From the IMG/VR virus record IMGVR_UViG_3300005805_000049, positions 1 to 64,000 of that record: a DNA stretch of 64,000 nucleotides; one strand, given 5' to 3'. Numbering within the stretch: position 1 is the stretch's first letter; each line of letters begins with the position of its first letter. This DNA comes from a virus. Below are positions 1 to 64,000 of this stretch, in pieces. The notes below the pieces were generated by a model. The model ran no database searches, was not told where the DNA came from, and was given only the letters and a program-made list of their open reading frames with translations. Made by a program: the position numbers and the translations under genes.

Positions 1-1
1 G

Positions 2-1555
2 TACAGATCAGCAAGAGCAAAAGTCAATATTACATTTGAAGCAACTGGTGATTCACAACCATATGTAATAGAAAAAGGATCGTTGCTATCAACGGTAGTA
101 AAGTCTGATGCATATACATTCACCATTCCTGAAACATTAACTGTTTCTTCAGCGACAAGAAATAGTGCAAATACCGGTTACGTTTTTAACTTTGAGACTG
201 ACATTTATGAAGGGTATTATGTTAAAGATACTTATGTGTTCATGCAATCTGATGATGTTCAGCGTTTCAAGATTACCAATAAGAATGTTGATGTTGATAG
301 CATAACTGTTGCAGTATATCAAGATGGTAGTGAAATTCCAGATGTATATAAGCTAACACAGACGCTGCTTGGATTAAAAGCAACTTCAAAAGTATATTTC
401 ATTCAATCTACCGGAAGTGGGTATTATGAAATTCTATTTGGCGATGGAGTACTTGGAACAAAGCCAAAAGTTGGATCACAAATCGTAATCGATTATCGTT
501 TATCGTCTGGTACTGCAGCAAATGGATCAAAGACTTTTTCAATGGATTTCGATCCCACGTCTGCCGGGGAAATGCTAACATATACAGTTCAAACAGTACA
601 AAATGCATCTGGAGCAGCAGAAAGCCAGCCAATCGATTTGGTTAGACAATATGCTCCTCGTTATTTTGCTACACAGCAAAGAGCCGTCTCTTCTGATGAT
701 TATGCGTCTTTAATACTATCTAAATTTAGTGCAAACGTTGACGACGTTACTGTATATGGCGGAGAAAACCTTGAACCAAAACTTTATGGACGAGTAGTTA
801 TAGCTCTAAAACCAGTAACAGGCGATGCTGTTCCATCATACCTGAAAGACCAAATCAGCAACTACTTGTTGGATTACGTGTCATTGCCAACAAGAGTTGT
901 AATAACTGATCCAAACACTTTCCATTGTCAAGTAGTGACCACTGTTCAGTATGATCCAATTCTAACAACGAAAACTGCAACATTAATTAAAGATATTGTA
1001 TTCAATCAGATTCTTGACTTTAGTACTAATAACCTTGAAAGATTTGATCGCGACTTTAGATATTCTAAGTTCGTTCGAGCAATCGACGATGCTGACGAAG
1101 CTATCACAAGTAACGACACTGAAGTAAAAATGATAAAGAAGTTTTATCCAACTTTGAATCGCTTCTATACAACTGAAATTGATTTTGGCAATCAATTGCA
1201 TCCGATGAGAGGACCAACGGCTCTTCAAACGCCAGTGATAGTGTCAAGTCTATTTACATATATCGACGATCAGAATGTATACTATCCTTATTCTTTCTTG
1301 CAAGACGATGGGTTTGGTAACATTATCGTACGAACGCCAATCAACAATCAAACAGTGACGATAAACAACTCAATCGGTTCTGTTGACCATGATACAGGAA
1401 TTGTTAAACTATCGAAGCTGCTGGTTTCAAGTTACGGAAACCACATTTCGTTATACGCTTCAACAAGAATCAAAGACATTGTTATTAACAAATCGGCAGT
1501 GATAAAAATTGAAGCTGAGGACGTAACCGTTAATGTTATAGGAATCTTACAATAA
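2..1555 (+). CDS. gp6: Baseplate wedge subunit gp6-like (5' truncated by window edge)
   Basis: Frame is open from base 2. Motifs YYEILFGDGVLG, APRYFATQQRAVSSDDY and FRYSKF are typical of T4-like gp6; directly upstream of gp7. Confidence 0.9.
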   Translation, partial: YRSARAKVNITFEATGDSQPYVIEKGSLLSTVVKSDAYTFTIPETLTVSSATRNSANTGYVFNFETDIYEGYYVKDTYVFMQSDDVQRFKITNKNVDVDSITVAVYQDGSEIPDVYKLTQTLLGLKATSKVYFIQSTGSGYYEILFGDGVLGTKPKVGSQIVIDYRLSSGTAANGSKTFSMDFDPTSAGEMLTYTVQTVQNASGAAESQPIDLVRQYAPRYFATQQRAVSSDDYASLILSKFSANVDDVTVYGGENLEPKLYGRVVIALKPVTGDAVPSYLKDQISNYLLDYVSLPTRVVITDPNTFHCQVVTTVQYDPILTTKTATLIKDIVFNQILDFSTNNLERFDRDFRYSKFVRAIDDADEAITSNDTEVKMIKKFYPTLNRFYTTEIDFGNQLHPMRGPTALQTPVIVSSLFTYIDDQNVYYPYSFLQDDGFGNIIVRTPINNQTVTINNSIGSVDHDTGIVKLSKLLVSSYGNHISLYASTRIKDIVINKSAVIKIEAEDVTVNVIGILQ

Positions 1556-4500
1556 TGGATGTTGGAATCGAAAAGAAAATCTCTCCATTAATTGAGCATC
1601 AATTTCCAGCGTTCTATAAAGACGAAGGACCAGTTTTTATTCAGTTTGTTAAAGCGTATTATGAATGGCTGGAACAGACGAACAATCCATTATACTATGC
1701 AAGAAACTTTATTTCTCTAAGAGACATTGATGATACTCTGGAAACGTTTCTAAGCCATTTTCAGAAAAAATATCTTTATGGCATTCCATTTGACGTTATC
1801 ATTAATAAACGGTTACTGTTGAAGCATGTGTTAGATGTATACAGATCTAAAGGATCTATACAATGCTATAAACTGTTATTCCGTCTAATTTATAATGAAG
1901 ATGCTGAAGTATATTTGCCAGGCAGAGATATTTTACGTGCTTCTGATGGCAAGTGGAAACAAATACGGTATTGTGAAATAACTGAAAGCGAATATTCTAA
2001 GCAGTTTGTTGGGCAAACGGTAATTGGTTCTTCTTCGAAAGTTTCTGCAGTGGTCGAGAACTATACTCGCGAACCATTGAACGGAAACAGAATCAATACA
2101 ATCTTTTTGTCTAATATCGCTCCAGTTGATGGAGACTTTGAAATAGGTGAAAAACTAGTACTATACGATGATCTATTTTCATCGAACTTACCAAATGTAT
2201 TGAATCAGGCTCCAAGTGTAATTGGCAGCTTAGATAGAATTGAAATTGTCAATGGCGGCAGACAATTCAAACAGGGCGATTTGATCAAAATTGCTCAAAA
2301 AGATTTGTATACTGGCGATACAATCGCTCAGGGAATCGATGGAATCGTCAAAGTAACCGAGACGTTTGGTGGTCGAGGACGTATTCTTTTTGAAATTTTG
2401 TCTGGCGGTTCTGGTTACACTTTGGATTCAAAAAAGATCATTTACAATGGGGCAACTGATACTACTGGATCGGGTGCATCATTCAATCTTGGTTCTTATT
2501 TCAATACAGAGATAGTCACGTACAACACTGACGTTATCACCAACCTGCTTTTCAAGCCAATTGATACAGCAACGTATGATCTTCCAAGAGAACCTTCAGC
2601 AAACTTATCTAGCGTAATTGGCGATGTGTTAACATATCAGACTCGTAGATTTGGGTCGATATCATCACTTGCTCAGATTCGTACTGGCAGTTTTTACACC
2701 GAGCCATTAAAAGTATTTGTTCGGTCTGTGATTACGTCAGGTGCTATGCCTGGAAAGATTCAGTTTAATGATGCATGCACGTCAATAACTGCAGTTGAGT
2801 ATACATTCAATGCCAATACAGACGTAGACAATGCAACCGACACAATTGCTATTGAAAATGCGAGTCATTTCAATGTTAATGATATCATTGACTACAATGT
2901 TCTTGCTGGTAACACCGCAATTAGTGGGCTAACTTCGAATACCAGATACTACGTTTCATTTGCTAACACTACTCACATTGCACTCAGCGACACTTTTGAT
3001 GGTGCAAACATCAACATAACAGCGAGCACAACTTCTGAAACTGGGCATGTGTTTACGGGAACTGTGTTTGAGTCGTACTTTGCAAACGATGATACGATTG
3101 CAATTATGTCTGACAGTTCTAATAGCGCAACTGAAGAATTCCATGTAATTCAGTCTGTAGCAAATAATACAAGTTTGACGTTATACGGTAAGCCAAATTC
3201 AACATCAACTGCAAATGCTGTCTATAAAGTATCTCCGGGAATCTATCAATCAAATTTCGATGTTAACGATCCAAAAGTTGCAAGACCAGACGGTTCAATT
3301 TCCGGTCGCAATGCTTCGATTGTCGGCTCTCCATCGTTTGGTAACAATGTTATTTCTAATACTGCTGTAGTTAACTCTGGTAGGGGATATCAAGAAGACG
3401 AATTCGTTTACTTGTATTTGTATGGAGGACTAACTGTTCCTGAAGTACTGAATGGGGGAACTGGTTATGCAAATGGAGAGCAGTTGATTTTCCGTGGAGG
3501 ATTGCCTCAAAAAGAAGCAACTGCAACAGTAATTACCGATGCGTTTGGAACAATTGAAGAAATCTCCATGACTTATAATGGTGCTGGGTACTCAGCTGCT
3601 CCAGAAATATCAGTGAGAACTAAGAATGGTATTGGTGCTAAGCTTCAAACGACTGTAACAGAGTATAACGATCTATATGAAATAACAGGTCGTGTAGTTA
3701 AAAGAGGAATTGGAAGAAAACAAGGATATTGGGCAACAACTGACAGCTTCTTGAATTCCGACAAGTATATTCAAGACAGCCACTACTATCAGGACTTTTC
3801 TTACCAAATAGATGCCGCGCTATCTCTAAGCAAATACAAAGACGTTCTATATAACACTTTCCATACAGCGGGAACAGAGTTGTTTGGTCAGTTCTTGTTA
3901 AAGAGCGAAATGCAATCGTTACAATACAACGATGGCCCATCAAATATTGATTTGAGCACCTACGTCCAGTCGATGGTAGATTTTGACACTGCTGATTCTG
4001 GAATCCTGACTGCTGACATGGATTTTGTTACAATTGATATGGCTCAGAATGATATTAAACTAGAAGAGAATCTGTTTGCCCACAGTGAGGAATTTGACAA
4101 TGTTTATTGGACAGCAGTTTATAGTACTGTAGACAGCAATGTTGCCCAAGATCGTGATGGAGCAAACACAGTCGATCAAATCATTGCTGATAGCTCCAAC
4201 AACATCCATGGGGTATATGCAAACACTGCTCAGTTGAGTCGCTCAAGTGCGTATCAATTTTCAGTTCATGCTTCAGCAAATACCGGCAATTGGTTAGCTT
4301 TGGTTTGGAATAGTCCTGAAACAGCTGTTGCTTACTTTGATCTTGCTAATGGCGTAATTGGTTCCTCTTATGGTACATATGCTCCAACGAGTTTATCTAT
4401 CGAGCAATCAAATGGAGGATTGTATCGTTGCTCAATGCAAGTTGTTCCAGCAGCATCGCCTTCTAAGTGGTATATTTGCGTAGCGCAAGATGATGGTCAA

Positions 4501-5826
4501 GTCATTTTTGAGAATGCGGGGTTGGCAATCAACATCTGGGGAGCTCAATTAGAGCGTGGAAGTGACAAATTACCATACACCAAAACAATTAACGTTCCAT
4601 TATCTGACAGAACCTCGTACCCAGGCATTGCGTATGGTATCAAGTATCTACCAGACACTAGAACAAACATTGTACTGGACTCTGAAGATTTCGATTTTCC
4701 TTTGTGGGTAAATGTTAACAGTCAGGCTCAAGGAGACTCAATAACCGCGCCGGACAGCAGGTTTACGGCTGAAAAACTGGTCGAAGACGGCTCTTCTAAT
4801 TCAGTGCATCGAATCGAGCCTGTATCTAATATCCATTTTGATGCAAATACCACATATACATATAGTGTATATGCAAAAGCTTCAGAACGCAATTGGATAT
4901 CGATCGATTTACATTCGGACAATACGCAGTCATATACAAATCGCCCACTAGCGTTTTTTGATCTTGCAAATGGAGTTGTAGGCAACACACAACATGCCAA
5001 TGCAAATATGATTGAATTGTACGACGGGTGGTATCGTTGCTGGATCACTTCAACTGCTGACGTTGCTTCTGACAACAATCGACCAGGATTTCAAATTGCT
5101 GAAAATGATGGCGTTGAACAGTACGATGGAGTTGGGAATGACGGAATTTATATTTGGGGGGCTCAGTTAGAAGCCAACACCGCCGCAACTTCATATATTA
5201 AAACAACCAAAGGCAAGAATTACCTAATTTATACTTCACAATTTGGTAATCAAACAGGATGGCAGCAAGTTAATATAACAGTGACGAATAACTCTGCGTT
5301 TGCTCCAAATGGACTAGAAGTAGCAGATTCGATTGTAGCAACGAACTCTACCAATCAGCATTATATTGAATCTATACCAGTCAATATTCCTATATTTAAC
5401 ACGAATACATTCACGTTATCAGTATTTCTAAAAGCAAACACTGAATATGTGGTTCAACTTGCCGCTGGTAGTGATGCATTTGGATCTGATTTATGGGCAA
5501 ATTTCGACTTAGCAAATGGCGTGATAGGAACTTATGGAATATCAACTAACGCTCAAATGGTTGCAAACACTCTTCTATACGGAGATGGGTGGTATCGTTG
5601 CTCAATAACAGGAGACGCAATAGCAAATACTGATGGTGCTCACATGATTATCTCATTCTCTAACAACGATGTTAATGCTACAAGATTGCCAACAATTGAA
5701 GCAAATTCTTCACAACTGTTCTTTGCGTATGGTGCGCAGCTCGAAAAGGCTACAGAAGCTACTTCATACAGTGACGTTGAAGGATTTTCTACGTTAGCAG
5801 GAAGTTTTGAGTTTCAACCCGAATAA
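1555..5826 (+). CDS. gp7: Baseplate wedge initiator gp7-like with C-terminal repeated beta-sandwich domains
   Basis: N-term QFP.F...FVKAYYEWLE and YRSKGS; later KYIQDSHYYQDFSY...HTAGTELFG, as in cyanophage-type gp7; synteny between gp6 and gp8. Confidence 0.8.
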   Translation: MDVGIEKKISPLIEHQFPAFYKDEGPVFIQFVKAYYEWLEQTNNPLYYARNFISLRDIDDTLETFLSHFQKKYLYGIPFDVIINKRLLLKHVLDVYRSKGSIQCYKLLFRLIYNEDAEVYLPGRDILRASDGKWKQIRYCEITESEYSKQFVGQTVIGSSSKVSAVVENYTREPLNGNRINTIFLSNIAPVDGDFEIGEKLVLYDDLFSSNLPNVLNQAPSVIGSLDRIEIVNGGRQFKQGDLIKIAQKDLYTGDTIAQGIDGIVKVTETFGGRGRILFEILSGGSGYTLDSKKIIYNGATDTTGSGASFNLGSYFNTEIVTYNTDVITNLLFKPIDTATYDLPREPSANLSSVIGDVLTYQTRRFGSISSLAQIRTGSFYTEPLKVFVRSVITSGAMPGKIQFNDACTSITAVEYTFNANTDVDNATDTIAIENASHFNVNDIIDYNVLAGNTAISGLTSNTRYYVSFANTTHIALSDTFDGANINITASTTSETGHVFTGTVFESYFANDDTIAIMSDSSNSATEEFHVIQSVANNTSLTLYGKPNSTSTANAVYKVSPGIYQSNFDVNDPKVARPDGSISGRNASIVGSPSFGNNVISNTAVVNSGRGYQEDEFVYLYLYGGLTVPEVLNGGTGYANGEQLIFRGGLPQKEATATVITDAFGTIEEISMTYNGAGYSAAPEISVRTKNGIGAKLQTTVTEYNDLYEITGRVVKRGIGRKQGYWATTDSFLNSDKYIQDSHYYQDFSYQIDAALSLSKYKDVLYNTFHTAGTELFGQFLLKSEMQSLQYNDGPSNIDLSTYVQSMVDFDTADSGILTADMDFVTIDMAQNDIKLEENLFAHSEEFDNVYWTAVYSTVDSNVAQDRDGANTVDQIIADSSNNIHGVYANTAQLSRSSAYQFSVHASANTGNWLALVWNSPETAVAYFDLANGVIGSSYGTYAPTSLSIEQSNGGLYRCSMQVVPAASPSKWYICVAQDDGQVIFENAGLAINIWGAQLERGSDKLPYTKTINVPLSDRTSYPGIAYGIKYLPDTRTNIVLDSEDFDFPLWVNVNSQAQGDSITAPDSRFTAEKLVEDGSSNSVHRIEPVSNIHFDANTTYTYSVYAKASERNWISIDLHSDNTQSYTNRPLAFFDLANGVVGNTQHANANMIELYDGWYRCWITSTADVASDNNRPGFQIAENDGVEQYDGVGNDGIYIWGAQLEANTAATSYIKTTKGKNYLIYTSQFGNQTGWQQVNITVTNNSAFAPNGLEVADSIVATNSTNQHYIESIPVNIPIFNTNTFTLSVFLKANTEYVVQLAAGSDAFGSDLWANFDLANGVIGTYGISTNAQMVANTLLYGDGWYRCSITGDAIANTDGAHMIISFSNNDVNATRLPTIEANSSQLFFAYGAQLEKATEATSYSDVEGFSTLAGSFEFQPE
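4069..5770 (+). repeat. Three tandem ~190-aa domain repeats in the gp7 C-terminus
   Basis: FDLANGV, G(L/W)YRC and (W/Y)GAQLE each recur three times. Boundaries approximate. Confidence 0.8.
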
Positions 5827-5829
5827 ATA
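5822..5829 (+). promoter_or_regulatory. T4-type late promoter variant (AATAAATA)
   Basis: One mismatch to TATAAATA, just upstream of the 5857 ORF; gp55 is encoded in the window. Confidence 0.55.
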
Positions 5830-5856
5830 GTTATAAACACACTAGAAGGTAACTCC

Positions 5857-6636
5857 ATGGCAAAACAATTAGTGTATAGAGGTGGTGCTCCTAACGATGG
5901 TCAAGGAGACTCTTTATATAACGCGTTTAAGAAAGTAAATGAAAATTTCGATGAGCTTTATAGCTCATTTGGAGCATTTTCGTCAAATAATGTTACCGTT
6001 GCCAATAATATGCTATTTGGCAACAGTACTGTCAACGCCGTTGTTAATTCTTCAACGATTCAAATAAACAACGGCAATACAATTTCGATTGTGCCTTCGT
6101 CTATAACGCTCGGAAACACCATTGTCGCATCGAGTTACCTAAAGGTTGGAAACACCACGGTAAACGCGCAAGTAAACAGCATTTCAATTAAATTGTATGG
6201 TAGCGTTGGTAATTCAACAGTAAACTCCTCAATTATCCAAGTTGCAAATACTACATCAGCTACAGCAAATTTGCAGCCAGGTCTTTTAAAAATTGGTACT
6301 AGTCAAGTCAATTCTACGTCTATCTCAGCTGCAAGTATCAATGTTAGTTCAAATACATTGTCTCTTGGCAGTTCTAGCATTGCTGCCAATGGGTATTCTA
6401 GATTGCCAAATGGGTTATTGTATCAGTGGGGAAAGGTATCAGCAAATGATACAACAACTACAATTACTTTTCCAACAACATTTACTACGTTATATTCAAT
6501 TACAGTAACGCCATATAGTGCTGCTTACAACAACTCTTATTTTACAATGGTTGTTGGTTCCAACACTTCTACGGCAAATGTCAAAACATCAAATGCAACT
6601 TCAATTGATGTTTACTATACTGCGATTGGAGTATAA
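5857..6636 (+). CDS. Baseplate/short fibre protein (gp9/gp10-like N-terminus, fibre-tip C-terminus)
   Basis: N-term NDGQGDSLYNAFKKVNENFDELY is the gp9/gp10 anchor motif; C-term GYSRLPNGLLYQWG is a common fibre-tip motif. Confidence 0.7.
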   Translation: MAKQLVYRGGAPNDGQGDSLYNAFKKVNENFDELYSSFGAFSSNNVTVANNMLFGNSTVNAVVNSSTIQINNGNTISIVPSSITLGNTIVASSYLKVGNTTVNAQVNSISIKLYGSVGNSTVNSSIIQVANTTSATANLQPGLLKIGTSQVNSTSISAASINVSSNTLSLGSSSIAANGYSRLPNGLLYQWGKVSANDTTTTITFPTTFTTLYSITVTPYSAAYNNSYFTMVVGSNTSTANVKTSNATSIDVYYTAIGV

Positions 6637-6639
6637 CAG

Positions 6640-8220
6640 ATGACTGGAGAGTTACTACCAAGATATAAACAAGCACTAGTTGAAGATTTGATTCAGTCGA
6701 TTGCTGGCAACACTTCAATTTACTACGCATTTGCTTCCAATCCAACAGAGAATATTGGAGCAGCGCCAAATACCACTGTAGATGATTACTCCACTGCTTT
6801 CGAAAATGGATGGAATCTATTGTTTGGTAAAAAGATTGCTAACACCGACGTGTCTGCAATCATTAAAAGATATGATTGGCAATCAAATACCAAGTATCTT
6901 GCATATGATGATAGAGTATCATTTGCAAATACTGGCAACAGTTCGTTTTATGTATCAGTTCCTCCATCTGCACCAGGTGGATATTATCATATCTACAAAT
7001 GTATTGATAATGCGTCAAATGGCTATTCAACGCAAGTACCTGACTTAAGGGAAACATATTCTTATACTTTATCTGATGGATACACTTGGAGATACATATA
7101 TTCAATTTCAAGTTCAAACTATGCGAAGTTTGCAACAGACGATTACCTTCCAGTTTATCCAAACAACTCATTAACTGCAGCAGCGTATAATTACTCAGGC
7201 GTTGACAAAATTCTAGTAACTAATGTTGGAAGTGATTATAGAACGTATCACGATGGAACAGTTCTCAGTGCTGTTAACACAACTCTAATTCAAATTTCTA
7301 ATACTGCAAGTGGTGACAATGATTTTTACACGGACAGTTCAATCTACATTTATACAGTAGGTTCGCCAACAGCTCAATTGAGAAAGATTAACAGTTATGT
7401 TGCAAACTCTACAGGAAAATGGTGCTATGTTGATGGAGAAATCAACATAGATTATATCGTTGAAGAAACAACACAATATAAAATCTCTCCAACTGTAACT
7501 ATCGATTCAGACGGCAATCAAATGCCATTAGCTTATTCAGTTGTCAATAGCATTTCAAACACAATTGCAAATGTTGTTCTAATTGAGTCGGGATACGGAA
7601 TTACTAGAGCAGAAGTAACGATAACTGCAAATGCCGCTTATGGCACTGGAGCAACTGCTCGTTGTATCGTTCCTCCACCTGGCGGACATGGCAGCAATCC
7701 AGCTTCGGAATTATATACTGTTGGAATGTGTATTACTTCATCATTCGTCGAAACTGAATCAAACACGATCATAACAAAAGTAGGCAACACGTCAGTTTCC
7801 GCAAATCTAACTTACAACAAGATTGGAATCATTAAAGATCCTTATGAATTATATGGAGTTGGCGAAAAGGGAACTGTGCAATTCAGTAGCAACACTTTTG
7901 ACCAAATCTTTAAAGCAGATTTAAATCCAGATCTAGTCACTGCATTGGACAAGGACACTATAGTGATCGGTCAAATGAGTGGTGCTAAAGGAAAGGTAGT
8001 TTTTTCCAACACTTCTCAAATTTACTTAGTCGGCGATAAGCATTTTATTAACAATGAAGAGATCCTACATGTAGACACGTCTGCTACTGCTAATATAAAT
8101 ATAACACATCGTGGCGATATTTACGCTAAAGACTTCCGTCCAATATATGTTGAGAATGTAAACGACATTGAAAGAGCGGATGATCAGTCAGAAACCTTCA
8201 AAATTATAATCAGGGCATAA
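6640..8220 (+). CDS. gp8: Baseplate wedge subunit gp8-like
   Basis: IYKCIDN, DGYTWRYIY, KFATDDYLPV, PPGGHGSNPASEL and C-term R..DQSETFKIII match gp8-family motifs. Confidence 0.85.
   Translation: MTGELLPRYKQALVEDLIQSIAGNTSIYYAFASNPTENIGAAPNTTVDDYSTAFENGWNLLFGKKIANTDVSAIIKRYDWQSNTKYLAYDDRVSFANTGNSSFYVSVPPSAPGGYYHIYKCIDNASNGYSTQVPDLRETYSYTLSDGYTWRYIYSISSSNYAKFATDDYLPVYPNNSLTAAAYNYSGVDKILVTNVGSDYRTYHDGTVLSAVNTTLIQISNTASGDNDFYTDSSIYIYTVGSPTAQLRKINSYVANSTGKWCYVDGEINIDYIVEETTQYKISPTVTIDSDGNQMPLAYSVVNSISNTIANVVLIESGYGITRAEVTITANAAYGTGATARCIVPPPGGHGSNPASELYTVGMCITSSFVETESNTIITKVGNTSVSANLTYNKIGIIKDPYELYGVGEKGTVQFSSNTFDQIFKADLNPDLVTALDKDTIVIGQMSGAKGKVVFSNTSQIYLVGDKHFINNEEILHVDTSATANINITHRGDIYAKDFRPIYVENVNDIERADDQSETFKIIIRA
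8094..8101 (+). promoter_or_regulatory. T4-type late promoter TATAAATA
   Basis: Exact consensus in the gp8 3' end, upstream of the VrlC-like gene. Confidence 0.55.
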
Positions 8221-8223
8221 CTA

Positions 8224-11200
8224 ATGGCGACAGAAAAAGATTTCAACGTCCCTCCTTACTTCGACGATTTTGATGCTAACAATCGTTATCACAGGATCTT
8301 GTTCCGTCCTTCAGTAGCTGTACAAGCCAGAGAATTAACACAGCTTCAGACTACATTGCAAGACCAAATCGAAACATTTGGTAATCATATGTTTAAAGAT
8401 GGTACTATCGTTGACGGCGTTTCAATTGCTTATTACCCTTCAGTTAGCTACATATCTCTGAATGACTTTTTCTCAAATGCCGACGGAAGTGGGGCTGAAA
8501 TAGTTCCTACAGATTTAGATTCTTCCATGCTGGTTACTAACTCAACTGATTCGGACGCAGCAGTTCGCGCTTCGATAAAACTAGCTTATAACGGAACTTC
8601 TTCAGATTACCCAAACACAAATAGGTTATACTTTGATTATGTAACCACTGGAACTGATCCAGATGGTAATGATATCAACACATTTTTACCAGGGGACACT
8701 CTTTACATTTACGCAAACACTCAAAGCAAGTTTGGTAATTTAAGCACAGATAACTTATTATATACAATTGAAACATTACCTTCAAACAGTGTGTTTACTT
8801 CAAATGGCACTTCCTATTGCATGAGCGTATCAGAAGGAACAATCTTTCAAAAAGGTTTTTTTGCAAGAGTTACTCCACAAGTAATATCAGTTAATCCATT
8901 TTCAAGCAATGTAACTGGATATGTCGTTGGATTCAATACTGTTGAAGAAATTGTCGATGAAAACATCGATCCTTCTCTTGCTGACAATGCTCTTGGATAT
9001 CCTAACGAAAATGCTCCTGGTGCACATCGACTTAAATTAATACCAAGCTTAGTTGCAAAATTAAAAACAGAGACGTCGACAAACAAAAATTTCTTTGCGA
9101 TAGTGGAATTTGACGGCCAAAACCCAACAGAACAAAAAGATTCTGCACAATATGGTACTATTTTAGACCAATTTGCTAATAGAACGTATGAAGAATCCGG
9201 CAATTATTTAATTAGACCGTTTCAGATTGAGGCTTTAACGAATAGCGCAAATAGCCAAACATTTTATTATAATACGTCTCCCGGCATAGGGTACGTTCGA
9301 GGATATAGAATTGAAAAATTAGCACCAACTAAGATAGAAGCATTAAAAGCATCTACGACAGAAGTTGCGCAAAATCAATTGATAACAGCAAATTATGGTA
9401 GTTATGTAGTTTGCGATGAATTCTTAGGAGTATTCGACACTGAACAACTGTCTGAGGTTACGTTGTATGACGCTCCCCAGAATGCAATCTCTGAATACGA
9501 AGGAACTTCGTCTTCTCCTACAGGCAACATTGTGGGTAAAGCAAACGTTAGAGCAGTGGTGTTTGAGGAAGGTGTTAAAGGTTCTCCTACTGCAAAATAC
9601 TTAGTATATCTTTTTAACATTCGAATGAATTCTGGAAAAAGTTTTCGTGTCGATTGCAAAAGCTTGTATTTGTCAGGGTCTTTAGGCAAAGCAAAGGCTG
9701 ACGTCGTATTAGAAAACGGTGTTGCAGTGTTGAAAGAATCGACAAAAAACATTACCGTATTTAGTTCTGGGTTATCTGCAGTTAAAAGGTTGACAAACAA
9801 TACTGGAATTGGTGACACTAATTACACATACAACCAAACCAAATCTGCTACTATTACAACTGATGGTATAGTAACTGTTACTTTAGATACAGCAGCGCCC
9901 GGTGCTTCAACTGAAAGGTTAAACCAAACAGAAGGTTCAGTTCTCACAGGTAATTTGCTAGAGGAATATAATGTCTACTTATCAGCAAATGCTTACACAG
10001 CAAATTTGTCTGGTACAATTGCTATATCTTCTGGCAGCACCTTGGTTACTGGAGGAACGTCTTTAAATACGCAATTAACATCTAATAGCATTATTAGAAT
10101 TTACGCAAATACCACTCAAACGTATTTGCGTAGAGTTGTTTCCATCAACTCGTCAACGCAAATGACATTGGATACTCCTCTTCCAGCGTCGAATTCTTCT
10201 TGCAATTTCCAGCAGTATTTTGTTGCCGGCACTCCTCTTCCTTTGGAAGATGTGACGATTAATTCGAACACATCATTTACAGCCAATTCAGGTCTAAGTT
10301 TAGATTCTGGCATACAAACAGTGTATTGCTCATACCCAGTAAATAGAAACCAAGCAACTTCTATTGAGAAAGTTATTCGCAAAAATAGATTTGTAAAAAT
10401 TAATTGCTCTACTAACGTAGCAAATACGGTTGGACCATGGGTTATCGGTCTACCAGATGTGCACAAACTACGCCACGTGTACGTTGGAACAACATACAGC
10501 GAGGCAAATCCTGATAGAATTAGTTGGTTCAAACTAGATGATGGTCAAAGAGATGATATGTATGACCATGCAAGATTAATTATTAAGCCACAATATGCAT
10601 CAAAAATAACAAGTAGCACGAGAATACTAGTTGAACTGGACCATTTCACAGCAAACACTGAAAGCTCAGTAGGATTCTTCTCTGTCGAGTCATATCCAAT
10701 AGACGATGCTGATAGTTCAAATACTTCTGCAATCCAGACGTTTGAATTGCCAAAGTATAAAGATCTTGAATTGCGTAATTTAATTGATTTTAGACCATTC
10801 AAAGCAAACACCGCTGACTCAGCAACCAGTGAGGCCGCTGCAACTGAAAACCCATTAGCTAATTTACAAACTTTCTCCATCAGCACTGGGGGGCAATACA
10901 TGATATTGCCAGACAATAACTTTACTGCTGATTTTGAGTATTATCTACCAAGATATGATATGGTAACATTGGATAAAATGGGCAATTTTGGTGTTGTGTC
11001 CGGAACACCATCAGTTAATCCAATTAAGCCTTACGTCGAAAGCGATCAAATGATAATTGCTGAGACGTACGTTCCTCCATACCCATCAGCAACAAAGCGT
11101 GAATACGATCAATACAAATCATCATCGTTTATCCAAATCAACCTATTTAAAAATAAAAGATACACGATGAAAGATATTGGAGGGCTTGAGGAAAGAATTA

Positions 11201-14200
11201 AGCGGGTTGAATACTATACAGTGTTAAATGCTCTTGAACAACAAGCAAGAGATCTAACAATTCCAGATGCTAATGGACTGGATCGTTTTAAAAATGGAAT
11301 ATTTGCAGATCCTTTCAATAGTCATAACATTGGTAATGTCTCTGATATCGAATACAAAATTTCAATTGACAAGGACGAAACAGTAGCAAGACCATACATT
11401 CAACGTCATGATGTGGATTTTGCGTTCAATAGTGCAAACTCTTCTAATGTTCAAGTAACAGGTCCAATCGTCACGTTGCCATATACAGATGAACTGTATA
11501 TTACACAACGATTTGCAACAAAAACCAGAATTGCTTCAGAATCTTTTTGGCAATGGAATGGTTTAGTTGACTTATACCCTTCATATGATTTCTTCAGGGA
11601 TGAAGATCAAGATCCCGATGTAAACATCACGTTGGACCTTGCTTCACCTTGGCAAAATTTTGAGAACTCGCCATTTGGATCGTTATATGGTGATTGGAGA
11701 GAAGTTTCTCGTACTGTTACACCAGTTACAACAACATCAACAACAACATCGCCAACTAGCATAACTACGACAACTACAACAACCACAACGTCTACTAGTA
11801 ACCAGGCAAGGACTGTAACTGGAATCAACGTAGATACTTTTTCAGAAAACTATGAGATTGGCAACTACATTACTGATGTGTCGGTCAATCCATACATGAG
11901 AAGCAGATTGGTGGCATTTGTTGCTCGTACTATGAAGCCAAACACCACGTTGCATGCATTCTTTGATGACGTTAACGTTGATGCTCATTGTGCTCCTGGA
12001 GTCTTATCGGGAGTGACTTCAGTTGCTGAAGGTCAGGAAAATCGAATTGTTAATCAAAATGGTAGTTTTGGAGCCCCTCTAGTATCCGATTCTACAGGAT
12101 TTGTTTGCGGATTGTTTAGAATCCCAGAACGGACATTTAGAACAGGAGATAGGATATTCCAGCTGGTCAATGTTGATGATTTAGAAGTTGGAAAGTCGTC
12201 TATTATAACCTCTTCAAAAGCAAGATACACAGCAGATAACCTTGCAGTAACAACGCAAACGACTACATTAACTGCCATACAACCAAATATTGGTATTCAA
12301 CAGAATACGGAAACTCGTACACAAGTTAACACGTCCACGAGTGTACAAACAGTCACCTTGCCTGTATATACTCCAGTTGAAGAATCTGGCGGTGGCGACG
12401 GCGGTGGCGGTGGCGATCCAGTAGCACAATCATTTTCGATTGAATCACTTCCTGCTGCAATTTCAAGTGTGTTTATATCAAAAGTGGGAGTATTTTTCCA
12501 GCAGAAAGATCCTTCATTAGGTTGCACTTTATATATTTGTGAAATGGTTAATGGGTTCCCAGACGCTAACAAGATCGTTGCTAAAGCGTATCTGCCTTCA
12601 TCCGCTATAAGTGTCAGCGATGATTCAACGGCAGAAACGATATTCACATTAGAACATCCAGTATGCTTACTATCAAATTATGATTATACATTTGTAATTC
12701 AGCCAGATGCCAACTCCCCTGAATATGTCGTTTGGACTGCAGAAACTGGTAGCTTCGATGTTGTCACTAATGAGCAAGTGTTCGTCAATCCTTATATTGG
12801 AATGATGTTCCTGTCTGCCAACTCTAAAACGTGGACTCAATATCAAAAGGAAGACTTGAAATTTAAGCTTTATCGCTGCAAATTTACATCTCGAAGTGGG
12901 CGCGCAGTATTTAAAAATGAAACAGATGAATACATAACTGCTGAAGGATTCACTCGTGCAAGCTCGACAAACGGCATTCGTGTCGGTGACGTGGTGTTTA
13001 CAGTTAATGGGTCTATAAGTGTGTTTACAAATGAAAACGTTGTAGCAAACACATTGAAGAGTTCAGTGTATGGAAGAATACAATACGTAAACGAAGCGAG
13101 CGGCGAACTGTGGTTGGATTCTTCTACTGCAACTTCTGGGTCATTCTTCTCTAATACAACGAATCCAGTGATTGCTGTATACAGAACACCAGATGCTTCA
13201 AATGTTCAGACTATAAATGCTACCTCATTGGTTGCATATTCTAACGTGAGTAGCGTTGATAATCTAAAATATCATGCTGTAGTGCCAAAATTTGGAGTAA
13301 TTGAACCTTCCAAAACCTCGTTAATATACCAATTTAAAGGAACTTCTTCTGCAAATGTTGCAGATACAAGATTCCAAAACGTCGTTAATGGACGGGAATA
13401 TGAGTTCAAAGATTATCAAAGACATGCAATGTCTAGATCCAATGAAATTTTAAGCCTCAATCAAAACAAATCATCAGAATTTGCAATAACATTGCAGTCT
13501 CAGTCTGAGTACGTTTCACCAGTAGTTAGCTTAAAAAAGAAGTCCATGCTATTCATTGAGAACTTAATAAACAATGATGCAACTAACGAGCATACTAGAT
13601 ATGGAAACGCATTAACAAAATACGTATCTAAAAGAATTGTTCTAGCTGATGGTCAAGAAGCAGAAGATCTTAAAGTACTAATAACTGCTTACAGGCCAGC
13701 TTCCACAAATATCAAGGTATATGCAAAGTTTTTGAATAACCAAGATCCAGAACAGTTTGATGATAAAGTTTGGACTGAGTTGCAGTATGATAACGGAGGA
13801 GAGTTAGTATACTCATCTCCATCTTCAACGGATAATTACATTGAATATGAATTCTCAGTCCCTTCAACAAACTCAGTTGCATTTGCAGCATTTGCTAACA
13901 ATTCGACAAATCCATACAATCCATTGTCTGGAGGAATTACGATTGAAAGTGGATCAACAGTTATAAATGCAAAACAGCATTCTTTTAATGCAAATACTTC
14001 AGTCAATAATACAAATGATACAATAGTAATTACTGACGCAAACACTTATTTCAGTGTTGGAGATCCAGTGATATATAATGTATCTAGTGGAAACACTGCT
14101 ATCAGTGGATTGGTCGCTGGTAATAAGTATTATGTGTCGTTTGCAAACACTACCCAGATTGCTTTATCTGAAAGCAGAACAGGAGCAAATGTTAATATAG

Positions 14201-14562
14201 CAGCCAGCACAACATCTGAAACTGGACATTTCTTCACTGGTACGTTCTTCAACGAATTCTTCGATGTAGGTGATAGAATTAGAATCGATACTAGTGCAGA
14301 ATCATTTGCAATTCGCACGATTACTAACATCTCTAACAATACGAGCATGGTAGTTGATAATGGCCTCGAAGCAACAAATACTGGAGCTCTATTCTACGTA
14401 TTTTCTACAGGTAGTGGTGAAGGGATTGTAGAATATACAAACACTTCGGATTCAAGGTTCGTTGGATTCAAAGAAGTTGCGTTGAAGATCGTACTGCTTT
14501 CTTCTAATCCAGTTAGAGTTCCAAAATTGAATGATGTTAGAGCAATTTGCTTACAAGTGTAA
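8224..14562 (+). CDS. Large VrlC-like (DUF4815-type) virion structural protein, 2112 aa
   Basis: N-term PYFDDF...LFRPSVAVQARELTQLQ, APGAHRLK, RTYEESGNY, RYTMKDIG.LE.RI..VEYYT, DPVAQSF, C-term P.LNDVRAICL; usual position after gp8. Confidence 0.85.
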   Translation: MATEKDFNVPPYFDDFDANNRYHRILFRPSVAVQARELTQLQTTLQDQIETFGNHMFKDGTIVDGVSIAYYPSVSYISLNDFFSNADGSGAEIVPTDLDSSMLVTNSTDSDAAVRASIKLAYNGTSSDYPNTNRLYFDYVTTGTDPDGNDINTFLPGDTLYIYANTQSKFGNLSTDNLLYTIETLPSNSVFTSNGTSYCMSVSEGTIFQKGFFARVTPQVISVNPFSSNVTGYVVGFNTVEEIVDENIDPSLADNALGYPNENAPGAHRLKLIPSLVAKLKTETSTNKNFFAIVEFDGQNPTEQKDSAQYGTILDQFANRTYEESGNYLIRPFQIEALTNSANSQTFYYNTSPGIGYVRGYRIEKLAPTKIEALKASTTEVAQNQLITANYGSYVVCDEFLGVFDTEQLSEVTLYDAPQNAISEYEGTSSSPTGNIVGKANVRAVVFEEGVKGSPTAKYLVYLFNIRMNSGKSFRVDCKSLYLSGSLGKAKADVVLENGVAVLKESTKNITVFSSGLSAVKRLTNNTGIGDTNYTYNQTKSATITTDGIVTVTLDTAAPGASTERLNQTEGSVLTGNLLEEYNVYLSANAYTANLSGTIAISSGSTLVTGGTSLNTQLTSNSIIRIYANTTQTYLRRVVSINSSTQMTLDTPLPASNSSCNFQQYFVAGTPLPLEDVTINSNTSFTANSGLSLDSGIQTVYCSYPVNRNQATSIEKVIRKNRFVKINCSTNVANTVGPWVIGLPDVHKLRHVYVGTTYSEANPDRISWFKLDDGQRDDMYDHARLIIKPQYASKITSSTRILVELDHFTANTESSVGFFSVESYPIDDADSSNTSAIQTFELPKYKDLELRNLIDFRPFKANTADSATSEAAATENPLANLQTFSISTGGQYMILPDNNFTADFEYYLPRYDMVTLDKMGNFGVVSGTPSVNPIKPYVESDQMIIAETYVPPYPSATKREYDQYKSSSFIQINLFKNKRYTMKDIGGLEERIKRVEYYTVLNALEQQARDLTIPDANGLDRFKNGIFADPFNSHNIGNVSDIEYKISIDKDETVARPYIQRHDVDFAFNSANSSNVQVTGPIVTLPYTDELYITQRFATKTRIASESFWQWNGLVDLYPSYDFFRDEDQDPDVNITLDLASPWQNFENSPFGSLYGDWREVSRTVTPVTTTSTTTSPTSITTTTTTTTTSTSNQARTVTGINVDTFSENYEIGNYITDVSVNPYMRSRLVAFVARTMKPNTTLHAFFDDVNVDAHCAPGVLSGVTSVAEGQENRIVNQNGSFGAPLVSDSTGFVCGLFRIPERTFRTGDRIFQLVNVDDLEVGKSSIITSSKARYTADNLAVTTQTTTLTAIQPNIGIQQNTETRTQVNTSTSVQTVTLPVYTPVEESGGGDGGGGGDPVAQSFSIESLPAAISSVFISKVGVFFQQKDPSLGCTLYICEMVNGFPDANKIVAKAYLPSSAISVSDDSTAETIFTLEHPVCLLSNYDYTFVIQPDANSPEYVVWTAETGSFDVVTNEQVFVNPYIGMMFLSANSKTWTQYQKEDLKFKLYRCKFTSRSGRAVFKNETDEYITAEGFTRASSTNGIRVGDVVFTVNGSISVFTNENVVANTLKSSVYGRIQYVNEASGELWLDSSTATSGSFFSNTTNPVIAVYRTPDASNVQTINATSLVAYSNVSSVDNLKYHAVVPKFGVIEPSKTSLIYQFKGTSSANVADTRFQNVVNGREYEFKDYQRHAMSRSNEILSLNQNKSSEFAITLQSQSEYVSPVVSLKKKSMLFIENLINNDATNEHTRYGNALTKYVSKRIVLADGQEAEDLKVLITAYRPASTNIKVYAKFLNNQDPEQFDDKVWTELQYDNGGELVYSSPSSTDNYIEYEFSVPSTNSVAFAAFANNSTNPYNPLSGGITIESGSTVINAKQHSFNANTSVNNTNDTIVITDANTYFSVGDPVIYNVSSGNTAISGLVAGNKYYVSFANTTQIALSESRTGANVNIAASTTSETGHFFTGTFFNEFFDVGDRIRIDTSAESFAIRTITNISNNTSMVVDNGLEATNTGALFYVFSTGSGEGIVEYTNTSDSRFVGFKEVALKIVLLSSNPVRVPKLNDVRAICLQV

Positions 14563-14580
14563 TATAAAGGATTGATTGAT

Positions 14581-15186
14581 ATGAAAACTTTCGTTAATGA
14601 CCCTTATTTGGTGGAGATAGAGGATGCTCTATCTCCACAACTATGCAATAGTTTGATCGAGAAATTCAACCATGTGATTTTTTCTGAAAGACAAAAAGTT
14701 GATCAGTTATCAATATGTTATAGGGACGGGAAGAAGTTGTGTACAGCTTGCAATTGCACAAGACTGAACCTGATGGAGCACCCCATTTTCACAGAAGAAA
14801 TCTTTCAAGTGGCTAACATTTCAAATCAGTTGTTTGCACAATACAAGCAGATTACAGATTCAGTACCGATACAATTCCCCACAAAATATACATTTGAATC
14901 AATAAAAATTAAGAGGTATTTACCAAATACCGATCAACAGTTCAAAATGCATATCGATGCTGATAGTTGGAATATGTCAAAGCGATTTTTAGCTATAATT
15001 TTTTATTTAAACGATGGCTTTGAAGGAGGAGAAACCACCTTCATTAAACATAGAAAAACGATTACCCCTAAACAAGGAAAATGCGTAATATTTCCTCCAT
15101 ACTGGCCTTGGTTACATAAAGCAGAACAAGTTGAAGGCGATTGTTCAAAATACTTTATGGGCACGTACTTAACACATGTGGACTAA
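14581..15186 (+). CDS. 2OG-Fe(II) oxygenase (prolyl 4-hydroxylase-like)
   Basis: HxD (HID), YLND..EGGET.F, IFPP.W...H and terminal K-Y motifs. Confidence 0.85.
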   Translation: MKTFVNDPYLVEIEDALSPQLCNSLIEKFNHVIFSERQKVDQLSICYRDGKKLCTACNCTRLNLMEHPIFTEEIFQVANISNQLFAQYKQITDSVPIQFPTKYTFESIKIKRYLPNTDQQFKMHIDADSWNMSKRFLAIIFYLNDGFEGGETTFIKHRKTITPKQGKCVIFPPYWPWLHKAEQVEGDCSKYFMGTYLTHVD

Positions 15187-15191
15187 TTAAC

Positions 15192-15374
15192 ATGACGAAC
15201 GATAAATTTATTCGAGATAAATTCAATGTAGGGGCTGTTATAAATACAGACAATAGTGCCCTGCAGGCATATAAGCTAAAAAAGAACAAAGAAAAAAGAA
15301 TCGATGCTATTGAGCAAAAGTTAGAAAACATCGAGCAAATGTTCAAAACAATAATGGAAAAGTTAAATAAATGA
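15192..15374 (+). CDS. Small coiled-coil protein typically found after VrlC-like genes
   Basis: RD...GAVINTD...Y then heptad C-terminus; ATG at 15192. Confidence 0.6.
   Translation: MTNDKFIRDKFNVGAVINTDNSALQAYKLKKNKEKRIDAIEQKLENIEQMFKTIMEKLNK
15239..15246 (+). promoter_or_regulatory. T4-type late promoter TATAAATA
   Basis: Exact consensus upstream of the 15371 structural gene. Confidence 0.55.
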
Positions 15375-17158
15375 CAGTAAACGTCTCTACCACTTCAAAC
15401 ACATCAACTTTTCAGTATTGGTTAGATCGAACAAATGAAATGGCTGAAGCCTTTCAATTGAAAGTGGTTACAGTCGAATCAGATCCAACGTCAGGTAATT
15501 TATCGTTGATTGGCTCTATGGAAGCCAATAATATTCATATATCAGAAAATTTATTTGGTGGTAACATTGATTCTACTGCAGTTTTAACGATCGGAACCAA
15601 TGTCTTAATAACTGATACTTTGCTTTCAGTAGGAAATGGGGCTGTAAATTCGACAGTCAACTCTTCAGCGTTTATTTCTGGAAATTCAACAGTCAACTCA
15701 GTTTTATACTCGACTCACTTGCGAATTGAAAACTCGACAATTCAGGCAAACCTAACTCCAAACTCATTGAAACTTGGCAATTCTACTATTAATGCAATTA
15801 CAAATTCAAGCTCAATTACTGTTTCTGATCCAACGGATTCAGTCAGTTTAACTCCTACATTATTGTCTTTTGGCAATTCCACAATTAACGCAACCAGCAA
15901 TTCCACTGCATTTAAAATTGCAAACTCTACTGCAAACGTCACTATTACAAAGACTGCAATTAGTGGCAACGCAAATGCCGAGCTTAATATCATTAATGCA
16001 GCAAGTGTAACAACGACTGATGGAGTTTACCCATCATCAAACTCAACTGGGACTTCTCTTGGTAATAATGAGCATCGGTGGATACTAAATGCAAATACAA
16101 TCAATGCTACTGGATTAGTTTCGGTAGTTGACCTTAACAGCTCTGCAACGGTTAATGCAGCATCTGCAATAAATATTGGCACAAATGTTACAGCAAACAC
16201 AACAGCTGTTAAAGTTGGATCGTCTACAGTAAATTTAGTTGCCAATTCAACTGCAATAAAAATTGCAAACTCCACAGCAAATGTGACAATTACAAAGACT
16301 GCAATTACTGGCAACGCAAACGCTGGATTCAATAATGTTACTGCAGCAGCAAACATTAACGCTGCAGTAGTGGTTTCTACTACTGGATATATCGGTTCAA
16401 ATGCTCTAAGCGCCGATGCGACATTCAAAGTTGAAGGTACTGCAAATGTTACAGGTAACGTATTTTTCAGCGAGAACTTAACAGTTGCTGGCAATTTAGT
16501 ATTTACTTCCGAACTAGCTGCAACTGCAAATATTTCTCCAGTATCCAATGGTGGAGCTAATGGCTATTGGCTTGGAAATACAACTGGGTTATGGAATGCT
16601 TACACAAACACAGTAATCGTTTCAGGTACTGGAGGCGTATATCCAACGTCAAACACTGAAGGCAATAAACTTGGTAATACCACAAATCGTTGGATAATCA
16701 GCGCTAATACGTTAGACTTGTCTACTAGCTTAGTAGTTGGATCGAATATCAATATTACCACTTCTTCATTAACTGTTGGAAATTCTACTGTTAATGCTTC
16801 GATAAACTCTTCTTCTCTTGCATTAAATGGAACTTCAACTGTTCAAGACTTGCAGTTCCAAACAACAACATCTACGACTAGTTCCCAAGTTGTTGATTCG
16901 TTCTTAAAAGCCAATTGGACGTCCGCTGAATACACAGTGACAGTAAAAGACAATTCAAGCAACGTTGCTCAAATATCCAAACTGTTAGTAATTCACGCAG
17001 CAAACACAGCAGACATAAATGAATATGGTGTTGTAACGACTGGAAGTACTTTAGGGGTGTTTACAGCAGCAACCAATACTACTCATGTGGTCGTATCAGT
17101 TACACCAACCGTCACAAGTACAACAATTAAAGGATCTAAGAAGTTATATAGTGTTTAA
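15371..17158 (+). CDS. Tail fibre/virion structural protein, N/S/T-rich
   Basis: N-term TFQYWLDRTN anchor, GNSTVN-type beta repeats, C-term DSF.....SAEY...EYG domain. Confidence 0.7.
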   Translation: MTVNVSTTSNTSTFQYWLDRTNEMAEAFQLKVVTVESDPTSGNLSLIGSMEANNIHISENLFGGNIDSTAVLTIGTNVLITDTLLSVGNGAVNSTVNSSAFISGNSTVNSVLYSTHLRIENSTIQANLTPNSLKLGNSTINAITNSSSITVSDPTDSVSLTPTLLSFGNSTINATSNSTAFKIANSTANVTITKTAISGNANAELNIINAASVTTTDGVYPSSNSTGTSLGNNEHRWILNANTINATGLVSVVDLNSSATVNAASAINIGTNVTANTTAVKVGSSTVNLVANSTAIKIANSTANVTITKTAITGNANAGFNNVTAAANINAAVVVSTTGYIGSNALSADATFKVEGTANVTGNVFFSENLTVAGNLVFTSELAATANISPVSNGGANGYWLGNTTGLWNAYTNTVIVSGTGGVYPTSNTEGNKLGNTTNRWIISANTLDLSTSLVVGSNINITTSSLTVGNSTVNASINSSSLALNGTSTVQDLQFQTTTSTTSSQVVDSFLKANWTSAEYTVTVKDNSSNVAQISKLLVIHAANTADINEYGVVTTGSTLGVFTAATNTTHVVVSVTPTVTSTTIKGSKKLYSV

Positions 17159-17170
17159 ATCAACATGGTT

Positions 17171-17198
17171 ATTATACTCAGTTAGAAAAATAGGTCAA
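17171..17198 (-). promoter_or_regulatory. Antisense sigma70-like promoter TTGACC-N16-TATAAT
   Basis: Reverse complement reads TTGACCTATTTTTCTAACTGAGTATAAT; intergenic; no credible minus-strand gene follows. Confidence 0.6.
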
Positions 17199-17205
17199 CA
17201 GAAAA

Positions 17206-17538
17206 ATGGCGTTTAAAGTAAATCTAGTTATCGATCAAGGAACGACGTACAATCTGTACGTTGAATTGAATGATGATAACGGCAATCCATTGTCTGGCGA
17301 TGATTACACAGCAGCTGCAAAGTTACGAAAACACTACGGATCAGCAAATTCAACATCTTTTACTGCAGCGCTATCAAATAATGGAACTGGAGTATTAACT
17401 TTATCATTGACTGCTGCCCAGACTGCAAATCTTCAGGCTGGTAAGTATGTTTATGACGTTGAATTGGCTGACTCTTCAAATAATATAACCAGAGTGTTTG
17501 AAGGAAACGCTCTAGTCACTCCAGAGACAACGAAATGA
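17206..17538 (+). CDS. Small virion structural protein (Ig-like fibre adaptor)
   Basis: NLVIDQGTT...RKHY...LSLTAAQT..L..GKYVYDVE...TRVFEG...VTP, recurrent in T4-like fibre regions. Confidence 0.7.
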   Translation: MAFKVNLVIDQGTTYNLYVELNDDNGNPLSGDDYTAAAKLRKHYGSANSTSFTAALSNNGTGVLTLSLTAAQTANLQAGKYVYDVELADSSNNITRVFEGNALVTPETTK

Positions 17539-17792
17539 TAAAAGTTACAGTACGTACTCCGGAAACAAACTTCAAAGTTCAAACGTCGACTGCTCCAATA
17601 CAAATTGGAAATCGGATTCAAAGCGCAATTACTCCAGGGAGATTGGATACGTTATCCGACGTTGTTGAAAACAACCCAGCAAACAATTCCACTCTAGTGT
17701 ATAATGCAGATACAGATAAATATGTGGTAAAACGGCTTGATCTTGATGATGTTATTGACACGCTAGGTGAGTTAGACGGTGGAAATTTTTAA
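17535..17792 (+). CDS. Small virion protein ending LDGGNF
   Basis: L..LSDV repeat unit, TLVYN, C-term DGGxF. Confidence 0.6.
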   Translation: MIKVTVRTPETNFKVQTSTAPIQIGNRIQSAITPGRLDTLSDVVENNPANNSTLVYNADTDKYVVKRLDLDDVIDTLGELDGGNF

Positions 17793-17806
17793 TTTAGAGG
17801 AAATCA

Positions 17807-19291
17807 ATGTCAACTAGCATCAAGATCAAAAGAAGCCAAAGCACCGCAATTCCTGCATCATTGGATGGCGGTGAATTAGCGTTTACCTCAAATGGTGACA
17901 TCTTATATATTGGATCTCCAACAGGTAATACAGTTACCGCAATAGCTGGCAAGAGGTATCCCGGCGTACTAACTGCTAATCAAGCATTGGTTGCAAACTC
18001 GACTAGTTACTTGGACGTGATAAAAACTGCCAATTTGTATATTGGCACCTCTACTGTCAATGCAATAAATGCTATTTCTAATACAACTCATCTCGGATCA
18101 GCTTCAAATAATGAACTTGCTACGTCCTGGGCAATTAAAACCTATGTGGATTTATCTGTAAACAACACTGTATTCTCAGGCAGTACAAATACACAGGTGT
18201 TGTTTAATAATTCAGGTGTAGTTTCTGGTGATGCTGGTCTGACATATAATGCGGCAACAGACACGTTGACAGCGGGATTTTTTTCCGGTAATGGTGCAAG
18301 TGTTACTTCTGTCGATGCTGCTACGGTTGGAGGAAATACAGCTCTAACTTTAAGAAACTACTCAGATACAATGGCAGCGGCGGCGTATACAAACGCCACA
18401 TCATATGCGGATACTAAAGCCGCTACAGCTTATTCAAATGCCGTGGCTTATGCGGCTGCAAACTCTTACGTTAACACGACGTTTGCTCCAAAAGCATCAC
18501 CTACGTTTACTGGTCTAATTACAGCTCCAGACATTACTATCAATGGTAACACTATTATTGGTTCTGACGGCGCTGACTCAGTGACGATTACAGCATTGGT
18601 ATCGAGCAACGTGATGCCAATTGCGAATAATACCTATCATGTTGGCAACAACTCACTTAGATGGGCCCAAGTTCATGCGGCTAACGTCCATTCAGTTTCT
18701 GGTAACTTTGATGGTGACGTTCAGATTGCTGGTAATCTAACTGTTTCTGGTAACGTAACAACAACTGACGTTCAGTCAGTCGTTGTGTCCGATCCAATGA
18801 TCTATCTGGCAGGTAATAACTACACTTCTGATTTGGTTGATATCGGATTTGCTGCAAATTACAATGATGGAACTGACCGACACGCTGGTTTTTTTCGTGA
18901 TGCTTCAGATGGCGGTAAGTGGAAACTGTTTTATAATTTAACGCAAGAACTGTCTGGTAACAATGTTGTCGACGTTGCAGATCTAACATATCGAACTGCT
19001 ACTTTGCAGACTTATTTAGATTCTAGCGGACTGTTTACCAATGCTACCTCAGTTTCTATTACAGCAAACTCAACCGTTTCGGTTGCAATTACTGCAAATA
19101 CACTGGCATTAGCAACAGCTCTCGCGGGAACATCTGGTGGCACTGGTAGAGCAACAACGACTGATCAGTCTTTACTCGTTGGCAACACATCAAATGGTTA
19201 TGATGTACTAACTTTGGGTACGTCTGGTCAAGTTCTTCAGTCAAATGGTACAGCATTGCTATTCGATATGATGGACGGAGGAGCATTTTAA
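17807..19291 (+). CDS. Tail fibre protein
   Basis: N-term IKIKRS....P..L..GELA fibre anchor; HAGFFRDASDG; C-term GQVLQSNG...DGGAF. Confidence 0.75.
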   Translation: MSTSIKIKRSQSTAIPASLDGGELAFTSNGDILYIGSPTGNTVTAIAGKRYPGVLTANQALVANSTSYLDVIKTANLYIGTSTVNAINAISNTTHLGSASNNELATSWAIKTYVDLSVNNTVFSGSTNTQVLFNNSGVVSGDAGLTYNAATDTLTAGFFSGNGASVTSVDAATVGGNTALTLRNYSDTMAAAAYTNATSYADTKAATAYSNAVAYAAANSYVNTTFAPKASPTFTGLITAPDITINGNTIIGSDGADSVTITALVSSNVMPIANNTYHVGNNSLRWAQVHAANVHSVSGNFDGDVQIAGNLTVSGNVTTTDVQSVVVSDPMIYLAGNNYTSDLVDIGFAANYNDGTDRHAGFFRDASDGGKWKLFYNLTQELSGNNVVDVADLTYRTATLQTYLDSSGLFTNATSVSITANSTVSVAITANTLALATALAGTSGGTGRATTTDQSLLVGNTSNGYDVLTLGTSGQVLQSNGTALLFDMMDGGAF

Positions 19292-19322
19292 ATCATATAA
19301 TTAATATGGAAGGAGTAATTGA

Positions 19323-19820
19323 ATGTCTGAAGAAAATAGTGAAAAAGAGAAATTTGCTTTTGCTTATATCCAAAACCAAGAGAAATATATCACGGATTTG
19401 TTGCGGGAAAAATTCAATCTACAAATCCAATTCAACGGATTGGCTGAGTCTCATGAAAATTATAAAAGGATGTTCGAGCAATCGCAGAATGAAGTAGCTA
19501 AACAAAATAGCATTATTAAGCAAGCTACTACATCGATTGAAAAGTTGACAATTGATTTGAAATCTAGTGAAAATGTTAGTACGGATCGAATGGAACTAAT
19601 CAATGAACTGAATCAAAAAATTGTTGATTATGAAAATTTGAAAAATGTTCACAGGTCAGCTCAAAAAGAGATTGAAAGGTTGAATACTGAATTAAACTTA
19701 TATGTTGAAGAAAATAATCTTTTAGTTAAACAATTGGAACAATTTGTACCAGTTGCAGAGCCAAAAGCAGAAGTAAAGAAAAGTAAAAAAAAGGTAACTC
19801 AAGACGAAGATACTTTCTAA
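19323..19820 (+). CDS. Coiled-coil hypothetical protein
   Basis: Heptad-rich 165 aa with GAAGGAG RBS. Confidence 0.6.
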   Translation: MSEENSEKEKFAFAYIQNQEKYITDLLREKFNLQIQFNGLAESHENYKRMFEQSQNEVAKQNSIIKQATTSIEKLTIDLKSSENVSTDRMELINELNQKIVDYENLKNVHRSAQKEIERLNTELNLYVEENNLLVKQLEQFVPVAEPKAEVKKSKKKVTQDEDTF

Positions 19821-19856
19821 TGCCGATATATATCGGCTATAAGGAGATAATGCCAT

Positions 19857-21230
19857 ATGGCAACAACGTTTCAGTTAAAACGCTCATCTGTAGCGGGTAA
19901 GGTTCCTAATACATCAACATTGAGTATTGGTGAACTTGGATTAAATCTAACAGATCAAATTCTGTATTCGTCTAATGGTACTGGTGTTTTTGAAATCGGT
20001 GCCAATGTAACCAATCAGACAATCAAGACTTCTTTGTTGGTTGGAAATTCTTCTGTTAATACTACAGTAAATTCAACCTCTGTTTCTATTGGTGCTAATA
20101 ATTTAATTGTTGGAACTTCTTTGTATGCCGTTTCAAACGGTAATGTTGGTATTGGTACATCTTCACCAACAAATCGATTGCAAGTCACTGGAATTATAAA
20201 AGCAACTTCTCAGTTATATGTAGGAAGTACCAGTGACGATTTATATTCTGGAGGAATTATAAACCTTAGTAATTCTACTAGGTCAATAGGAATTAATGTT
20301 GATCCTACCAATTCAGGCACGAACTCCATACTTAATTTCAGCATTGACGGGTCCGAGCTTATGAGACTTACGTCAACTGGGAGATTGGGAATTGGTACAA
20401 CTTCTCCTGGATTTAGATTACATGTTGGAGAAAGTTCAGGCATTGCAATTTATGGCTCCTCATCAACAAACCATGGTGTATATGGTATTTCAAACTCTGC
20501 TATTGGAGTATTTGGCCAATCGTCTTCTTCTCAAGGTGTATATGGCTCGTCGTCAACGGGAACAGGTATATATGGGCTGTCTACCTCCAATTATGGTGCT
20601 TATAGTCAAAGTACAAATAATTACGGAATATATGGTAGAACTCTAAACAGTGGTTTTGGTGGTATCATTGGATACAATCACGATGCAAGCAAATATGCGA
20701 TTCTCGGCTTCTCAACGAATTATGCTGTATATGGTGCTGGAGATGCATATTTTTCTGGAGCACTTTCCAAAGGTTCTGGCTCGTTCAACATCCCTCATCC
20801 TCTACCTGAACTTTCAGAAACACACAGACTGGTACATTCGTTCGTTGAAGCACCAACGGCAGATAACATCTATAGAGGAAGATTGCAACTTGCAAATGGT
20901 CAAGCAACCATCAATATAGATACTCATGTTGGAATTACAGAGGGAACTTTCTCTGCCCTCAATGGCAACATTCAAGTATTCCTGCAAAATGAATCTGGTT
21001 GGGATTTTGTTCGAGGATCAGTGACCGACAACATTCTGACAATAATTTCACAGAACCAATCCTCAACAGATACTATTTCTTGGATGGTTATTGGTGAACG
21101 TCAAGACCAACACATGCTCGATACTCAATGGACAGATGAATTTGGAAGACCAATTCTTGAACCATTAAAAGAACCAGAACCAGATGTAGCATTACCACCA
21201 GAACCAGAGGTTCCCAATGAAAACGGCTAA
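19857..21230 (+). CDS. Tail fibre protein with probable C-terminal chaperone-like domain
   Basis: FQLKRSSVAGKVP...GELGLN anchor, GNVGIGTSSP fibre motifs, G(V/I)YG beta-helix repeats, C-term F.I.HP....H.L.HSFVE.P...YRG. Confidence 0.75.
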   Translation: MATTFQLKRSSVAGKVPNTSTLSIGELGLNLTDQILYSSNGTGVFEIGANVTNQTIKTSLLVGNSSVNTTVNSTSVSIGANNLIVGTSLYAVSNGNVGIGTSSPTNRLQVTGIIKATSQLYVGSTSDDLYSGGIINLSNSTRSIGINVDPTNSGTNSILNFSIDGSELMRLTSTGRLGIGTTSPGFRLHVGESSGIAIYGSSSTNHGVYGISNSAIGVFGQSSSSQGVYGSSSTGTGIYGLSTSNYGAYSQSTNNYGIYGRTLNSGFGGIIGYNHDASKYAILGFSTNYAVYGAGDAYFSGALSKGSGSFNIPHPLPELSETHRLVHSFVEAPTADNIYRGRLQLANGQATINIDTHVGITEGTFSALNGNIQVFLQNESGWDFVRGSVTDNILTIISQNQSSTDTISWMVIGERQDQHMLDTQWTDEFGRPILEPLKEPEPDVALPPEPEVPNENG

Positions 21231-21381
21231 ATATATAGATGAAGCACAAACCAAAATTGCTTTGACATATAACGGAAGGACTATTGAAGTTCCCGTTAAC
21301 CCTCACAATGCGGTATATAAAAAAATACTTGCAGATGGAATAGTAATTGAACCATATCAAATGGAGATTAATAATGGATAA
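21217..21381 (+). CDS. Small fibre-associated protein (54 aa, not in ORF track)
   Basis: MKTAKYIDEAQTKIALTYNGRTIEVPVNPHNAVYKKILADGIVIEPY...; overlaps both neighbours. Confidence 0.55.
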   Translation: MKTAKYIDEAQTKIALTYNGRTIEVPVNPHNAVYKKILADGIVIEPYQMEINNG

Positions 21382-21529
21382 ACTACAACTCAATCTATCA
21401 ATTGAACAAGTGAATGCAATTCTTTTTGCTCTTGGACGTATGCCATATGAAAATGTATTTCAGTTAATCGAAGAAGTGAAAAGACAAGCAAACGAACAAT
21501 TACCACAACCACCAGAACAAGATAAATAA
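21374..21529 (+). CDS. Small hypothetical protein
   Basis: MDKLQLNLSIEQVNAILFALGRMPYENV..LI; GGAG RBS; type often seen next to fibre genes. Confidence 0.6.
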   Translation: MDKLQLNLSIEQVNAILFALGRMPYENVFQLIEEVKRQANEQLPQPPEQDK

Positions 21530-21567
21530 CAAAAATAGAAACACATTTCAGGGGAGAATGAACCGAA

Positions 21568-22806
21568 ATGGCCTCAGAAGATTTCGTTGTTCGTAATGGC
21601 CTAGTTGTTGCAAATTCAACAACAACTCATGTAACAGCAAATGCAGTTGGTGTAACAGCAAACTCGTTTTCCGGCAATGCTGTTAATTTAACCACATTAA
21701 ATGCCACTGAACTAACTACTGGTACTGTTCCTTCTGCAAGGCTATCAGGTGCATATAACATCACTTCAAATAATGCCACCTACTTAAATGGGCAATTGGC
21801 TTCGTACTATTTAAGTGCTTCAAACTTAAACGCTGGCACATTACCTTCAGCAAGATTGTCTGGATCGTATACAATTGTTGCATCAAATTCCACCCTGGCA
21901 ACTAAAGCATCAACTGTTGCTTCGGGAGGCGGTGATGGCGCTGCAATAACATTTACTTCTACAACGAACGCAGGAACTCCAACATACGTTTGGGGAGGAA
22001 CGACTACATCAACTGGAGCGCTATATCAGCCAGCAAACTTCTCCGTTAACTATGCGACGTCAGCAGGATCAGCGTCTACTGCAACCTCTGCTTCTTCTGC
22101 TACATTAGCAACAAAAGCTTCCACAGTTTCACAAGGTGGGGGAACTGGTGCTGCAATGACTTTCAACTGGGTTGGTCAAACTGGTCAGCCTTCTTGGTTG
22201 TGGGGTGGAAATGATGGTGTTAATCATTATGTATGGAATCCTGCAAACTTCTCCGTTAATTATGCTACATCAGCTGGTAGTGCTACTAGCGCAACTTCTG
22301 CATCTTCTGCTACATTAGCGACAAAAGCCTCTACTTTATCGCAAGGTGGGGGAAATGGCACTGCAATGACCTTCAATTATGCTGGCCAATCAGGTCAGCC
22401 AACTTATTTGTGGGGAACTAATAATGGTTCTAATATGTATGTCTGGGTTCCTAGCAATTTTAATGTTAATTCAGCTCAATATGCCGTAACTGCTAGTAGT
22501 GCTTCAAACGCGGATACTGTAGATGGATATCATGCAGCTTCTTTTGCTCTAGCATCTCATACCCACGCTGCATCGGCCATAACTTCTGGAACAATTGCAA
22601 CTGCTAGGCTTGGGACCGGGACAGCAAGTTCTGATACCTTTTTATCAGGCGATCAGACTTACAAAGTAGCTGTCAAATCAGCTACTGCAATAAGAACTTC
22701 TGGAGATGGTACTGGAGGGATACAAAGTATAAATCCTACAGTATTAGCAAATGGACAATTGGTAATATATTATACAACAGGTACAACAGGGACAGCTGCT
22801 CCATAA
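21568..22806 (+). CDS. Tail fibre protein with internal tandem repeats
   Basis: N-term F.V.NGL anchor; GT(V/L)PSARLSG repeats; preceded by GATAAATA (21521-21528). Confidence 0.7.
   Translation: MASEDFVVRNGLVVANSTTTHVTANAVGVTANSFSGNAVNLTTLNATELTTGTVPSARLSGAYNITSNNATYLNGQLASYYLSASNLNAGTLPSARLSGSYTIVASNSTLATKASTVASGGGDGAAITFTSTTNAGTPTYVWGGTTTSTGALYQPANFSVNYATSAGSASTATSASSATLATKASTVSQGGGTGAAMTFNWVGQTGQPSWLWGGNDGVNHYVWNPANFSVNYATSAGSATSATSASSATLATKASTLSQGGGNGTAMTFNYAGQSGQPTYLWGTNNGSNMYVWVPSNFNVNSAQYAVTASSASNADTVDGYHAASFALASHTHAASAITSGTIATARLGTGTASSDTFLSGDQTYKVAVKSATAIRTSGDGTGGIQSINPTVLANGQLVIYYTTGTTGTAAP
21892..22480 (+). repeat. About three ~70-aa (210-nt) tandem repeats in the fibre gene
   Basis: TLATKAST..GGG.G.A.TF...WG...P.NF.VN recurs three times; gcaaacttctccgttaa at 22033 and 22243. 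Confidence 0.8.
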
Positions 22807-23192
22807 TGAATTCAAAATCTCTTCTTTTAACAAAAACAAACAGATTGTGGAGACCAGCAATGGCCTGGCTTTACTTCACAATCTGTTTGTTCGATTTCAT
22901 CATCGGTCCAGTGTTTTGGTCCATTATTCAACAGGACGCTAAAACAATCGCGCAATGGGTACCTCTAACTACTAGAGGCGGAGGACTGTTTCATATGGCA
23001 ATGATGGCTATTATTGGTATTACTGCTTGGGGAAGAACGCAAGAAAAGATAAACATGAATCCGTTCGGCATGGAAATGCAACGAGACACGTTTAACATTT
23101 CTCCGTTGGAACAGCCAGCAGAAGTTCATAAAAAACAACAATTTGGGGATGAACCTCCTCCAATAATAAAAAGAAGGCAGAATAAACAATGA
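22806..23192 (+). CDS. Holin-like membrane protein
   Basis: WRPAMAWLY...FDF TM segment, second TM ending WGRTQEK. Confidence 0.55.
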   Translation: MNSKSLLLTKTNRLWRPAMAWLYFTICLFDFIIGPVFWSIIQQDAKTIAQWVPLTTRGGGLFHMAMMAIIGITAWGRTQEKINMNPFGMEMQRDTFNISPLEQPAEVHKKQQFGDEPPPIIKRRQNKQ

Positions 23193-23677
23193 TAACGATC
23201 ATTTCATCGATAGTAGGACTTTTGAGTGGCGCATTGCCATATCTAGTGAAAATATTAGAGAGAAGAATCGATTACAAATATGAAATTGAACTTACAAAGA
23301 TCAAAGTTGAAGCGGCAACTCGTGGGATTGAGTTGGCTGTTATTGCTGAAAGTATTAAAGCCGATGTCGAGGAGGGAAAATCTGTTAGACAGCATGATTC
23401 TACTCTTAATTATAATGGCTTCTTGGAAACATTACGAGCTTCTATTCGTCCACTTCTAACATACTTCTTCTTCTTTCTTTTCTGCGTGGTTAAGCTAATT
23501 GCTGTAACGCTGATGTTTAAAGAAGGGTATAATGGAATTGAAGTGCTGAAAGCTGTATGGGACGAACCTACTACTACAATCTTCGCAGCCATAATCTCGT
23601 TCTGGTTCGGGAATAGAGCAATGATTAAGTTTAATGATTACTACAAAACCGCAAATTCAATTCAAGTACGAAAATAA
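23189..23677 (+). CDS. Holin-like membrane protein (3 TM type)
   Basis: N-term hydrophobic helix, RASIRP.LTY TM, C-term IISFWFGNR. Confidence 0.6.
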   Translation: MITIISSIVGLLSGALPYLVKILERRIDYKYEIELTKIKVEAATRGIELAVIAESIKADVEEGKSVRQHDSTLNYNGFLETLRASIRPLLTYFFFFLFCVVKLIAVTLMFKEGYNGIEVLKAVWDEPTTTIFAAIISFWFGNRAMIKFNDYYKTANSIQVRK

Positions 23678-23689
23678 TAGGAGACTAAA

Positions 23690-23815
23690 ATGCTAACTCT
23701 GTTAGTAGGAATGGCAATTGGCCTGGTAATTGGTTGGAATTTACTTCCCCAACCAGTTTGGGTCAAAGCAAAGTATGACAAACTGGTCGATTGGGTCAAA
23801 CAAACAACTGGCTGA
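23690..23815 (+). CDS. 41-aa membrane peptide (not in ORF track)
   Basis: AGGAG RBS; MLTLLVGMAIGLVIGWNLLPQPVWVK... Confidence 0.6.
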   Translation: MLTLLVGMAIGLVIGWNLLPQPVWVKAKYDKLVDWVKQTTG

Positions 23816-23839
23816 TCAGTTTGACAAACACAAAAAAGT

Positions 23840-23869
23840 AAACTGGGGAGAAATTTTCCCCAGTTTTTT
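23840..23869 (+). terminator. Rho-independent terminator
   Basis: AAACTGGGGA-loop-TCCCCAGTTT followed by T-tract. Confidence 0.85.
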
Positions 23870-23873
23870 ATTA

Positions 23874-23881
23874 TATAAATA
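23874..23881 (+). promoter_or_regulatory. T4-type late promoter TATAAATA
   Basis: Exact consensus, intergenic, upstream of gp13. Confidence 0.85.
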
Positions 23882-23911
23882 GTAGTAAAACGTTATTCAA
23901 AAGGTTAACAA

Positions 23912-24652
23912 ATGGCTATTTCAACAACTCGTCAACAATTTAAAGATAGATGTTTAAGGAGGCTTGGTGCTCCGGTAATTGAAATAAATGTCACTGAAGA
24001 GCAAGTTGACGATTGTGTTGACGATGCTATTAGTTATTGGAATGATTACCACTTTGATGGTACGGAAAAACAGTATTATAAACATCAAGTAACTTCAGAC
24101 GATAAAACCAATCGCTATATCACACTTCCCGATAATATTATTGGCGCTGTTAACATTTTTCCAATCTCAAGTTCGTTTGGAGCTGGCGATTTGTTCAATA
24201 TTCGTTACCAAATTGCTTTAAATGACCTTTATACTTTAACCTCAGTCTCGCTTGTTCCGTACTATATGGCATTTCAACACATCAGATTAATCGAAGAGAT
24301 TCTTGTTGGACAGCAACCAATTCGATACAATCGTCACAGAAATATCATTCACATTGATGCAGATTGGGATAGAATTAATGTTGGAGAGTATGTTGTAATC
24401 GAAGCTTATCAAGTAATTGATCCAGACACTTATACAGACGTTTGGAAGGACCGTTGGTTACTTCAATATTGCACTGCTTTAATTAAACGTCAATGGGGCA
24501 ATAATATGAGAAAGTATACTGGAATGATGTTGCCCGGTGGTATTCAATTCAACGGTCAGCAATATTACGATGAAGCGGTTGAAGAGATTAGAATGCTCGA
24601 GCAAGAAATGATTACCAATTACTCAATCCCAGTTTCAGATTTCGTAGGATAA
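23912..24652 (+). CDS. gp13: Neck protein gp13
   Basis: CLRRLGAPVIEINV..EQVDD, YHFDG, ALIKRQWG.N..KY....LPGG. Confidence 0.95.
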   Translation: MAISTTRQQFKDRCLRRLGAPVIEINVTEEQVDDCVDDAISYWNDYHFDGTEKQYYKHQVTSDDKTNRYITLPDNIIGAVNIFPISSSFGAGDLFNIRYQIALNDLYTLTSVSLVPYYMAFQHIRLIEEILVGQQPIRYNRHRNIIHIDADWDRINVGEYVVIEAYQVIDPDTYTDVWKDRWLLQYCTALIKRQWGNNMRKYTGMMLPGGIQFNGQQYYDEAVEEIRMLEQEMITNYSIPVSDFVG

Positions 24653-24658
24653 ACAATT

Positions 24659-25039
24659 ATGACAACGTTGCTTCAATACATTCAAGAAAGATGTTGGAAA
24701 GGTTATAAACCTGTAAAAGGAAAAAAACCATACTCAAAAGGCTCTTGTGAACCAATCGATGAGGCAAAAATCGATAAAGACAAGATGAAATGCAATACTC
24801 CAAGAGCTCAATCACATGGGTCTGGTGAGACTGGAAAGTCTCATGTCGTTAAGGCTTGCTCTGGCGGTAAAGAGAAGATTATTCGGTTTGGGCAAAAAGG
24901 CGTAAAAGGTTCTCCAAAGAAAAAAGGAGAGTCTGAAGCATATGCCAATAGAAGAAAAAGATTTAAATCCAGACATGCCAAAAACATCAAAAAAGGCAAG
25001 ATGTCTGCAGCTTATTGGTCGAATCGCGTCAAATGGTAA
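24659..25039 (+). CDS. Basic hypothetical protein with capsid-targeting-like leader
   Basis: MTTLLQYIQE leader, CWKGY motif, RFGQ.G...RRKRFKSRH...SAAYWS. Confidence 0.7.
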   Translation: MTTLLQYIQERCWKGYKPVKGKKPYSKGSCEPIDEAKIDKDKMKCNTPRAQSHGSGETGKSHVVKACSGGKEKIIRFGQKGVKGSPKKKGESEAYANRRKRFKSRHAKNIKKGKMSAAYWSNRVKW

Positions 25040-25779
25040 CAAGTTCCTTTTTCAATAATTTTAATAACTCTATGGAATCGGAACTGTTAGACAGTCTGAT
25101 CGTTGAGTCTATTAAAATTTATGGCCAAGACATGTACTATATCATTCGTTCGGACGATACGTACGATGGGTTATATGGTGAAGATGACACGTCAGTTTAT
25201 AGCAATGCCTTGCTAGTTGAAATGTATATCAAATCGGTTGAAGGATTTGGCGGTCAAGGATCGTTCATGACAAAGTTTGGTCTTGAAATTAGAGACCAAG
25301 TGACTTTTTCAATTGCTAAACGTACATTTGAAAATGAAATAACAAACACATTTGCTCATTTGGTTAGACCAAGAGAAGGCGATTTGATTTATTTTCCATT
25401 GAACAATAAGTGCTTTGAAATTAAGTATGTAGACAAGTTTCAGATGTTTTATCCATTAGGATCGTTGCATTTATACGACATTCAGTGTGAACTGTTCGAG
25501 TACTCTAATGAAGTATTCAATACTGGAATAGACGTGATAGACAAATTGCAGCTAAACCATTCTTTCAATTCATTTGATTTTGCCATTGAAACTGAAGACG
25601 GATATCCATTGAAAGCTGAAAATGGAGTTGTAATAACGACTAACCAATATGAAGACGTGTTTGAACAATTTGATCCATTAGCAGACAATGTTCGGATTGA
25701 GCAAGAATCTGGTAGAGAAACTGCCGACTCATTATTGGCGTGGGATGAATCCAATCCATTTGCTGAAGGGAAGTATTAA
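25033..25779 (+). CDS. gp14: Neck protein gp14
   Basis: ESIKIYG.D.YY, GF.GQG.F..KFGLEIRD, RPREGDLIYFP, CELFEYS.E. Confidence 0.92.
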   Translation: MVTSSFFNNFNNSMESELLDSLIVESIKIYGQDMYYIIRSDDTYDGLYGEDDTSVYSNALLVEMYIKSVEGFGGQGSFMTKFGLEIRDQVTFSIAKRTFENEITNTFAHLVRPREGDLIYFPLNNKCFEIKYVDKFQMFYPLGSLHLYDIQCELFEYSNEVFNTGIDVIDKLQLNHSFNSFDFAIETEDGYPLKAENGVVITTNQYEDVFEQFDPLADNVRIEQESGRETADSLLAWDESNPFAEGKY

Positions 25780-26603
25780 TGTTTGGACATCCACCATTTT
25801 ATTTTGGAACAGTCAGAAAACTTGTAGTATATTTTGGTACTATATTTAATGATATCAACATTACTAGAACGGATAGTTCTGGCGATGTTACTCACTTGAT
25901 GCGAGTACCATTACAGTATGGACCTAAAGACAAAGAACTAGCAAGAATCAAAGCAGATCCTGAAATCCAAAGAGATACTGCAATTACACTACCTCGAATG
26001 TCGTTTCAAATGAATTCAATGGTATATGATGGAGCGAGAAAACTAAACACGCTTGGTAGAATTGTCAGAAAAGATAATGATAACGTCAACAAGTTTCGCC
26101 GGATGTATAATCCAGTTCCATACAACTTCAATTTCACTTTAAGTGTGTATGCAAAGAATGTTGAAGATGGAACGAAGATCGTTGAGCAAATCATTCCATT
26201 CTTTACGCCAGAATTCACGTCGACTGTTAATCTGATTCCAGAGATGGATATAGCAATTGACATTCCAATTGTGTTGAATTCGATACAGATGGAAGATTCT
26301 TATGAAGGATCATTTGAAGAACGTCGAATGGTTATTTGGACTTTAGATTTCGTTGTTAAAGGAATGTTATTTGCTCCAATCGTTTCTAAGCCAATTATCA
26401 AGTTTTCCAACACAGACTTTTATGTTGGTAATACAGCAACGACTAATACACAAGTTGCCGCTATACAAGTAAAGCCCGGTTTAGATAGTAATGGAAATCC
26501 AACAACCAATAATAGCATAACAGTTGCTGCTAACACAATCGATGTTGACGATAACTGGGGCTACATAGTTCTAAATAGCGGGATATACTTCTCGAATACT
26601 TAA
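25779..26603 (+). CDS. gp15: Tail sheath stabiliser/terminator gp15
   Basis: FGTIFNDI, VPLQYGPK.K, LPRMSF, PVPYN, QIIPFFTP. Confidence 0.93.
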   Translation: MFGHPPFYFGTVRKLVVYFGTIFNDINITRTDSSGDVTHLMRVPLQYGPKDKELARIKADPEIQRDTAITLPRMSFQMNSMVYDGARKLNTLGRIVRKDNDNVNKFRRMYNPVPYNFNFTLSVYAKNVEDGTKIVEQIIPFFTPEFTSTVNLIPEMDIAIDIPIVLNSIQMEDSYEGSFEERRMVIWTLDFVVKGMLFAPIVSKPIIKFSNTDFYVGNTATTNTQVAAIQVKPGLDSNGNPTTNNSITVAANTIDVDDNWGYIVLNSGIYFSNT

Positions 26604-26613
26604 GAGGAAACGA

Positions 26614-27222
26614 ATGAAAAGTTTTCAACAATACATAACAGAAACTTTTGCCAACAAAATTGGCACTTCGTCTAAAATGCCAGCTGACACGACAGTAGAC
26701 AACCCAGGAATCAAGAGACAGTTTCAAGGGGCAAAAAAGTATCAATCCACTTCTCGTCAGCATATAGTTTACCACGTAAAAGACAAGAACGGAAATAATC
26801 ATTATGCATGGGTGCATAGAAGAACCGGTGATATTGATGGTTATATGAAAACAAAAGAACAGGCCGGAAAATTGCCAAACGAGCGTTTTCATCACGATAT
26901 CTTAATTCAGAGCAGAGACGGAGGTCCGTCAATTGGAGCCCATATGTTCCATGATTTATGGAGCGGTAAGTTTGGTCATTATGGAATTTCCGTTCACGAT
27001 AACCAATCTCCTGGCGCAATTAGATTACATAAGAAACTGAGAAAACATTTTGGCGATAAAGTATTGTATCACACGTACAATCCAAAAACTGGAGAAGCAA
27101 AGCACTTAACACATGGGGTAGCAGCAAGTGGCGATACTCCCGACTCTTTATTTAACGCGATTCACTCTGTAAACATTGTTGCTATGATGAAACCAAAGTA
27201 TAGGCCACGGCTGTCAGGATAA
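26614..27222 (+). CDS. Putative internal head protein, possible degenerate GNAT fold
   Basis: MKSFQQYITE leader resembles the T4 IP capsid-targeting sequence. Confidence 0.55.
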   Translation: MKSFQQYITETFANKIGTSSKMPADTTVDNPGIKRQFQGAKKYQSTSRQHIVYHVKDKNGNNHYAWVHRRTGDIDGYMKTKEQAGKLPNERFHHDILIQSRDGGPSIGAHMFHDLWSGKFGHYGISVHDNQSPGAIRLHKKLRKHFGDKVLYHTYNPKTGEAKHLTHGVAASGDTPDSLFNAIHSVNIVAMMKPKYRPRLSG

Positions 27223-27227
27223 ACACA

Positions 27228-27617
27228 ATGAATGATGATAAAATAGCTCAAGCTTTAGATTTGACTCCTTTAATTCCTCAGAAGAAAGAGCTGAAAATGG
27301 TCTCTTCTGAAGACGATTATCAAATGGCAAAAGGCAATATGGAGAACGTGATTGATGTTGGAACCAATGCATTATCTGAACTAGCGTCAATGGCAAACTT
27401 ATCACAAGATCCAAGAGTATATAGAGTTCTTACAGAACTAATCTCAGCAATGACTACCGCGAATAGAGAATTGATGGAGATAAAAACTAAACAGGTTGAT
27501 GTCGAATTGAAGCAACGAAAAGACAGTAATCCTCAAACAGTTAATCAAAATTTGTTTGTCGGCTCAACTGCTGAACTAGTAAAACTTTTAGAGAAAAGCA
27601 AAAATGAAAACGCTTAA
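27228..27617 (+). CDS. gp16: Terminase small subunit gp16
   Basis: DDYQ.A..N, PRVY.V, C-term NQNLFVGSTAEL. Confidence 0.92.
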   Translation: MNDDKIAQALDLTPLIPQKKELKMVSSEDDYQMAKGNMENVIDVGTNALSELASMANLSQDPRVYRVLTELISAMTTANRELMEIKTKQVDVELKQRKDSNPQTVNQNLFVGSTAELVKLLEKSKNENA

Positions 27618-28545
27618 ACAGTACATTTTAGAAAACACATCATCTGTAGGGACAACAGTTAATGATAAGGGGCAGCATTTCTTGCACGGGGTTGCAGTTG
27701 AAGTCAAACGTGCAGAACCAAAACCAGGAATGCTATCTCGTATATTCAGTTCCCAGCCAAAACCCACTCGTTCAGATGAGATGGAAAGACGAATAAAAGT
27801 GCATGGAGAAGCAAGTGACATCCAAACACCATTCCATGACGTTGTTGGAATGAAAAGCGATCAGCACGTCAACCATGCCCGTAAAGCAGTAGAGCATTAT
27901 GGAATCAGTTCATATAGTTTAAACTCTAGTTTACACCAAGGTAAGCCTCTTTCAGCTGAAGATCAACACACTCACCAGGGACTACAAAAAGCTATTGCTT
28001 TGTCAGGGTCAACTCGCAAAGAAGGGAATGTTTTTTCTGGTCAGTCCAGATTTTTATCTTCTGCTCCAGCAGTCAAGTCAAAAACGATAACAATGCCCGC
28101 TTATACTTCCTTATCAACTGACCAATCAGTGGCTCAAAGATTTGCCAATAAATCGACAGAACGTGCAGACAGTCATAGTGCTGCAAATCCAGCTTCTGAT
28201 CCTCACTACTTGCATTTTGAAGGTCAACCTCATAAAAACGTGGCGTTACATCAACAAGACGTTCACCATTTCGTCAATGGAACGGCTTCACCAGAATTGC
28301 ACAAAAAATACGGAATCAAACCATCAGACAGAGTACAGGCACGCCCGTTCGTTAACATGATTCATGCATCGCTACCAAAAGGATCTAGAGCAGTTAATCT
28401 TAGTAGACCCGGCGAAGAAATTGCTGGGGGAGGAGAACATGAGGCTGAGTTAGTCGTTGGCCCCGGATCTAAGTTTCATCGGAAATCTATAACAATGGAT
28501 TTAGCAAAAGGAACATTAATTCACCATGGAGTGATTGAAACGTGA
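27604..28545 (+). CDS. ADP-ribosyltransferase (Alt/VIP2-like) with capsid-targeting leader
   Basis: MKTLKQYILE leader; Y...SY.LN..L helix, YTSLST (STS motif), catalytic E-x-E in HEAELVV..G. Confidence 0.65.
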   Translation: MKTLKQYILENTSSVGTTVNDKGQHFLHGVAVEVKRAEPKPGMLSRIFSSQPKPTRSDEMERRIKVHGEASDIQTPFHDVVGMKSDQHVNHARKAVEHYGISSYSLNSSLHQGKPLSAEDQHTHQGLQKAIALSGSTRKEGNVFSGQSRFLSSAPAVKSKTITMPAYTSLSTDQSVAQRFANKSTERADSHSAANPASDPHYLHFEGQPHKNVALHQQDVHHFVNGTASPELHKKYGIKPSDRVQARPFVNMIHASLPKGSRAVNLSRPGEEIAGGGEHEAELVVGPGSKFHRKSITMDLAKGTLIHHGVIET

Positions 28546-30185
28546 GTTCTAGTATACAAGGGTATAGAGGATCTTCAACCCTAAAACGAGCTAATACGCC
28601 AATTCAATGGACTCCAGAGCTGATTGAGGAATTGGTCAAATGCTCTAAAGATCCTTTATACTTTGCTGAAAACCATATGAAAATTGTTAGTAAAGACGAT
28701 GGTCTGATAACAATTCCTCTATTCGATTATCAAAAAGAAATCATAACATCTGTATTAAATGAAAAATATACAGTAGCTGAATGTTCACGTCAGGCTGGTA
28801 AGACAACTAGTATCACAGTATTCGTTCTTTGGTATATTCTTTTCAACGAGCACAAAACGGTAGCTATCCTTGCCAACAAAGCGGAAACGGCAAGAGAAAT
28901 TCTGTCCAGAATTCAGCTAGCATATGAACATCTTCCTAAATGGTTGCAGCAAGGTGTGATTGAATGGAACAAAGGATCTTTTGAACTAGAAAATGGTTCG
29001 AAGGTTCTCGCAGCTGCAACATCTTCAAATAACATTCGTGGTTTTGCAGTCAACCTACTAGTAATCGATGAGGCCGCTTTCGTAGAAAACTGGAATGAAT
29101 TCTTTACCTCAGTATTTCCAACTATTTCTGCAGGTAAGACTTCAAAAATTGTTCTAATATCTACTGTTAATGGTCTGAACCATTTCTACAAAATAACTTC
29201 ATTGGCTCGTCAAGGCAAAAACAATTATAAATTGATTTCGGTGCCATGGCAACGAGTGCCGGGTAGAGATGAGAAGTGGAAGCAAGATACTCTTGCTGGT
29301 ATGAATTTTGACCACGACAAATTTGCACAAGAATTTGAAAACCAATATCTTGGGTCTTCAGGAACGCTAATTGCTGGCTGGAAACTGCAACAATTAGTTG
29401 CGCAACAACCAGTGTTCGAGACGATGAATATCAAGCAGTATTGCAAACCGGAAAAAGGCAGAACATATGTTGGAATAGCAGATGTTTCGCGGGGAAAAGG
29501 CTTAGATTATTCGGCGTTGCAAGTAATAGATGTTACTGAAATGCCATACAAACAAGTTTTAACATACCGCGATAACATGACAACGCCAGCAGATTTTGCA
29601 GAACTGATTCATCGAATCGGCATTCAGTATAATAACTGCGCGATACTAGTTGAAGTAAACGACATTGGTCAACAGGTTGCAGAAACGCTATACTTTGATT
29701 TCGAGTACTCCAATATGTTGTTTAGCGAATCTGCTGGCAAATCTGGCAAACGAATCACTCAAAGTTACAAGTCAAATTCAGCGACCGATAAAGGAATCAG
29801 AACAACAAAAACTGTCAAATCGATCGGATGTTCAATGCTTAAACTGCTAATTGAACAAGATCAATTGATAATTAATGACTTTGATACGATCCACGAATTG
29901 TCCACCTTTTCCAAAAAGAATCAAACGTATCAAGCAGAGCCTGGATGTCATGATGATTTAGTAATGTGCTTGGTGCTGTTTGGTTATCTGTCTGAACAAC
30001 CGTTCTTCAAGCAACTGACAGATATTAATACCTTATTAACATTGAAAGAATTGAACCACGATCAATTAGAAAATGAACTATTGCCGTTTGGGTTCATCGA
30101 TGATGGAATTCAAGATGTAGAGTACACTGACTTTGGTAGGGATCAATGGATGATCGTTGATCAAAACTATATTTTTAATAAATAG
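28542..30185 (+). CDS. gp17: Terminase large subunit gp17
   Basis: SRQAGKTT Walker A, IDEAAF Walker B, ADVSRGKGLDYS nuclease, HDDLVM. Confidence 0.97.
   Translation: MSSSIQGYRGSSTLKRANTPIQWTPELIEELVKCSKDPLYFAENHMKIVSKDDGLITIPLFDYQKEIITSVLNEKYTVAECSRQAGKTTSITVFVLWYILFNEHKTVAILANKAETAREILSRIQLAYEHLPKWLQQGVIEWNKGSFELENGSKVLAAATSSNNIRGFAVNLLVIDEAAFVENWNEFFTSVFPTISAGKTSKIVLISTVNGLNHFYKITSLARQGKNNYKLISVPWQRVPGRDEKWKQDTLAGMNFDHDKFAQEFENQYLGSSGTLIAGWKLQQLVAQQPVFETMNIKQYCKPEKGRTYVGIADVSRGKGLDYSALQVIDVTEMPYKQVLTYRDNMTTPADFAELIHRIGIQYNNCAILVEVNDIGQQVAETLYFDFEYSNMLFSESAGKSGKRITQSYKSNSATDKGIRTTKTVKSIGCSMLKLLIEQDQLIINDFDTIHELSTFSKKNQTYQAEPGCHDDLVMCLVLFGYLSEQPFFKQLTDINTLLTLKELNHDQLENELLPFGFIDDGIQDVEYTDFGRDQWMIVDQNYIFNK
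30177..30184 (+). promoter_or_regulatory. Late promoter variant AATAAATA
   Basis: At the end of gp17, upstream of gp18, where T4-like phages usually have a late promoter. Confidence 0.65.
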
Positions 30186-30230
30186 TTTTGAATTCAATAA
30201 TAATAACAATCCTAACAAAGGGAGAATACA

Positions 30231-32732
30231 ATGGCAACTTCGTTAATTTCACCCGGCGTAGAAGTAAGAGAAATAGATCTTACTACGATTGTTCCATCAG
30301 TATCAACAACTGAAGGTGCAATTGCCGGGGTATTTCGTTGGGGACCAATTGAACAACGTGTTCTAATTGACTCCGAGACACAGCTAGTTAATAGATTTGG
30401 AAAGCCGACAAATCTTAATGCTGAAACCTTTTTCACAGCCGCATCATTTCTTGCGTATGGCAACCGCTTGTACGTTTCTCGTGCTGCTAATACCGCTGGA
30501 CTAACTCCTTCCGTTACAGTTTCTGTCGAAGCTTCAAATGCAACAGTAGTGCTTGATTCAGGCAACACGGCTGGTCTTGAAGCTGGAATGCTAGTAATCA
30601 GTTCAGCTAATTCAGGGCTCGCTGTTGGTGCTACTATTTCAAGCATTACAAATTCAACTGCATTTGCGTTAACTCAGGCATCAGATGCAATCGCAAACAG
30701 CACTGGCGATGACGTTCAGTTTGTCACAAACACTGCATTCTCTGCAGTTGCAAACACTGCAGCAGTTGCTAACCTTGAGTACCAAATTGTTAAAAATGAG
30801 ACTCACTTTACTACAAAAGAAGGTGCATTCGATTCTGACGTTAAATTTGTTGCTCGCTTTCCCGGAGAACTTGGTAACTCATTAAAGATCTCAGTGTGCG
30901 GCAATTCTGCTGGTTATACATCAACTGTTAACCTTGCGTCTTCAAACGCAACTGCAAATATTACATTTACTTCAGGTTCAAACTCTGCGTTAATGACCGT
31001 TAATGGTACTGTTGCAGAAGCAACCACGTTAGTTGGCAATTTCCAGACAACTGACAAGATCGAGGTTGGTAATACACTAATTGGTACACAGTATTTAACT
31101 GTAACTGCTATCTCAAATGCTACAAGCACGAGTTCTGGAACCAGACTTGATAGCGTTAAATCGCTAGTATTAGATTATGAAAATGGCAACACGACTGTTA
31201 CCGTTTCTTCTGGTAATACAGCAAACGTGCTTGCCGGGTATGTGTTCACGTCGACTACAGCAGCTGCAAATGGATTAACTGTTGCCAGCGTAACAAACAG
31301 CACTTCATTTGAAGTAACGACTGCTCCAACAGCCAACGGAACTTCTGTTACAGCAACAGTCAATAATCCAGTTCCAGTATTCAACACGCAATATACAATT
31401 AGCCTTGAAGACCGTTACACTCTCGCTGAAGACTATACTTTTGCGTCTAATAATGCAACTCTTCGTACAGTTAATAGATATTGGGAATTCTTCAATCTAG
31501 TTGATGCAGCGCCAGGACAATCTGATTATCAACGTCAATTTGGCAACTCTTCTGTTAATTCAGATGAAATGCATATCGTTGTAACAGATGAAGGTGGCAA
31601 ATTCACTGGTGTTCCCGGAACAGTACTTGAAGTATATCGTGCAGTTTCTCGTGCAACAGATGCAAAGACAATTGACGGCGCTTCTAATCACTGGAAAACA
31701 GTTATTAATGACGCATCTCAGTATCTATATGCAGTAAACGATATTTCTGGAGCTGCTTCTCAGACTGCAGAAAATCTTACAAGCTCAACGCTTGATGTTG
31801 TTTCATACAGAATGGCTCTCGGCAGAGATGGAAGAGACGAAGCTAATATCCAGCGTTCAGTAGTAACTGCTGCCTACGACATGTTTAAGTCAACCGAAGA
31901 CGTTGAAGTGTCATTAATTCTAACAGGTAAATCAACAAATTATCAATTAGCAAATTACCTGATTGATAACATTGCTGAAATTAGAAAAGACTGCATCGTT
32001 CTAGTATCTCCTCAAAAAGGCGATGTTGTAAACAACGTTGGTCAAGAAGCTGATGCAATCGTGTCGTTCCGCAACAACCTAAGATCGACATCTTATGCTG
32101 TACTAGATTCTGGTTACAAGTATATGTACGACCGTTACAATGACATTTACCGTTGGATTCCTCTAAATGGTGATGTTGCTGGTCTTTGCGTTCGCACAGA
32201 TTCAACAAACGATGCTTGGTGGTCACCAGCTGGTTACAATCGCGGTCAAATTAAAAATGTTGTTAAACTAGCGTTCAATCCAAGACAATCTGAACGTGAT
32301 ACTCTTTATAAGAATGGAATCAACCCAGTAGTGACTTTCCCTGGTCAAGGAACGATTCTATTTGGTGACAAGACGCTGTTAGCAAAGCCATCGGCATTTG
32401 ATCGTATCAACGTCCGTCGTCTATTCATTGTTCTCGAAAAAGCAATTTCTCGTGCTTCAAAGTACACACTATTCGAGTTCAACGATGAATTTACACGCTT
32501 GCAATTTAAGAATCTAGTTGTTCCATATCTTCGCGACATTCAAGGTCGTCGAGGTATCACAGACTTCTTAGTTGTTTGCGACGGAACAAACAACACGCCA
32601 GAAGTAATTGATCGTAATGAGTTTGTTGGTGATATCTACATTAAACCAAACAGAAGCGTGAATTTTATTCAGTTGAACTTCGTAGCAGTCCGTACTGGTA
32701 TTGCTTTTTCGGAAGTAATTGGTAGATTTTAG
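30231..32732 (+). CDS. gp18: Tail sheath protein gp18
   Basis: SPGVEVREIDLT, W.SPAGYNRG, SAFDRINVRRLF, FEFND.FTR. Confidence 0.97.
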   Translation: MATSLISPGVEVREIDLTTIVPSVSTTEGAIAGVFRWGPIEQRVLIDSETQLVNRFGKPTNLNAETFFTAASFLAYGNRLYVSRAANTAGLTPSVTVSVEASNATVVLDSGNTAGLEAGMLVISSANSGLAVGATISSITNSTAFALTQASDAIANSTGDDVQFVTNTAFSAVANTAAVANLEYQIVKNETHFTTKEGAFDSDVKFVARFPGELGNSLKISVCGNSAGYTSTVNLASSNATANITFTSGSNSALMTVNGTVAEATTLVGNFQTTDKIEVGNTLIGTQYLTVTAISNATSTSSGTRLDSVKSLVLDYENGNTTVTVSSGNTANVLAGYVFTSTTAAANGLTVASVTNSTSFEVTTAPTANGTSVTATVNNPVPVFNTQYTISLEDRYTLAEDYTFASNNATLRTVNRYWEFFNLVDAAPGQSDYQRQFGNSSVNSDEMHIVVTDEGGKFTGVPGTVLEVYRAVSRATDAKTIDGASNHWKTVINDASQYLYAVNDISGAASQTAENLTSSTLDVVSYRMALGRDGRDEANIQRSVVTAAYDMFKSTEDVEVSLILTGKSTNYQLANYLIDNIAEIRKDCIVLVSPQKGDVVNNVGQEADAIVSFRNNLRSTSYAVLDSGYKYMYDRYNDIYRWIPLNGDVAGLCVRTDSTNDAWWSPAGYNRGQIKNVVKLAFNPRQSERDTLYKNGINPVVTFPGQGTILFGDKTLLAKPSAFDRINVRRLFIVLEKAISRASKYTLFEFNDEFTRLQFKNLVVPYLRDIQGRRGITDFLVVCDGTNNTPEVIDRNEFVGDIYIKPNRSVNFIQLNFVAVRTGIAFSEVIGRF

Positions 32733-32757
32733 AACAAAGCCAAGGAGATGAAACAAA

Positions 32758-33606
32758 ATGTGTATTATAAATGATCTAAAAAAACAAAGATTAATCAATG
32801 ATAATGAAAAAGTTTCTCCTTGGTTAGAACGAAAAATAAGTGAAGATTTAAGAAAAAAAATACTCCGGGAGACTTGTTTCCTGGAGTATAATGCCAAATT
32901 GTCAGATCGTATAAAAATTATCCAACTTGGTATAAAGGAGCAGCCTAAATGCAAGTGCGGAAACGTTTTAAAATATGAAAAAACACTTTCTAATTTTACA
33001 GAGTATTGCTCAGTATCATGTGTTTCATTGTATACCATAGAAAAAAAACTTGATACCAATCAAGAACGATATGGCAAGCGTTCTATGTTCGCTACAATAT
33101 CTAAAGAACAAAAAACAATTAACGCTAAAAAAGCAGCAGATATTAGTAAAAAATCAATATTAAAGAAATATGGTGTAACCAACGTCATGTACGTTCCAGA
33201 AGTTAAAAAAAATCATTTAGAAAAAGTTAGAGACCAAAAATTTCAAAACAAACGGATATCCACAAGAAGTAAAACTAATAAACATTATTGTTATGACACG
33301 AACGATTTAAACAGTTATAGAAGAGCAGTATTACATTACACCAGACACTCTGGGTTTGAATCGTTACCCAACCATGATAAAAGAGGACGTAGTGGCACTG
33401 AAGGCGCATATCAGTTGGATCATAAAATTTCTATATTTGAAGGGTTTATTAAAAAAATCGACCCTCAAATTATAGGATCAATTAATAATCTGCAATATAT
33501 TACTTGGCAGGAAAACGTCAAGAAGAGTTGTACATTTGTTATTATAAATAGTACAGACACCATTTTCAACAATAATAAAAATAAGGAGTCACGAAATGGC
33601 TTTTAA
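32758..33606 (+). mobile_element. Free-standing HNH homing endonuclease between gp18 and gp19
   Basis: CxC..YCS..C zinc motif, RYG/KYGV repeats, C-term YQLDHKISI...NNLQYITWQEN; visibly more A-rich than its flanks. Confidence 0.75.
33543..33550 (+). promoter_or_regulatory. T4-type late promoter for gp19
   Basis: Exact TATAAATA inside the HNH gene 3' end. Confidence 0.75.
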
Positions 33607-34204
33607 TGTTAATGATTTCAGGTCGAATGGGTTGAGCCTCGGTGGCGCTCGTCCATCTCTATTTGAAATTGTTTTTCCTGAATGGCCAGGGTCTGCTGGT
33701 ACTGATGCCAGACAGAAACTTACGCTATTAGCAAAAGCATCGCAAATTCCACCTTCAATCATCGGTCAGGTGGAGATCCCATATTTTGGCCGTCGAATTA
33801 AACTAGTTGGCGATAGAGTTTATACCAACTGGAATGTCACTATTATGAACGACGAAGATTACTCAATTCGTCAAGCAATGGAAGATTGGCATGCTCAGCT
33901 AAATTCTCACGTTGGCAACTTAATGACGACTGATAGTGCACCAAGACCTGGCACATCAACTACCAGTTCTACCTCTGGTTATAAAAGAGATGCCATCGTC
34001 AATCATTATTCAAAAACTGGAACTCTATTAAAGACATACACAATGGTTGGGTTATTTCCTGTAACAATCAGCGAAATGGCACTTGATTGGGAAGCTATTG
34101 ATCAGGTTCAGCAGTTTGATGTTGAGTTTGCTCTAGATTATTGGGTTCCATATGAGATCAATTCAAGTTCCCAACAAGTTGAGACTCAGTTAACTATCGG
34201 ATAA
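33596..34204 (+). CDS. gp19: Tail tube protein gp19
   Basis: GGARPSLF, YFGR.IK..GDR....W..T..NDED, FP..I....LDW. Confidence 0.95.
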   Translation: MAFNVNDFRSNGLSLGGARPSLFEIVFPEWPGSAGTDARQKLTLLAKASQIPPSIIGQVEIPYFGRRIKLVGDRVYTNWNVTIMNDEDYSIRQAMEDWHAQLNSHVGNLMTTDSAPRPGTSTTSSTSGYKRDAIVNHYSKTGTLLKTYTMVGLFPVTISEMALDWEAIDQVQQFDVEFALDYWVPYEINSSSQQVETQLTIG

Positions 34205-34217
34205 GAGATAACAATAG

Positions 34218-35747
34218 ATGAAATTATTTGGCTTTAGAATTGAGCGTGATACAGAAGAAGATATCCAGACCCAGAAATCGTTTGCTGCTGAAGTGACCGA
34301 TGACGGAGCAGTATTAGTTGCTGCTGGAGGCACTTTTGGTACTTATGTGGATTTAGATGGGACAGTTCGCACTGAAGCTGAATTGGTTTCAAAATACCGT
34401 GAAATGGCTTTGCAACCAGAAATTGGCAAAGCGGTCGATGAAGTAACTAACGAAGCAATAGTTATCGAGGACGACGAACCAATCGTTGAAATCGTCCTCG
34501 ATGATATGCCAGTTCAAGACAACCTAAAAAAAGTAATATCACAAGAGTTTGAAAACATTCTGAGCATCATCGATTTCCAAAACGATGCATACGACATGTT
34601 TAAGAGATGGTACATCGATGGACGCAGTTATTATCATGTAATCATCGATGAAAATGCTCTGGACGAAGGGATTAAAGAATTAAGATACGTTGATCCACGT
34701 AAGATTCGAAAGATTAGAGAGATTCAAAAGACTTCGGATCCAGCGACTGGCGTGCCAGTACAGATAACAAAAGCTGAGTATTATATGTATAATGACAGGG
34801 GATTCAACTATTCAAACAGACAAGCGATCCCTGATTCTAGCACTTCAACAGGAATCAGAATCCAGCCAGATTCAATCATTCATGTGACTTCTGGAATTAT
34901 GGATGAGAACAATACAATGGTATTGTCATATCTCCATCCGGCAATTAAACCGTTGAATCAGTTAAGAGCTTTAGAAGATTCATCATTGATTTATCACTTG
35001 TCAAGAGCTCCTGAAAGAAGAATTTTCTATATTGATGTTGGCAATTTGCCAAAAATGAAAGCAGAGCAGTATGTTCGAGAGATGATGGTTAAATATAAAA
35101 ACAAGTTGTCATACAATGCGCAAACCGGCGAAATCAAAGATGATCGCAAATTCATGACGATGCTGGAAGATTATTGGCTTCCAAGACGTGAAGGTGGTAG
35201 AGGCACGGAAATTGATGTGCTTCAAGGAGGTACAGCATTGCCTCAACTTCTTGAGTCTGTTCAATACTTTCAAGACAGATTGTATAGGTCGTTACAAGTT
35301 CCTTTGACCAGAATGAAACCTGATGCTGTATATAATCTTGGTAGGGCGACTGAAATTACAAGAGATGAAGTAAACTTTTCAAAGTTTATCAATCGAGTAA
35401 GATCAAAATTTGCCTATTTATTCATATCAGCGCTCGAGAAACAATTAGTGTTGAAAAGAATCGTTGCGCCGGAAGATTGGGAACAGTTAAAACGCTATCT
35501 GAAGTTTAAGTTTAACAAAGACAATTACTTTGCTGAGCTCAAAGACCTTGAATTGATGAACGATCGGTTCGTTCGTCTTCAAGAAATTGATCAGTATGCT
35601 GGAAAGTACTATTCCCATACCTGGGTACGTAAAAACATTCTTAAACAGACTGACAAAGACATCGAAGAGAACGATCAACAGATCTATCAAGAGTTTGAAA
35701 ACCCACAATTTAATCAAGAGTTATTGCAACAAGAAATAATGCAATAA
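34218..35747 (+). CDS. gp20: Portal protein gp20
   Basis: WYIDGR, IKPLNQLR..ED, RAPERRIFYIDVGNLPK.KAEQY, EDYWLPRREGGRGTEI. Confidence 0.97.
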   Translation: MKLFGFRIERDTEEDIQTQKSFAAEVTDDGAVLVAAGGTFGTYVDLDGTVRTEAELVSKYREMALQPEIGKAVDEVTNEAIVIEDDEPIVEIVLDDMPVQDNLKKVISQEFENILSIIDFQNDAYDMFKRWYIDGRSYYHVIIDENALDEGIKELRYVDPRKIRKIREIQKTSDPATGVPVQITKAEYYMYNDRGFNYSNRQAIPDSSTSTGIRIQPDSIIHVTSGIMDENNTMVLSYLHPAIKPLNQLRALEDSSLIYHLSRAPERRIFYIDVGNLPKMKAEQYVREMMVKYKNKLSYNAQTGEIKDDRKFMTMLEDYWLPRREGGRGTEIDVLQGGTALPQLLESVQYFQDRLYRSLQVPLTRMKPDAVYNLGRATEITRDEVNFSKFINRVRSKFAYLFISALEKQLVLKRIVAPEDWEQLKRYLKFKFNKDNYFAELKDLELMNDRFVRLQEIDQYAGKYYSHTWVRKNILKQTDKDIEENDQQIYQEFENPQFNQELLQQEIMQ

Positions 35748-35772
35748 CAAGCACAAAATCAGGAGACCCCTA

Positions 35773-36045
35773 ATGTCAAACGTAAGTAACCTAATCATCG
35801 AAGCTATCGAAAAAAAGCCATATGACATGAAAGGCACCTTTCATCAGTTAATGGCTAGCAAAATTGAAGAAGCTTTAGAAGCAAAGAAAATTGAAGTCGC
35901 AGAGTCATTCTTCGGTCCAGAAGATCAAGAAGTTGAAGACACGTTCGAAGAAGATCTTGGGGGCAACAAGTCCGAAGACGATTCGTCTGATTCAGACGAA
36001 GAAGATGACACAGATGAAACTGAAGACGAGTCAGAGGACGAATAA
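35773..36045 (+). CDS. Prohead core protein gp67-like
   Basis: Small acidic protein directly after the portal gene. Confidence 0.7.
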   Translation: MSNVSNLIIEAIEKKPYDMKGTFHQLMASKIEEALEAKKIEVAESFFGPEDQEVEDTFEEDLGGNKSEDDSSDSDEEDDTDETEDESEDE

Positions 36046-36047
36046 CG

Positions 36048-36425
36048 ATGGGTAAACTGCTAAAAGATTTTCTTGCTGAGTTATACGAACCTCGTTCTCC
36101 AGACGAGAAGAAGTTCGTTGATAAGCACGTAATTACAAAATTCAAGAACATGTATTCCGGAGAAGAGTATGATCCCGTATTCAAAGGATCAAAAGTAGCT
36201 CCAATCGATCGTGAAAAAGAACGTCATGGGTATAGTTCTGGCGCTGATGAAAAAGTATATGAGGAGGTTGAGCCGCTCGATGAGGTTCTAAAAGTTTCTG
36301 ATGGTATCGGTAAGTGGATCTCTGATTTTGTTAAATCAGATAACCCAAAGTTTGCCGGCAAATCTAAGAAAGAACGTCAAAAGCAAGCTATTGCCGCTTT
36401 CTATGCTGCAAAACGTAAAGGTTAA
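36048..36425 (+). CDS. Prohead core protein (gp68 position)
   Basis: LKDFLAE leader; DFVKSDNPKFAGKSKKER...AIAAFY motif; synteny. Confidence 0.6.
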   Translation: MGKLLKDFLAELYEPRSPDEKKFVDKHVITKFKNMYSGEEYDPVFKGSKVAPIDREKERHGYSSGADEKVYEEVEPLDEVLKVSDGIGKWISDFVKSDNPKFAGKSKKERQKQAIAAFYAAKRKG

Positions 36426-36427
36426 TT

Positions 36428-36802
36428 ATGGCAAGTTCAATCATTCATAACAGAAAAAATCTATCTGTTACTGTGCATGCAACGTCAAATACTACGTTAA
36501 CGATTGCTGGTAACAACTCAGTTTCTAACGTAGCAATTGGTGATGAGGTGTTAACTGGCGCTGCAATTAAGCAAATATGGGCATCTAGTCCTTCGGGCAA
36601 CGGAGCGTATTGGACAGTTAAACGTGGAGCAAATACTGTAGTGGTTATGGACTCTACATCGTGGTTTGATTTTGCGGGCAATGGCAATTTATTAAACAAA
36701 GATTCTTCTGCAACTCTAGTATTGGAGCTTTCCAATGTTGGCGACGATCAAGGTTTCATTATGATCGAATTGCAGAAAGAAGGTACCCCAGTACAGTACT
36801 AA
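36428..36802 (+). CDS. Head-region hypothetical protein
   Basis: 124-aa beta-rich ORF between the core genes and gp21. Confidence 0.6.
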   Translation: MASSIIHNRKNLSVTVHATSNTTLTIAGNNSVSNVAIGDEVLTGAAIKQIWASSPSGNGAYWTVKRGANTVVVMDSTSWFDFAGNGNLLNKDSSATLVLELSNVGDDQGFIMIELQKEGTPVQY

Positions 36803-36813
36803 GGAAAAGCAAA

Positions 36814-37461
36814 ATGAAACTTATTACAGAGTTAATGGAAGGAATTTCTTACATTTCTGAAGCAAGAGAAGACGGTAAGAAAAACCTTTATATTGAAGGA
36901 GTATTCATGCAATATGATACTCCAAATAGAAACGGAAGAATCTACAATCGCTCTATTATGGAACGAGAAGTTAATCGTTATGTCAATGAAGTAGTTTCAC
37001 AAAAAAGAGCTTATGGCGAACTGAACCACCCATCCGGACCCCAAATTAATTTGGATCGTGTTTGCCACATTATCGAGAACTTAGAACTAAGGTCTAATGG
37101 TGAAGTACTTGGTAAAGCCAGAGTAGTTGATACTCCAATGGGTAATATTGTCAAAGGTCTTTTAGAAGGCGGAGCAAACCTTGGTGTTTCTTCACGAGGT
37201 CTCGGATCTTTGAAAGAAGGCAAAAATGGCATTATGGAAGTTCAACAAGACTTCCGCTTGGTCACGGCAGCCGATGTTGTCGCTGATCCATCAGCCCCAA
37301 GAGCTTATATTAATGGAATCATGGAAAACGTTGACTGGGTATTTAATGAAGCAAATGGCGAATGGATTAAACAAACTCAAAAACACATTCACTCACTATC
37401 AAAAACACAATTAGAAGAACAGAAGATTGTTCTTTTCAAAAATTTCTTGAAAACTCTTTAA
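36814..37461 (+). CDS. gp21: Prohead protease gp21
   Basis: NRNGRIY, GELNHP, GVSSRGLGS, DVVADPSAP.A. Confidence 0.96.
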   Translation: MKLITELMEGISYISEAREDGKKNLYIEGVFMQYDTPNRNGRIYNRSIMEREVNRYVNEVVSQKRAYGELNHPSGPQINLDRVCHIIENLELRSNGEVLGKARVVDTPMGNIVKGLLEGGANLGVSSRGLGSLKEGKNGIMEVQQDFRLVTAADVVADPSAPRAYINGIMENVDWVFNEANGEWIKQTQKHIHSLSKTQLEEQKIVLFKNFLKTL

Positions 37462-37462
37462 A

Positions 37463-37470
37463 TATAAATA
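37463..37470 (+). promoter_or_regulatory. T4-type late promoter TATAAATA
   Basis: Exact consensus, intergenic before gp22. Confidence 0.85.
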
Positions 37471-37499
37471 AACTAAAATATCCCAAAAGGAGACAATAA

Positions 37500-38501
37500 A
37501 TGGCTAAAAAGAAGTTAGAAGAACAAGTTGAAAATGTAGAAATTGATTCTTCTGTTGACGAAACAATTGAAGAAACAACTGCATCAGATTCAATTGAAAT
37601 GCAACCATCAGACGCTTCACGTGCATCGATGATGGCTCAGGCTACCACACAAATGGCTGCAATGGACAAGTCAATGCTTGCTCAAGTACTAGCAATGATG
37701 AACTCCAAAGAGTTTGCCAAAAACATTCCCGACGACGCTGCTGACAAAAACCGTCAGTCAGTTGCAATGAAGGGTGCAATGAAAGAAGACGTTGCTGAGC
37801 TATTCGATGGCGAGCAACTTTCCGAAGAATTTAAAGAAAAGACTGCTGTTCTATTCGAAGCTGCAGTGACAGCTCGTGTAAATCAGATCGAAGTTGAACT
37901 AAAGGAAAAGTTTGATAGCGATCTTGAACAGCAAGTTGGTGAGATTACTGAAACGCTTTCTGAACAAGTCGATCAGTATCTTTCATATGTTGCCGAACAA
38001 TGGGTCAAAGAAAATCAAATTGCGATTGAATCGTCACTTCGCAATGAAATGACCGAAAGCTTCATTGTTGGTCTAAAGGATCTGTTTGAGCAACATTACA
38101 TTCAATTCCCTGAAGACAAAGTAGACGTTGTCGAAGCTCTTGCTGAAAAGGTTGACAACCTCGAAGAACAACTGAATGACCAAATCAATGCGAACCTCGA
38201 ACTAGTCGAAGCTGTTCATGAATATTCAAAGAAACAGCTATTGGACGAAGCTTCTGAAGGACTGGCACTCTCTCAAGTTGAGAAGTTCCATACGCTTGCT
38301 GAGTCAGTAGAGTTTGACTATGACGAAGAAGCTTATAAGAATAAGCTGAATATCATCAAAGAAAAATATTTTGGCGCAAAAGCGAAACCATCTACACTAT
38401 TCGAGTCAGTTGAAGTTGAGAAAACCGAAAGTGAACCAGTGTACTTGGAACCACAAATTGCTAACTATGCCAAAGCGATTTCACGTACCATCAAAAGATA
38501 A
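37500..38501 (+). CDS. gp22: Prohead core scaffold gp22
   Basis: LSEEFKEK...LFEAAV, VDQYL.YV.E.W..EN..AIE, LKDLF..HYI..P. Confidence 0.93.
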   Translation: MAKKKLEEQVENVEIDSSVDETIEETTASDSIEMQPSDASRASMMAQATTQMAAMDKSMLAQVLAMMNSKEFAKNIPDDAADKNRQSVAMKGAMKEDVAELFDGEQLSEEFKEKTAVLFEAAVTARVNQIEVELKEKFDSDLEQQVGEITETLSEQVDQYLSYVAEQWVKENQIAIESSLRNEMTESFIVGLKDLFEQHYIQFPEDKVDVVEALAEKVDNLEEQLNDQINANLELVEAVHEYSKKQLLDEASEGLALSQVEKFHTLAESVEFDYDEEAYKNKLNIIKEKYFGAKAKPSTLFESVEVEKTESEPVYLEPQIANYAKAISRTIKR

Positions 38502-38508
38502 GTTATTT

Positions 38509-38516
38509 TATAAATA
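38509..38516 (+). promoter_or_regulatory. T4-type late promoter TATAAATA
   Basis: Exact consensus before gp23. Confidence 0.88.
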
Positions 38517-38554
38517 GTAAATAAACCCAAAAAATAAAAGGGAGAATAATAAAA

Positions 38555-39898
38555 ATGTTATCAGAACAACTAGTTGCAAAGTGGAAGCCAATTCTTGAGC
38601 ATGAAGAACTTTCACCAATTAAAGATCTTCATCGCCGTAATGTAACTGCAGCACTTCTCGAGAACACAGAAAAAGCTCTACGTGAAAACGCTGCTTACTC
38701 TTCACAGTTCCTAGTTGAAACACCAGTCAATGCGATGGGTGCTTCTTCTTCAACTGCAAGCGATGGCTCCATTGACATCTTCGATCCAGTTCTAATTTCT
38801 CTGGTTCGTCGTTCAATGCCAAACCTTATTGCGTATGACATCTGCGGCGTTCAGCCAATGACCGGTCCAACAGGACTAATCTTCGCAATGCGCGCCCGTT
38901 ATGCTAACCAAACTGGCACAGAAACCTTCTATCAAGAAGTTAACACTGCATTCTCTTCAGTCGTTACCGGTGCTAACACACTTGGTCAGAAGCACGTTGG
39001 TGATACACCAGGCAACACAACTGTAACAGCTAACCTTGCTGAAACCGGTCTATACAACTTTGGTTCCGGCATGTCAACAGCTCAAGCTGAAGCTCTTGGC
39101 GATGCTTCAAACGTTGCTTTTGCTCAAATGGCTTTCTCAATCGAGAAGGTTCCAGTAACTGCAAAGTCACGTGCTCTAAAAGCTGAGTACACGATGGAAC
39201 TCGCTCAGGACCTTAAAGCATCTCATGGTCTTGACGCTGAAACCGAACTATCTAACATTCTTTCTAGCGAAATTCTCGCAGAAATCAACCGTGAAGTAGT
39301 TCGTACAATCTACGTAACAGCTCAAAAAGGTGCAACAACCGGCACAACCACAGCTGGTATTTTCGATCTTGATACAGACTCAAACGGCCGCTGGTCAGTT
39401 GAAAAGTTCAAGGGCCTAATGTTCCAAATCGAACGTGAAGCTAACAAGATTGCCAAAGACACCCGTAGAGGTAAGGGTAACGTAATCATCTGCTCTTCAG
39501 ATGTTGCTTCTGCTCTACAAATGGCTGGCATTCTCGATTATGCTCCAGCTCTAAATTCAAATCAGCTAAACGTCGACGATACTGGCAATACATTTGCTGG
39601 TGTTCTCAACGGTCGTATGCGCGTTTACATCGATCCATATGCAACCGGTTCTAACTACATGGTAGTTGGTTATAAGGGTCCTGGTCCATTCGATGCTGGT
39701 CTATTCTACTGCCCATACGTTCCACTACAAATGGTTCGTGCAGTCGATCAGGATTCATTCCATCCAAAGATCGGGTTTAAGACTCGTTATGGCATGGTTG
39801 CAAATCCATTCGCTGAAGGTTCAACAGCTGGTGCTGGTGCTCTAACAAAAGACTCTAACGTATACTACCGCAGAGTGCTTGTTACAAACCTCATGTAA
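38555..39898 (+). CDS. gp23: Major capsid protein gp23
   Basis: PVLISLVRR..PNLIAYDICGVQPMTGPTGLIFAMR, KSRALKAEYTMELAQDLKA.HGLDAE.EL, GFKTRYG. Confidence 0.98.
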   Translation: MLSEQLVAKWKPILEHEELSPIKDLHRRNVTAALLENTEKALRENAAYSSQFLVETPVNAMGASSSTASDGSIDIFDPVLISLVRRSMPNLIAYDICGVQPMTGPTGLIFAMRARYANQTGTETFYQEVNTAFSSVVTGANTLGQKHVGDTPGNTTVTANLAETGLYNFGSGMSTAQAEALGDASNVAFAQMAFSIEKVPVTAKSRALKAEYTMELAQDLKASHGLDAETELSNILSSEILAEINREVVRTIYVTAQKGATTGTTTAGIFDLDTDSNGRWSVEKFKGLMFQIEREANKIAKDTRRGKGNVIICSSDVASALQMAGILDYAPALNSNQLNVDDTGNTFAGVLNGRMRVYIDPYATGSNYMVVGYKGPGPFDAGLFYCPYVPLQMVRAVDQDSFHPKIGFKTRYGMVANPFAEGSTAGAGALTKDSNVYYRRVLVTNLM

Positions 39899-39920
39899 GG
39901 TTTGTCAAATAACCAACTAG

Positions 39921-39948
39921 AAAGAGGGGCAGTTGCCCCTCTTTTTTT
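39921..39948 (+). terminator. Rho-independent terminator after gp23 (probably bidirectional)
   Basis: AAAGAGGGGC-AGTT-GCCCCTCTTT plus T-tract. Confidence 0.9.
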
Positions 39949-39995
39949 ATGCCAACAGCCATTTAGGAGCATCACGTTTGGTATACTTTATTACC

Positions 39996-40283
39996 TCAAA
40001 CGAGATGCTTGTTCTTGTAAGCATGGACGAGTGCACGTTCAGCTTCATCCTCAACGTTGTTGCGATATATCAACCGTCCATTATAGACCTTTGCAAAAAG
40101 CCGACCTCTTTCATATGCCCACGCTTCTTTGCAACCTGCAATATCGTAATTGAAAGGCTTGTTGGTCAACACGGAATTATATCCCAGCTGAAACCAGCCG
40201 TTTCTGATGATTTGCTTGTAAGTCGTCTTGACAACACGAGTATTTCCCGACTGATACGCCTTGCTCTTGCGAGTGTTAGCCAT
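39996..40283 (-). CDS. Basic hypothetical protein, the only credible minus-strand gene
   Basis: 95 aa; AAAGGA RBS and its own sigma70-like promoter on the minus strand. Confidence 0.7.
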   Translation of the reverse strand: MANTRKSKAYQSGNTRVVKTTYKQIIRNGWFQLGYNSVLTNKPFNYDIAGCKEAWAYERGRLFAKVYNGRLIYRNNVEDEAERALVHAYKNKHLV

Positions 40284-40312
40284 GTCGAAGTCCTTTCGAT
40301 TGCTTCAAAGGC

Positions 40313-40340
40313 AACATACACCAATAGTTGAACAGGTCAA
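40313..40340 (-). promoter_or_regulatory. Sigma70-like promoter TTGACC-N16-TATGTT
   Basis: Reverse complement TTGACCTGTTCAACTATTGGTGTATGTT, upstream of the minus-strand ORF. Confidence 0.65.
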
Positions 40341-40371
40341 CAGCTAAATTTGCTAGATGATAAATAATAAA

Positions 40372-40476
40372 TGAGAGATAAGGTGTTGCGTACTCTCAAC
40401 CAAATCCTCTGAATAACGAGAATTAAAAAAACACCAACAGAGGATATCTAAGGGAGCTTTTCAGCTCCCTTTTTTT
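40372..40476 (+). ncRNA. Candidate structured small RNA (two hairpins with loop-loop pairing, then terminator)
   Basis: GATAAATA late-type promoter at 40359; stems TGAGAG/CTCTCA and ATCCTCTG/CAGAGGAT; loops GGTGTT and AACACC are complementary. Confidence 0.5.
40450..40476 (+). terminator. Rho-independent terminator
   Basis: AAGGGAGCT-TTTC-AGCTCCCTT plus T-tract. Confidence 0.85.
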
Positions 40477-40512
40477 GTTTTGATAAATACTATCATTTCA
40501 AGGAGATTTGCA

Positions 40513-40902
40513 ATGGCAAGACCTAAAGGCTCACCAAATAAAAACAAATTACAGCTCTCTCCAGACAAACAACTGTCTCCTGATCATGTTGCTGAAGTAA
40601 AACAAAAAGCTAAGGCCGCTCAATCGAAGAGAAAGCCTCGGAAAACAGAAACGGAAAAGATCGAAAATGCGTTAGATACGATCCGTAAAATGATGGGACA
40701 AAAAAGAGCAAAGGCTGCTGTAAAACCATCTGATAATTATGATGTTGGTTACAAATTTGCTGAACCTTTAGCGGGAAAGAGAAAAACTGCAGCTGAACTG
40801 GCAAAGATCGCATTGGAAAAGGATCCTTCACGCGACAGATCGATTGAAACGACTGAAACTTATGCTAAAGCTAGACTAAAAAGAGTAAAAGGGTCACAAT
40901 AA
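40513..40902 (+). CDS. Basic protein with AT-hook-like RPKGSPNK motif
   Basis: AGGAG RBS, ATG 40513, GATAAATA at 40482; Lys/Arg-rich. Confidence 0.65.
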   Translation: MARPKGSPNKNKLQLSPDKQLSPDHVAEVKQKAKAAQSKRKPRKTETEKIENALDTIRKMMGQKRAKAAVKPSDNYDVGYKFAEPLAGKRKTAAELAKIALEKDPSRDRSIETTETYAKARLKRVKGSQ

Positions 40903-42183
40903 ATGTTATCGTTTAAGCAATACATTCTAGAACAACAGATTATCCTTGAAGATAGGATATCTTTTATCAAAAAGCAGTTTCCTGGCAATGAACACGTTGT
41001 CGACTTTTTTGCTACAAATGCAGATCCGACACCAAACAAAATCCACACACAGTGGATTATGAATCAGTATAAAAAAGGCAATATTAAACACGAAGACCAC
41101 GAACGAGTTCGAAATGCATTGGAACATTTTGGTAATCCAGCAGTAAAGAGACAATTAAAGGCTGCTGGACACCCAACTGATGTTAATCAGCATAGTTTAT
41201 CTAGCCTAGAATCGGCTATTGCTCCCCACATTGGTGCAAAATCACGCAAGCAACAACAAAAAGAAATTAAAGTTGAAGGTGCTGATTTAGTTCACAACGA
41301 CAAGCAATTAGGGGTTACTGTCCATCACATAAAGACTGAACAGGCTTCTTGTGCGTATGGTGCGAACACAAAATGGTGCACGTCCGGAGAAAAAGACAAT
41401 CAGTTTAAACGTCATGATAAATTGGGCCCTGTTTATGTTGTTCAACATCAAGGAAAGAAATACCAGTTCCACACTGCTACTGCTCAGTTAAAAGACGAAC
41501 AAAACCAAGATGTTTCGTTCAAGGATTTGCACCCAGACATTGCAAAATCATTGGGACAATCGACACATTCAGAAATTGCAAAAGCAAATGTTATGTTTGG
41601 CAATCCTCATGCGGCAGCCGATCACTTGACAAAAGCATTATCGGATAGCGACTCGTTGCTTCGTCAAAAGGCAATCCAACACCCAAATGTTACAGCGGAG
41701 CACATAACAAAGGCTCTAAATGACGATAATTGGAAAGTTCGAGAAGCTGCTATTAAACATCCAAACGCAACGTCAGAACACGTAAGCAAGGCATTAAACG
41801 ATACAGATGCTAAAGTGGTTAAAGCAGCAATTCAACACCCAAAAATGAGTGCAGAACATATTACAACAGCTCTTGAAACTGGAGAATCTCTTACACGACA
41901 TACCGTAATGCAGCACCCAGCAGCTACTGCTGAACATATAACAAAAGCTCTAGCAGATAGAAACTCTAGTGTTCGTGTTATAGCTCTCAGACACCCAAAC
42001 GTCAATATACAACATTTAGAAGTTGCTTCAAAAAGCAATGACCCCTCACTACGTGCTGCAGCGATGTATCATCCAAAAGCAACGATGGAGCAACTAAAAG
42101 TCGGATTAAAAGATCCTGATCCAGTTGTTTCAGATGCTGCATATACAGCACATAAAAGAAAAATAGCAGCAGGAGAAAAGTAA
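40903..42183 (+). CDS. Putative internal virion protein with C-terminal HEAT-like repeats
   Basis: MLSFKQYILE leader; central YG..TKWCT...YQFH domain; ~25-aa EHITKAL.D....VR..AI.HPN repeats. Confidence 0.7.
   Translation: MLSFKQYILEQQIILEDRISFIKKQFPGNEHVVDFFATNADPTPNKIHTQWIMNQYKKGNIKHEDHERVRNALEHFGNPAVKRQLKAAGHPTDVNQHSLSSLESAIAPHIGAKSRKQQQKEIKVEGADLVHNDKQLGVTVHHIKTEQASCAYGANTKWCTSGEKDNQFKRHDKLGPVYVVQHQGKKYQFHTATAQLKDEQNQDVSFKDLHPDIAKSLGQSTHSEIAKANVMFGNPHAAADHLTKALSDSDSLLRQKAIQHPNVTAEHITKALNDDNWKVREAAIKHPNATSEHVSKALNDTDAKVVKAAIQHPKMSAEHITTALETGESLTRHTVMQHPAATAEHITKALADRNSSVRVIALRHPNVNIQHLEVASKSNDPSLRAAAMYHPKATMEQLKVGLKDPDPVVSDAAYTAHKRKIAAGEK
41600..42150 (+). repeat. About seven tandem 25-aa HEAT-like repeats
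   Basis: H(I/L/V)(T/S)KAL.D...R..A..HP recurs with 75-nt period. Boundaries approximate. Confidence 0.8.
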
Positions 42184-42731
42184 TGGATGCAAGATTAGAA
42201 ACTCCTGAATCGATCAATTTCGTTAATCCTCTTCTTTTCAAGTTCCAGATAAAGAAGACTCCGACTACAAATTACTTTGTTCAGAGTGTTAACATTCCCG
42301 GAATCTCGATGAGAGAAGTTGAGCAACCAAACCCTTTCGTCAAAATTCCTTATGGAGGAGACCATCTATTATTTGACGATTTGATGATTAACTATAAAGT
42401 CGATGAAGATCTGAATAACTACTTGGAAATCTACAATTGGATTAAGTCAATGGGATTTCCTGATAACTTTGGACAATATAAGTCTCTTGCTGACTTACCA
42501 AAAACGTCAGGAGAAGGGCTGGTATCAGATATCTCTTTAGTTATTCTTTCTAATGCAAGAATACCAACTTATGAAGTATTGTTCAGAGACGCTTTTCCTG
42601 TTTCAACGTCTTCTCTAATTTTCGATACAACCAAACCAGACGTTGAGTTTCTCGAAGCGTCTGCAACATTTCGTTATACATCGTTTTCAATAAAGTCAGT
42701 AAATGATCCAACAACTGGACAAAGTGGTTGA
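42183..42731 (+). CDS. gp3: Tail completion/tube terminator gp3-like
   Basis: NF..P..FKF.I...P...YF.QSVNIPGIS, VDEDL.NY.EIYNW, F.DAFP.S...L.F. Confidence 0.85.
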   Translation: MDARLETPESINFVNPLLFKFQIKKTPTTNYFVQSVNIPGISMREVEQPNPFVKIPYGGDHLLFDDLMINYKVDEDLNNYLEIYNWIKSMGFPDNFGQYKSLADLPKTSGEGLVSDISLVILSNARIPTYEVLFRDAFPVSTSSLIFDTTKPDVEFLEASATFRYTSFSIKSVNDPTTGQSG

Positions 42732-42780
42732 TTTTTGCTAAATGTAGTGTATATTAATGAATATTTGTGAGGAGAAATCA

Positions 42781-43212
42781 ATGAAGATTGAACAAATTGA
42801 ACAGCTGTGGTCTGATGATAGCACAATCAACACAACCGATCTAACTAAAGAAACGATCAAGATCCCACAACTGCATGCTAAGTACTATGCAATTTATGTC
42901 AAGCAAAGGCTACTTCTCGTCAAGTTAAAGGCTGCTTATAAACAGTTAAAACTAGAGAAGTATGAATTTCTAATCAATCCTACTGAAGAAAAAGTCAAGG
43001 CTGGGTGGAAAATACCAGCTCAAGGTAAACTGCTAAAGAATGAGGTTGCTCAATACCTTGAAGGCGACCAACAATTAATTGAAATGGAATTGAAGATTGG
43101 AATCCAAGAAGAGAAAGTTGGATATCTAAAGTCGATCATTGATTCGATCAATACTCGCAACTTTCTAATTAAGAACATCTTGGATGACCGTAAATTTATG
43201 AATGGGGGATAA
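42781..43212 (+). CDS. uvsY: Recombination mediator UvsY
   Basis: W..DS.I, IPQLHAKY, RNF.IKN....KF..G; upstream of uvsW. Confidence 0.88.
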   Translation: MKIEQIEQLWSDDSTINTTDLTKETIKIPQLHAKYYAIYVKQRLLLVKLKAAYKQLKLEKYEFLINPTEEKVKAGWKIPAQGKLLKNEVAQYLEGDQQLIEMELKIGIQEEKVGYLKSIIDSINTRNFLIKNILDDRKFMNGG

Positions 43213-44651
43213 TGGACACAGTTTATATTGAATTTTACAATCAGTCACACATTCATGTAACTGGTTCCGATAATGGAATTGAAGGAGAACTCGCAGAGTT
43301 CTTCAAGTTTCGTGTTAAAGGATATCAATATATGCCTGCATACCGAAGAGGTGTGTGGGATGGTTTTGTTAGGTTATACGATACACGAACGAAACTGCTT
43401 TACAGAGGTTTGTTCAATCATGTTGTAGAGTTCTGTCAAAAGCGAAACTATAACATCGACTACCCCAGCGAATTTGCAAACACTCAATTTGCTATGACTG
43501 AAGCGATTGCTGCAATCAAACAGCAAAATCTGCCTATTGAGCCAAGAGATTATCAAATCAAGGCTTTCACGGACTGCATTCGTCAGAATAGAGCTGTCAT
43601 AGTTTCTCCAACTGGTTCTGGCAAGTCTTTAATTATCTACATGCTGTGCAAGTATTACAACCTAAAGACTTTGATCATCGTTCCAACCACTGGTCTTGTT
43701 CACCAAATGAATGACGATTTTGTCAGTTACGGATACGACCAGCCTATACACAAAATTTATTCAGGAAAAGATAAACACTCAGACTGTCAATTCAATGTTA
43801 CCACTTGGCAGTCTATTCATAAAATGCCAAAAGATTGGTACAATCAATTTGACTTGGTAATCTGTGATGAGGCTCATCTTGCAAAAGCAACATCAATTAC
43901 CAAGATAATTTCATCAATGACTAACTGCAAATACAAGTTCGGATTAACTGGTAGCTTGGATGGTAGTCAGGTTTCTGCTTTGCAGTTGACTGGATTATTT
44001 GGCCCAATCATTAAAGTAACGACAACGTCTGAGCTAATTGAACAGAAACACCTATCGGATTTCAAAGTTAAATGCATTGTTCTTCATTATCCACAAGCAG
44101 TGCGTAATGCAGTTCGCTCATTCGATTATTCAAAAGAACTAGAATATATCGTTACAAATGTTGAGCGAAACAAGGTAATCAGCAAACTAGCAGCATCAAC
44201 GGTCGGTAACACTTTAGTGCTGTTTCAATTTGTTGAAAAGCACGGTGAACCGTTGTACCAAATGATAAAACAGATTACTGATCGGCCAGTGTATTTTATA
44301 CACGGAGCAGTAGATGGAGAAGTTCGTAACTCAATTCGATCGGAGATTGAAACGCTAGACAATGCTATTATTGTTGCTAGTGTTCAAGTATTCTCGACTG
44401 GAATAAATATCAAGAACCTGGCTAATGTGATTTTTGCGTCACCTTCCAAGTCACGTGTTCGCACTTTGCAGTCAATTGGTCGTGTTCTACGAAAAAGTGA
44501 TAATAAAACTCAAGCTACGTTATATGATATAGCAGACAATCTATCATGGAACAAGCGACAAAACTATACACTAATCCATTTGTTTGAAAGGATTCGAATT
44601 TACCAGCAAGAACAGTTCCCATACAAAACATACAATGTGGAGATTAAATAA
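43212..44651 (+). CDS. uvsW: SF2 DNA helicase UvsW
   Basis: SPTGSGKS, DEAH, GLTGS, FSTGINI, QSIGRVLR. Confidence 0.95.
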   Translation: MDTVYIEFYNQSHIHVTGSDNGIEGELAEFFKFRVKGYQYMPAYRRGVWDGFVRLYDTRTKLLYRGLFNHVVEFCQKRNYNIDYPSEFANTQFAMTEAIAAIKQQNLPIEPRDYQIKAFTDCIRQNRAVIVSPTGSGKSLIIYMLCKYYNLKTLIIVPTTGLVHQMNDDFVSYGYDQPIHKIYSGKDKHSDCQFNVTTWQSIHKMPKDWYNQFDLVICDEAHLAKATSITKIISSMTNCKYKFGLTGSLDGSQVSALQLTGLFGPIIKVTTTSELIEQKHLSDFKVKCIVLHYPQAVRNAVRSFDYSKELEYIVTNVERNKVISKLAASTVGNTLVLFQFVEKHGEPLYQMIKQITDRPVYFIHGAVDGEVRNSIRSEIETLDNAIIVASVQVFSTGINIKNLANVIFASPSKSRVRTLQSIGRVLRKSDNKTQATLYDIADNLSWNKRQNYTLIHLFERIRIYQQEQFPYKTYNVEIK

Positions 44652-45052
44652 TGAGTAACATTCAATACTTCAAACTAATTAATGGAACAGAGTTGATAGC
44701 TGATGTTATCTTTGAGGATGAACAGTTTGTTGAAGTTAAGCAACCTTTAAGTGTTGAGCAAGTGCCATCAGAAGATGGCCGTGACACAATACTATTAATG
44801 CCATATGCACCATTCAATCAGACTGCTTATATTGAAATTAGCAAATCGCATTTGATTGCTAAATATGCAGTCGAACCTGTACTAGAAAACTATTATAAAC
44901 TGTCAGCAGTGTTTACTGATAAACATGAACGACATCTAACTGAAGAGATTGAACAGATCAATCAACGAATGAAAGACTTGATCTATGATAGCCTGGATGA
45001 AGAGATGTTTGATGGTAGAGTATTCAAAACGCAATCAAAGTCAATTAACTAA
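44651..45052 (+). CDS. Conserved hypothetical protein between uvsW and gp55 (Sm-like N-terminus)
   Basis: KLINGTELIA motif; synteny. Confidence 0.65.
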   Translation: MSNIQYFKLINGTELIADVIFEDEQFVEVKQPLSVEQVPSEDGRDTILLMPYAPFNQTAYIEISKSHLIAKYAVEPVLENYYKLSAVFTDKHERHLTEEIEQINQRMKDLIYDSLDEEMFDGRVFKTQSKSIN

Positions 45053-45073
45053 TTGCTTGATTGTCACAAAGTG

Positions 45074-45101
45074 ATTATACACTCAGTGAAAAACAGGTCA
45101 A
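45074..45101 (-). promoter_or_regulatory. Antisense sigma70-like promoter TTGACC-N16-TATAAT
   Basis: Reverse complement TTGACCTGTTTTTCACTGAGTGTATAAT, back-to-back with the gp55 RBS. Confidence 0.6.
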
Positions 45102-45113
45102 GGAGAAAATGCA

Positions 45114-45638
45114 ATGGCCAGTAAAAATTATGTCAATAATGCGACTTTGCTACAACATCTGAAAGTTTACCTAGAGCAGTTGCGTGAAGCAAAACAACAG
45201 CAGTTGCCAGAACCTAAAATTCCCGAATACATTGGCAGTTGTATTTTATTGATCGCAACCCGTCTTGCCAACAAGCCTAATTTTGCGGGGTATTCGTTCA
45301 AGGAAGAAATGATCAGTGATGGAATCGAAAACAGTTTAATGTACCTTCACAATTTCAACCCCGACAAATCTAGCAACCCATTTGCATACTTTACTCAAAT
45401 CATTAAATTTGCGTTCATTCGAAGAATACAGAAGGAAAAAAAGCAACACTATATAAAGGTCAAGAATCTTGAGAATCTTGCTTTTGAGGACATGATTGAG
45501 AATAATGAGCTGAAGCCAGTTGAAGTTAATGAAATAACTCAATCGTTTGTCGATGATTATGAAAGCAAGTTGACAACCAAGAAAAAACCTGCTATATTAG
45601 CAAATACTGTTAGTAAATTCTTCGTAGAGGTAAAATAA
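45114..45638 (+). CDS. gp55: Late transcription sigma factor gp55
   Basis: NYVNN, KPNF.GY....EMISDGIEN, NPFAYFTQI...AF.RRI.KEKKQ. Confidence 0.95.
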   Translation: MASKNYVNNATLLQHLKVYLEQLREAKQQQLPEPKIPEYIGSCILLIATRLANKPNFAGYSFKEEMISDGIENSLMYLHNFNPDKSSNPFAYFTQIIKFAFIRRIQKEKKQHYIKVKNLENLAFEDMIENNELKPVEVNEITQSFVDDYESKLTTKKKPAILANTVSKFFVEVK

Positions 45639-45639
45639 A

Positions 45640-45813
45640 ATGAACGAGCAAAAAAGAAATCAATTGCCAGCTATCATCGTTGAATACATTGACAAAATTA
45701 ATGATAATACAAGTCCAAGACATCAGCGAGATATCTATTGTTTGATGTTGGAGAGAGTTCGTGATGCATGCGACGAACAGATTCGTCTATTCAAAAGAAC
45801 TAATCGTCGTTAA
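45640..45813 (+). CDS. Small hypothetical protein (57 aa, not in ORF track)
   Basis: GAGG RBS; MNEQKRNQLPAIIVEY...; sigma70-like TTGACA...TATATT upstream inside gp55. Confidence 0.55.
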   Translation: MNEQKRNQLPAIIVEYIDKINDNTSPRHQRDIYCLMLERVRDACDEQIRLFKRTNRR

Positions 45814-45833
45814 AACAATGAAAGAACCATTCC

Positions 45834-46904
45834 GTGACAAAAATTGCTATTGTGACCGATACCCATTTTGGGATTAGATCAGATTCGCCTCAGTTCCTAA
45901 AACATCAAGTTCAATTCTTTGAACAAACATTCTTCCCCGAGATTGATTCTCGGGGAATTTCTACTATCATTCACCTCGGCGATCTTGTCGATCGGCGAAA
46001 GTTTATTAACTTCAACACATTGTCTGTACTAAAGCACAATTTCATCGATAAATTGAATCGATATGATTTCCACATTATTGCAGGCAATCATGATGTGTTT
46101 TATAAGTCAACGAACGAGCTAAATGCTTTAGATCTGCTGATTGACAGTAACAATCACAACATTAAAATCTACATCGATCCAGCAGAAGTAAATATCGACG
46201 GAATTCCAATTGTGTTTGTTCCATGGATTAATCAACAAAACTCCGAACAGACTTTTCAGTTGATTGCAAATACCAATAGCCAACTTTGTTTTGGTCATTT
46301 GGAGATTGCTGGGTTCGAGATGTTTAAAGGGTCGGTGTGTGATCATGGGTTGCAACATTCAATTTTTAATAAGTTCGATTGCGTATTAACTGGCCATTTT
46401 CATCACAAATCCAGCAAAGCCAACATCCATTATCTTGGCGCTCCCTATCAAATGACGTGGTCAGATTATGGATATCAACGGGGGTTTCACATCTTTGATT
46501 TAGAAACTCGACAATTGGAATTCATCGTTAACCCTCAAACAATGTTCGTTCGGTTAGTTTATGACGATGCAGAATTTACTATTGAACAGATGCTCGAGCA
46601 GGTTAGCAAGTCAAATCTTGTAGACAAGTTCTGTAAAGTTGACATCATTAACAAGAGTAACCCTTATGGATTTGACTTAATTTTTGATGCAATCGAGCAA
46701 CAGAAACCTTATGACATCAAAATTAACGATTTGCCATCAATTGTTGACGACCAGCAGATTGACTATCATACTCAGGTGCAAGATACTCAGACGTTGATCT
46801 TTAGTGCAGTTGATCGATTGGAGATCAATTGTAACAAGACTGAATTGAAGCAATTAATGGGTGAATTGTACATTCAAGCGTTGGAAGTTGATATAAACAG
46901 TTAA
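45834..46904 (+). CDS. gp47: Recombination endonuclease gp47 (Mre11/SbcD-like)
   Basis: DTHFG, HLGDLVD, GNHD, GHFH phosphoesterase motifs. Confidence 0.95.
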   Translation: MTKIAIVTDTHFGIRSDSPQFLKHQVQFFEQTFFPEIDSRGISTIIHLGDLVDRRKFINFNTLSVLKHNFIDKLNRYDFHIIAGNHDVFYKSTNELNALDLLIDSNNHNIKIYIDPAEVNIDGIPIVFVPWINQQNSEQTFQLIANTNSQLCFGHLEIAGFEMFKGSVCDHGLQHSIFNKFDCVLTGHFHHKSSKANIHYLGAPYQMTWSDYGYQRGFHIFDLETRQLEFIVNPQTMFVRLVYDDAEFTIEQMLEQVSKSNLVDKFCKVDIINKSNPYGFDLIFDAIEQQKPYDIKINDLPSIVDDQQIDYHTQVQDTQTLIFSAVDRLEINCNKTELKQLMGELYIQALEVDINS

Positions 46905-46912
46905 GGACAATA

Positions 46913-48613
46913 ATGATCACGCTTCATAAAATTAGATATCAGAATTTCTTGGCAAGTGGTAATCAGCCAATTGAAATCAAACTTGACAGTGCAAAAACTA
47001 CGCTAATTGTGGGCACCAATGGGGTTGGCAAATCGACAATCAGCGAGGCTCTATGTTTTGCGTTGTATGGTAAACCATTTCGAAACATTAACAAACCTCA
47101 GTTGGTCAACTCAATCACTGGAAAGAATCTACTAGTTGAGTTAGAGTTTACTGCTGATAAGAAAGGATATTTAATTCGGAGAGGATTGAAGCCAACTGTA
47201 TTTGAGATATTTTGTGAGGGTAAGCTGATCGATCAATCTGCTGAAAATAAAGACTATCAGAAGATGATCGACACTTCAATCATGAAAATCAACTACAAAG
47301 CATTCTGTCAAAGAGTAATTCTTGGCTCTGCCAACTTCGTTCCATTTATGCAATTGGCTGCAGCAGCCCGTCGTAATTTCATCGAAGATCTATTGGACAT
47401 TCAGATTTTCACGACGATGAATCAATTGTTAAAGGAAAAGGTTAATGCAAACAAGGCCCAGCTGGTTGAAGTAGACAATCAGATTACGATTTGCAATAAG
47501 TTGCTTGCAGTTAATCGTTCACACAGAGAACAATTAAAGCAGCAGTCTGATCAGACAGTAGACAACAATAACAAACAAATCGAGCAATACACTGCAACGA
47601 TTGCTGAACTACAACAGCAAAATCAGCAGTTAACAGAGAAGATTGACAATCTTCAACAACAATACAGTGCAGTAGTTGAAGTGCAGCAAAAGGCTAGTAA
47701 AGTTAATACAGCTATTAACAAGCTTCAGATAGACAACCAAAAGCATGACAACGAGATGCAATTCTATTCCAACTCATCGTTTTGCTCGACCTGTGAACAG
47801 CCAATAGACCAGCAATTCAAACACAATAGAATTACTCAGCTGCAAGACAAACTGCAATCGAATAAGATTACTTTTGATAAGCTACAACGAATGCAAGATA
47901 AGTTATCAATTGCAATAGATAAGTTTGAGCAGCTGCAAAGTAAAATATCATCATTGCAGCAACAGCAACAGCAAAACAACAACACCATCATGGTAAACAA
48001 CAAGTTGATTTGCAACTTGCAACGGCATAATCAGCAAGTTCAGCAATATCAAGAAGTAGATGACACAGAGTATTTGACGCAACTAGAACAGTTGCAGCAG
48101 CAGAAGAAGATGTTGTTAGAACAACGAGAGTTGAATAACATTGCTTCAGTTCTATTAAAAGATGATGGAATTAAGACACAAGTAATCAAGCAGTATATTC
48201 CAGTGATAAATAATTCGATCAATCGTTACTTGGATCAAATGGGGTTCTTTTGTAAGTTTGAAATCGATTCCAACTTTGATGAGAAGATCAAGTCTCGTTA
48301 TCGTGATGAATTCTCTTACAGTTCATTTTCTGAAGGAGAAAAGACACGAATCGATTTGGCTTTATTGTTCACGTGGAGAGAGATTGCTAAAGTTCGAAAC
48401 TCATCATCAATCAACCTACTAATTCTTGACGAAATCATGGATTCTTCATTGGATTCATCAGGAACAGATGAATTTGTCAATATCATTAGCAAGTTCAGTG
48501 ACAACAACAACGTGATCGTAATAAGCCACAAGACTGAGAACATTATTGATAAGTTCGAAAGGACGATTCAGTTTCATAAAGTGCAAAATTTTAGTCAGAT
48601 AAAGGAGCAATAA
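46913..48613 (+). CDS. gp46: Recombination ATPase gp46 (Rad50/SbcC-like)
   Basis: GTNGVGKST, CSTC zinc hook, FSEGEK, LILDE. Confidence 0.95.
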   Translation: MITLHKIRYQNFLASGNQPIEIKLDSAKTTLIVGTNGVGKSTISEALCFALYGKPFRNINKPQLVNSITGKNLLVELEFTADKKGYLIRRGLKPTVFEIFCEGKLIDQSAENKDYQKMIDTSIMKINYKAFCQRVILGSANFVPFMQLAAAARRNFIEDLLDIQIFTTMNQLLKEKVNANKAQLVEVDNQITICNKLLAVNRSHREQLKQQSDQTVDNNNKQIEQYTATIAELQQQNQQLTEKIDNLQQQYSAVVEVQQKASKVNTAINKLQIDNQKHDNEMQFYSNSSFCSTCEQPIDQQFKHNRITQLQDKLQSNKITFDKLQRMQDKLSIAIDKFEQLQSKISSLQQQQQQNNNTIMVNNKLICNLQRHNQQVQQYQEVDDTEYLTQLEQLQQQKKMLLEQRELNNIASVLLKDDGIKTQVIKQYIPVINNSINRYLDQMGFFCKFEIDSNFDEKIKSRYRDEFSYSSFSEGEKTRIDLALLFTWREIAKVRNSSSINLLILDEIMDSSLDSSGTDEFVNIISKFSDNNNVIVISHKTENIIDKFERTIQFHKVQNFSQIKEQ

Positions 48614-49038
48614 TGCCAATCATTATTTCGATGTTAATTGTGCTGATCTCAACAAATGTTGCATTGGCAAAACCAAGAGATTATCCAGTAACTAGAGTGG
48701 TTGATGGAGACACGGTTGAATTTAAAGCGCCATTCTTAATTGAAGAGCTAGGAACAACTTTGAAACTTAGAGTACTAGGAGTTGATACCCCAGAAAAAGG
48801 TAAAGCAGCAAAATGTGACAAAGAAGAACAGATGAGTCTTCGAGCGAAGCTATTCACTGAACAGCAAATTTCTAACGGAAAGAAGATTCAGGTTGAAATC
48901 AAGAAGTGGGACAAGTACGGTGGAAGAGTTCTTGGAGATGTACTTATTGACGGTAAATCTCTAAGCAAGATGTTGATTGACAATAAGTATGCCGTTTCAT
49001 ATAATGGAAAAGGAGCAAAACATGATTGGTGTAAATAA
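48613..49038 (+). CDS. Thermonuclease (SNase) family protein with signal peptide
   Basis: VVDGDT, RVLGVDTPE, DKYGGRVLG; hydrophobic N-terminus ending ALA. Confidence 0.88.
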   Translation: MPIIISMLIVLISTNVALAKPRDYPVTRVVDGDTVEFKAPFLIEELGTTLKLRVLGVDTPEKGKAAKCDKEEQMSLRAKLFTEQQISNGKKIQVEIKKWDKYGGRVLGDVLIDGKSLSKMLIDNKYAVSYNGKGAKHDWCK

Positions 49039-49504
49039 ATTTGTAATTGTTGTGGTAGCACTGTTTGCGTTTGCTATGTTTTCTCCAGCTAAAGCATACT
49101 GCGAATGGCCATGCTTTGAGTCTACTGAAAAAACAAAAACAGTCAAGACATATAAGAAGAAACCCAAACAAGTATCGTTGAGAAAGCAAATTGAGTCGAT
49201 TCCAGTAATTGGAGATGTCGCGCGACTATTTCAAGCTGGAATAGCTTCATTCTATTGGCAGCCTCAAGCAGTTGCGTGTGGAGGCAGATTCAATCCGAAT
49301 GCTTTAACAGCTGCTCACAAGACACTGAAATGTGGTTCAAAAGTTAGAGTAACCAATAAAAGAAATGGTAAGTCAGTTGTTGTTACGATCAATGATCGAG
49401 GACCTTATATCAAAGGTAGAGTAATTGACCTGTCAAAAGCTGCTGCTCAAAGAATTGGTATGGTTTCTTCAGGATTAGCTCCAGTGACAATCGAGATTCA
49501 ATAA
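49022..49504 (+). CDS. RlpA-like (DPBB) lytic transglycosylase with signal peptide
   Basis: GIASFY, TAAHKTL, VVVTINDRGPY..GRVIDLS..AA. Confidence 0.88.
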   Translation: MIGVNKFVIVVVALFAFAMFSPAKAYCEWPCFESTEKTKTVKTYKKKPKQVSLRKQIESIPVIGDVARLFQAGIASFYWQPQAVACGGRFNPNALTAAHKTLKCGSKVRVTNKRNGKSVVVTINDRGPYIKGRVIDLSKAAAQRIGMVSSGLAPVTIEIQ

Positions 49505-50031
49505 TGGAAGATGTTAGTAAGCCATTAATTGCTCATACAGATCCGTCGTTATTGATTAACACTGAGAAGTTTGACTTTTCACAAAGCGATATTGATCCAA
49601 ATCAGCTTGCTCATATTCTTGCTCAAACGATGATTAAGGCAAACTGCTTTAGTCTATCAGCTCCGCAAATTGGATTGCCGTATAGAGCGTTCATTATCGC
49701 TGGAACACCAATGATTTGTTGTTTCAATCCAGTAATTGTTGACCAAACAACAGAGACAGAGTATCTTGAAGAGGTCTGTTGCAGCTACCCATCGCTCGTT
49801 CTGAAGAAAAAGCGGCCGAAGAACATTAAAGTTCGGTATACTCAACCAAACGGTGAAGTTATTACTCGAAAGTTGATCGGGCTATCATCTCGGCTATTTC
49901 AACATGAATTGGATCATTTGAATGGTGTACCATTCCACAGTGGACATACACGGCTTTCACTAGAAATAGCATTCCGTAAAGCTAAAGCTGCCGGACACCA
50001 TTACAAACATAGTGACTTCAAAGGAGAATGA
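49504..50031 (+). CDS. def: Peptide deformylase-like protein with atypical motifs
   Basis: LSAPQIG, EEVCCS (cf. EGCLS), FQHELDHLNG. Confidence 0.75.
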   Translation: MEDVSKPLIAHTDPSLLINTEKFDFSQSDIDPNQLAHILAQTMIKANCFSLSAPQIGLPYRAFIIAGTPMICCFNPVIVDQTTETEYLEEVCCSYPSLVLKKKRPKNIKVRYTQPNGEVITRKLIGLSSRLFQHELDHLNGVPFHSGHTRLSLEIAFRKAKAAGHHYKHSDFKGE

Positions 50032-50072
50032 ATCACGTTTTCAAGGGAAAAATTATTAAATTGACAGTTTTT

Positions 50073-50115
50073 AACCTCCGTAGTTTTATAAATACTGTAA
50101 AAACTACGGAGGGTT
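50073..50115 (+). promoter_or_regulatory. RBS-sequestering hairpin with embedded late promoter
   Basis: CCTCCGTAGTTTT pairs with AAAACTACGGAGG (contains the SD); TATAAATA at 50087-50094. Confidence 0.8.
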
Positions 50116-50118
50116 ACA

Positions 50119-50943
50119 ATGTACTATTTAATGATAAAAGAGATCGAGCAAACAGGCATGAAGTACTTGTGTAAGAGAAAGTTTAATCCCGCTGACGAAA
50201 ACGACCATTTAAATTACAAAGGATCTGGGGTTTTATGGCGTAGGATTTTGAAAGCTCATCCTGAATATACGATTAAAACTACCGTTCTAGGACTTTTTTC
50301 AAAAGAGCAATTAAAGATACAAGGGTTGTACTACAGTGAACTATACAATATTGTAGAAGACTCTCAGTGGGCAAATTTCATTAACGAAGTTGGCGATGGA
50401 GGTGACACGTCAAAAACCCCCGGATACATTGAAGCGATGAAAAATAGGGTTCCAGATCCTTTGAATGGAAAAAGAAAAACGATCCATCACCCAGCAACAG
50501 GAGAAGTGAGAAGAATTCTTCCAGACACACCATTGCCTGAAGGGTTTGTTTGGGGTAACTGTAAAGGGAAAGGGTTTGGGCCGCGTAAAGGCAGTACTGT
50601 AGTTTATCATAACGGCACTCAAAAAATTTACGTACCAAAGGGCGAGTCCCCGCCACCTGGGTTTAAGAAAGGGCTTCACTATGAAGGAACAACAAAGGGC
50701 AAGATCGGCTATTTTAATCCTGAAACTGGGCACAAAACATACCTCCAGGAAAGTGATGTGCCACCACAAGGATATGTTAAAGGTCTACCGCCAACAACAG
50801 GAAAGTTGATTCGGACCCCGCATGGGGTGTATAATTCAGTGCAGCAGTGTATGAGATCATTAAATCTTACACGCTATCAAGTTGAGCAAAATATCAAGTA
50901 TAAAGAAGGATGGAAATATGAATCAATCACCAAGAGCTTATAA
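50119..50943 (+). mobile_element. Free-standing Seg-like (GIY-YIG-related) homing endonuclease
   Basis: YYLMIK...TGMKYLCK...YKGSG..W N-terminal domain; three P.G(F/Y)..G C-terminal repeats; T4-type regulatory hairpin upstream. Confidence 0.7.
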
Positions 50944-51427
50944 ATGGGTAAGTACCAAGGAATATGTTGATGCTTTTCCTGTAGCATACCGTCAACATAA
51001 GGCGGACAGTCATTGCAATTTAATTCATGGGTATTCGTTTAGTATGAAGTTTTGGTTTGGTTGCGATACGCTCGATGCTCGAAACTGGTGTAGTGATTAC
51101 GGCGGCTTGAAGGAACTAAAAAATATGCTGGAAAGTCTGTTTGACCACACTCTACTGGTCGCTGAAGATGATCCAGAAATTGAAACATTTCTGTTGCTAC
51201 GAGACAAGAAGATGGCTAAGCTAACGATCCTTCCGAAGCTTGGTTGCGAGAGTCTTGCAGATTATCTGTATAAGTATGTTAATGGCGTATACATCCCTGA
51301 CATGTGGGGGCCAAGCGAAGCCCTGCGTCTATGGTGCTTCAGAGTAGAGGTTCGAGAGACTCAAGCTAATATGGCATTTCGTGAAGGCCACAGAGAGTGG
51401 AACGAAGACCTTTTTGAAGGAGTTTGA
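50918..51427 (+). CDS. queD: 6-carboxytetrahydropterin synthase QueD
   Basis: HCNLIHGY, DYGGLK, FDHT, G.E..A, EVRET. Confidence 0.88.
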   Translation: MNQSPRAYKWVSTKEYVDAFPVAYRQHKADSHCNLIHGYSFSMKFWFGCDTLDARNWCSDYGGLKELKNMLESLFDHTLLVAEDDPEIETFLLLRDKKMAKLTILPKLGCESLADYLYKYVNGVYIPDMWGPSEALRLWCFRVEVRETQANMAFREGHREWNEDLFEGV

Positions 51428-52314
51428 CAGTGTTTGGCAAAAACGAAATTATTGGACAGAAGTATTTTAATGATGTTAAAGACAATCAGCTGTTCGTCAC
51501 ATCGATGTTCTTTACCCTGCAAGGAGAAGGAGTTTATGCTGGCAAACCAGCACTGTTTATTCGTCTAGCAAAATGCAACCTTGCATGCAGTTTTTGCGAT
51601 ACGTTCTTTGATGACGGTGACTGGATGACGTTTGATCAAGTAGAAATGAAGATCGAACAAACAATTGATGACCACTTTGCAAAGCAAAAGATCGATCGTC
51701 CTGATTGGACGAGACACGGTCCTCTAATCTCTTATAAGAAGAAAATGGTACTAGTTATTACTGGTGGAGAACCAACTTTGCAGAAAAACATTGGTCCATT
51801 TCTCAATAAGATGAAAGATATCTTTCAACACACGCAGATTGAGACTAATGGAATTGTGTTTCAGCCATCAATTCCATTGGAAACGACGCTTGTGGTTTCA
51901 CCAAAGTGTCTGGAAAAGGATGGTAAGCCAGTTCGATACACCAAGCCAAATCAGCAGGTGTTGGATAGAGCGAAATGCTTGAAGTTTGTTGTTACAGCAG
52001 ATAAAGATAGCCCTTACCATACAATTCCTGAATGGGCATTTCAGTGGACAAATAGAGGGTCAAAGCCAATCTTTATTAGTCCAATGAATGTTTATAACGA
52101 TCAGCCAAAGAAGTCTAAACTACTGCGACAGTCAGGAGTCAATAGGATTGATATCGATCAAAGATCGACAGTTGACGAAATAATTTCGTTCTGGGAACCT
52201 GGATTGTTGAATATGCAAGCAAATCAACGTAATCATGAGTATGCAGCTGAATATTGTGTCAACAATGGGTTTACAATGAATCTACAAATGCATTTGTATG
52301 CTAGCCTTGCTTAA
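51424..52314 (+). CDS. queE: 7-carboxy-7-deazaguanine synthase QueE (radical SAM)
   Basis: FFTLQGEG..AGKPALFIRL..CNLACSFCDT, ITGGEP, IETNG, VSPK, LQMH. Start may be GTG at 51430. Confidence 0.92.
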   Translation: MTVFGKNEIIGQKYFNDVKDNQLFVTSMFFTLQGEGVYAGKPALFIRLAKCNLACSFCDTFFDDGDWMTFDQVEMKIEQTIDDHFAKQKIDRPDWTRHGPLISYKKKMVLVITGGEPTLQKNIGPFLNKMKDIFQHTQIETNGIVFQPSIPLETTLVVSPKCLEKDGKPVRYTKPNQQVLDRAKCLKFVVTADKDSPYHTIPEWAFQWTNRGSKPIFISPMNVYNDQPKKSKLLRQSGVNRIDIDQRSTVDEIISFWEPGLLNMQANQRNHEYAAEYCVNNGFTMNLQMHLYASLA

Positions 52315-52323
52315 GGAGGAATA

Positions 52324-52746
52324 ATGATATTTTCTTATGAAAGAACAGTTCGGTCAATTGAGCTGTTATCTGCTGAAATTGCACAGTCAGATACCAAATA
52401 CGACTATATCTGTGCATTAGTGCGCGGGGGAACAATTCCAGCAACAATGCTATCACATAAACTGAACATTCCAATGTTTACGATCAACTGTTCTCTACGT
52501 GATCATAAGATGTTGGATGCATCAAATCAGGTACATTGGTTTTTGCAAACGAAGAAAGTTTTAGTCGTTGACGACATCATTGATTCAGGAGAGTCTGCCC
52601 TAGCTGTTCGGCGAATGGCTGAACCTGCAAAGGTAGATTTTTGTGCTTTGGTGTACAATCAAGAAAGTGGGATCGAATGTAAACACTATGCGTTGCCAAT
52701 ACGTCGTTCGGTCGACAAACAATGGGTTGAATTTTTCTGGGAGTAA
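52324..52746 (+). CDS. Purine phosphoribosyltransferase (Gpt/XGPRT-like)
   Basis: RGG..PA..LSH, PRPP-binding VLVVDDIIDSG, C-term WV.F.WE as in Gpt. Confidence 0.88.
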   Translation: MIFSYERTVRSIELLSAEIAQSDTKYDYICALVRGGTIPATMLSHKLNIPMFTINCSLRDHKMLDASNQVHWFLQTKKVLVVDDIIDSGESALAVRRMAEPAKVDFCALVYNQESGIECKHYALPIRRSVDKQWVEFFWE

Positions 52747-52749
52747 ATA

Positions 52750-53445
52750 ATGGCTATTTCTGAAGTTATCAAGGCTAGGTTGAAAGATGCTGGCGTTCGT
52801 TATTTTGCTAATGACAACATTAGCAAATATATTCTCGAAGACGAAAGAGCAATGCTTGTAGATGAATTGACTGGTAAGTTTGAACATGTGTTGCAGTCTA
52901 TGGTGATTGATACAGTTAACGATCCCAATTCAGCGGAAACTGCTCGGCGTCTTGCAAAGATGTATGTGTATGAGTTATTCGAAGGTCGTTACTTTCCCCC
53001 TCCAGAAGTTACTGCATTTCCAAATGACGGATCGGCTGGTACTAAACCGTATCATGGACTATTGACAATTCGAGCAGAATTAAAGTCTATCTGTTCCCAT
53101 CACCACCAAACAGTTTCTGGAGTAGCATATATTGGAATTATTCCGAAGACCAAAGTAATTGGCCTTTCTAAGTATGTTCGTCTTGCTCAGCACTGCGCTC
53201 GACGAGGAACACTGCAGGAAGAACTGTGCAATGATATTGCTGAAACTATTATGCTAGCGACCGAATCGGAAAACGTTGCAGTGCACGTTGCAGCTGAACA
53301 TGGATGTTGCACCAATAGAGGCGTAATGGCAAAGTCGTCATTGACTCAAACCACAGTACTTCACGGAATGTTCTATATTAATTCTGTTAAGCAAGAGTTT
53401 TTTGATAACATCAAAATGCAGAGTCGGTTAGACGCTGTAGGCTGA
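52750..53445 (+). CDS. folE: GTP cyclohydrolase I FolE
   Basis: DPNS.ETA.R.AKMY, SICSHH, IGLSKY.R, LQE, HGC...RGV. Confidence 0.93.
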   Translation: MAISEVIKARLKDAGVRYFANDNISKYILEDERAMLVDELTGKFEHVLQSMVIDTVNDPNSAETARRLAKMYVYELFEGRYFPPPEVTAFPNDGSAGTKPYHGLLTIRAELKSICSHHHQTVSGVAYIGIIPKTKVIGLSKYVRLAQHCARRGTLQEELCNDIAETIMLATESENVAVHVAAEHGCCTNRGVMAKSSLTQTTVLHGMFYINSVKQEFFDNIKMQSRLDAVG

Positions 53446-53450
53446 TGCTG

Positions 53451-53479
53451 TTGACTTGTTATTATTATTGTAGTATGAT
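53451..53479 (+). promoter_or_regulatory. Sigma70-like early promoter TTGACT-N17-TATGAT
   Basis: Intergenic, upstream of the 53509 ORF. Confidence 0.7.
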
Positions 53480-53508
53480 CGTTCAATCATGATAACAAGG
53501 AGACTGCA

Positions 53509-53721
53509 ATGAATGATCTAACAAAGTATGCCAAAGCTGTTGACCAAGCTGCAAACTTGGTAGAAGCTCAACAGGCAATGGAAGTTCTGCTTAACCAGTT
53601 CAAGCATAAGAGTAAAGTCAAACTGTTTGAAAAGTACACACAGATGAAAGGTTCCAAGTCTCGTTTACAGAAATGGGCTTGGGACCTTGTTCTTGTTGGC
53701 TTCAATGAAAGGGTGATCTGA
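53509..53721 (+). CDS. Hypothetical protein (70 aa)
   Basis: AAGGAG RBS downstream of the early promoter. Confidence 0.65.
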   Translation: MNDLTKYAKAVDQAANLVEAQQAMEVLLNQFKHKSKVKLFEKYTQMKGSKSRLQKWAWDLVLVGFNERVI

Positions 53722-53722
53722 C

Positions 53723-54211
53723 ATGTCTAAGCGCTTGACTAACAAATGGACTGCCACTACTACCGAAGCTTTTGGAGACAACGAACAGACCAGAAAGGGT
53801 AACCTCGCTGAGTTGATGTACTACAAGTATGCAATTCCTCTATATGACCAAGTTCAGCATTTTCCCAGCGATCGGCAGAAGCAATTGCAGGGAGCTGACA
53901 TCGTTCTTTATCAGAACCACTGGTCTCGTCCATATACTGTGGACGTCAAAGCGAATATGATGAACAGAGGGTTGTTTTTTGTAGACACTTCTCCAGATGG
54001 TTGGCTTTTCAATCCAAGGAAGACCAATGACCGAGTTTGCCATGTTTGTGTAGAGACTGCATGGGCAATCGAGTATGATGCCAACGAGATGCGAAAGTTT
54101 ATTCGTAAGCAGAAGGCGAAAGGTCCGTTGATTGCATTTGATGCATTCAAGACCAAGTTTCCGTTCAAGGTACGTAAATTCAAGATGGAGAATGTTAATG
54201 CACAAGCATAA
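53723..54211 (+). CDS. PD-(D/E)XK nuclease-fold protein
   Basis: G..AE helix, QLQGAD, VDVK catalytic-like motif. Confidence 0.6.
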   Translation: MSKRLTNKWTATTTEAFGDNEQTRKGNLAELMYYKYAIPLYDQVQHFPSDRQKQLQGADIVLYQNHWSRPYTVDVKANMMNRGLFFVDTSPDGWLFNPRKTNDRVCHVCVETAWAIEYDANEMRKFIRKQKAKGPLIAFDAFKTKFPFKVRKFKMENVNAQA

Positions 54212-54563
54212 AATGATTTGGGTTCGCTTTCAGAAAGAAGGAATTCATAAGTATCCTCAAGCTCTAACCGATCCAAGGTTAGAGCAAGTTAGTTTCCTTG
54301 GTTATCCTCATCGTCATATGTTTCATATCAAGGTTTCGATCGAAGTATTTCATGATGATAGGGAGATTGAATTCATTCTATTCAAGAGAGAACTGGAGTC
54401 ATTGTATGGCAACGGTACTCTGCAGCTGGATTATAAGTCATGTGAAATGATTTGTGACGATCTATATAAATACCTAAATAGTAAATATCCTGGCAGAGAT
54501 TGTGTAATTGAAGTTTCTGAAGATGGTGAAAATGGTGCAATCTGCCACTATCCAAAGGAGTAA
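54198..54563 (+). CDS. Second QueD-like T-fold protein, DpdL-like (candidate CDG decarboxylase)
   Basis: LGYPHRHMF matches the LxxxHRHxF signature recalled for DpdL; also DREIEF, SCEM, VSEDGENG. Confidence 0.7.
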   Translation: MHKHKMIWVRFQKEGIHKYPQALTDPRLEQVSFLGYPHRHMFHIKVSIEVFHDDREIEFILFKRELESLYGNGTLQLDYKSCEMICDDLYKYLNSKYPGRDCVIEVSEDGENGAICHYPKE

Positions 54564-54567
54564 GTAA

Positions 54568-54891
54568 ATGGAAGACAAAGATTTTCTAGCGTTGGTTAAG
54601 AAGGTGCTGGAAGAGCAAACAAAGCCAAAACAAGTGCCAGTCGAGCAAGAGTTAAAAAAGTGGAAAAAAGCTGGATATACCCACACTGCAGAAACGAAGA
54701 ATACCCACGTTCTGCAGAAAAAGAAAGGTAAAGATCTTCATCAGATAACAATCCATCACAAGGATGGGATGGTTACTCACAATGAGCCTTTAACGTTGAT
54801 ACGTAAGCCGTCTGAAGAAATGAAAAAAGATGTTGAACACGCACGTAAAACCGTAGAAGCAATCAAGAGTAAGCGTAGAAAAATGAACTAA
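54568..54891 (+). CDS. Basic hypothetical protein
   Basis: AAGGAG RBS; TATAAATA at 54465-54472 upstream. Confidence 0.6.
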   Translation: MEDKDFLALVKKVLEEQTKPKQVPVEQELKKWKKAGYTHTAETKNTHVLQKKKGKDLHQITIHHKDGMVTHNEPLTLIRKPSEEMKKDVEHARKTVEAIKSKRRKMN

Positions 54892-54911
54892 CTGCTTGAG
54901 AAGGATATATA

Positions 54912-55742
54912 ATGGATTTTTGTCATATTTCGCCTACCAAATATCTAACTACATTTTGTTCCAATCAACGCAGCCATCTTCTACTAGCCCATCTAGTAGA
55001 AGATGATCCTGTTTATAGGCAATGGTATATCGATAACAAGAACGCTAACCCAGAGACCACTTACATACTTGATAATAGTGCTTTTGAACTGTTTAAGCAA
55101 GGTAAGCCGATGTACAAATCGTCGAAACTTATTGAGATGGGCAAAGCAGTTGGTGCAGATTACATCGTGATGTCTGATTATCCAAATGAACCCTGGGAAA
55201 AGACTCGTGACGCTGCTGAACTACTCGGTCCACAATTCAAGGATGCTGGATTTGGTACATTCTATTGCCCTCAATCAACTATCGGTAATCTAAAGGAATT
55301 GATTCGCTCGTATTGGTGGGCTGCAAAGTCTCCACTAGTGGATTATATCGGGTTCTCTATTCTAGCAATTCCTAATGCATATTCTGTTGAACGAGACAAC
55401 AAACTACAGCGATTCTGTGCTCGATGGAAGTTTATGCTAACTTGTTCAGAGATTGGATTGTTACAAAAGATCTATGCAAACAAGAAGAAAGTGCATATGC
55501 TGGGAATGGTCGATGGACCAAATGAAATCTTACTGCTTGGCCGTTGGCACAAGATGATAGATACTTGGGACTCTTCTGCTGCTGTGTGGGCTGGGTTAAA
55601 CAACATCTCATTTGATCAGTCGCCAACTGGACTGATTAATGGTAAGTTTGAGACTCATGTAGACTTTAATCATAGCACAGCAACCGATCAGCAGATCGAA
55701 CTAGCCAAGCTAAACATCAACTACATTGATAGCCTATTCTAA
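54912..55742 (+). CDS. TGT-fold protein, divergent DpdA-like 7-deazaguanine transglycosylase
   Basis: ILDNSAFE (cf. DSGxF), internal SD, HMLG and DTWDSS motifs in TGT order; inside the que cluster. Confidence 0.7.
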   Translation: MDFCHISPTKYLTTFCSNQRSHLLLAHLVEDDPVYRQWYIDNKNANPETTYILDNSAFELFKQGKPMYKSSKLIEMGKAVGADYIVMSDYPNEPWEKTRDAAELLGPQFKDAGFGTFYCPQSTIGNLKELIRSYWWAAKSPLVDYIGFSILAIPNAYSVERDNKLQRFCARWKFMLTCSEIGLLQKIYANKKKVHMLGMVDGPNEILLLGRWHKMIDTWDSSAAVWAGLNNISFDQSPTGLINGKFETHVDFNHSTATDQQIELAKLNINYIDSLF

Positions 55743-55751
55743 GGAGTGATC

Positions 55752-56024
55752 ATGTTTAAATATGATGAAGACAAGACACTTGATCAGTGTCTGGAATACA
55801 TTCAATCAACATATAAGCAGCATTATGTCAATGACAAGGGCGTTCAGTTAATGGACCTATTCTTCAGTGATCCTGAAGAAGGTGTGGTATTTTGTAAGAC
55901 CAATGCTATTAAGTATCTGACGCGTTTTGGTAAGAAGGAAGGAAACAATAAGAAAGATCTATTGAAAGCGATGCACTACATTGTGCTATTAACACATTGT
56001 ATCAATAAAATGGAGCAACAATAA
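55752..56024 (+). CDS. DUF3310-like protein (T7 gp1.7 nucleotide-kinase-related family)
   Basis: HY...F...NAIKYL.R.GKK.G...DL.KA..Y. Confidence 0.75.
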   Translation: MFKYDEDKTLDQCLEYIQSTYKQHYVNDKGVQLMDLFFSDPEEGVVFCKTNAIKYLTRFGKKEGNNKKDLLKAMHYIVLLTHCINKMEQQ

Positions 56025-56518
56025 TGTCAATGATTCATATTAATGGAACATCGGATAGCAAGTTGTCGGTAGTTGATTCAGATCAGATTCAACCAAATGC
56101 CACGGACGTTCGTCTACACAAGGTGTTTAAAGTTAATGACGGAATGATGATTCTGGAAGACAACTATAAGCAACACCGATCAACAATTGAGGTTAAGCCT
56201 GATATTCAGGGATATTGGATTCTTCAGCCAGGTACATATGAAGTTGTAATGGAAGGCACTGTTACGATTGCTGAAGGAGAAGCTGGGTGGATTATTACTC
56301 GATCAACCTTGAACCGCAATGGAATTTTCATAACTTCTGGATTGTACGACAGTGGGTATTCTGGAGTAATGGCTGGGGCAATGCATGTTGGCGTTGGTCC
56401 TCTAAAGATTAAGCAGGGAACCAGAGTTGGCCAGTTCTTGCTATTCAATTCTGAGACGTTGCATAAGTACAATGGTTCGTATGGTACAGCCAGTGAACAT
56501 GATAAAAAATACAAATAA
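56024..56518 (+). CDS. dUTPase/dCTP deaminase trimeric-fold protein
   Basis: QPNA.DVRL, RSTL.R.G, GLYDSGYSG, RVGQ, YNG.Y. Confidence 0.8.
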   Translation: MSMIHINGTSDSKLSVVDSDQIQPNATDVRLHKVFKVNDGMMILEDNYKQHRSTIEVKPDIQGYWILQPGTYEVVMEGTVTIAEGEAGWIITRSTLNRNGIFITSGLYDSGYSGVMAGAMHVGVGPLKIKQGTRVGQFLLFNSETLHKYNGSYGTASEHDKKYK

Positions 56519-56532
56519 CAATGGAGTAAATT

Positions 56533-57393
56533 ATGGCTATTGAAATTAAAGTTCCGATGGAACAACTTAGAAAGAATAAGCTATTTCTCGCTGTTCCAAT
56601 GTATGGCGGAATGTGTGCAGGAATGTTTACTCGTTCGATTGCTGATCTATCGGCATTATGCGTTCGTTATGGCATTGAACTGAAGATGTATTTTCTGTTC
56701 AACGAATCGTTAATTCCTCGCGCAAGAAATTATTGTTGTGACGAATTCATGCGATCTGATTGTACGCATTTTATGTTTATTGATGCTGACATCGGGTTCA
56801 ATCCAAACGACGTAATTGCATTGATGGCGTTGCAGTCCGACGATTCGCCATACGATGTTATCGGAGGTCCTTATCCAAAGAAATGTATCTCTTGGGAAAA
56901 AATCAAGCTTGCTGTGGATAAAGGAATGGCTGACGAAGATCCAAATATTCTTGACAGATACGTTGGTGATTATGTATTTAATCCAAAAGGGGGTCAGCGA
57001 GAAATTCCATTGGGTGAACCGGTGGAGGTTCTAGAAATTGGTACAGGCTTCATGATGGTTCGCCGTCGAACATTTGAGACGTTTATTGAGAAGTTCCCTC
57101 AGTATTCGTATAAGCCAGACCACGTTCGAACAGAACATTTCGATGGGTCACGTGAAATCATGATGTACTTCCAATCAGAGATTGACCCGAAGTCAAAGCG
57201 CTATCTGTCAGAAGACTATTGGTTCTGCCAAAAAATTCAAGAAGCTGAGATGAAAACGTGGATTTGTCCGTGGATGAAACTGCAACACGTCGGTACAATG
57301 ATCTTTGGCGGATCATTAGTCGATCTTGCGCAGATTGGAGCATCTGCTACAGCTGATGCAGGTCAATTGAAGAAGAAAAAGCAGAACTCTTAA
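56533..57393 (+). CDS. GT-A fold glycosyltransferase-like protein
   Basis: ESLIPRARN, FMFIDAD (DxD), GTGFMMV.R, LSEDY.FC, L.HVG. Confidence 0.7.
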   Translation: MAIEIKVPMEQLRKNKLFLAVPMYGGMCAGMFTRSIADLSALCVRYGIELKMYFLFNESLIPRARNYCCDEFMRSDCTHFMFIDADIGFNPNDVIALMALQSDDSPYDVIGGPYPKKCISWEKIKLAVDKGMADEDPNILDRYVGDYVFNPKGGQREIPLGEPVEVLEIGTGFMMVRRRTFETFIEKFPQYSYKPDHVRTEHFDGSREIMMYFQSEIDPKSKRYLSEDYWFCQKIQEAEMKTWICPWMKLQHVGTMIFGGSLVDLAQIGASATADAGQLKKKKQNS

Positions 57394-57411
57394 TTATTGA
57401 GGTGTTATAAT

Positions 57412-58071
57412 ATGAAGCTAGCGAATGAAACCATTACAGTGCTACAAAACTTCCAATCTATCAATCCATCAATCGTGATTAGTTCGGGCAATGTTGTCCG
57501 AACTATTTCGGAAACTGAAACGATTTTCGCCAAAGCAGTAGTTGCAGATAACTTTCCAATCAAGTTTGGCATTTATGATCTGTCGAAGTTCTTGGGAATC
57601 TTATCTCTGAACAAGAACTCTGAGATTCAGTTTGAACCCAATCATATGGTGATCACACAGGATCGCAGTAAAGTTCGTTATACGTACTGCAACGTCGAAC
57701 TAATCAAAACACCACCAGAAGACAAGGAAATTGTTCTACCATCAATTGATGTCTGCTTTGAACTGAAGGCCGATGTTCTAAAAGAAGTGCTGAAAGCAAT
57801 GGCAATTCTTGGGTTCAATGAAATTTGTTTCAGTGGTTCGGATGGAGTGTTGTCAGTTCAGGCAATCAACACTAAGAATGAAAGCTCTGATCTGTTTTCA
57901 ACGGAGATTGGAACGACAGACAGTCAGTTTTCAGTAGTGATTGAAGCTGACAAGTTGAAGATGATTCCCGCAGATTATACGGTATCGATCACCAAGCAGG
58001 GAATTGCACATTTCCGATCGTCCACTGTCGAGTACTGGGTTGGAATCTCTACAAAGTCTCAGTTTGCTTGA
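57412..58071 (+). CDS. gp45: Sliding clamp gp45
   Basis: MKL...T...L.NF.SIN, FGIYDL..FL; synteny with gp44 and gp62. Confidence 0.92.
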   Translation: MKLANETITVLQNFQSINPSIVISSGNVVRTISETETIFAKAVVADNFPIKFGIYDLSKFLGILSLNKNSEIQFEPNHMVITQDRSKVRYTYCNVELIKTPPEDKEIVLPSIDVCFELKADVLKEVLKAMAILGFNEICFSGSDGVLSVQAINTKNESSDLFSTEIGTTDSQFSVVIEADKLKMIPADYTVSITKQGIAHFRSSTVEYWVGISTKSQFA

Positions 58072-58093
58072 TAGCCAGTGAAAAAGGAACTAT

Positions 58094-59026
58094 ATGATGG
58101 AAGAATTTCTATTCGTCGAAAAGTATCGTCCTTCAACAATCGATCAAACAATCCTTCCTGATCGATACAAACAAATGTTCAATCAGTACATCGAACAGAA
58201 AAATGTTCCAAACCTGATCCTGGCCGGTCGACCTGGGATTGGAAAGACTACAGTTGCAAGAGCAATGCTTGAGCAGCTTGGATGCTCTTATATGATGATT
58301 AACGGTTCGTTGGATGGCAATAAGGACACTCTGCGAACTCAAATCAAGGACTTTGCTTCATCAGTATCGATTAAGGGAGGTCGTAAATACGTCATCCTTG
58401 ATGAGGCAGATGCGTTGACTCATCATATGCAGCCAGCTCTTCGTAACTTCATGGAAGAGTTCTCAATCAATTGTGGATTCATTCTGACATGCAACTACAA
58501 GCATAAGATCATCGAGCCATTGCATTCTCGTTGTTCGTTGATTGAGTTTAAGTTTACTCAGGCAGATAAGCCAGTCTTAGCAAAGGCTATCTTTGAGCGC
58601 GTTCAGCAGATCTTGAACAGCGAATCGATTGAATATGACAAGAAAGTGTTAGTTCAATTGATTGCAAAGTTCTTTCCCGATTTCCGTAAGATCATTAATG
58701 AATTGCAGAAGTATGCAATTAATGGGCGAATCGATTCAGGAATCTTAACAGACTTTGATGAGATCTCGATCTCTAAGCTGATTGAAGCAGTCAAGCAAAA
58801 GAACTTTAACTCAATGCGCGACTGGGTAACCAACAATGACTATGATGAAACAGATGTTTATCGCAAGTTGTATGACAATGCGAATAAGTTCTTGAAACCA
58901 GCATCGATTGCGCAGTTAGTGCTAATCATTGCTAAGTATCAATATCAAGCAGCTTTTTCGGTCGACAGCGAGATCAATCTGATGGCTGCTCTCGTTGAAA
59001 TGGCAATTGAATTGGAGTGGCAATAA
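58094..59026 (+). CDS. gp44: Clamp loader ATPase gp44
   Basis: EKYRP, GRPGIGKTT, ILDEAD, Q.ALR.F.E, SRC. Confidence 0.95.
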   Translation: MMEEFLFVEKYRPSTIDQTILPDRYKQMFNQYIEQKNVPNLILAGRPGIGKTTVARAMLEQLGCSYMMINGSLDGNKDTLRTQIKDFASSVSIKGGRKYVILDEADALTHHMQPALRNFMEEFSINCGFILTCNYKHKIIEPLHSRCSLIEFKFTQADKPVLAKAIFERVQQILNSESIEYDKKVLVQLIAKFFPDFRKIINELQKYAINGRIDSGILTDFDEISISKLIEAVKQKNFNSMRDWVTNNDYDETDVYRKLYDNANKFLKPASIAQLVLIIAKYQYQAAFSVDSEINLMAALVEMAIELEWQ

Positions 59027-59403
59027 TGACCCCGTTTGATTTTATCAAATCTATCAATCAACACAACTACTCAATTGATCCTCTTGTCGAGGATCAATTC
59101 AACGGCTTTTTGACTAATCGAAACTTCTCGCTATTTCCTGATACGATTCTTCAAGCGAATGAAATGAATATTAATAGTCATCTGGACAATAAGTTGCAGT
59201 ATGATTATATGTTCAACACAATTCAGAAGAAGAATAGATTCAAGCAATGGCCAAAGAAAGCAAAAGTTAATAACGATAATATTCAGTTAATTTGTCATAT
59301 TTATAAATATAATGTTCAAAAAGCTAAACAAGTACTTTCAGTGTTAACTGAAAAGCAAATTGAAATGATCAAGAAACAACAAGAAACAGGTGGAGTTAAA
59401 TGA
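59026..59403 (+). CDS. gp62: Clamp loader subunit gp62
   Basis: PFDF..SIN, NR..S...DT...ANEMN, QYDY; synteny. Confidence 0.88.
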   Translation: MTPFDFIKSINQHNYSIDPLVEDQFNGFLTNRNFSLFPDTILQANEMNINSHLDNKLQYDYMFNTIQKKNRFKQWPKKAKVNNDNIQLICHIYKYNVQKAKQVLSVLTEKQIEMIKKQQETGGVK

Positions 59404-59792
59404 TTGATACATTTATTAAAGTTACTGTCAAAGAAGATCAAGACTTTCTAAAAATTAAAGAAACATTAACACGAATTGGAATTGCTTCACGAAAAGAAAA
59501 GAAATTGTGGCAATCGTGCCACATTCTTCATAAAAGAGGTAATTACTACATTGTGCATTTTAAAGAACTGTTTGCATTAGATGGAAAGCAAACTGATTTT
59601 ACTGAAGATGATTTGGCAAGAAGAAATACCATTGCAAATCTTTTAGCTGAATGGAATCTATATACGATCGACAATCCAACAATATGTGAAACCCCTCGAG
59701 CTCCAATGTCACATATTAAAATTCTACCGTATAAAGAAAAAGCTGAATGGGAATTGTGTTCTAAGTACACCATCGGACGAAAAAAAGTTTAA
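59400..59792 (+). CDS. regA: Translational repressor RegA
   Basis: DFLKIKETLTRIGIAS, QSCHILHK.G.YYIVHFKELF.LDG, RRNTIA.LL. Confidence 0.96.
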   Translation: MIDTFIKVTVKEDQDFLKIKETLTRIGIASRKEKKLWQSCHILHKRGNYYIVHFKELFALDGKQTDFTEDDLARRNTIANLLAEWNLYTIDNPTICETPRAPMSHIKILPYKEKAEWELCSKYTIGRKKV

Positions 59793-59809
59793 TTTTTCAA
59801 AAAAACCAG

Positions 59810-59838
59810 TTGACCCTGTTGGCACGTTCGTCTATAAC
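59810..59838 (+). promoter_or_regulatory. Sigma70-like early promoter TTGACC-N17-TATAAC
   Basis: Intergenic after regA. Confidence 0.7.
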
Positions 59839-59856
59839 TAGCTCATCAACAAACGG

Positions 59857-60069
59857 ATGGAGATGCAAATGGGTTGGGATCGCACTGGTCAAATTATCCG
59901 AGGCGTTTACCTGAACGAATTTTCCTACATGGGCAAGGTGGTCGATTCCCGTGTAAAATATGGGGGAGATGTTCAGCATACAGTAGAACTGTTTTCTCCG
60001 ATTGTAGTGCATGGTCAGAGCCGCAATCGGCTCCTGGTTAATGAGAACCAGCCTTTCGCAATTCTATGA
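59857..60069 (+). CDS. Small hypothetical protein
   Basis: G.V.DSRVKYGG.VQHTV.L motif; true start may be one of the next ATGs. Confidence 0.6.
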   Translation: MEMQMGWDRTGQIIRGVYLNEFSYMGKVVDSRVKYGGDVQHTVELFSPIVVHGQSRNRLLVNENQPFAIL

Positions 60070-60078
60070 GCAGCTGCT

Positions 60079-60222
60079 ATGAAGAAACAACAACTACCTG
60101 TCGCTCGCCGATCTTTGGCTATCGTGTTTACAAAGCATGATAGCCCTTTCAAACCAAAGAAAATTTCCTCAAAGAAGAAATATTCCAGAAAAATCAAGCA
60201 CGTAAAAAAGACAGATTTTTAA
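60079..60222 (+). CDS. 47-aa basic peptide with Y-x-R-K-x-K-H motif (not in ORF track)
   Basis: MKKQQLPVARRSLAIVFTKHDSPFKPKKISSKKKYSRKIKHVKKTDF; RBS weak. Confidence 0.45.
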   Translation: MKKQQLPVARRSLAIVFTKHDSPFKPKKISSKKKYSRKIKHVKKTDF

Positions 60223-60231
60223 TTTTAACAG

Positions 60232-60260
60232 TTGACTTCTGTTCTTGCTGGTGGTATAAC
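60232..60260 (+). promoter_or_regulatory. Sigma70-like early promoter TTGACT-N17-TATAAC
   Basis: Intergenic, upstream of the 60292 ORF. Confidence 0.7.
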
Positions 60261-60291
60261 TACCATATTGATCAACTGAAGGAGACGCCTG

Positions 60292-60912
60292 ATGACGATG
60301 ATCGCCCCTGACTTCCTGATCTCACGGATGTCCGTTTCGATCTCTAGCATTGTTTCTGCTTTGATCGACAGCGCTCCGCGCAGCGTCAACGAAGTTGCTT
60401 CCAGTATCGGAGCGGTCGTTGACCGTCAAGGCAGACTGCATGCTCCGCATGATGGTTTTGTGTTTGAGGGAATTGTGTATCGTGGTGGAGAGTACTTGCC
60501 GGTCGAGCATGCGAATCTGACCAATCAGCGGGAAAGCCTGCGACTAAAGATGACTGTTGAGCAGGCTGATAAGACGATTGCGATGCTGGAACAGGCAAAG
60601 CTCGACTGCTCTGCTAGCAAGGGCAAGGAGTTCGACGGTAAAGTGTATTTGTACATCAATCAAATTACTGCGAAGCAGAAGTCTGAGGTGCTTGGATTGA
60701 TGCCTCAGGACAACATTAAGATCCTGCTGTCCGTTGAACAGGCAAAGCAGCATCGTGTAACCGGTCTGCTCGGAAAAACTTTTAAATATTCTCACAAGAA
60801 AAAGCTCGCTAATATGCAGTATACTGGTAACTATCATAACTGGGTAATCGGCGAGTGTGAACAAAACCATGGTAAGATCTGTGGTTATCTGTACCAGCGG
60901 ATCGTCGACTAA
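60292..60912 (+). CDS. Hypothetical early protein
   Basis: AAGGAG RBS; GRLHAPHDGF....Y.GGEYLP motif. Confidence 0.65.
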   Translation: MTMIAPDFLISRMSVSISSIVSALIDSAPRSVNEVASSIGAVVDRQGRLHAPHDGFVFEGIVYRGGEYLPVEHANLTNQRESLRLKMTVEQADKTIAMLEQAKLDCSASKGKEFDGKVYLYINQITAKQKSEVLGLMPQDNIKILLSVEQAKQHRVTGLLGKTFKYSHKKKLANMQYTGNYHNWVIGECEQNHGKICGYLYQRIVD

Positions 60913-60923
60913 GGAGATATATT

Positions 60924-61397
60924 ATGAGCAATGTAATTGAACTGCCGCGACCGATTATGCCTCCAGTACCAACTGTACTGCGAGGCTTTAACAAAGATAA
61001 ACGAGTAATCGACATGCTTTCGAAAGTTGCAGTCGCCGTTGAGCCTGTTGCAAACGCTCGACTGGCGGCTGCGTTAGTTTATAAGAACGAAATCATTTCG
61101 TTTGGAATAAATAAAAAAAAGACTCATCCTTTTCAAGCAAAGTATGGTAAGAATAAAGATTCGATATTTCTGCATGCTGAAAATGATTGCATTAAAAATG
61201 CTCTACGAATAATTACAGTAGATCAGCTTTCGAAATGTACTTTGTATATCTGCAGAGTAAAATTTAGCAACAACATTGATAAAAGATTTGTTTATGGAAT
61301 GGCAAAGCCGTGTCCCGGTTGCGCCAGAGCAATTGCTGCTTTTGATATTAAAAATGTGATTTATTCAACAGACGACAATTCAATAGAAAAGTTGTAA
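60924..61397 (+). CDS. Zinc-dependent cytidine/deoxycytidylate deaminase-fold protein
   Basis: HAE and KPCPGC zinc-binding motifs. Confidence 0.82.
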   Translation: MSNVIELPRPIMPPVPTVLRGFNKDKRVIDMLSKVAVAVEPVANARLAAALVYKNEIISFGINKKKTHPFQAKYGKNKDSIFLHAENDCIKNALRIITVDQLSKCTLYICRVKFSNNIDKRFVYGMAKPCPGCARAIAAFDIKNVIYSTDDNSIEKL

Positions 61398-61486
61398 CCA
61401 TTTTCAGCCATCACTAAAAGGAATAGCTGATATTTTTTTCAGTGTTTTGGTTGATTTTTATTGTGGTTTGATGATATATACCTACG

Positions 61487-61546
61487 TTGGTTGGCCGTGT
61501 GGCAACCAAATAGCATAACAACCTTGCTTTTTTAAGGAGGATAACA
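61487..61546 (+). promoter_or_regulatory. ROSE-like RNA thermometer in the hsp20 leader
   Basis: CCUU-G(bulge)-CUU UUUU AAG-GAGG hairpin with UUGCU opposite the SD, preceded by a second hairpin. Confidence 0.65.
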
Positions 61547-61972
61547 ATGAACTACTTTCCAGATAACTACCGCGCTTTTTCTGTTGGTTTTGATGAAGCT
61601 GTCAAGCAACTTGAGGCTTTTACTAAAAATACAGCAAAATTGGCGGCAGGTTACCCACCATATAACATCGTCAAGATTGATGAGAACAAATACGTGATCG
61701 AGATTGCTGTTGCTGGATTTGCAAAGCAAGATCTCGAAGTGGAAATCAAAGAAGATTCTTTGATCGTTTCTGGTAAACTATCTCACGGTTCTGACGAACC
61801 CACACAATATCTTTATAAAGGAATTGCCGACAGAGCTTTTTCTCGAAAGTTTAATCTTGCAGACACAATCGAAGTGAAGAATACCAAACTAATTAATGGA
61901 ATGCTAAAGGTGTTTCTCGAGAACGTAATTCCAGAACATAAGAAACCAAAAAAGTTAGAAATTGAGGAGTAA
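61547..61972 (+). CDS. Small heat shock protein Hsp20 (IbpA-like)
   Basis: VGFD, YPPYNI, IEIAVAGF, YLYKGIA.RAF.R.F.LA, NGML. Confidence 0.93.
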   Translation: MNYFPDNYRAFSVGFDEAVKQLEAFTKNTAKLAAGYPPYNIVKIDENKYVIEIAVAGFAKQDLEVEIKEDSLIVSGKLSHGSDEPTQYLYKGIADRAFSRKFNLADTIEVKNTKLINGMLKVFLENVIPEHKKPKKLEIEE

Positions 61973-61975
61973 CAA

Positions 61976-62137
61976 ATGGCAACAACGGTTGCAAGTGCAA
62001 CGTCTGGGATTGCAGACGTCGCAAAATCTATGCTTGGCACTATCAAAAAAGCAATTGTCAAGGGATTTGTTAAAATCCAAGAAGGCCAGATTCGTCGAGC
62101 AAGACGAATGATCGAAAACAAGACCTATCCGTTCTAA
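61976..62137 (+). CDS. 53-aa hypothetical protein (not in ORF track)
   Basis: GAGGAG RBS; MATTVASATSGIADVAKSML...; followed by a terminator. Confidence 0.55.
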   Translation: MATTVASATSGIADVAKSMLGTIKKAIVKGFVKIQEGQIRRARRMIENKTYPF

Positions 62138-62142
62138 TAAAT

Positions 62143-62170
62143 AAACGGGGGGAGAAATCCCCCCGTTTTT
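62143..62170 (+). terminator. Rho-independent terminator
   Basis: AAACGGGGGGA-GAAA-TCCCCCCGTTT plus Ts. Confidence 0.9.
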
Positions 62171-62235
62171 CGTTGACAATTCTCTTTCCTGCAATTACAA
62201 TCTCTAACATTGAAGCAACTGATGAGGCGATCTCT

Positions 62236-64000
62236 ATGCATTTTTATACCAGCGCCACACAGCGAGGGAACAACATTCTTGTCTGTGGATACAATGATGG
62301 AAAGCGATATAAACAAAAGGTTCGTTACAAGCCATATCTATTCGTTCCAACAAACCAGTACAGTAAATACAAAACGATTGGCGGCAAGTCTGTCGGACGG
62401 ATGGACTTTGATTCAATTGCTGACGCTCGTAACTTCGTTGAGCAATACAAAGAAGTTGATAACTTTGAAGTGTATGGGTCGACCAACTATCAATATGTCT
62501 ATCTACACGACACTTTTAAACAAACTAAGTATGACTCTCGTCTGATTAAGACTGTAGTGTTGGACATCGAAGTTTCTACTGAGGATGGGTATCCAGACAT
62601 CCAGACTGCTCAATCTGCAATTACTGCAATCACCATGATGTATGACGATATTACTTTTGTGCTTGGCTATGGAGAATTTAACACTTCTGATACGACGATC
62701 AAGTACATCAAATGTGCTGATGAGCAAGAGTTATTGAATCGATTTATTAAGCTATTTTCCCATGATGTGTATCGACCTGACGTGATTACAGGATGGAACG
62801 TTGAAATGTTTGATATTCCATACTGCGTCAATCGGATCACTAATGTGTTAGGAGAAGCTTATGCAAAAAAGCTTTCTCCTTTTGAAGTATTGGACCAACG
62901 AACGATTGAGTATATGGGGCACGAGAATGTTGCTTTCACTCCTGTTGGTGTGAACATTCTTGATTATTTGCATCTGTACAAAAAGTTTACTTATTCGCAA
63001 CAAGAGTCTTATAAGCTAGACCATATTGCGTTCGTTGAACTTGGAGAACGTAAACTGGACTACTCTGAGTATGGATCATTGCATAACTTATACGTCAATG
63101 ACCATCAGAAGTTTATTGAGTATAACATTCGAGATTGTGGTCTAGTTCGCCGTCTGGATAATAAGATGAAGCTGTTGGATTTGGTCTACACGATTGCTTA
63201 CGATTCAACTACCAACTATATCGATTCATTGGCAACGGTTCGATCATGGGATGTTGTAATTCACAACTACCTCATTGACCAGAACATCGTTGTTCCAAAC
63301 CCAAAGAAGTCAGAAGTTAATAGACAACCTGTTGGAGCCCACGTTAAGAATCCTCAGACCGGGGCATTTGATTGGGTGGTGTCGTTCGATTTGACAAGTT
63401 TGTATCCTCACTTAATCATGTCATACAACATTTCGCCAGATACTATTCGGGGTAAAGTTCCAAATCAATTGTCAATCGATCAATTATTGGACGGCAAATC
63501 TGATATCTATCATAAGTATCTTGATGTTAATAACTATTCAATGGCTGCAAGTGGATGTGTATTTACCAAAGATAAACAAGGTTTCTTACCAGCATTGATG
63601 AAACAATTGTTTGACAAACGTAAACAATTTAAAGATGAGATGCTCAAGCTGAAGAAGCAGTATGAGAAAAACAAGACTACAGAGCTTGAGTACCTGATTG
63701 CAAAATACGACAATCTTCAGATGGCAATGAAGATTCGATTGAACTCTGCGTACGGAGCGCTTGCGAATCCGTACTTCAGGTGGTTTGATCTTCGCTATGC
63801 GGAATCGATTACAATGTCTGGGCAGCTAACGATTCGATGGGCTGAAAAGCATATTAATCAGTGGATGAACGATAAGCTCGGGACTACCGATGTTGACTAT
63901 GTAATTGCATCTGATACTGATTCGTTGTATATCAACATGGGTGATTTGGTTAAACAGCTACATCCAAACAAAGATAAATTGTCGACCGTTCAGTTTATCG
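62236..64000 (+). CDS. gp43: Family B DNA polymerase gp43 (3' truncated by window edge)
   Basis: Starts MHFYTSA; ExoI LDIE, GWNVEMFDIPY, motif A SFDLTSLYP, motif B KIRLNSAYG, motif C DTDS, all in one frame; TTGACA..TACAAT promoter upstream. Confidence 0.95.
   Translation, partial: MHFYTSATQRGNNILVCGYNDGKRYKQKVRYKPYLFVPTNQYSKYKTIGGKSVGRMDFDSIADARNFVEQYKEVDNFEVYGSTNYQYVYLHDTFKQTKYDSRLIKTVVLDIEVSTEDGYPDIQTAQSAITAITMMYDDITFVLGYGEFNTSDTTIKYIKCADEQELLNRFIKLFSHDVYRPDVITGWNVEMFDIPYCVNRITNVLGEAYAKKLSPFEVLDQRTIEYMGHENVAFTPVGVNILDYLHLYKKFTYSQQESYKLDHIAFVELGERKLDYSEYGSLHNLYVNDHQKFIEYNIRDCGLVRRLDNKMKLLDLVYTIAYDSTTNYIDSLATVRSWDVVIHNYLIDQNIVVPNPKKSEVNRQPVGAHVKNPQTGAFDWVVSFDLTSLYPHLIMSYNISPDTIRGKVPNQLSIDQLLDGKSDIYHKYLDVNNYSMAASGCVFTKDKQGFLPALMKQLFDKRKQFKDEMLKLKKQYEKNKTTELEYLIAKYDNLQMAMKIRLNSAYGALANPYFRWFDLRYAESITMSGQLTIRWAEKHINQWMNDKLGTTDVDYVIASDTDSLYINMGDLVKQLHPNKDKLSTVQFI

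Follow-up and report, generated by a model that had tools for sequence, protein, structure and literature searches.

The stretch of DNA analysed here (the window) is the first 64 kb (64,000 nucleotides) of a 126-kb IMG/VR virus record that is estimated to be 74% complete. The record is T4-like by gene content: genes for a prohead protease (36814), a scaffold protein (37500) and the major capsid protein gp23 (38555-39898) are present, with those for a gp3-like tail protein (42183), UvsY (42757) and UvsW (43212) lying 3′ of gp23, and at 45114 lies a gene for a gp55-like late sigma factor (phrog_234, E 1.6e-54). The phage comes from a lake and is uncultured. A short unit without a credible gene, located in the gap that separates gp23 from the gp3-like gene, had been proposed from its letters to encode a functional structured RNA. 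The unit and its surroundings contain the following features:

38555-39898: gp23, the major capsid protein gene, with its own terminator (T1) downstream
39922-39950, + strand: T1, the terminator ending gp23; 9-bp GC-rich stem, 4-nt loop, run of seven T
39996-40283, − strand: orf95, an accessory gene with a Shine-Dalgarno sequence before its ATG and with known homologues
40313-40340, − strand: candidate sigma-70-type promoter of orf95; TTGACC, 16 nt, TATGTT, matching at 9/12 positions
40359-40366, + strand: late-type promoter box GATAAATA, retained by every variant contig, even where the left flank differs
40372-40398, + strand: stem-loop 1; 6 bp, 15-nt loop containing GGTGTT; predicted 5′ end of the RNA
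40404-40445, + strand: stem-loop 2; 8 bp, 26-nt A-rich loop containing AACACC; pre-terminator hairpin
40450-40481, + strand: T2, an intrinsic terminator; 9-bp stem (40450-40471), 4-nt loop, T7GT4
40482-40489, + strand: late promoter GATAAATA for orf129, whose ATG (40513) follows after 24 nt; Shine-Dalgarno sequence AAGGAG at 40500-40505
40513-42183, + strand: orf129 and the gene for a 426-aa HEAT-repeat protein, accessory genes of the same variable block, upstream of the gp3-like gene (42183)

All of the features that the original prediction had listed are correctly placed, and every letter it quoted was found in position. In stem 1, TGAGAG (40372-77) pairs with CTCTCA (40393-98), and in stem 2, ATCCTCTG (40404-11) pairs with CAGAGGAT (40438-45). 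Likewise, GGTGTT in loop 1 (40382-87) is, as claimed, the exact complement of AACACC in loop 2 (40430-35). Along the unit, stem-loop 1 (6 bp) is separated by 5 nt from stem-loop 2 (8 bp, with a 26-nt A-rich loop), and 4 nt further on come an AAGGGAG terminator, a T-run and GATAAATA. Its description as an ORF-free and self-contained unit that runs from a late-type box to a strong terminator also holds, the sole ORF being one of 13 codons that lacks a Shine-Dalgarno sequence. T2 was rightly called strong; 5 of the pairs in its 9-bp stem, which has a 4-nt loop, are G-C and the U-tract (T7GT4) follows directly after the hairpin, as is characteristic of intrinsic terminators. Only 8 strong + strand terminators were counted in the 126-kb record, and because they are rare, the placement of a late box 90 nt upstream of one is not trivial. 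What had been left out of the description were T1 and orf95, which lie between gp23 and the unit; the unit is back to back with the orf95 promoter and not behind gp23.

Indeed, orf95 is a real minus-strand gene, located between gp23 with its T1 terminator on one side and the unit on the other. T1, which probably also serves orf95 from the opposite side, aligns with the gp23 3′ UTRs of two related loci (L016 and L021) up to the T-run, beyond which the window diverges. Homologues of orf95 include P0004, at 58% identity, and an ORF in locus L001, at 39-44% identity. The gene had no Pfam or PHROG match, and in the Atlas it was grouped with virus-only clusters. Within IMG/VR its family was found in distant loci only (L001, L083, L084 and L085, at 33-39%), and no member was found in genome contigs. 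In L001 the homologue is co-directional and sits behind other ORFs, and no comparable unit is present there. For the candidate orf95 promoter, the surrounding region contained 5 matches to the sigma-70-type consensus against 4.2 expected, a comparison that counts the consensus match alone. On the other side of the unit, orf129 and the HEAT-repeat protein had no relative in IMG/VR, and homologues of them were present in 0/81 loci.

The promoter box of the unit matches the T4-type late consensus TATAAATA at 7/8 positions, and is to that extent a T4-type late promoter box. Its identification in the original prediction as late-type is well founded, and it is of a kind that this phage uses: ATAAATA occurs 30-53 nt before 10 gene starts in the window. 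There, the motif was found 22 times against 18.4 expected, which is no overall enrichment, and 20 of these 22 occurrences are on the + strand. The form of the box that begins with G also precedes orf129, and in L007, L009, L010, L014 and L043 it precedes the gp3-like gene. In fact, the 12-mer at 40358-69 is identical at 11/12 positions to the 12-mer of the orf129 promoter at 40481-92, so that a direct repeat brackets the unit. T4 late promoters are described in PMC2988020 as consisting of an 8-bp TATA-type box whose distance from the start is about one helical turn, with AT-rich DNA after it and no −35 element. At the 50 T4 sites covered by that description, base 1 of the box is T at 32 and A at nine, and most of the others have other single deviations (PMC2988020). 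The box of the unit resembles the promoters so described in its 8-bp TATA-type form, its AT-rich downstream region and its lack of a −35 element, and the phage encodes a gp55-like sigma factor; it differs from them in that its first base is G, whereas T is commonest in T4. Because the T4 late box, as described there, sits about one helical turn upstream of the start, transcription from the box is predicted to begin near 40372, at the foot of stem 1. Judging from these letters, the late polymerase would fire at this box.

Folding of 40366-40480 with RNAfold gave exactly three hairpins at −30.4 kcal/mol (z −3.71), and none of 200 shuffles folded as well. When the terminator was left out, the + strand of the core (40372-40449) had a z of −2.94, with 7 of 1000 dinucleotide shuffles as good (p 0.007). 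The minus strand of the core was not unusual (z −1.32); the stems are perfect palindromes and hence foldable on either strand. The bulk of this fold signal comes from stem 2 (z −4.6), while stem 1 alone is not unusual (z −1.3). As for the pairing between the loops, a complement of at least 6 Watson-Crick pairs appeared in 6.2% of 20,000 shuffled-loop trials, or in 18% when G-U pairs were counted, and the energy of the loop-loop duplex was matched in 1.5% of 5,000 shuffle trials. The pseudoknot is thus only mildly unusual (p 0.06 by length, 0.015 by energy), and these values apply to a match that was chosen among many intergenic regions, the gene list of the window including nine gaps longer than 140 nt. 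In L031, the closest look-alike among the relatives, hairpin 1 has a 4-nt loop and the kissing contact cannot form, so that the pairing has no counterpart there. We think that the complementarity of the loops is due to chance.

To place the unit among known RNAs, the window was compared with the covariance models of Rfam 15, and at gathering thresholds there were 0 matches across its 64 kb, in keeping with the original prediction, in which no family had been recognised. With E values of up to 10 allowed, 40250-40560 gave 13 matches, all far below gathering, of which the best was to STnc50 (24.8 bits against a gathering threshold of 55) and fell on the terminator. ARAGORN found no tRNA or tmRNA in the window. 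Searches for relatives of the DNA itself were similarly negative. There was no DNA match when 39900-40950 was compared with phage records by blastn, and at word size 7 the T2-plus-promoter part alone of 40284-40512 was matched among the 81 loci, in L043, L031 and L060. The exact 27-mer of stem-loop 1 was absent from IMG/VR and from genome contigs, and a stems-only pattern with N in the loops was absent from IMG/VR. A single-sequence covariance model of the unit found one copy in the 126-kb record, the unit itself; against 48 related virus records (a set without L084 and L085) its best E values were 0.80 and 0.81, which we treated as chance, and the L031 record received no score. Homologues that might show covariation, which the original prediction had suggested collecting, were thus not found beyond strains that are 92-99% identical, in collections that may omit records very near that of the window. 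With no homologue beyond these near-identical strains, no covariation was found either.

Potential targets of the loops were sought in the phage itself, across 236 candidate regions of translation start. With loop 1 the best duplex reached −15.1 kcal/mol and with loop 2 −13.8 kcal/mol, and shuffled loops reached equal target duplexes in 85% (loop 1) and 80% (loop 2) of 40 trials. Seed complementarity above chance was thus not found among these phage start regions. A decoy of the toxin-antitoxin kind (a ToxI-like, type III mimic) was also considered and rejected, there being no tandem repeat in 39900-40560 and the neighbouring gene being on the opposite strand.

To examine the position of the unit in related phages, we used the 80 best IMG/VR loci by gp23, which share 66-90% protein identity. 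In the 55 relatives that contain both gp23 and the gp3-like gene, the gap between the two is at most 160 nt in 35, 161-400 nt in 2 and more than 400 nt in 18, with a maximum of 3.8 kb; the gap in the window is 2284 nt. Long gaps are filled by unrelated genes, for example a 526-aa ORF and a GIY-YIG-like ORF in L003 and a 148-aa ORF in L004, and none of the three genes in the gap of the window recurs in the gp23-selected loci. The region between gp23 and the gp3-like gene is therefore an insertion hot-spot, or hyperplastic site.

Where the gap is short, its layout consists of the stop codon, a small hairpin, 3-9 nt, a GC-rich terminator, a T-run, NATAAATA, a Shine-Dalgarno sequence and an ATG. 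The generality of this arrangement was assessed in the 65 relatives with enough DNA downstream of gp23. A terminator lies within 260 nt after gp23 in 65/65, and ATAAATA follows within 40 nt beyond that terminator in 36/65. In 31/65 the spacer preceding the terminator is more stably folded than 95% of shuffles, and a hairpin of at least 5 bp ends no more than 9 nt from the terminator in 46/65, with loops of at least 12 nt in 13 of these 46, several of them A-rich. A hairpin, a terminator and a late promoter thus form a generic cassette after gp23 in this clade. Because relatives carry the same order after gp23, stem 2, T2 and the second promoter can be read as this cassette, and they lose the weight given to them in the original prediction as evidence of a special RNA.

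This point is illustrated by L031, in which the gp23 stop is directly followed by an 8-bp hairpin with a 4-nt loop, 5 nt, and a 7-bp hairpin with a 23-nt A-rich loop, and then by 4 nt, an AAGGGAG terminator, a T-run and ATAAATA; the two hairpins and the terminator form the gp23 3′ UTR. T2 and its promoter are 83% identical to L043 over 48 nt and 78% identical to L031 over 64 nt. Upstream of T2 the likeness between the unit and L031 is mainly architectural, sequence identity being low. More generally, the unit shares with the gp23 3′ UTRs of L031, L043, L050 and L053 a hairpin or pair of hairpins, in which the hairpin nearest the terminator has a long A-rich loop, followed by 3-5 nt and an AAGGGAG-type terminator, and after the terminator a T-run, NATAAATA and the Shine-Dalgarno sequence of the next gene. 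It differs from them in that theirs directly follow the gp23 stop and have no promoter box of their own, whereas the unit is separated from gp23 by T1 and orf95 and has a late box in front. We also observed that, over 18 nt, the T-run region of the terminator shows 72% complementarity with the A-tract of loop 2. The long loops of L031, L015, L050 and L053 are likewise A-rich, and such complementarity might bear on what these 3′ UTRs do.

Variation among strains provided a second view of the unit. At least part of the stretch is contained in 20 of the 22 listed sequencing runs, none of which is recorded as an RNA run, and we compared the contigs of four runs from four studies, leaving aside the parts that they do not cover. 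The unit was present in 4/4 of these runs. By hand count, there are 8 variable sites in the 83 nt of the unit core (40367-40449), 9 in the 97 nt of the T1 spacer, 9 in the 288 nt of orf95 and 2 in the 75 nt of the orf95 promoter region; the unit drifts at the pace of the neighbouring spacer. None of the 8 sites falls in the 27 nt of stem-loop 1, all being in the other 56 nt of the core, where two lie in the linker, two in the 5′ leader and two in loop 2. At the terminal pair of stem 2, a G-U pair is kept by the change 40404 A>G (X4), and the pairing is broken by 40445 T>C, found in a single X6 contig of depth 3.4. This contig also carries 40432 C>T, which retains a G-U pair within the kissing helix. 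Changes at paired positions thus include 2 that preserve a wobble, 1 that breaks a pair and 0 that are compensatory, and paired positions account for 3/8 variable sites against about 3.9 expected (hand count). The conservation expected of a trans-acting small RNA was not seen, there being 0 double changes among strain variants whose divergence is too small to decide the matter.

The same contigs revealed where the locus comes apart. Homology to the window breaks at 40358, 40360 and 40364, inside the promoter box, in both directions, and further loose ends occur at 39996-98 and 40508. Because contigs break inside the box, the unit and orf95 are separable modules joined at the late-promoter box. 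In X4, two variant paths have depths of about 12-13 and the window-like path has a depth of 6, as would be expected if, in the majority genotype, orf95 and the unit were separated by an insert of 400 nt or more. On both sides this insert (40360-40364) is bordered by an identical 5-letter piece of the box, and a T at its right end completes the box to the full T4 consensus. In all, the ATAAATA box is kept with three different left flanks.

Two kinds of known element invite comparison with the unit. Enterobacterial small RNAs derived from 3′ UTRs, such as DapZ and MicL, are transcribed from promoters of their own, located within the upstream gene or immediately beyond it, and small RNAs of this type have conserved seed regions, known targets and a dependence on Hfq. 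The putative RNA of the unit would be like them in being short, in sharing the terminator of an mRNA 3′ end and in having its promoter at the end of an upstream unit; it would differ in that the conserved seed, the known targets and the Hfq dependence are theirs. The other kind is the PeSL of T4-type phages, described as an early promoter with a stem-loop that lies between modules in hyperplastic regions (PMC2839356, PMC4122927). According to the second of these descriptions, PeSLs are located at indel points between close genomes and are well-conserved repeats within a genome (PMC4122927). The unit similarly lies at an indel boundary between close relatives, and it resembles the PeSLs so described in combining a stem-loop and a promoter within a hyperplastic region, with breaks in the box and a 12-nt promoter repeat. 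In contrast, its promoters are late where those described for PeSLs are early, and the + strand after T2 has no sigma-70-like site. Furthermore, PeSLs are described as repeated, whereas the 126-kb record contains the T2-promoter sequence just once: a blastn-short search of 40440-40512 against this record gave nothing beyond 12-nt chance matches. Only the architecture of a terminator and then a box recurs there (terminator 23840, box 23875).

How might such a unit have arisen? We give about an even chance to its being an orphan late transcription unit left behind by module shuffling, probably transcribed and without a dedicated role. By this account, recycled regulatory parts would have been assembled in the hypervariable stretch that separates gp23 from the gp3-like tail gene. 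The 3′ two-thirds of the unit (stem-loop 2, the spacer, T2, the T-run, and the promoter and Shine-Dalgarno sequence of the next gene) would correspond to the cassette found at the gp23 3′ end of relatives, isolated here from gp23 by T1 and by orf95, which lies on the minus strand with its promoter, and a near-copy (11/12) of the late-promoter box of the next gene would have been placed before this cassette. Polymerase carrying the gp55-like sigma factor would start about 6 nt past the box, near 40372, and transcription would stop at T2, yielding a non-coding RNA of about 105 nt that begins with stem-loop 1. That an RNA of about 105 nt is made seems to us somewhat probable from the signals in the DNA. 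We think that the unit, rather than being a dedicated regulator, is a by-product: a 3′ UTR that has been orphaned and carries a stray promoter. Counted in favour of this were the variable gap, the generic cassette, the layout of L031, the alignment of T1 and the 12-nt repeat, together with the breakpoints in the box, the lack of a homologue, the dense and non-compensatory variants and the lack of a target for the loops.

The observations counted against a by-product are for the most part those that speak for a functional late small RNA, a molecule of about 105 nt whose two hairpins are locked by 6-bp kissing and which acts in trans. The promoter box is of a type in use and the terminator is strong, strong terminators being rare in the record; the fold signal is specific to the + strand (p 0.007), and the kissing duplex energy is reached in 1.5% of shuffles. 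In addition, stem-loop 1 is invariant and the changes at 40404 and 40432 keep G-U pairs, all four runs, drawn from four studies, contain the unit, and its box is kept when the left flank changes, with three left flanks in total. That the likeness to L031 is mainly architectural was also counted on this side. We nevertheless find such a function doubtful. No homologue appeared in the 81 loci, the 48 related virus records, IMG/VR or the genome contigs, drift equals that of the neighbouring spacer with no compensatory pair, and a low-depth variant breaks the terminal pair of stem 2. Moreover, two of the three helices are generic 3′-UTR parts, the kissing contact is precluded in the L031 look-alike, no target stood out among the phage start regions, and the kissing match has a p of 0.06 by length after many intergenic regions were screened. 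What stands of the claim of a functional structured RNA is thus an ORF-free unit from promoter to terminator with no Rfam match; stem 2, T2 and the second promoter are not evidence for a special RNA. A more specific version, which we consider unlikely, is that of a true late small RNA gene in which a capsid-gene 3′ UTR has been captured under its own late promoter and is docked by GGTGTT/AACACC. Such a gene would provide a compact, nuclease-resistant RNA late in infection that might, for example, bind a host RNA-binding protein or transcript, and, if true, it would represent a phage case of 3′-UTR-to-sRNA evolution at the strain level.

Other explanations assign the sequence to the neighbouring genes. 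That it is a minus-strand regulatory region, acting as promoter, operator or 5′ leader of orf95 or of the extra gene in X4, is suggested by the divergent orientation of orf95, which starts 76 nt from the box, by palindromic stems that fold on either strand, and by the ends of the X4 insert, which look coding up to the junctions and fit one minus-strand ORF abutting the unit (30-letter ends). This we judge improbable: a closer promoter candidate for orf95 is found at 40340-40313, and orf95 in the X4 variant retains the flank 40284-40364 alone, so the unit is not needed. On the minus strand the fold is unremarkable (z −1.3) and no Shine-Dalgarno sequence adjoins the junction, and the orientation of the insert was judged by eye from 60 letters. 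If the unit were a leader or attenuator for orf129 and the HEAT-repeat gene, T2 would be read through conditionally and the hairpins would decide termination. Such a role would match the succession of promoter, structured leader, terminator and gene, and the complementarity of the loop 2 A-tract to the T-run region could be viewed in the same way. It is, however, very improbable, because a second late promoter directly after T2 makes read-through unnecessary and because the same pair of terminator and promoter in relatives simply separates two units; no riboswitch or leader was matched in Rfam even at E up to 10, and no antiterminator pairing with the 5′ arm of T2 was seen by eye. Finally, the ATG at 40371, which coincides with the predicted transcription start, could open a 13-residue peptide frame ending at the TGA of 40410-12 on a leaderless or near-leaderless late mRNA. 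We rejected this micro-ORF as scarcely credible: it has no Shine-Dalgarno sequence, no conserved ORF of the kind was found anywhere, and 3/3 of its variable sites (40401, 40402 and 40404) change an amino acid.

If the unit is indeed a by-product of module shuffling, there are consequences for how uncultured T4-like phages are annotated: units of promoter, hairpin and terminator in the variable gap after gp23 can arise from module exchange at terminator/late-promoter cassettes, and they should not be called small RNA genes unless conservation or transcripts attest to them. The layout of hairpin (often with an A-rich loop), terminator and late promoter after gp23 would then be a regular feature of this clade, and may influence how stable the most abundant late mRNA is. 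Should the RNA instead prove functional, the unit would be an example of a regulatory RNA born from a displaced 3′ UTR, which would be of moderate interest to phage RNA biology.

Among the relatives' loci collected via gp23, the major capsid gene, a small hairpin just 5′ of the terminator proved to be a regular element of this clade's gp23 3′ UTR, as judged over the first 25-90 nt past gp23 in L003-L082. Its stems vary by lineage, for example ACCAG/CTGGT, TTCGG/CCGAA and ATTGGA/TCCAAT. GATAA, AATAA and long A-rich sequences are frequent as loops.

A second stretch running from a late-promoter box to a terminator was found in the viral record, outside the window:

G000:C1:67789-67953 (locus L089, 790-954): late-box-to-terminator stretch

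It begins with a full TATAAATA box, which overlaps the final codons of a 63-aa ORF, and continues with ~130 nt of non-coding sequence before a strong terminator that sits between convergent genes. Searches of this stretch found neither a tRNA nor a match in Rfam; its fold reached a z of only -1.85. Within the window, most of a 234-nt gap is taken up by a small ORF with a hydrophobic N-terminus, and this gap precedes a terminator at 23840 and a late box at 23875:

23691-23816, plus strand: 41-codon ORF, absent from the gene list, with a good Shine-Dalgarno sequence

Between gp23 and the ORF-free unit lies an accessory gene on the opposite strand:

39996-40283, minus strand: orf95, small accessory protein

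The orf95 protein carries an invariant W-x-YERGRLF motif and falls in virus-only clusters in the Atlas; it has no Pfam or PHROG family. In the Atlas structure search it showed a faint likeness (TM 0.41) to one cluster, 13% of whose members contain a ribosome modulation factor domain. In L003, the closest relative (gp23 90% identical), the same gap after gp23 is occupied by other genes:

L003 5380-7348: 526-aa ORF and 95-aa ORF

Judged by eye, the start of this 95-aa ORF appears GIY-YIG- or T5orf172-like.

The stop codon of orf95 falls within 39968-40009, a 13-nt inverted repeat that is 92% complementary. Read on the minus strand, orf95 thus also has a hairpin behind it, followed by T1, the gp23 terminator, in reverse. 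In sequencing run X4, one contig holds 525 additional letters between window positions 39990 and 39996, and contigs from X6, X10 and X13 part from the window immediately left of the orf95 stop codon. Together, these differences indicate that strains also vary in the segment separating T1 from orf95.

Follow-up and report, generated by a model that had tools for sequence, protein, structure and literature searches.

A Gpt-lineage phosphoribosyltransferase gene in a phage 7-deazaguanine operon and its possible role in guanine recycling

Gene content of the locus

The DNA analyzed here, called the window below, is a stretch of 64 000 nt (positions 1 to 64 000 of the IMG/VR virus record IMGVR_UViG_3300005805_000049). 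It carries a gene cluster in the order QueD, QueE, phosphoribosyltransferase (PRTase), FolE, DpdL, TGT-fold DpdA3, DUF3310 and dUTPase-like:

50882..51427, + strand: QueD-like 6-carboxy-tetrahydropterin synthase (PF01242, E 2.6e-14; phrog_2389, E 7.1e-33)
51424..52314, + strand: QueE-like radical SAM protein (phrog_2076, E 2.9e-51; PF04055, E 5.2e-9)
52324..52746, + strand: Gpt-lineage type I phosphoribosyltransferase, the finding of this study (PF00156; phrog_8995; NF006613 below cut-off; PDB matches; Shine-Dalgarno AAGGAGG)
52750..53445, + strand: FolE, GTP cyclohydrolase I (PF01227, E 1.4e-33; phrog_2197)
54213..54563, + strand: DpdL-like QueD paralogue, proposed CDG decarboxylase (phrog_17812, E 1.1e-36, residues 25-139)
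54912..55742, + strand: DpdA3-like TGT-fold transglycosylase, predicted (Foldseek and BLAST clustering; no Pfam match)
55746..56024, + strand: DUF3310 protein (PF11753, E 5.5e-10)
56024..56518, + strand: dCTP-deaminase/dUTPase-fold protein (PF22769, E 2.3e-13; PF00692, E 3.7e-6)

The phage carrying this cluster is T4-like. A megablast search of phage records with the que cluster of the window gave no match.

The PRTase ORF is intact; it encodes 140 aa and starts with an ATG located 5 nt downstream of a strong ribosome-binding site, AAGGAGG. The sequence-only reading had described the gene as tightly packed between queE and folE, and so it is: 9 nt separate the queE stop (52314) from the PRTase start, and 3 nt separate the PRTase TAA from the folE ATG (52750), with the identity of both neighbours confirmed (phrog_2076 and PF01227, respectively). 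Other assemblies contain relatives with 98, 73, 55 and 48% identity, so that a chance ORF can be discounted and the PRTase taken as a conserved gene. A search for related loci with the single PRTase protein as a query returned none; relatives were found with alignment A1 as the query.

The protein matched Pfam family PF00156 (Pribosyltran) with E 2.4e-9 and 37.1 bits, above the gathering threshold of 26.3, this being the sole PF00156 match in the 126-kb record; it also matched phrog_8995, ‘phosphoribosyl transferase’ (E 1.7e-13). The PRPP loop of type I PRTases consists of four hydrophobic and two acidic residues followed by x-x-D/T-S/T-G-x-S/T. The window protein has such a loop, VLVVDDIIDSGES, at residues 79-91, where D83, D84, D87 and G89 are invariant in alignment A1; an RGG loop is readable in the sequence as well. 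The top NCBIfam match was the xanthine PRTase model NF006613, with 47.2 bits against an equivalog cut-off of 138; for seven further sequences, viral or related, the scores were 31.9-69.2 bits. The closest solved structures are 6-oxopurine PRTases (PDB 7kl6, 1vdm, 4z1o, 4trb and E. coli XGPRT), and profile matches to Gpt-type enzymes in PDB had E-values from 9e-27 to 2e-16. By sequence, the window PRTase belongs to the Gpt/XGPRT lineage; the earlier label ‘Gpt-like’ is right as a statement of lineage.

The DpdL ORF is open from 54132, and its start at 54213 was inferred. The motif LGYPHRHMF in this ORF (54132-54563) fits LxxxHRHxF, the signature of DpdL within a QueD paralogue (Cui 2023, PMC10516641); identity of the protein to its phiST and ACP17 counterparts is 35-60%. 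For the DpdA3-like protein an AF2 model was obtained with pLDDT 86.4, the Foldseek PDB matches listed for it are all TGT/ArcTGT (best E 1.3e-8), and BLAST groups the protein with immuto DpdA and phiST CGPG_00065. The modelled protein fits the description of DpdA3, a distant TGT-fold protein undetected by Pfam TGT. Further downstream, the domain of the DUF3310 protein, PF11753, recurs in gp1.7, a nucleotide kinase of T7, where it is C-terminal (residues 122-184, E 4.5e-23), and in Rhizobium phage RHph_I1_18 DUF3310 and DpdA3 form one fused protein; the dUTPase-fold protein scored 90.3 bits against NF002598 dUTPase, under the cut-off of 130. Across the 126 kb of the record (completeness 74%), nothing matched QueC (PF06508); the window has FolE, QueD and QueE in a cluster with no QueC, a setting of the TubE/ToyH type.

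Residues of the base pocket and catalytic loop

We take Trp134 of E. coli Gpt to stack on the base within a C-terminal motif W-I-E-x-P-W-D, Asp92 to act near purine N7, Lys115 to contact the 6-oxo group, and a Ser-Tyr pair to form part of the catalytic loop. The stacking Trp and the Asp equivalent to Asp92 are kept in 84/84 viral PRTases, and the C-terminal motif is kept as W-x-E-F-x-W-E (WVEFFWE in the window). Other positions differ from cellular Gpt: Asn replaces Lys115 in 75 of the 84 proteins and Arg replaces Tyr63 in 81 (an ‘LRD’ motif); the window protein, included in both groups, has Asn and Arg in place of Lys115 and of the Tyr of the catalytic-loop pair. Also, viral PRTases carry an insertion of three residues, including a conserved Lys/Arg, ahead of the stacking Trp.

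The Asn residue was considered as a marker of que linkage and rejected: some que clusters (immuto, L049, L074, L080) have a PRTase with Lys, and sphingomonad cellular relatives have the same Asn and insertion. Nor did the viral PRTases come out as one clade; sequences of Campylobacterales and Sphingomonadales nest among viral ones (FastTree, 149 columns) in a tree whose cellular sequences were picked by a viral-derived pattern.

Co-occurrence with que and dpd genes

Among the nearest relatives of the PRTase, que/dpdL genes were present within 10 kb in 70 of 80 viral loci, while the 30 nearest cellular loci had none (Fisher p 1e-18); after dereplication at 70% identity the linkage was seen in 41 of 45 clusters. 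Loci L006-L009, duplicates of other records, were left out of these counts, as were ORFs shorter than 60 aa or overlapped by >40% by longer ORFs. The pairing is not due to chance, and a functional membership of the PRTase in the 7-deazaguanine cluster is strongly supported, both by this linkage and by its presence in all three phages with complete replacement; co-occurrence of this clade with dpdL/dpdA-like genes was among the checks named in the sequence-only reading.

The ORF next to the PRTase is QueE in 18/66 loci and QueD in 15/29 loci, while a DpdA-like gene is never its direct neighbour (0/8 for DpdA3, 0/29 for family c12). A bona fide GMP reductase (NF003470, 527 bits versus a cut-off of 397) adjoins the PRTase in 11/80 loci, and a HIT-domain gene is present in 17/80 loci, in 6 of these 17 as the next ORF. 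Family c6, a GT-B glycosyltransferase, is part of 41/80 loci, usually adjoining DpdL; sugar-nucleotide genes (epimerase, UDP-glucose dehydrogenase, cytidylyltransferase-like) recur as well.

A second cluster type contains a 497-aa family, c12, with invariant motifs GDSGGxQ and DCASP (the middle Phe is nearly invariant), which we take to be the TGT catalytic motifs. ESM-Atlas gave a lead to a TGT-like cluster, and hhalign of c12 against DpdA3 gave a probability of 13%; we treat c12 as putatively TGT-like, on the level of a lead. In five class-B genomes PF01702 and the DpdA3 profile A3 had no match; a reading of these genomes as having no DpdA was dropped, given the c12 motifs and the TGT-like Atlas lead. 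Each PRTase cluster type, then, contains a transglycosylase candidate, a gene with either the TGT fold or the TGT motifs. Family c6, found beside DpdL, was ruled out as DpdA (GT-B glycosyltransferase fold; hhalign versus DpdA3, 0.5%).

Phages with measured DNA modification

Complete replacement of G was reported for phages phiST, immuto_2-6A and CP220 (Cui 2023, PMC10516641). The PRTase was found in all three, and in none of five phages with other DpdA types (phi-ST2, phi-Grn1, 9g, HVTV-1 and Rosebush); this correlation stands on n = 8 phages, is confounded with DpdA subfamily, and has positives that belonged to the search profile. One PRTase family accompanies three end products, dDG in phiST (no QueC), dADG in CP220 (with QueC) and fdPreQ1 in immuto (with QueC and QueF). 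The gene is inside the operon in the window phage and in immuto; its distance from QueE is 17 kb in phiST and about 27 kb in CP220. A radical-SAM gene beside the CP220 PRTase was rejected as QueE by phrog_2076, the true QueE being at 12969-13760.

The PF00156 scan of CP220 had 0 matches, a false negative, as the gene is found both by the A7 profile and by a tblastn search using the PRTase of phiST; therefore absence of the PRTase was never based on Pfam scans alone. The PRTase was not found in Rhizobium phage RHph_I1_18, which has a syntenic QueD-QueE-FolE-DpdL-DpdA3 cluster, nor in Acidovorax phage ACP17. Its dispensability in an otherwise syntenic cluster fits a job that a host enzyme can share.

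In the literature searched, no PRTase was linked to phage 7-deazaguanine modification (supplementary gene tables may list one), and the word ‘phosphoribosyltransferase’ has 0 occurrences in the main text of Cui 2023 (PMC10516641).

Possible roles of the enzyme

The model in print has the base exchanged after replication and rests on the presence of DpdA3; attempts to reconstitute the activity of DpdA3, and likewise of DpdL, in E. coli failed (Cui 2023, PMC10516641). We see about an even chance that the PRTase is an active 6-oxopurine-type accessory enzyme of the DpdA3/DpdL 7-deazaguanine system, recycling guanine to GTP. Identity and intactness of the gene, its packing in the operon and its conserved que/dpd association are observed; guanine as the substrate and the recycling loop we infer. 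FolE, QueD and QueE would convert GTP to CDG, DpdL would remove the carboxyl group of CDG, and the TGT-fold DpdA3 would insert the decarboxylated base into phage DNA in place of guanine, with one guanine freed per exchange. The PRTase would join the freed guanine to PRPP, yielding GMP, which host kinases would turn into GTP available to FolE. A competing substrate of the transglycosylase would thus be cleared, and the loop from guanine through GTP and CDG to DNA would be closed.

Several observations argue for guanine recycling: the Gpt-lineage motifs are kept and the nearest structures are bona fide 6-oxopurine PRTases; every cluster type includes a putative guanine-releasing transglycosylase; guanine is common to all three end products; the PRTase tracks high flux (3/3 fully replaced phages, 0/5 with other DpdA types); and linkage to the GTP-consuming que genes is strong. 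In RHph_I1_18 and ACP17, with no PRTase found, a host enzyme could stand in. On the other hand, base-contact and loop residues differ from cellular Gpt (Asn for Lys115, Arg for Tyr63, the insertion), the NF006613 score is far short of the XPRT cut-off, a GMP reductase beside the PRTase would undo salvage towards GTP, and the PRTase neighbours QueE or QueD, never a DpdA-like gene. Moreover, TubE, the PRPP transferase of a FolE/QueD/QueE cluster with no queC, is specific for CDG, which shows that a PRTase in this setting can have that substrate (PMC6112128).

This precedent leads to a possible, though more doubtful, explanation by analogy: a TubE-like route in which, before replication, the PRTase would use PRPP to turn CDG (7-carboxy-7-deazaguanine), or a deazaguanine with another 7-substituent, into its ribonucleotide, and the T4-type polymerase would incorporate 7-deaza-dGTP in place of G. 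The ribonucleotide would be decarboxylated by DpdL, in the way TubF works in tubercidin synthesis; conversion to 7-deaza-dGTP would fall to kinases, ribonucleotide reductase and NDP kinase; DpdA3 would be a back-up mopping up residual G, or would have another substrate; and the DUF3310 and dUTPase-fold proteins would serve as kinase and remover of the canonical dNTP. The tubercidin cluster (deposited as MG706975), with no QueC, also encodes a decarboxylase and an enzyme of the GMP-reductase family (PMC6112128), and viral clusters repeat the set of PRTase, DpdL and, in 11/80 loci, GMP reductase. The HIT-domain gene of 17/80 loci, the position of the PRTase beside QueE or QueD, makers of CDG, the altered base-pocket residues and complete replacement in all three measured PRTase-bearing phages point the same way. 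So do kinase-like and NTP-pyrophosphatase-like genes in the clusters of the window, phiST (an AAA_18 P-loop gene and a MazG-like gene), immuto (an AAA_28/Tmk-like gene) and Brevundimonas phage MaInes, where RNR and dNMP kinase adjoin FolE-PRTase. A modified-dGTP route was proposed for Campylobacter phages (mentioned in Hutinet 2019), and Cui 2023 (PMC10516641) reports ADG nucleoside in CP220-infected cells. The same source reports that dDG was not reconstituted in E. coli from DpdL and DpdA; however, DpdL and DpdA of ACP17, a phage in which we found no PRTase, likewise failed, thus a missing PRTase cannot explain the failure.

Against the nucleotide-level route as the main one stand the TGT-fold or TGT-motif gene of every cluster type, DpdA3 in this very operon included, the clusters of RHph_I1_18 and ACP17 with no PRTase found, and the three end products made alongside one PRTase family, given that QueC and QueF act on free bases. 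The viral PRTases belong to the Gpt lineage, and their invariant Asp presumably contacts N7, an atom that 7-deazapurines do not have. Even TubE rejected plain 7-deazaguanine (PMC6112128). The sequence-only reading is borne out in part: membership of the PRTase in the cluster has held up, and the pre-replicative 7-deaza-dGTP route, with TubE as a biochemical precedent, may hold. The alternative given there, recovery of the guanine that DpdA sets free, has at least the same likelihood, and we favour it.

General purine salvage, in which GMP/GTP would be made from breakdown of host nucleic acids and the que link would reflect a shared region of nucleotide metabolism, we find unlikely. It would agree with the Gpt lineage, with the nearest cellular relatives (Sphingomonadales and Campylobacterales) being que-linked in 0/30 loci, and with 10/80 viral loci that have a PRTase and no que gene in reach, one of them (L040) at the same T4-like position. 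However, six que-less records tested are fragments, only 3-11% complete; all complete named phage genomes with the PRTase encode QueE (6/6: BUCT-ZZ01, phiST, immuto, CP220, PA5oct and MaInes); a search of 50 697 phage records with three tblastn queries placed the family in those lineages, in 3 unannotated records and nowhere else; and the que linkage persists after dereplication. Least probable is a deazapurine ribonucleotide not destined for DNA, be it a compound that inhibits host metabolism in the manner of tubercidin or one on the way to a glycosylated derivative, for which the c6 glycosyltransferase of 41/80 loci, the recurring sugar-nucleotide and GMP reductase genes and the reported tubercidin and huimycin precedents could speak, whereas the window cluster has no c6 gene and the measured PRTase-bearing phages carry the modified base in DNA (Cui 2023, PMC10516641).

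How phages of the DpdA3 type replace every guanine is a question for which the PRTase offers a concrete and cheaply testable missing component. Its pairing with que genes recurs across many phages and points to a putative helper step; in many uncultivated phages the gene lies within the operon itself. If guanine recycling is true, this would be the step letting exchange reach completion, of use in engineering fully 7-deaza DNA in vivo; if the nucleotide-level pathway is true, the post-replicative model would be overturned for the DpdA3 subfamily, and the 100% replacement in phiST, immuto and CP220 would be explained.

Comparison with known systems

In pre-replicative replacement a new nucleotide is made, the canonical dNTP is removed and the polymerase incorporates the new one; T4 hmC relies on dCTPase and dNMP kinase, and the S-2L Z-genome on PurZ/DatZ/MazZ. 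PRTase clusters resemble these systems in having kinase-like and NTP-pyrophosphatase-like genes; they differ in having a transglycosylase candidate and no identified dGTP-specific hydrolase.

The Streptomyces clusters of TubE (tubercidin) and ToyH (presumably the deazapurine PRTase of the toyocamycin cluster) have, as the window has, a PRTase gene within a FolE/QueD/QueE cluster; the likeness is one of gene setting. The products there are free nucleoside antibiotics and a transglycosylase is missing, whereas DpdA3 is present in the window; also, TubF is UbiD-type, while DpdL is a T-fold protein.

With Gpt-type 6-oxopurine PRTases (XGPRT 1a95/1nul, 7kl6, Pyrococcus 1vdm, Sulfolobus GpT-1/GpT-2 4trb/4z1o) the viral PRTase shares the size range of 140-180 aa, the PRPP motif, the RGG loop, the stacking Trp and the C-terminal WxExPWE/D. 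Unlike them, it has a sub-cut-off NF006613 score, Asn in place of Lys115, Arg in place of Tyr63 and the 3-residue insertion, and is embedded in a que/dpd operon, a setting seen in 0/30 nearest cellular loci.

With the DpdA3 systems of Cellulophaga phage phiST (dDG), immuto_2-6A and CP220 the window shares FolE, QueD, QueE, the DpdL signature and a DpdA3-type gene; QueC is missing from the window as it is from the DpdA3/DpdL dDG system, and a PRTase of the same family is present in phiST, immuto and CP220.

Gene cluster in the window

The source contig belongs to a T4-like phage (record of 126 kb, 74% complete by the CheckV estimate; GC 36–43%). Every gene of the cluster is on the + strand, and intergenic gaps are a few bases.

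Genes of the cluster (position, strand, description)
50882–51427, +, QueD
51424–52314, +, QueE
52324–52746, +, phosphoribosyltransferase (PRTase)
52750–53445, +, FolE
53509–53721, +, ORF without family match
53723–54211, +, 162-aa ORF overlapping the DpdL open frame; no Pfam or PHROG match
54132 (open frame; likely start 54213)–54563, +, DpdL-like T-fold gene
54568–54891, +, ORF
54912–55742, +, 276-aa DpdA3-like gene
55746–56024, +, DUF3310 gene
56024–56518, +, dCTP-deaminase/dUTPase-fold gene
56533–57393 (after the cluster), 286-aa ORF of family c35; no Pfam match

On the 5′ side lie gp47/gp46-type recombination nuclease genes, a staphylococcal-nuclease homologue, a DPBB lytic-transglycosylase protein and a peptide deformylase; genes on the 3′ side are annotated as sliding clamp and clamp loader in the record of a syntenic Rhizobium phage. 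The sequence-only reading had the PRTase packed tightly between queE and folE, and this was confirmed: an AAGGAGG site is situated 5 nt 5′ of its ATG, and 3 nt separate its stop from the folE start. Promoter and terminator consensus scans gave scores no higher than shuffled expectation.

The 276-aa gene had no Pfam match; only tRNA-guanine transglycosylases (TGT) were among the Foldseek PDB matches listed for its AlphaFold model (pLDDT 86.4), and in clustering it groups with the immuto_2-6A DpdA and with phiST CGPG_00065, named DpdA3 by Cui et al. (PMC10516641). LGYPHRHMF in the DpdL-like gene fits the LxxxHRHxF signature given by the same authors, and no QueC was found in the 126-kb record. 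From these three features we infer that the predicted product is, as in phiST, 7-deazaguanine in DNA. The DUF3310 domain makes up residues 122–184 of the T7 gp1.7 nucleotide kinase, and its place after DpdA3 ties the latter to a possible nucleotide-kinase module.

PRTase family

By Pfam, PHROG and NCBIfam the window PRTase belongs to type I PRTases, closest to xanthine/guanine PRTases, with a score far under the NCBIfam equivalog cut-off. At E ≤ 0.001, a profile of the PRTase and its first relatives matched 14 221 representatives in a set of 1.84 billion proteins; its best PDB matches were 7kl6, Pyrococcus 1vdm, Sulfolobus GpT-1/GpT-2 and E. coli XGPRT.

We aligned the window PRTase and 83 other viral sequences with E. 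coli Gpt (from NC_000913.3). Invariant in all 84 viral sequences were the RGG loop, the two Asp of the PRPP motif, a third Asp (Gpt Asp92), which we take to act on purine N7, and the stacking Trp. Where Gpt has Lys115, 75 of the 84 carry Asn, and where it has Tyr63, 81 of the 84 carry Arg; a 3-residue insertion with a conserved Lys/Arg precedes the Trp. The roles of these conserved and changed positions are presumably those described for XGPRT/HGPRT. Sphingomonad cellular relatives have the Asn and the insertion and lack the Arg; therefore, only the ‘LRD’ loop is virus-specific. The PRTase forms a new branch within a known family.

Linkage to que/dpd genes

Scanning IMG/VR by alignment gave 409 relatives, of which the 80 best loci were retained; we annotated them with HMMs built on the window plus five named phages, as well as by all-against-all ORF clustering. 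At least one of QueE, FolE, QueD or DpdL was within 10 kb of the PRTase in 70 of these best 80 loci; que genes were within 8 kb in none of the 30 nearest cellular loci (Sphingomonadales, Campylobacterales, few Clostridia) used as a control (Fisher p = 1e-18). With the PRTases dereplicated at 70% identity, que linkage held for 41 of 45 clusters. Of the best 80 loci, 66 contained QueE, on the strand of the PRTase in every case. The PRTase was immediately adjacent to QueE in 18 of these 66 loci, to QueD in 15 of the 29 with that gene and to GMP reductase in 6 of the 11 with that one; it never adjoined a DpdA-like gene. Ten of the 80 loci were que-less; the six records checked were all 3–11%-complete fragments.

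Two types of cluster

Class A, the T4-like arrangement, includes the window and loci L010–L014 (L011 included), L049, L074 and L080. Rhizobium phage RHph_I1_18 shares its synteny; however, this phage has no PRTase, and its DUF3310 is fused to DpdA3 (L004:11074–12342). In class A a DUF3310-only protein follows DpdA3. Class A loci and RHph_I1_18 alike have a conserved ORF of family c35 that separates the dUTPase-fold gene from the clamp gene.

The majority of the best 80 loci make class B, with the order PolB, c14, c12, c13, DpdL, c6, FolE, (GMP reductase), PRTase, QueE, RNase H. ORF family c12 (497 aa), situated between PolB and DpdL in L020–L066 (e.g. L042:3916–5406), was missed by Pfam TGT (PF01702) and by the DpdA3 profile; its GDSGGxQ and DCASP motifs are invariant, and an ESM-Atlas lead points to TGT-like proteins. 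Family c12 probably represents another divergent subfamily of DpdA; with DpdA3 in class A, a transglycosylase candidate is therefore present in both classes.

Further genes of the viral loci (position, description)
L051:7443–8540, c6, as an example from L019–L089; also ACP17 (L003:7969–8997) and BUCT-ZZ01 (L002:12852–14015)
L035:8772–9830 and 10 other loci, GMP reductase between FolE and PRTase
L052:3518–3928 and 16 other loci, HIT-domain protein

Family c6 (GT-B glycosyltransferase fold, 340–370 aa) was inside the locus in 41 of the best 80, mostly straight after DpdL and often close to epimerase, UDP-glucose dehydrogenase and cytidylyltransferase-like genes; it is absent from the window's own cluster. 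The final base may be further modified in phages with c6. A bona fide GMP reductase (NF003470, 527 bits versus a cut-off of 397) was present in 11 of the 80 loci and might deplete GMP or deaminate 7-deaza-GMP. The HIT-domain protein (PF01230, E 1.3e-8) was found in 17, in 6 of them as the next ORF to the PRTase.

Named phages and complete replacement

Three tblastn queries found the family in Campylobacter Firehammervirus (15 records), Pseudomonas PA5oct-like (11), Cellulophaga phiST-type (5), Flavobacterium immuto (4) and Brevundimonas (2) phages, in Synechococcus BUCT-ZZ01 (1) and in three unannotated records, with no further groups; all six named lineages encode QueE. QueC is absent from the window, phiST, BUCT-ZZ01 and PA5oct and present in immuto, CP220 and MaInes.

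According to Cui et al. (PMC10516641), G is wholly replaced in phiST (dDG), immuto_2-6A (fdPreQ1) and CP220 (dADG), and DpdA3 is credited for it. Each of these phages has a PRTase from the family: between QueE and FolE in immuto, 17 kb away from the cluster in phiST and ∼27 kb from QueE in CP220. The profile search found no PRTase in phi-ST2, phi-Grn1, 9g, HVTV-1, Rosebush, ACP17 or RHph_I1_18, and a weak match (18.8 bits) in pf16; this comparison of replacement covers eight phages, its positives are part of the search profile and PRTase presence is confounded with DpdA subfamily.

In CP220 (L123 8992–11034) a 116-aa ORF comes after the PRTase, and then a radical-SAM gene, which was rejected as QueE by phrog_2076; the true QueE is at 12969–13760 of the record. 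MaInes (L125, 2654–7468) is another lineage with the PRTase beside FolE amid nucleotide-metabolism genes: RNR beta, RNR alpha, dNMP kinase, FolE, PRTase, with QueE and QueC 8–11 kb off. The PF00156 search missed the CP220 PRTase, and PF01702 missed DpdA3-type genes as well as c12; absence calls in these divergent families need custom profiles or tblastn.

Role of the PRTase

Linkage to que/dpd genes and association with replacement are expected both if the PRTase recycles guanine released by DpdA3 to GMP and if it acts on a deazapurine at nucleotide level. We give guanine recycling about an even chance of being its role: every cluster type has a transglycosylase or a candidate; the PRTase is dispensable, being missing from syntenic RHph_I1_18 and from ACP17; the Asp presumed to act on N7 is invariant; and the family goes with three end products, with and without QueC, their common purine being guanine.

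One could tentatively consider, at lower probability, a route by analogy with TubE of tubercidin synthesis, a CDG-specific PRPP transferase from a queC-less cluster with a decarboxylase and a GMP-reductase-family enzyme (PMC6112128). The pairing of GMP reductase with PRTase in 11 of the best 80 viral loci resembles TubE/TubD; consistent with such a route are the 17 HIT-domain genes, recurring kinase-like and NTP-pyrophosphatase-like genes (including DUF3310), the CDG-making genes adjoining the PRTase and its altered loop and pocket residues. Furthermore, dDG was not obtained from DpdL and DpdA in E. coli, as told by Cui et al. (PMC10516641), and Hutinet 2019 mentions a modified-dGTP route that had been put forward for phages of Campylobacter. 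Purine salvage unrelated to the modification seems improbable, and any other use still more so.

In the main texts covered, literature searches found no paper discussing a PRTase in phage 7-deazaguanine modification; ‘phosphoribosyl’ is absent from the main text of Cui et al. (PMC10516641). The system is the DpdA3/DpdL system already described, to which the PRTase adds a conserved, unreported component.
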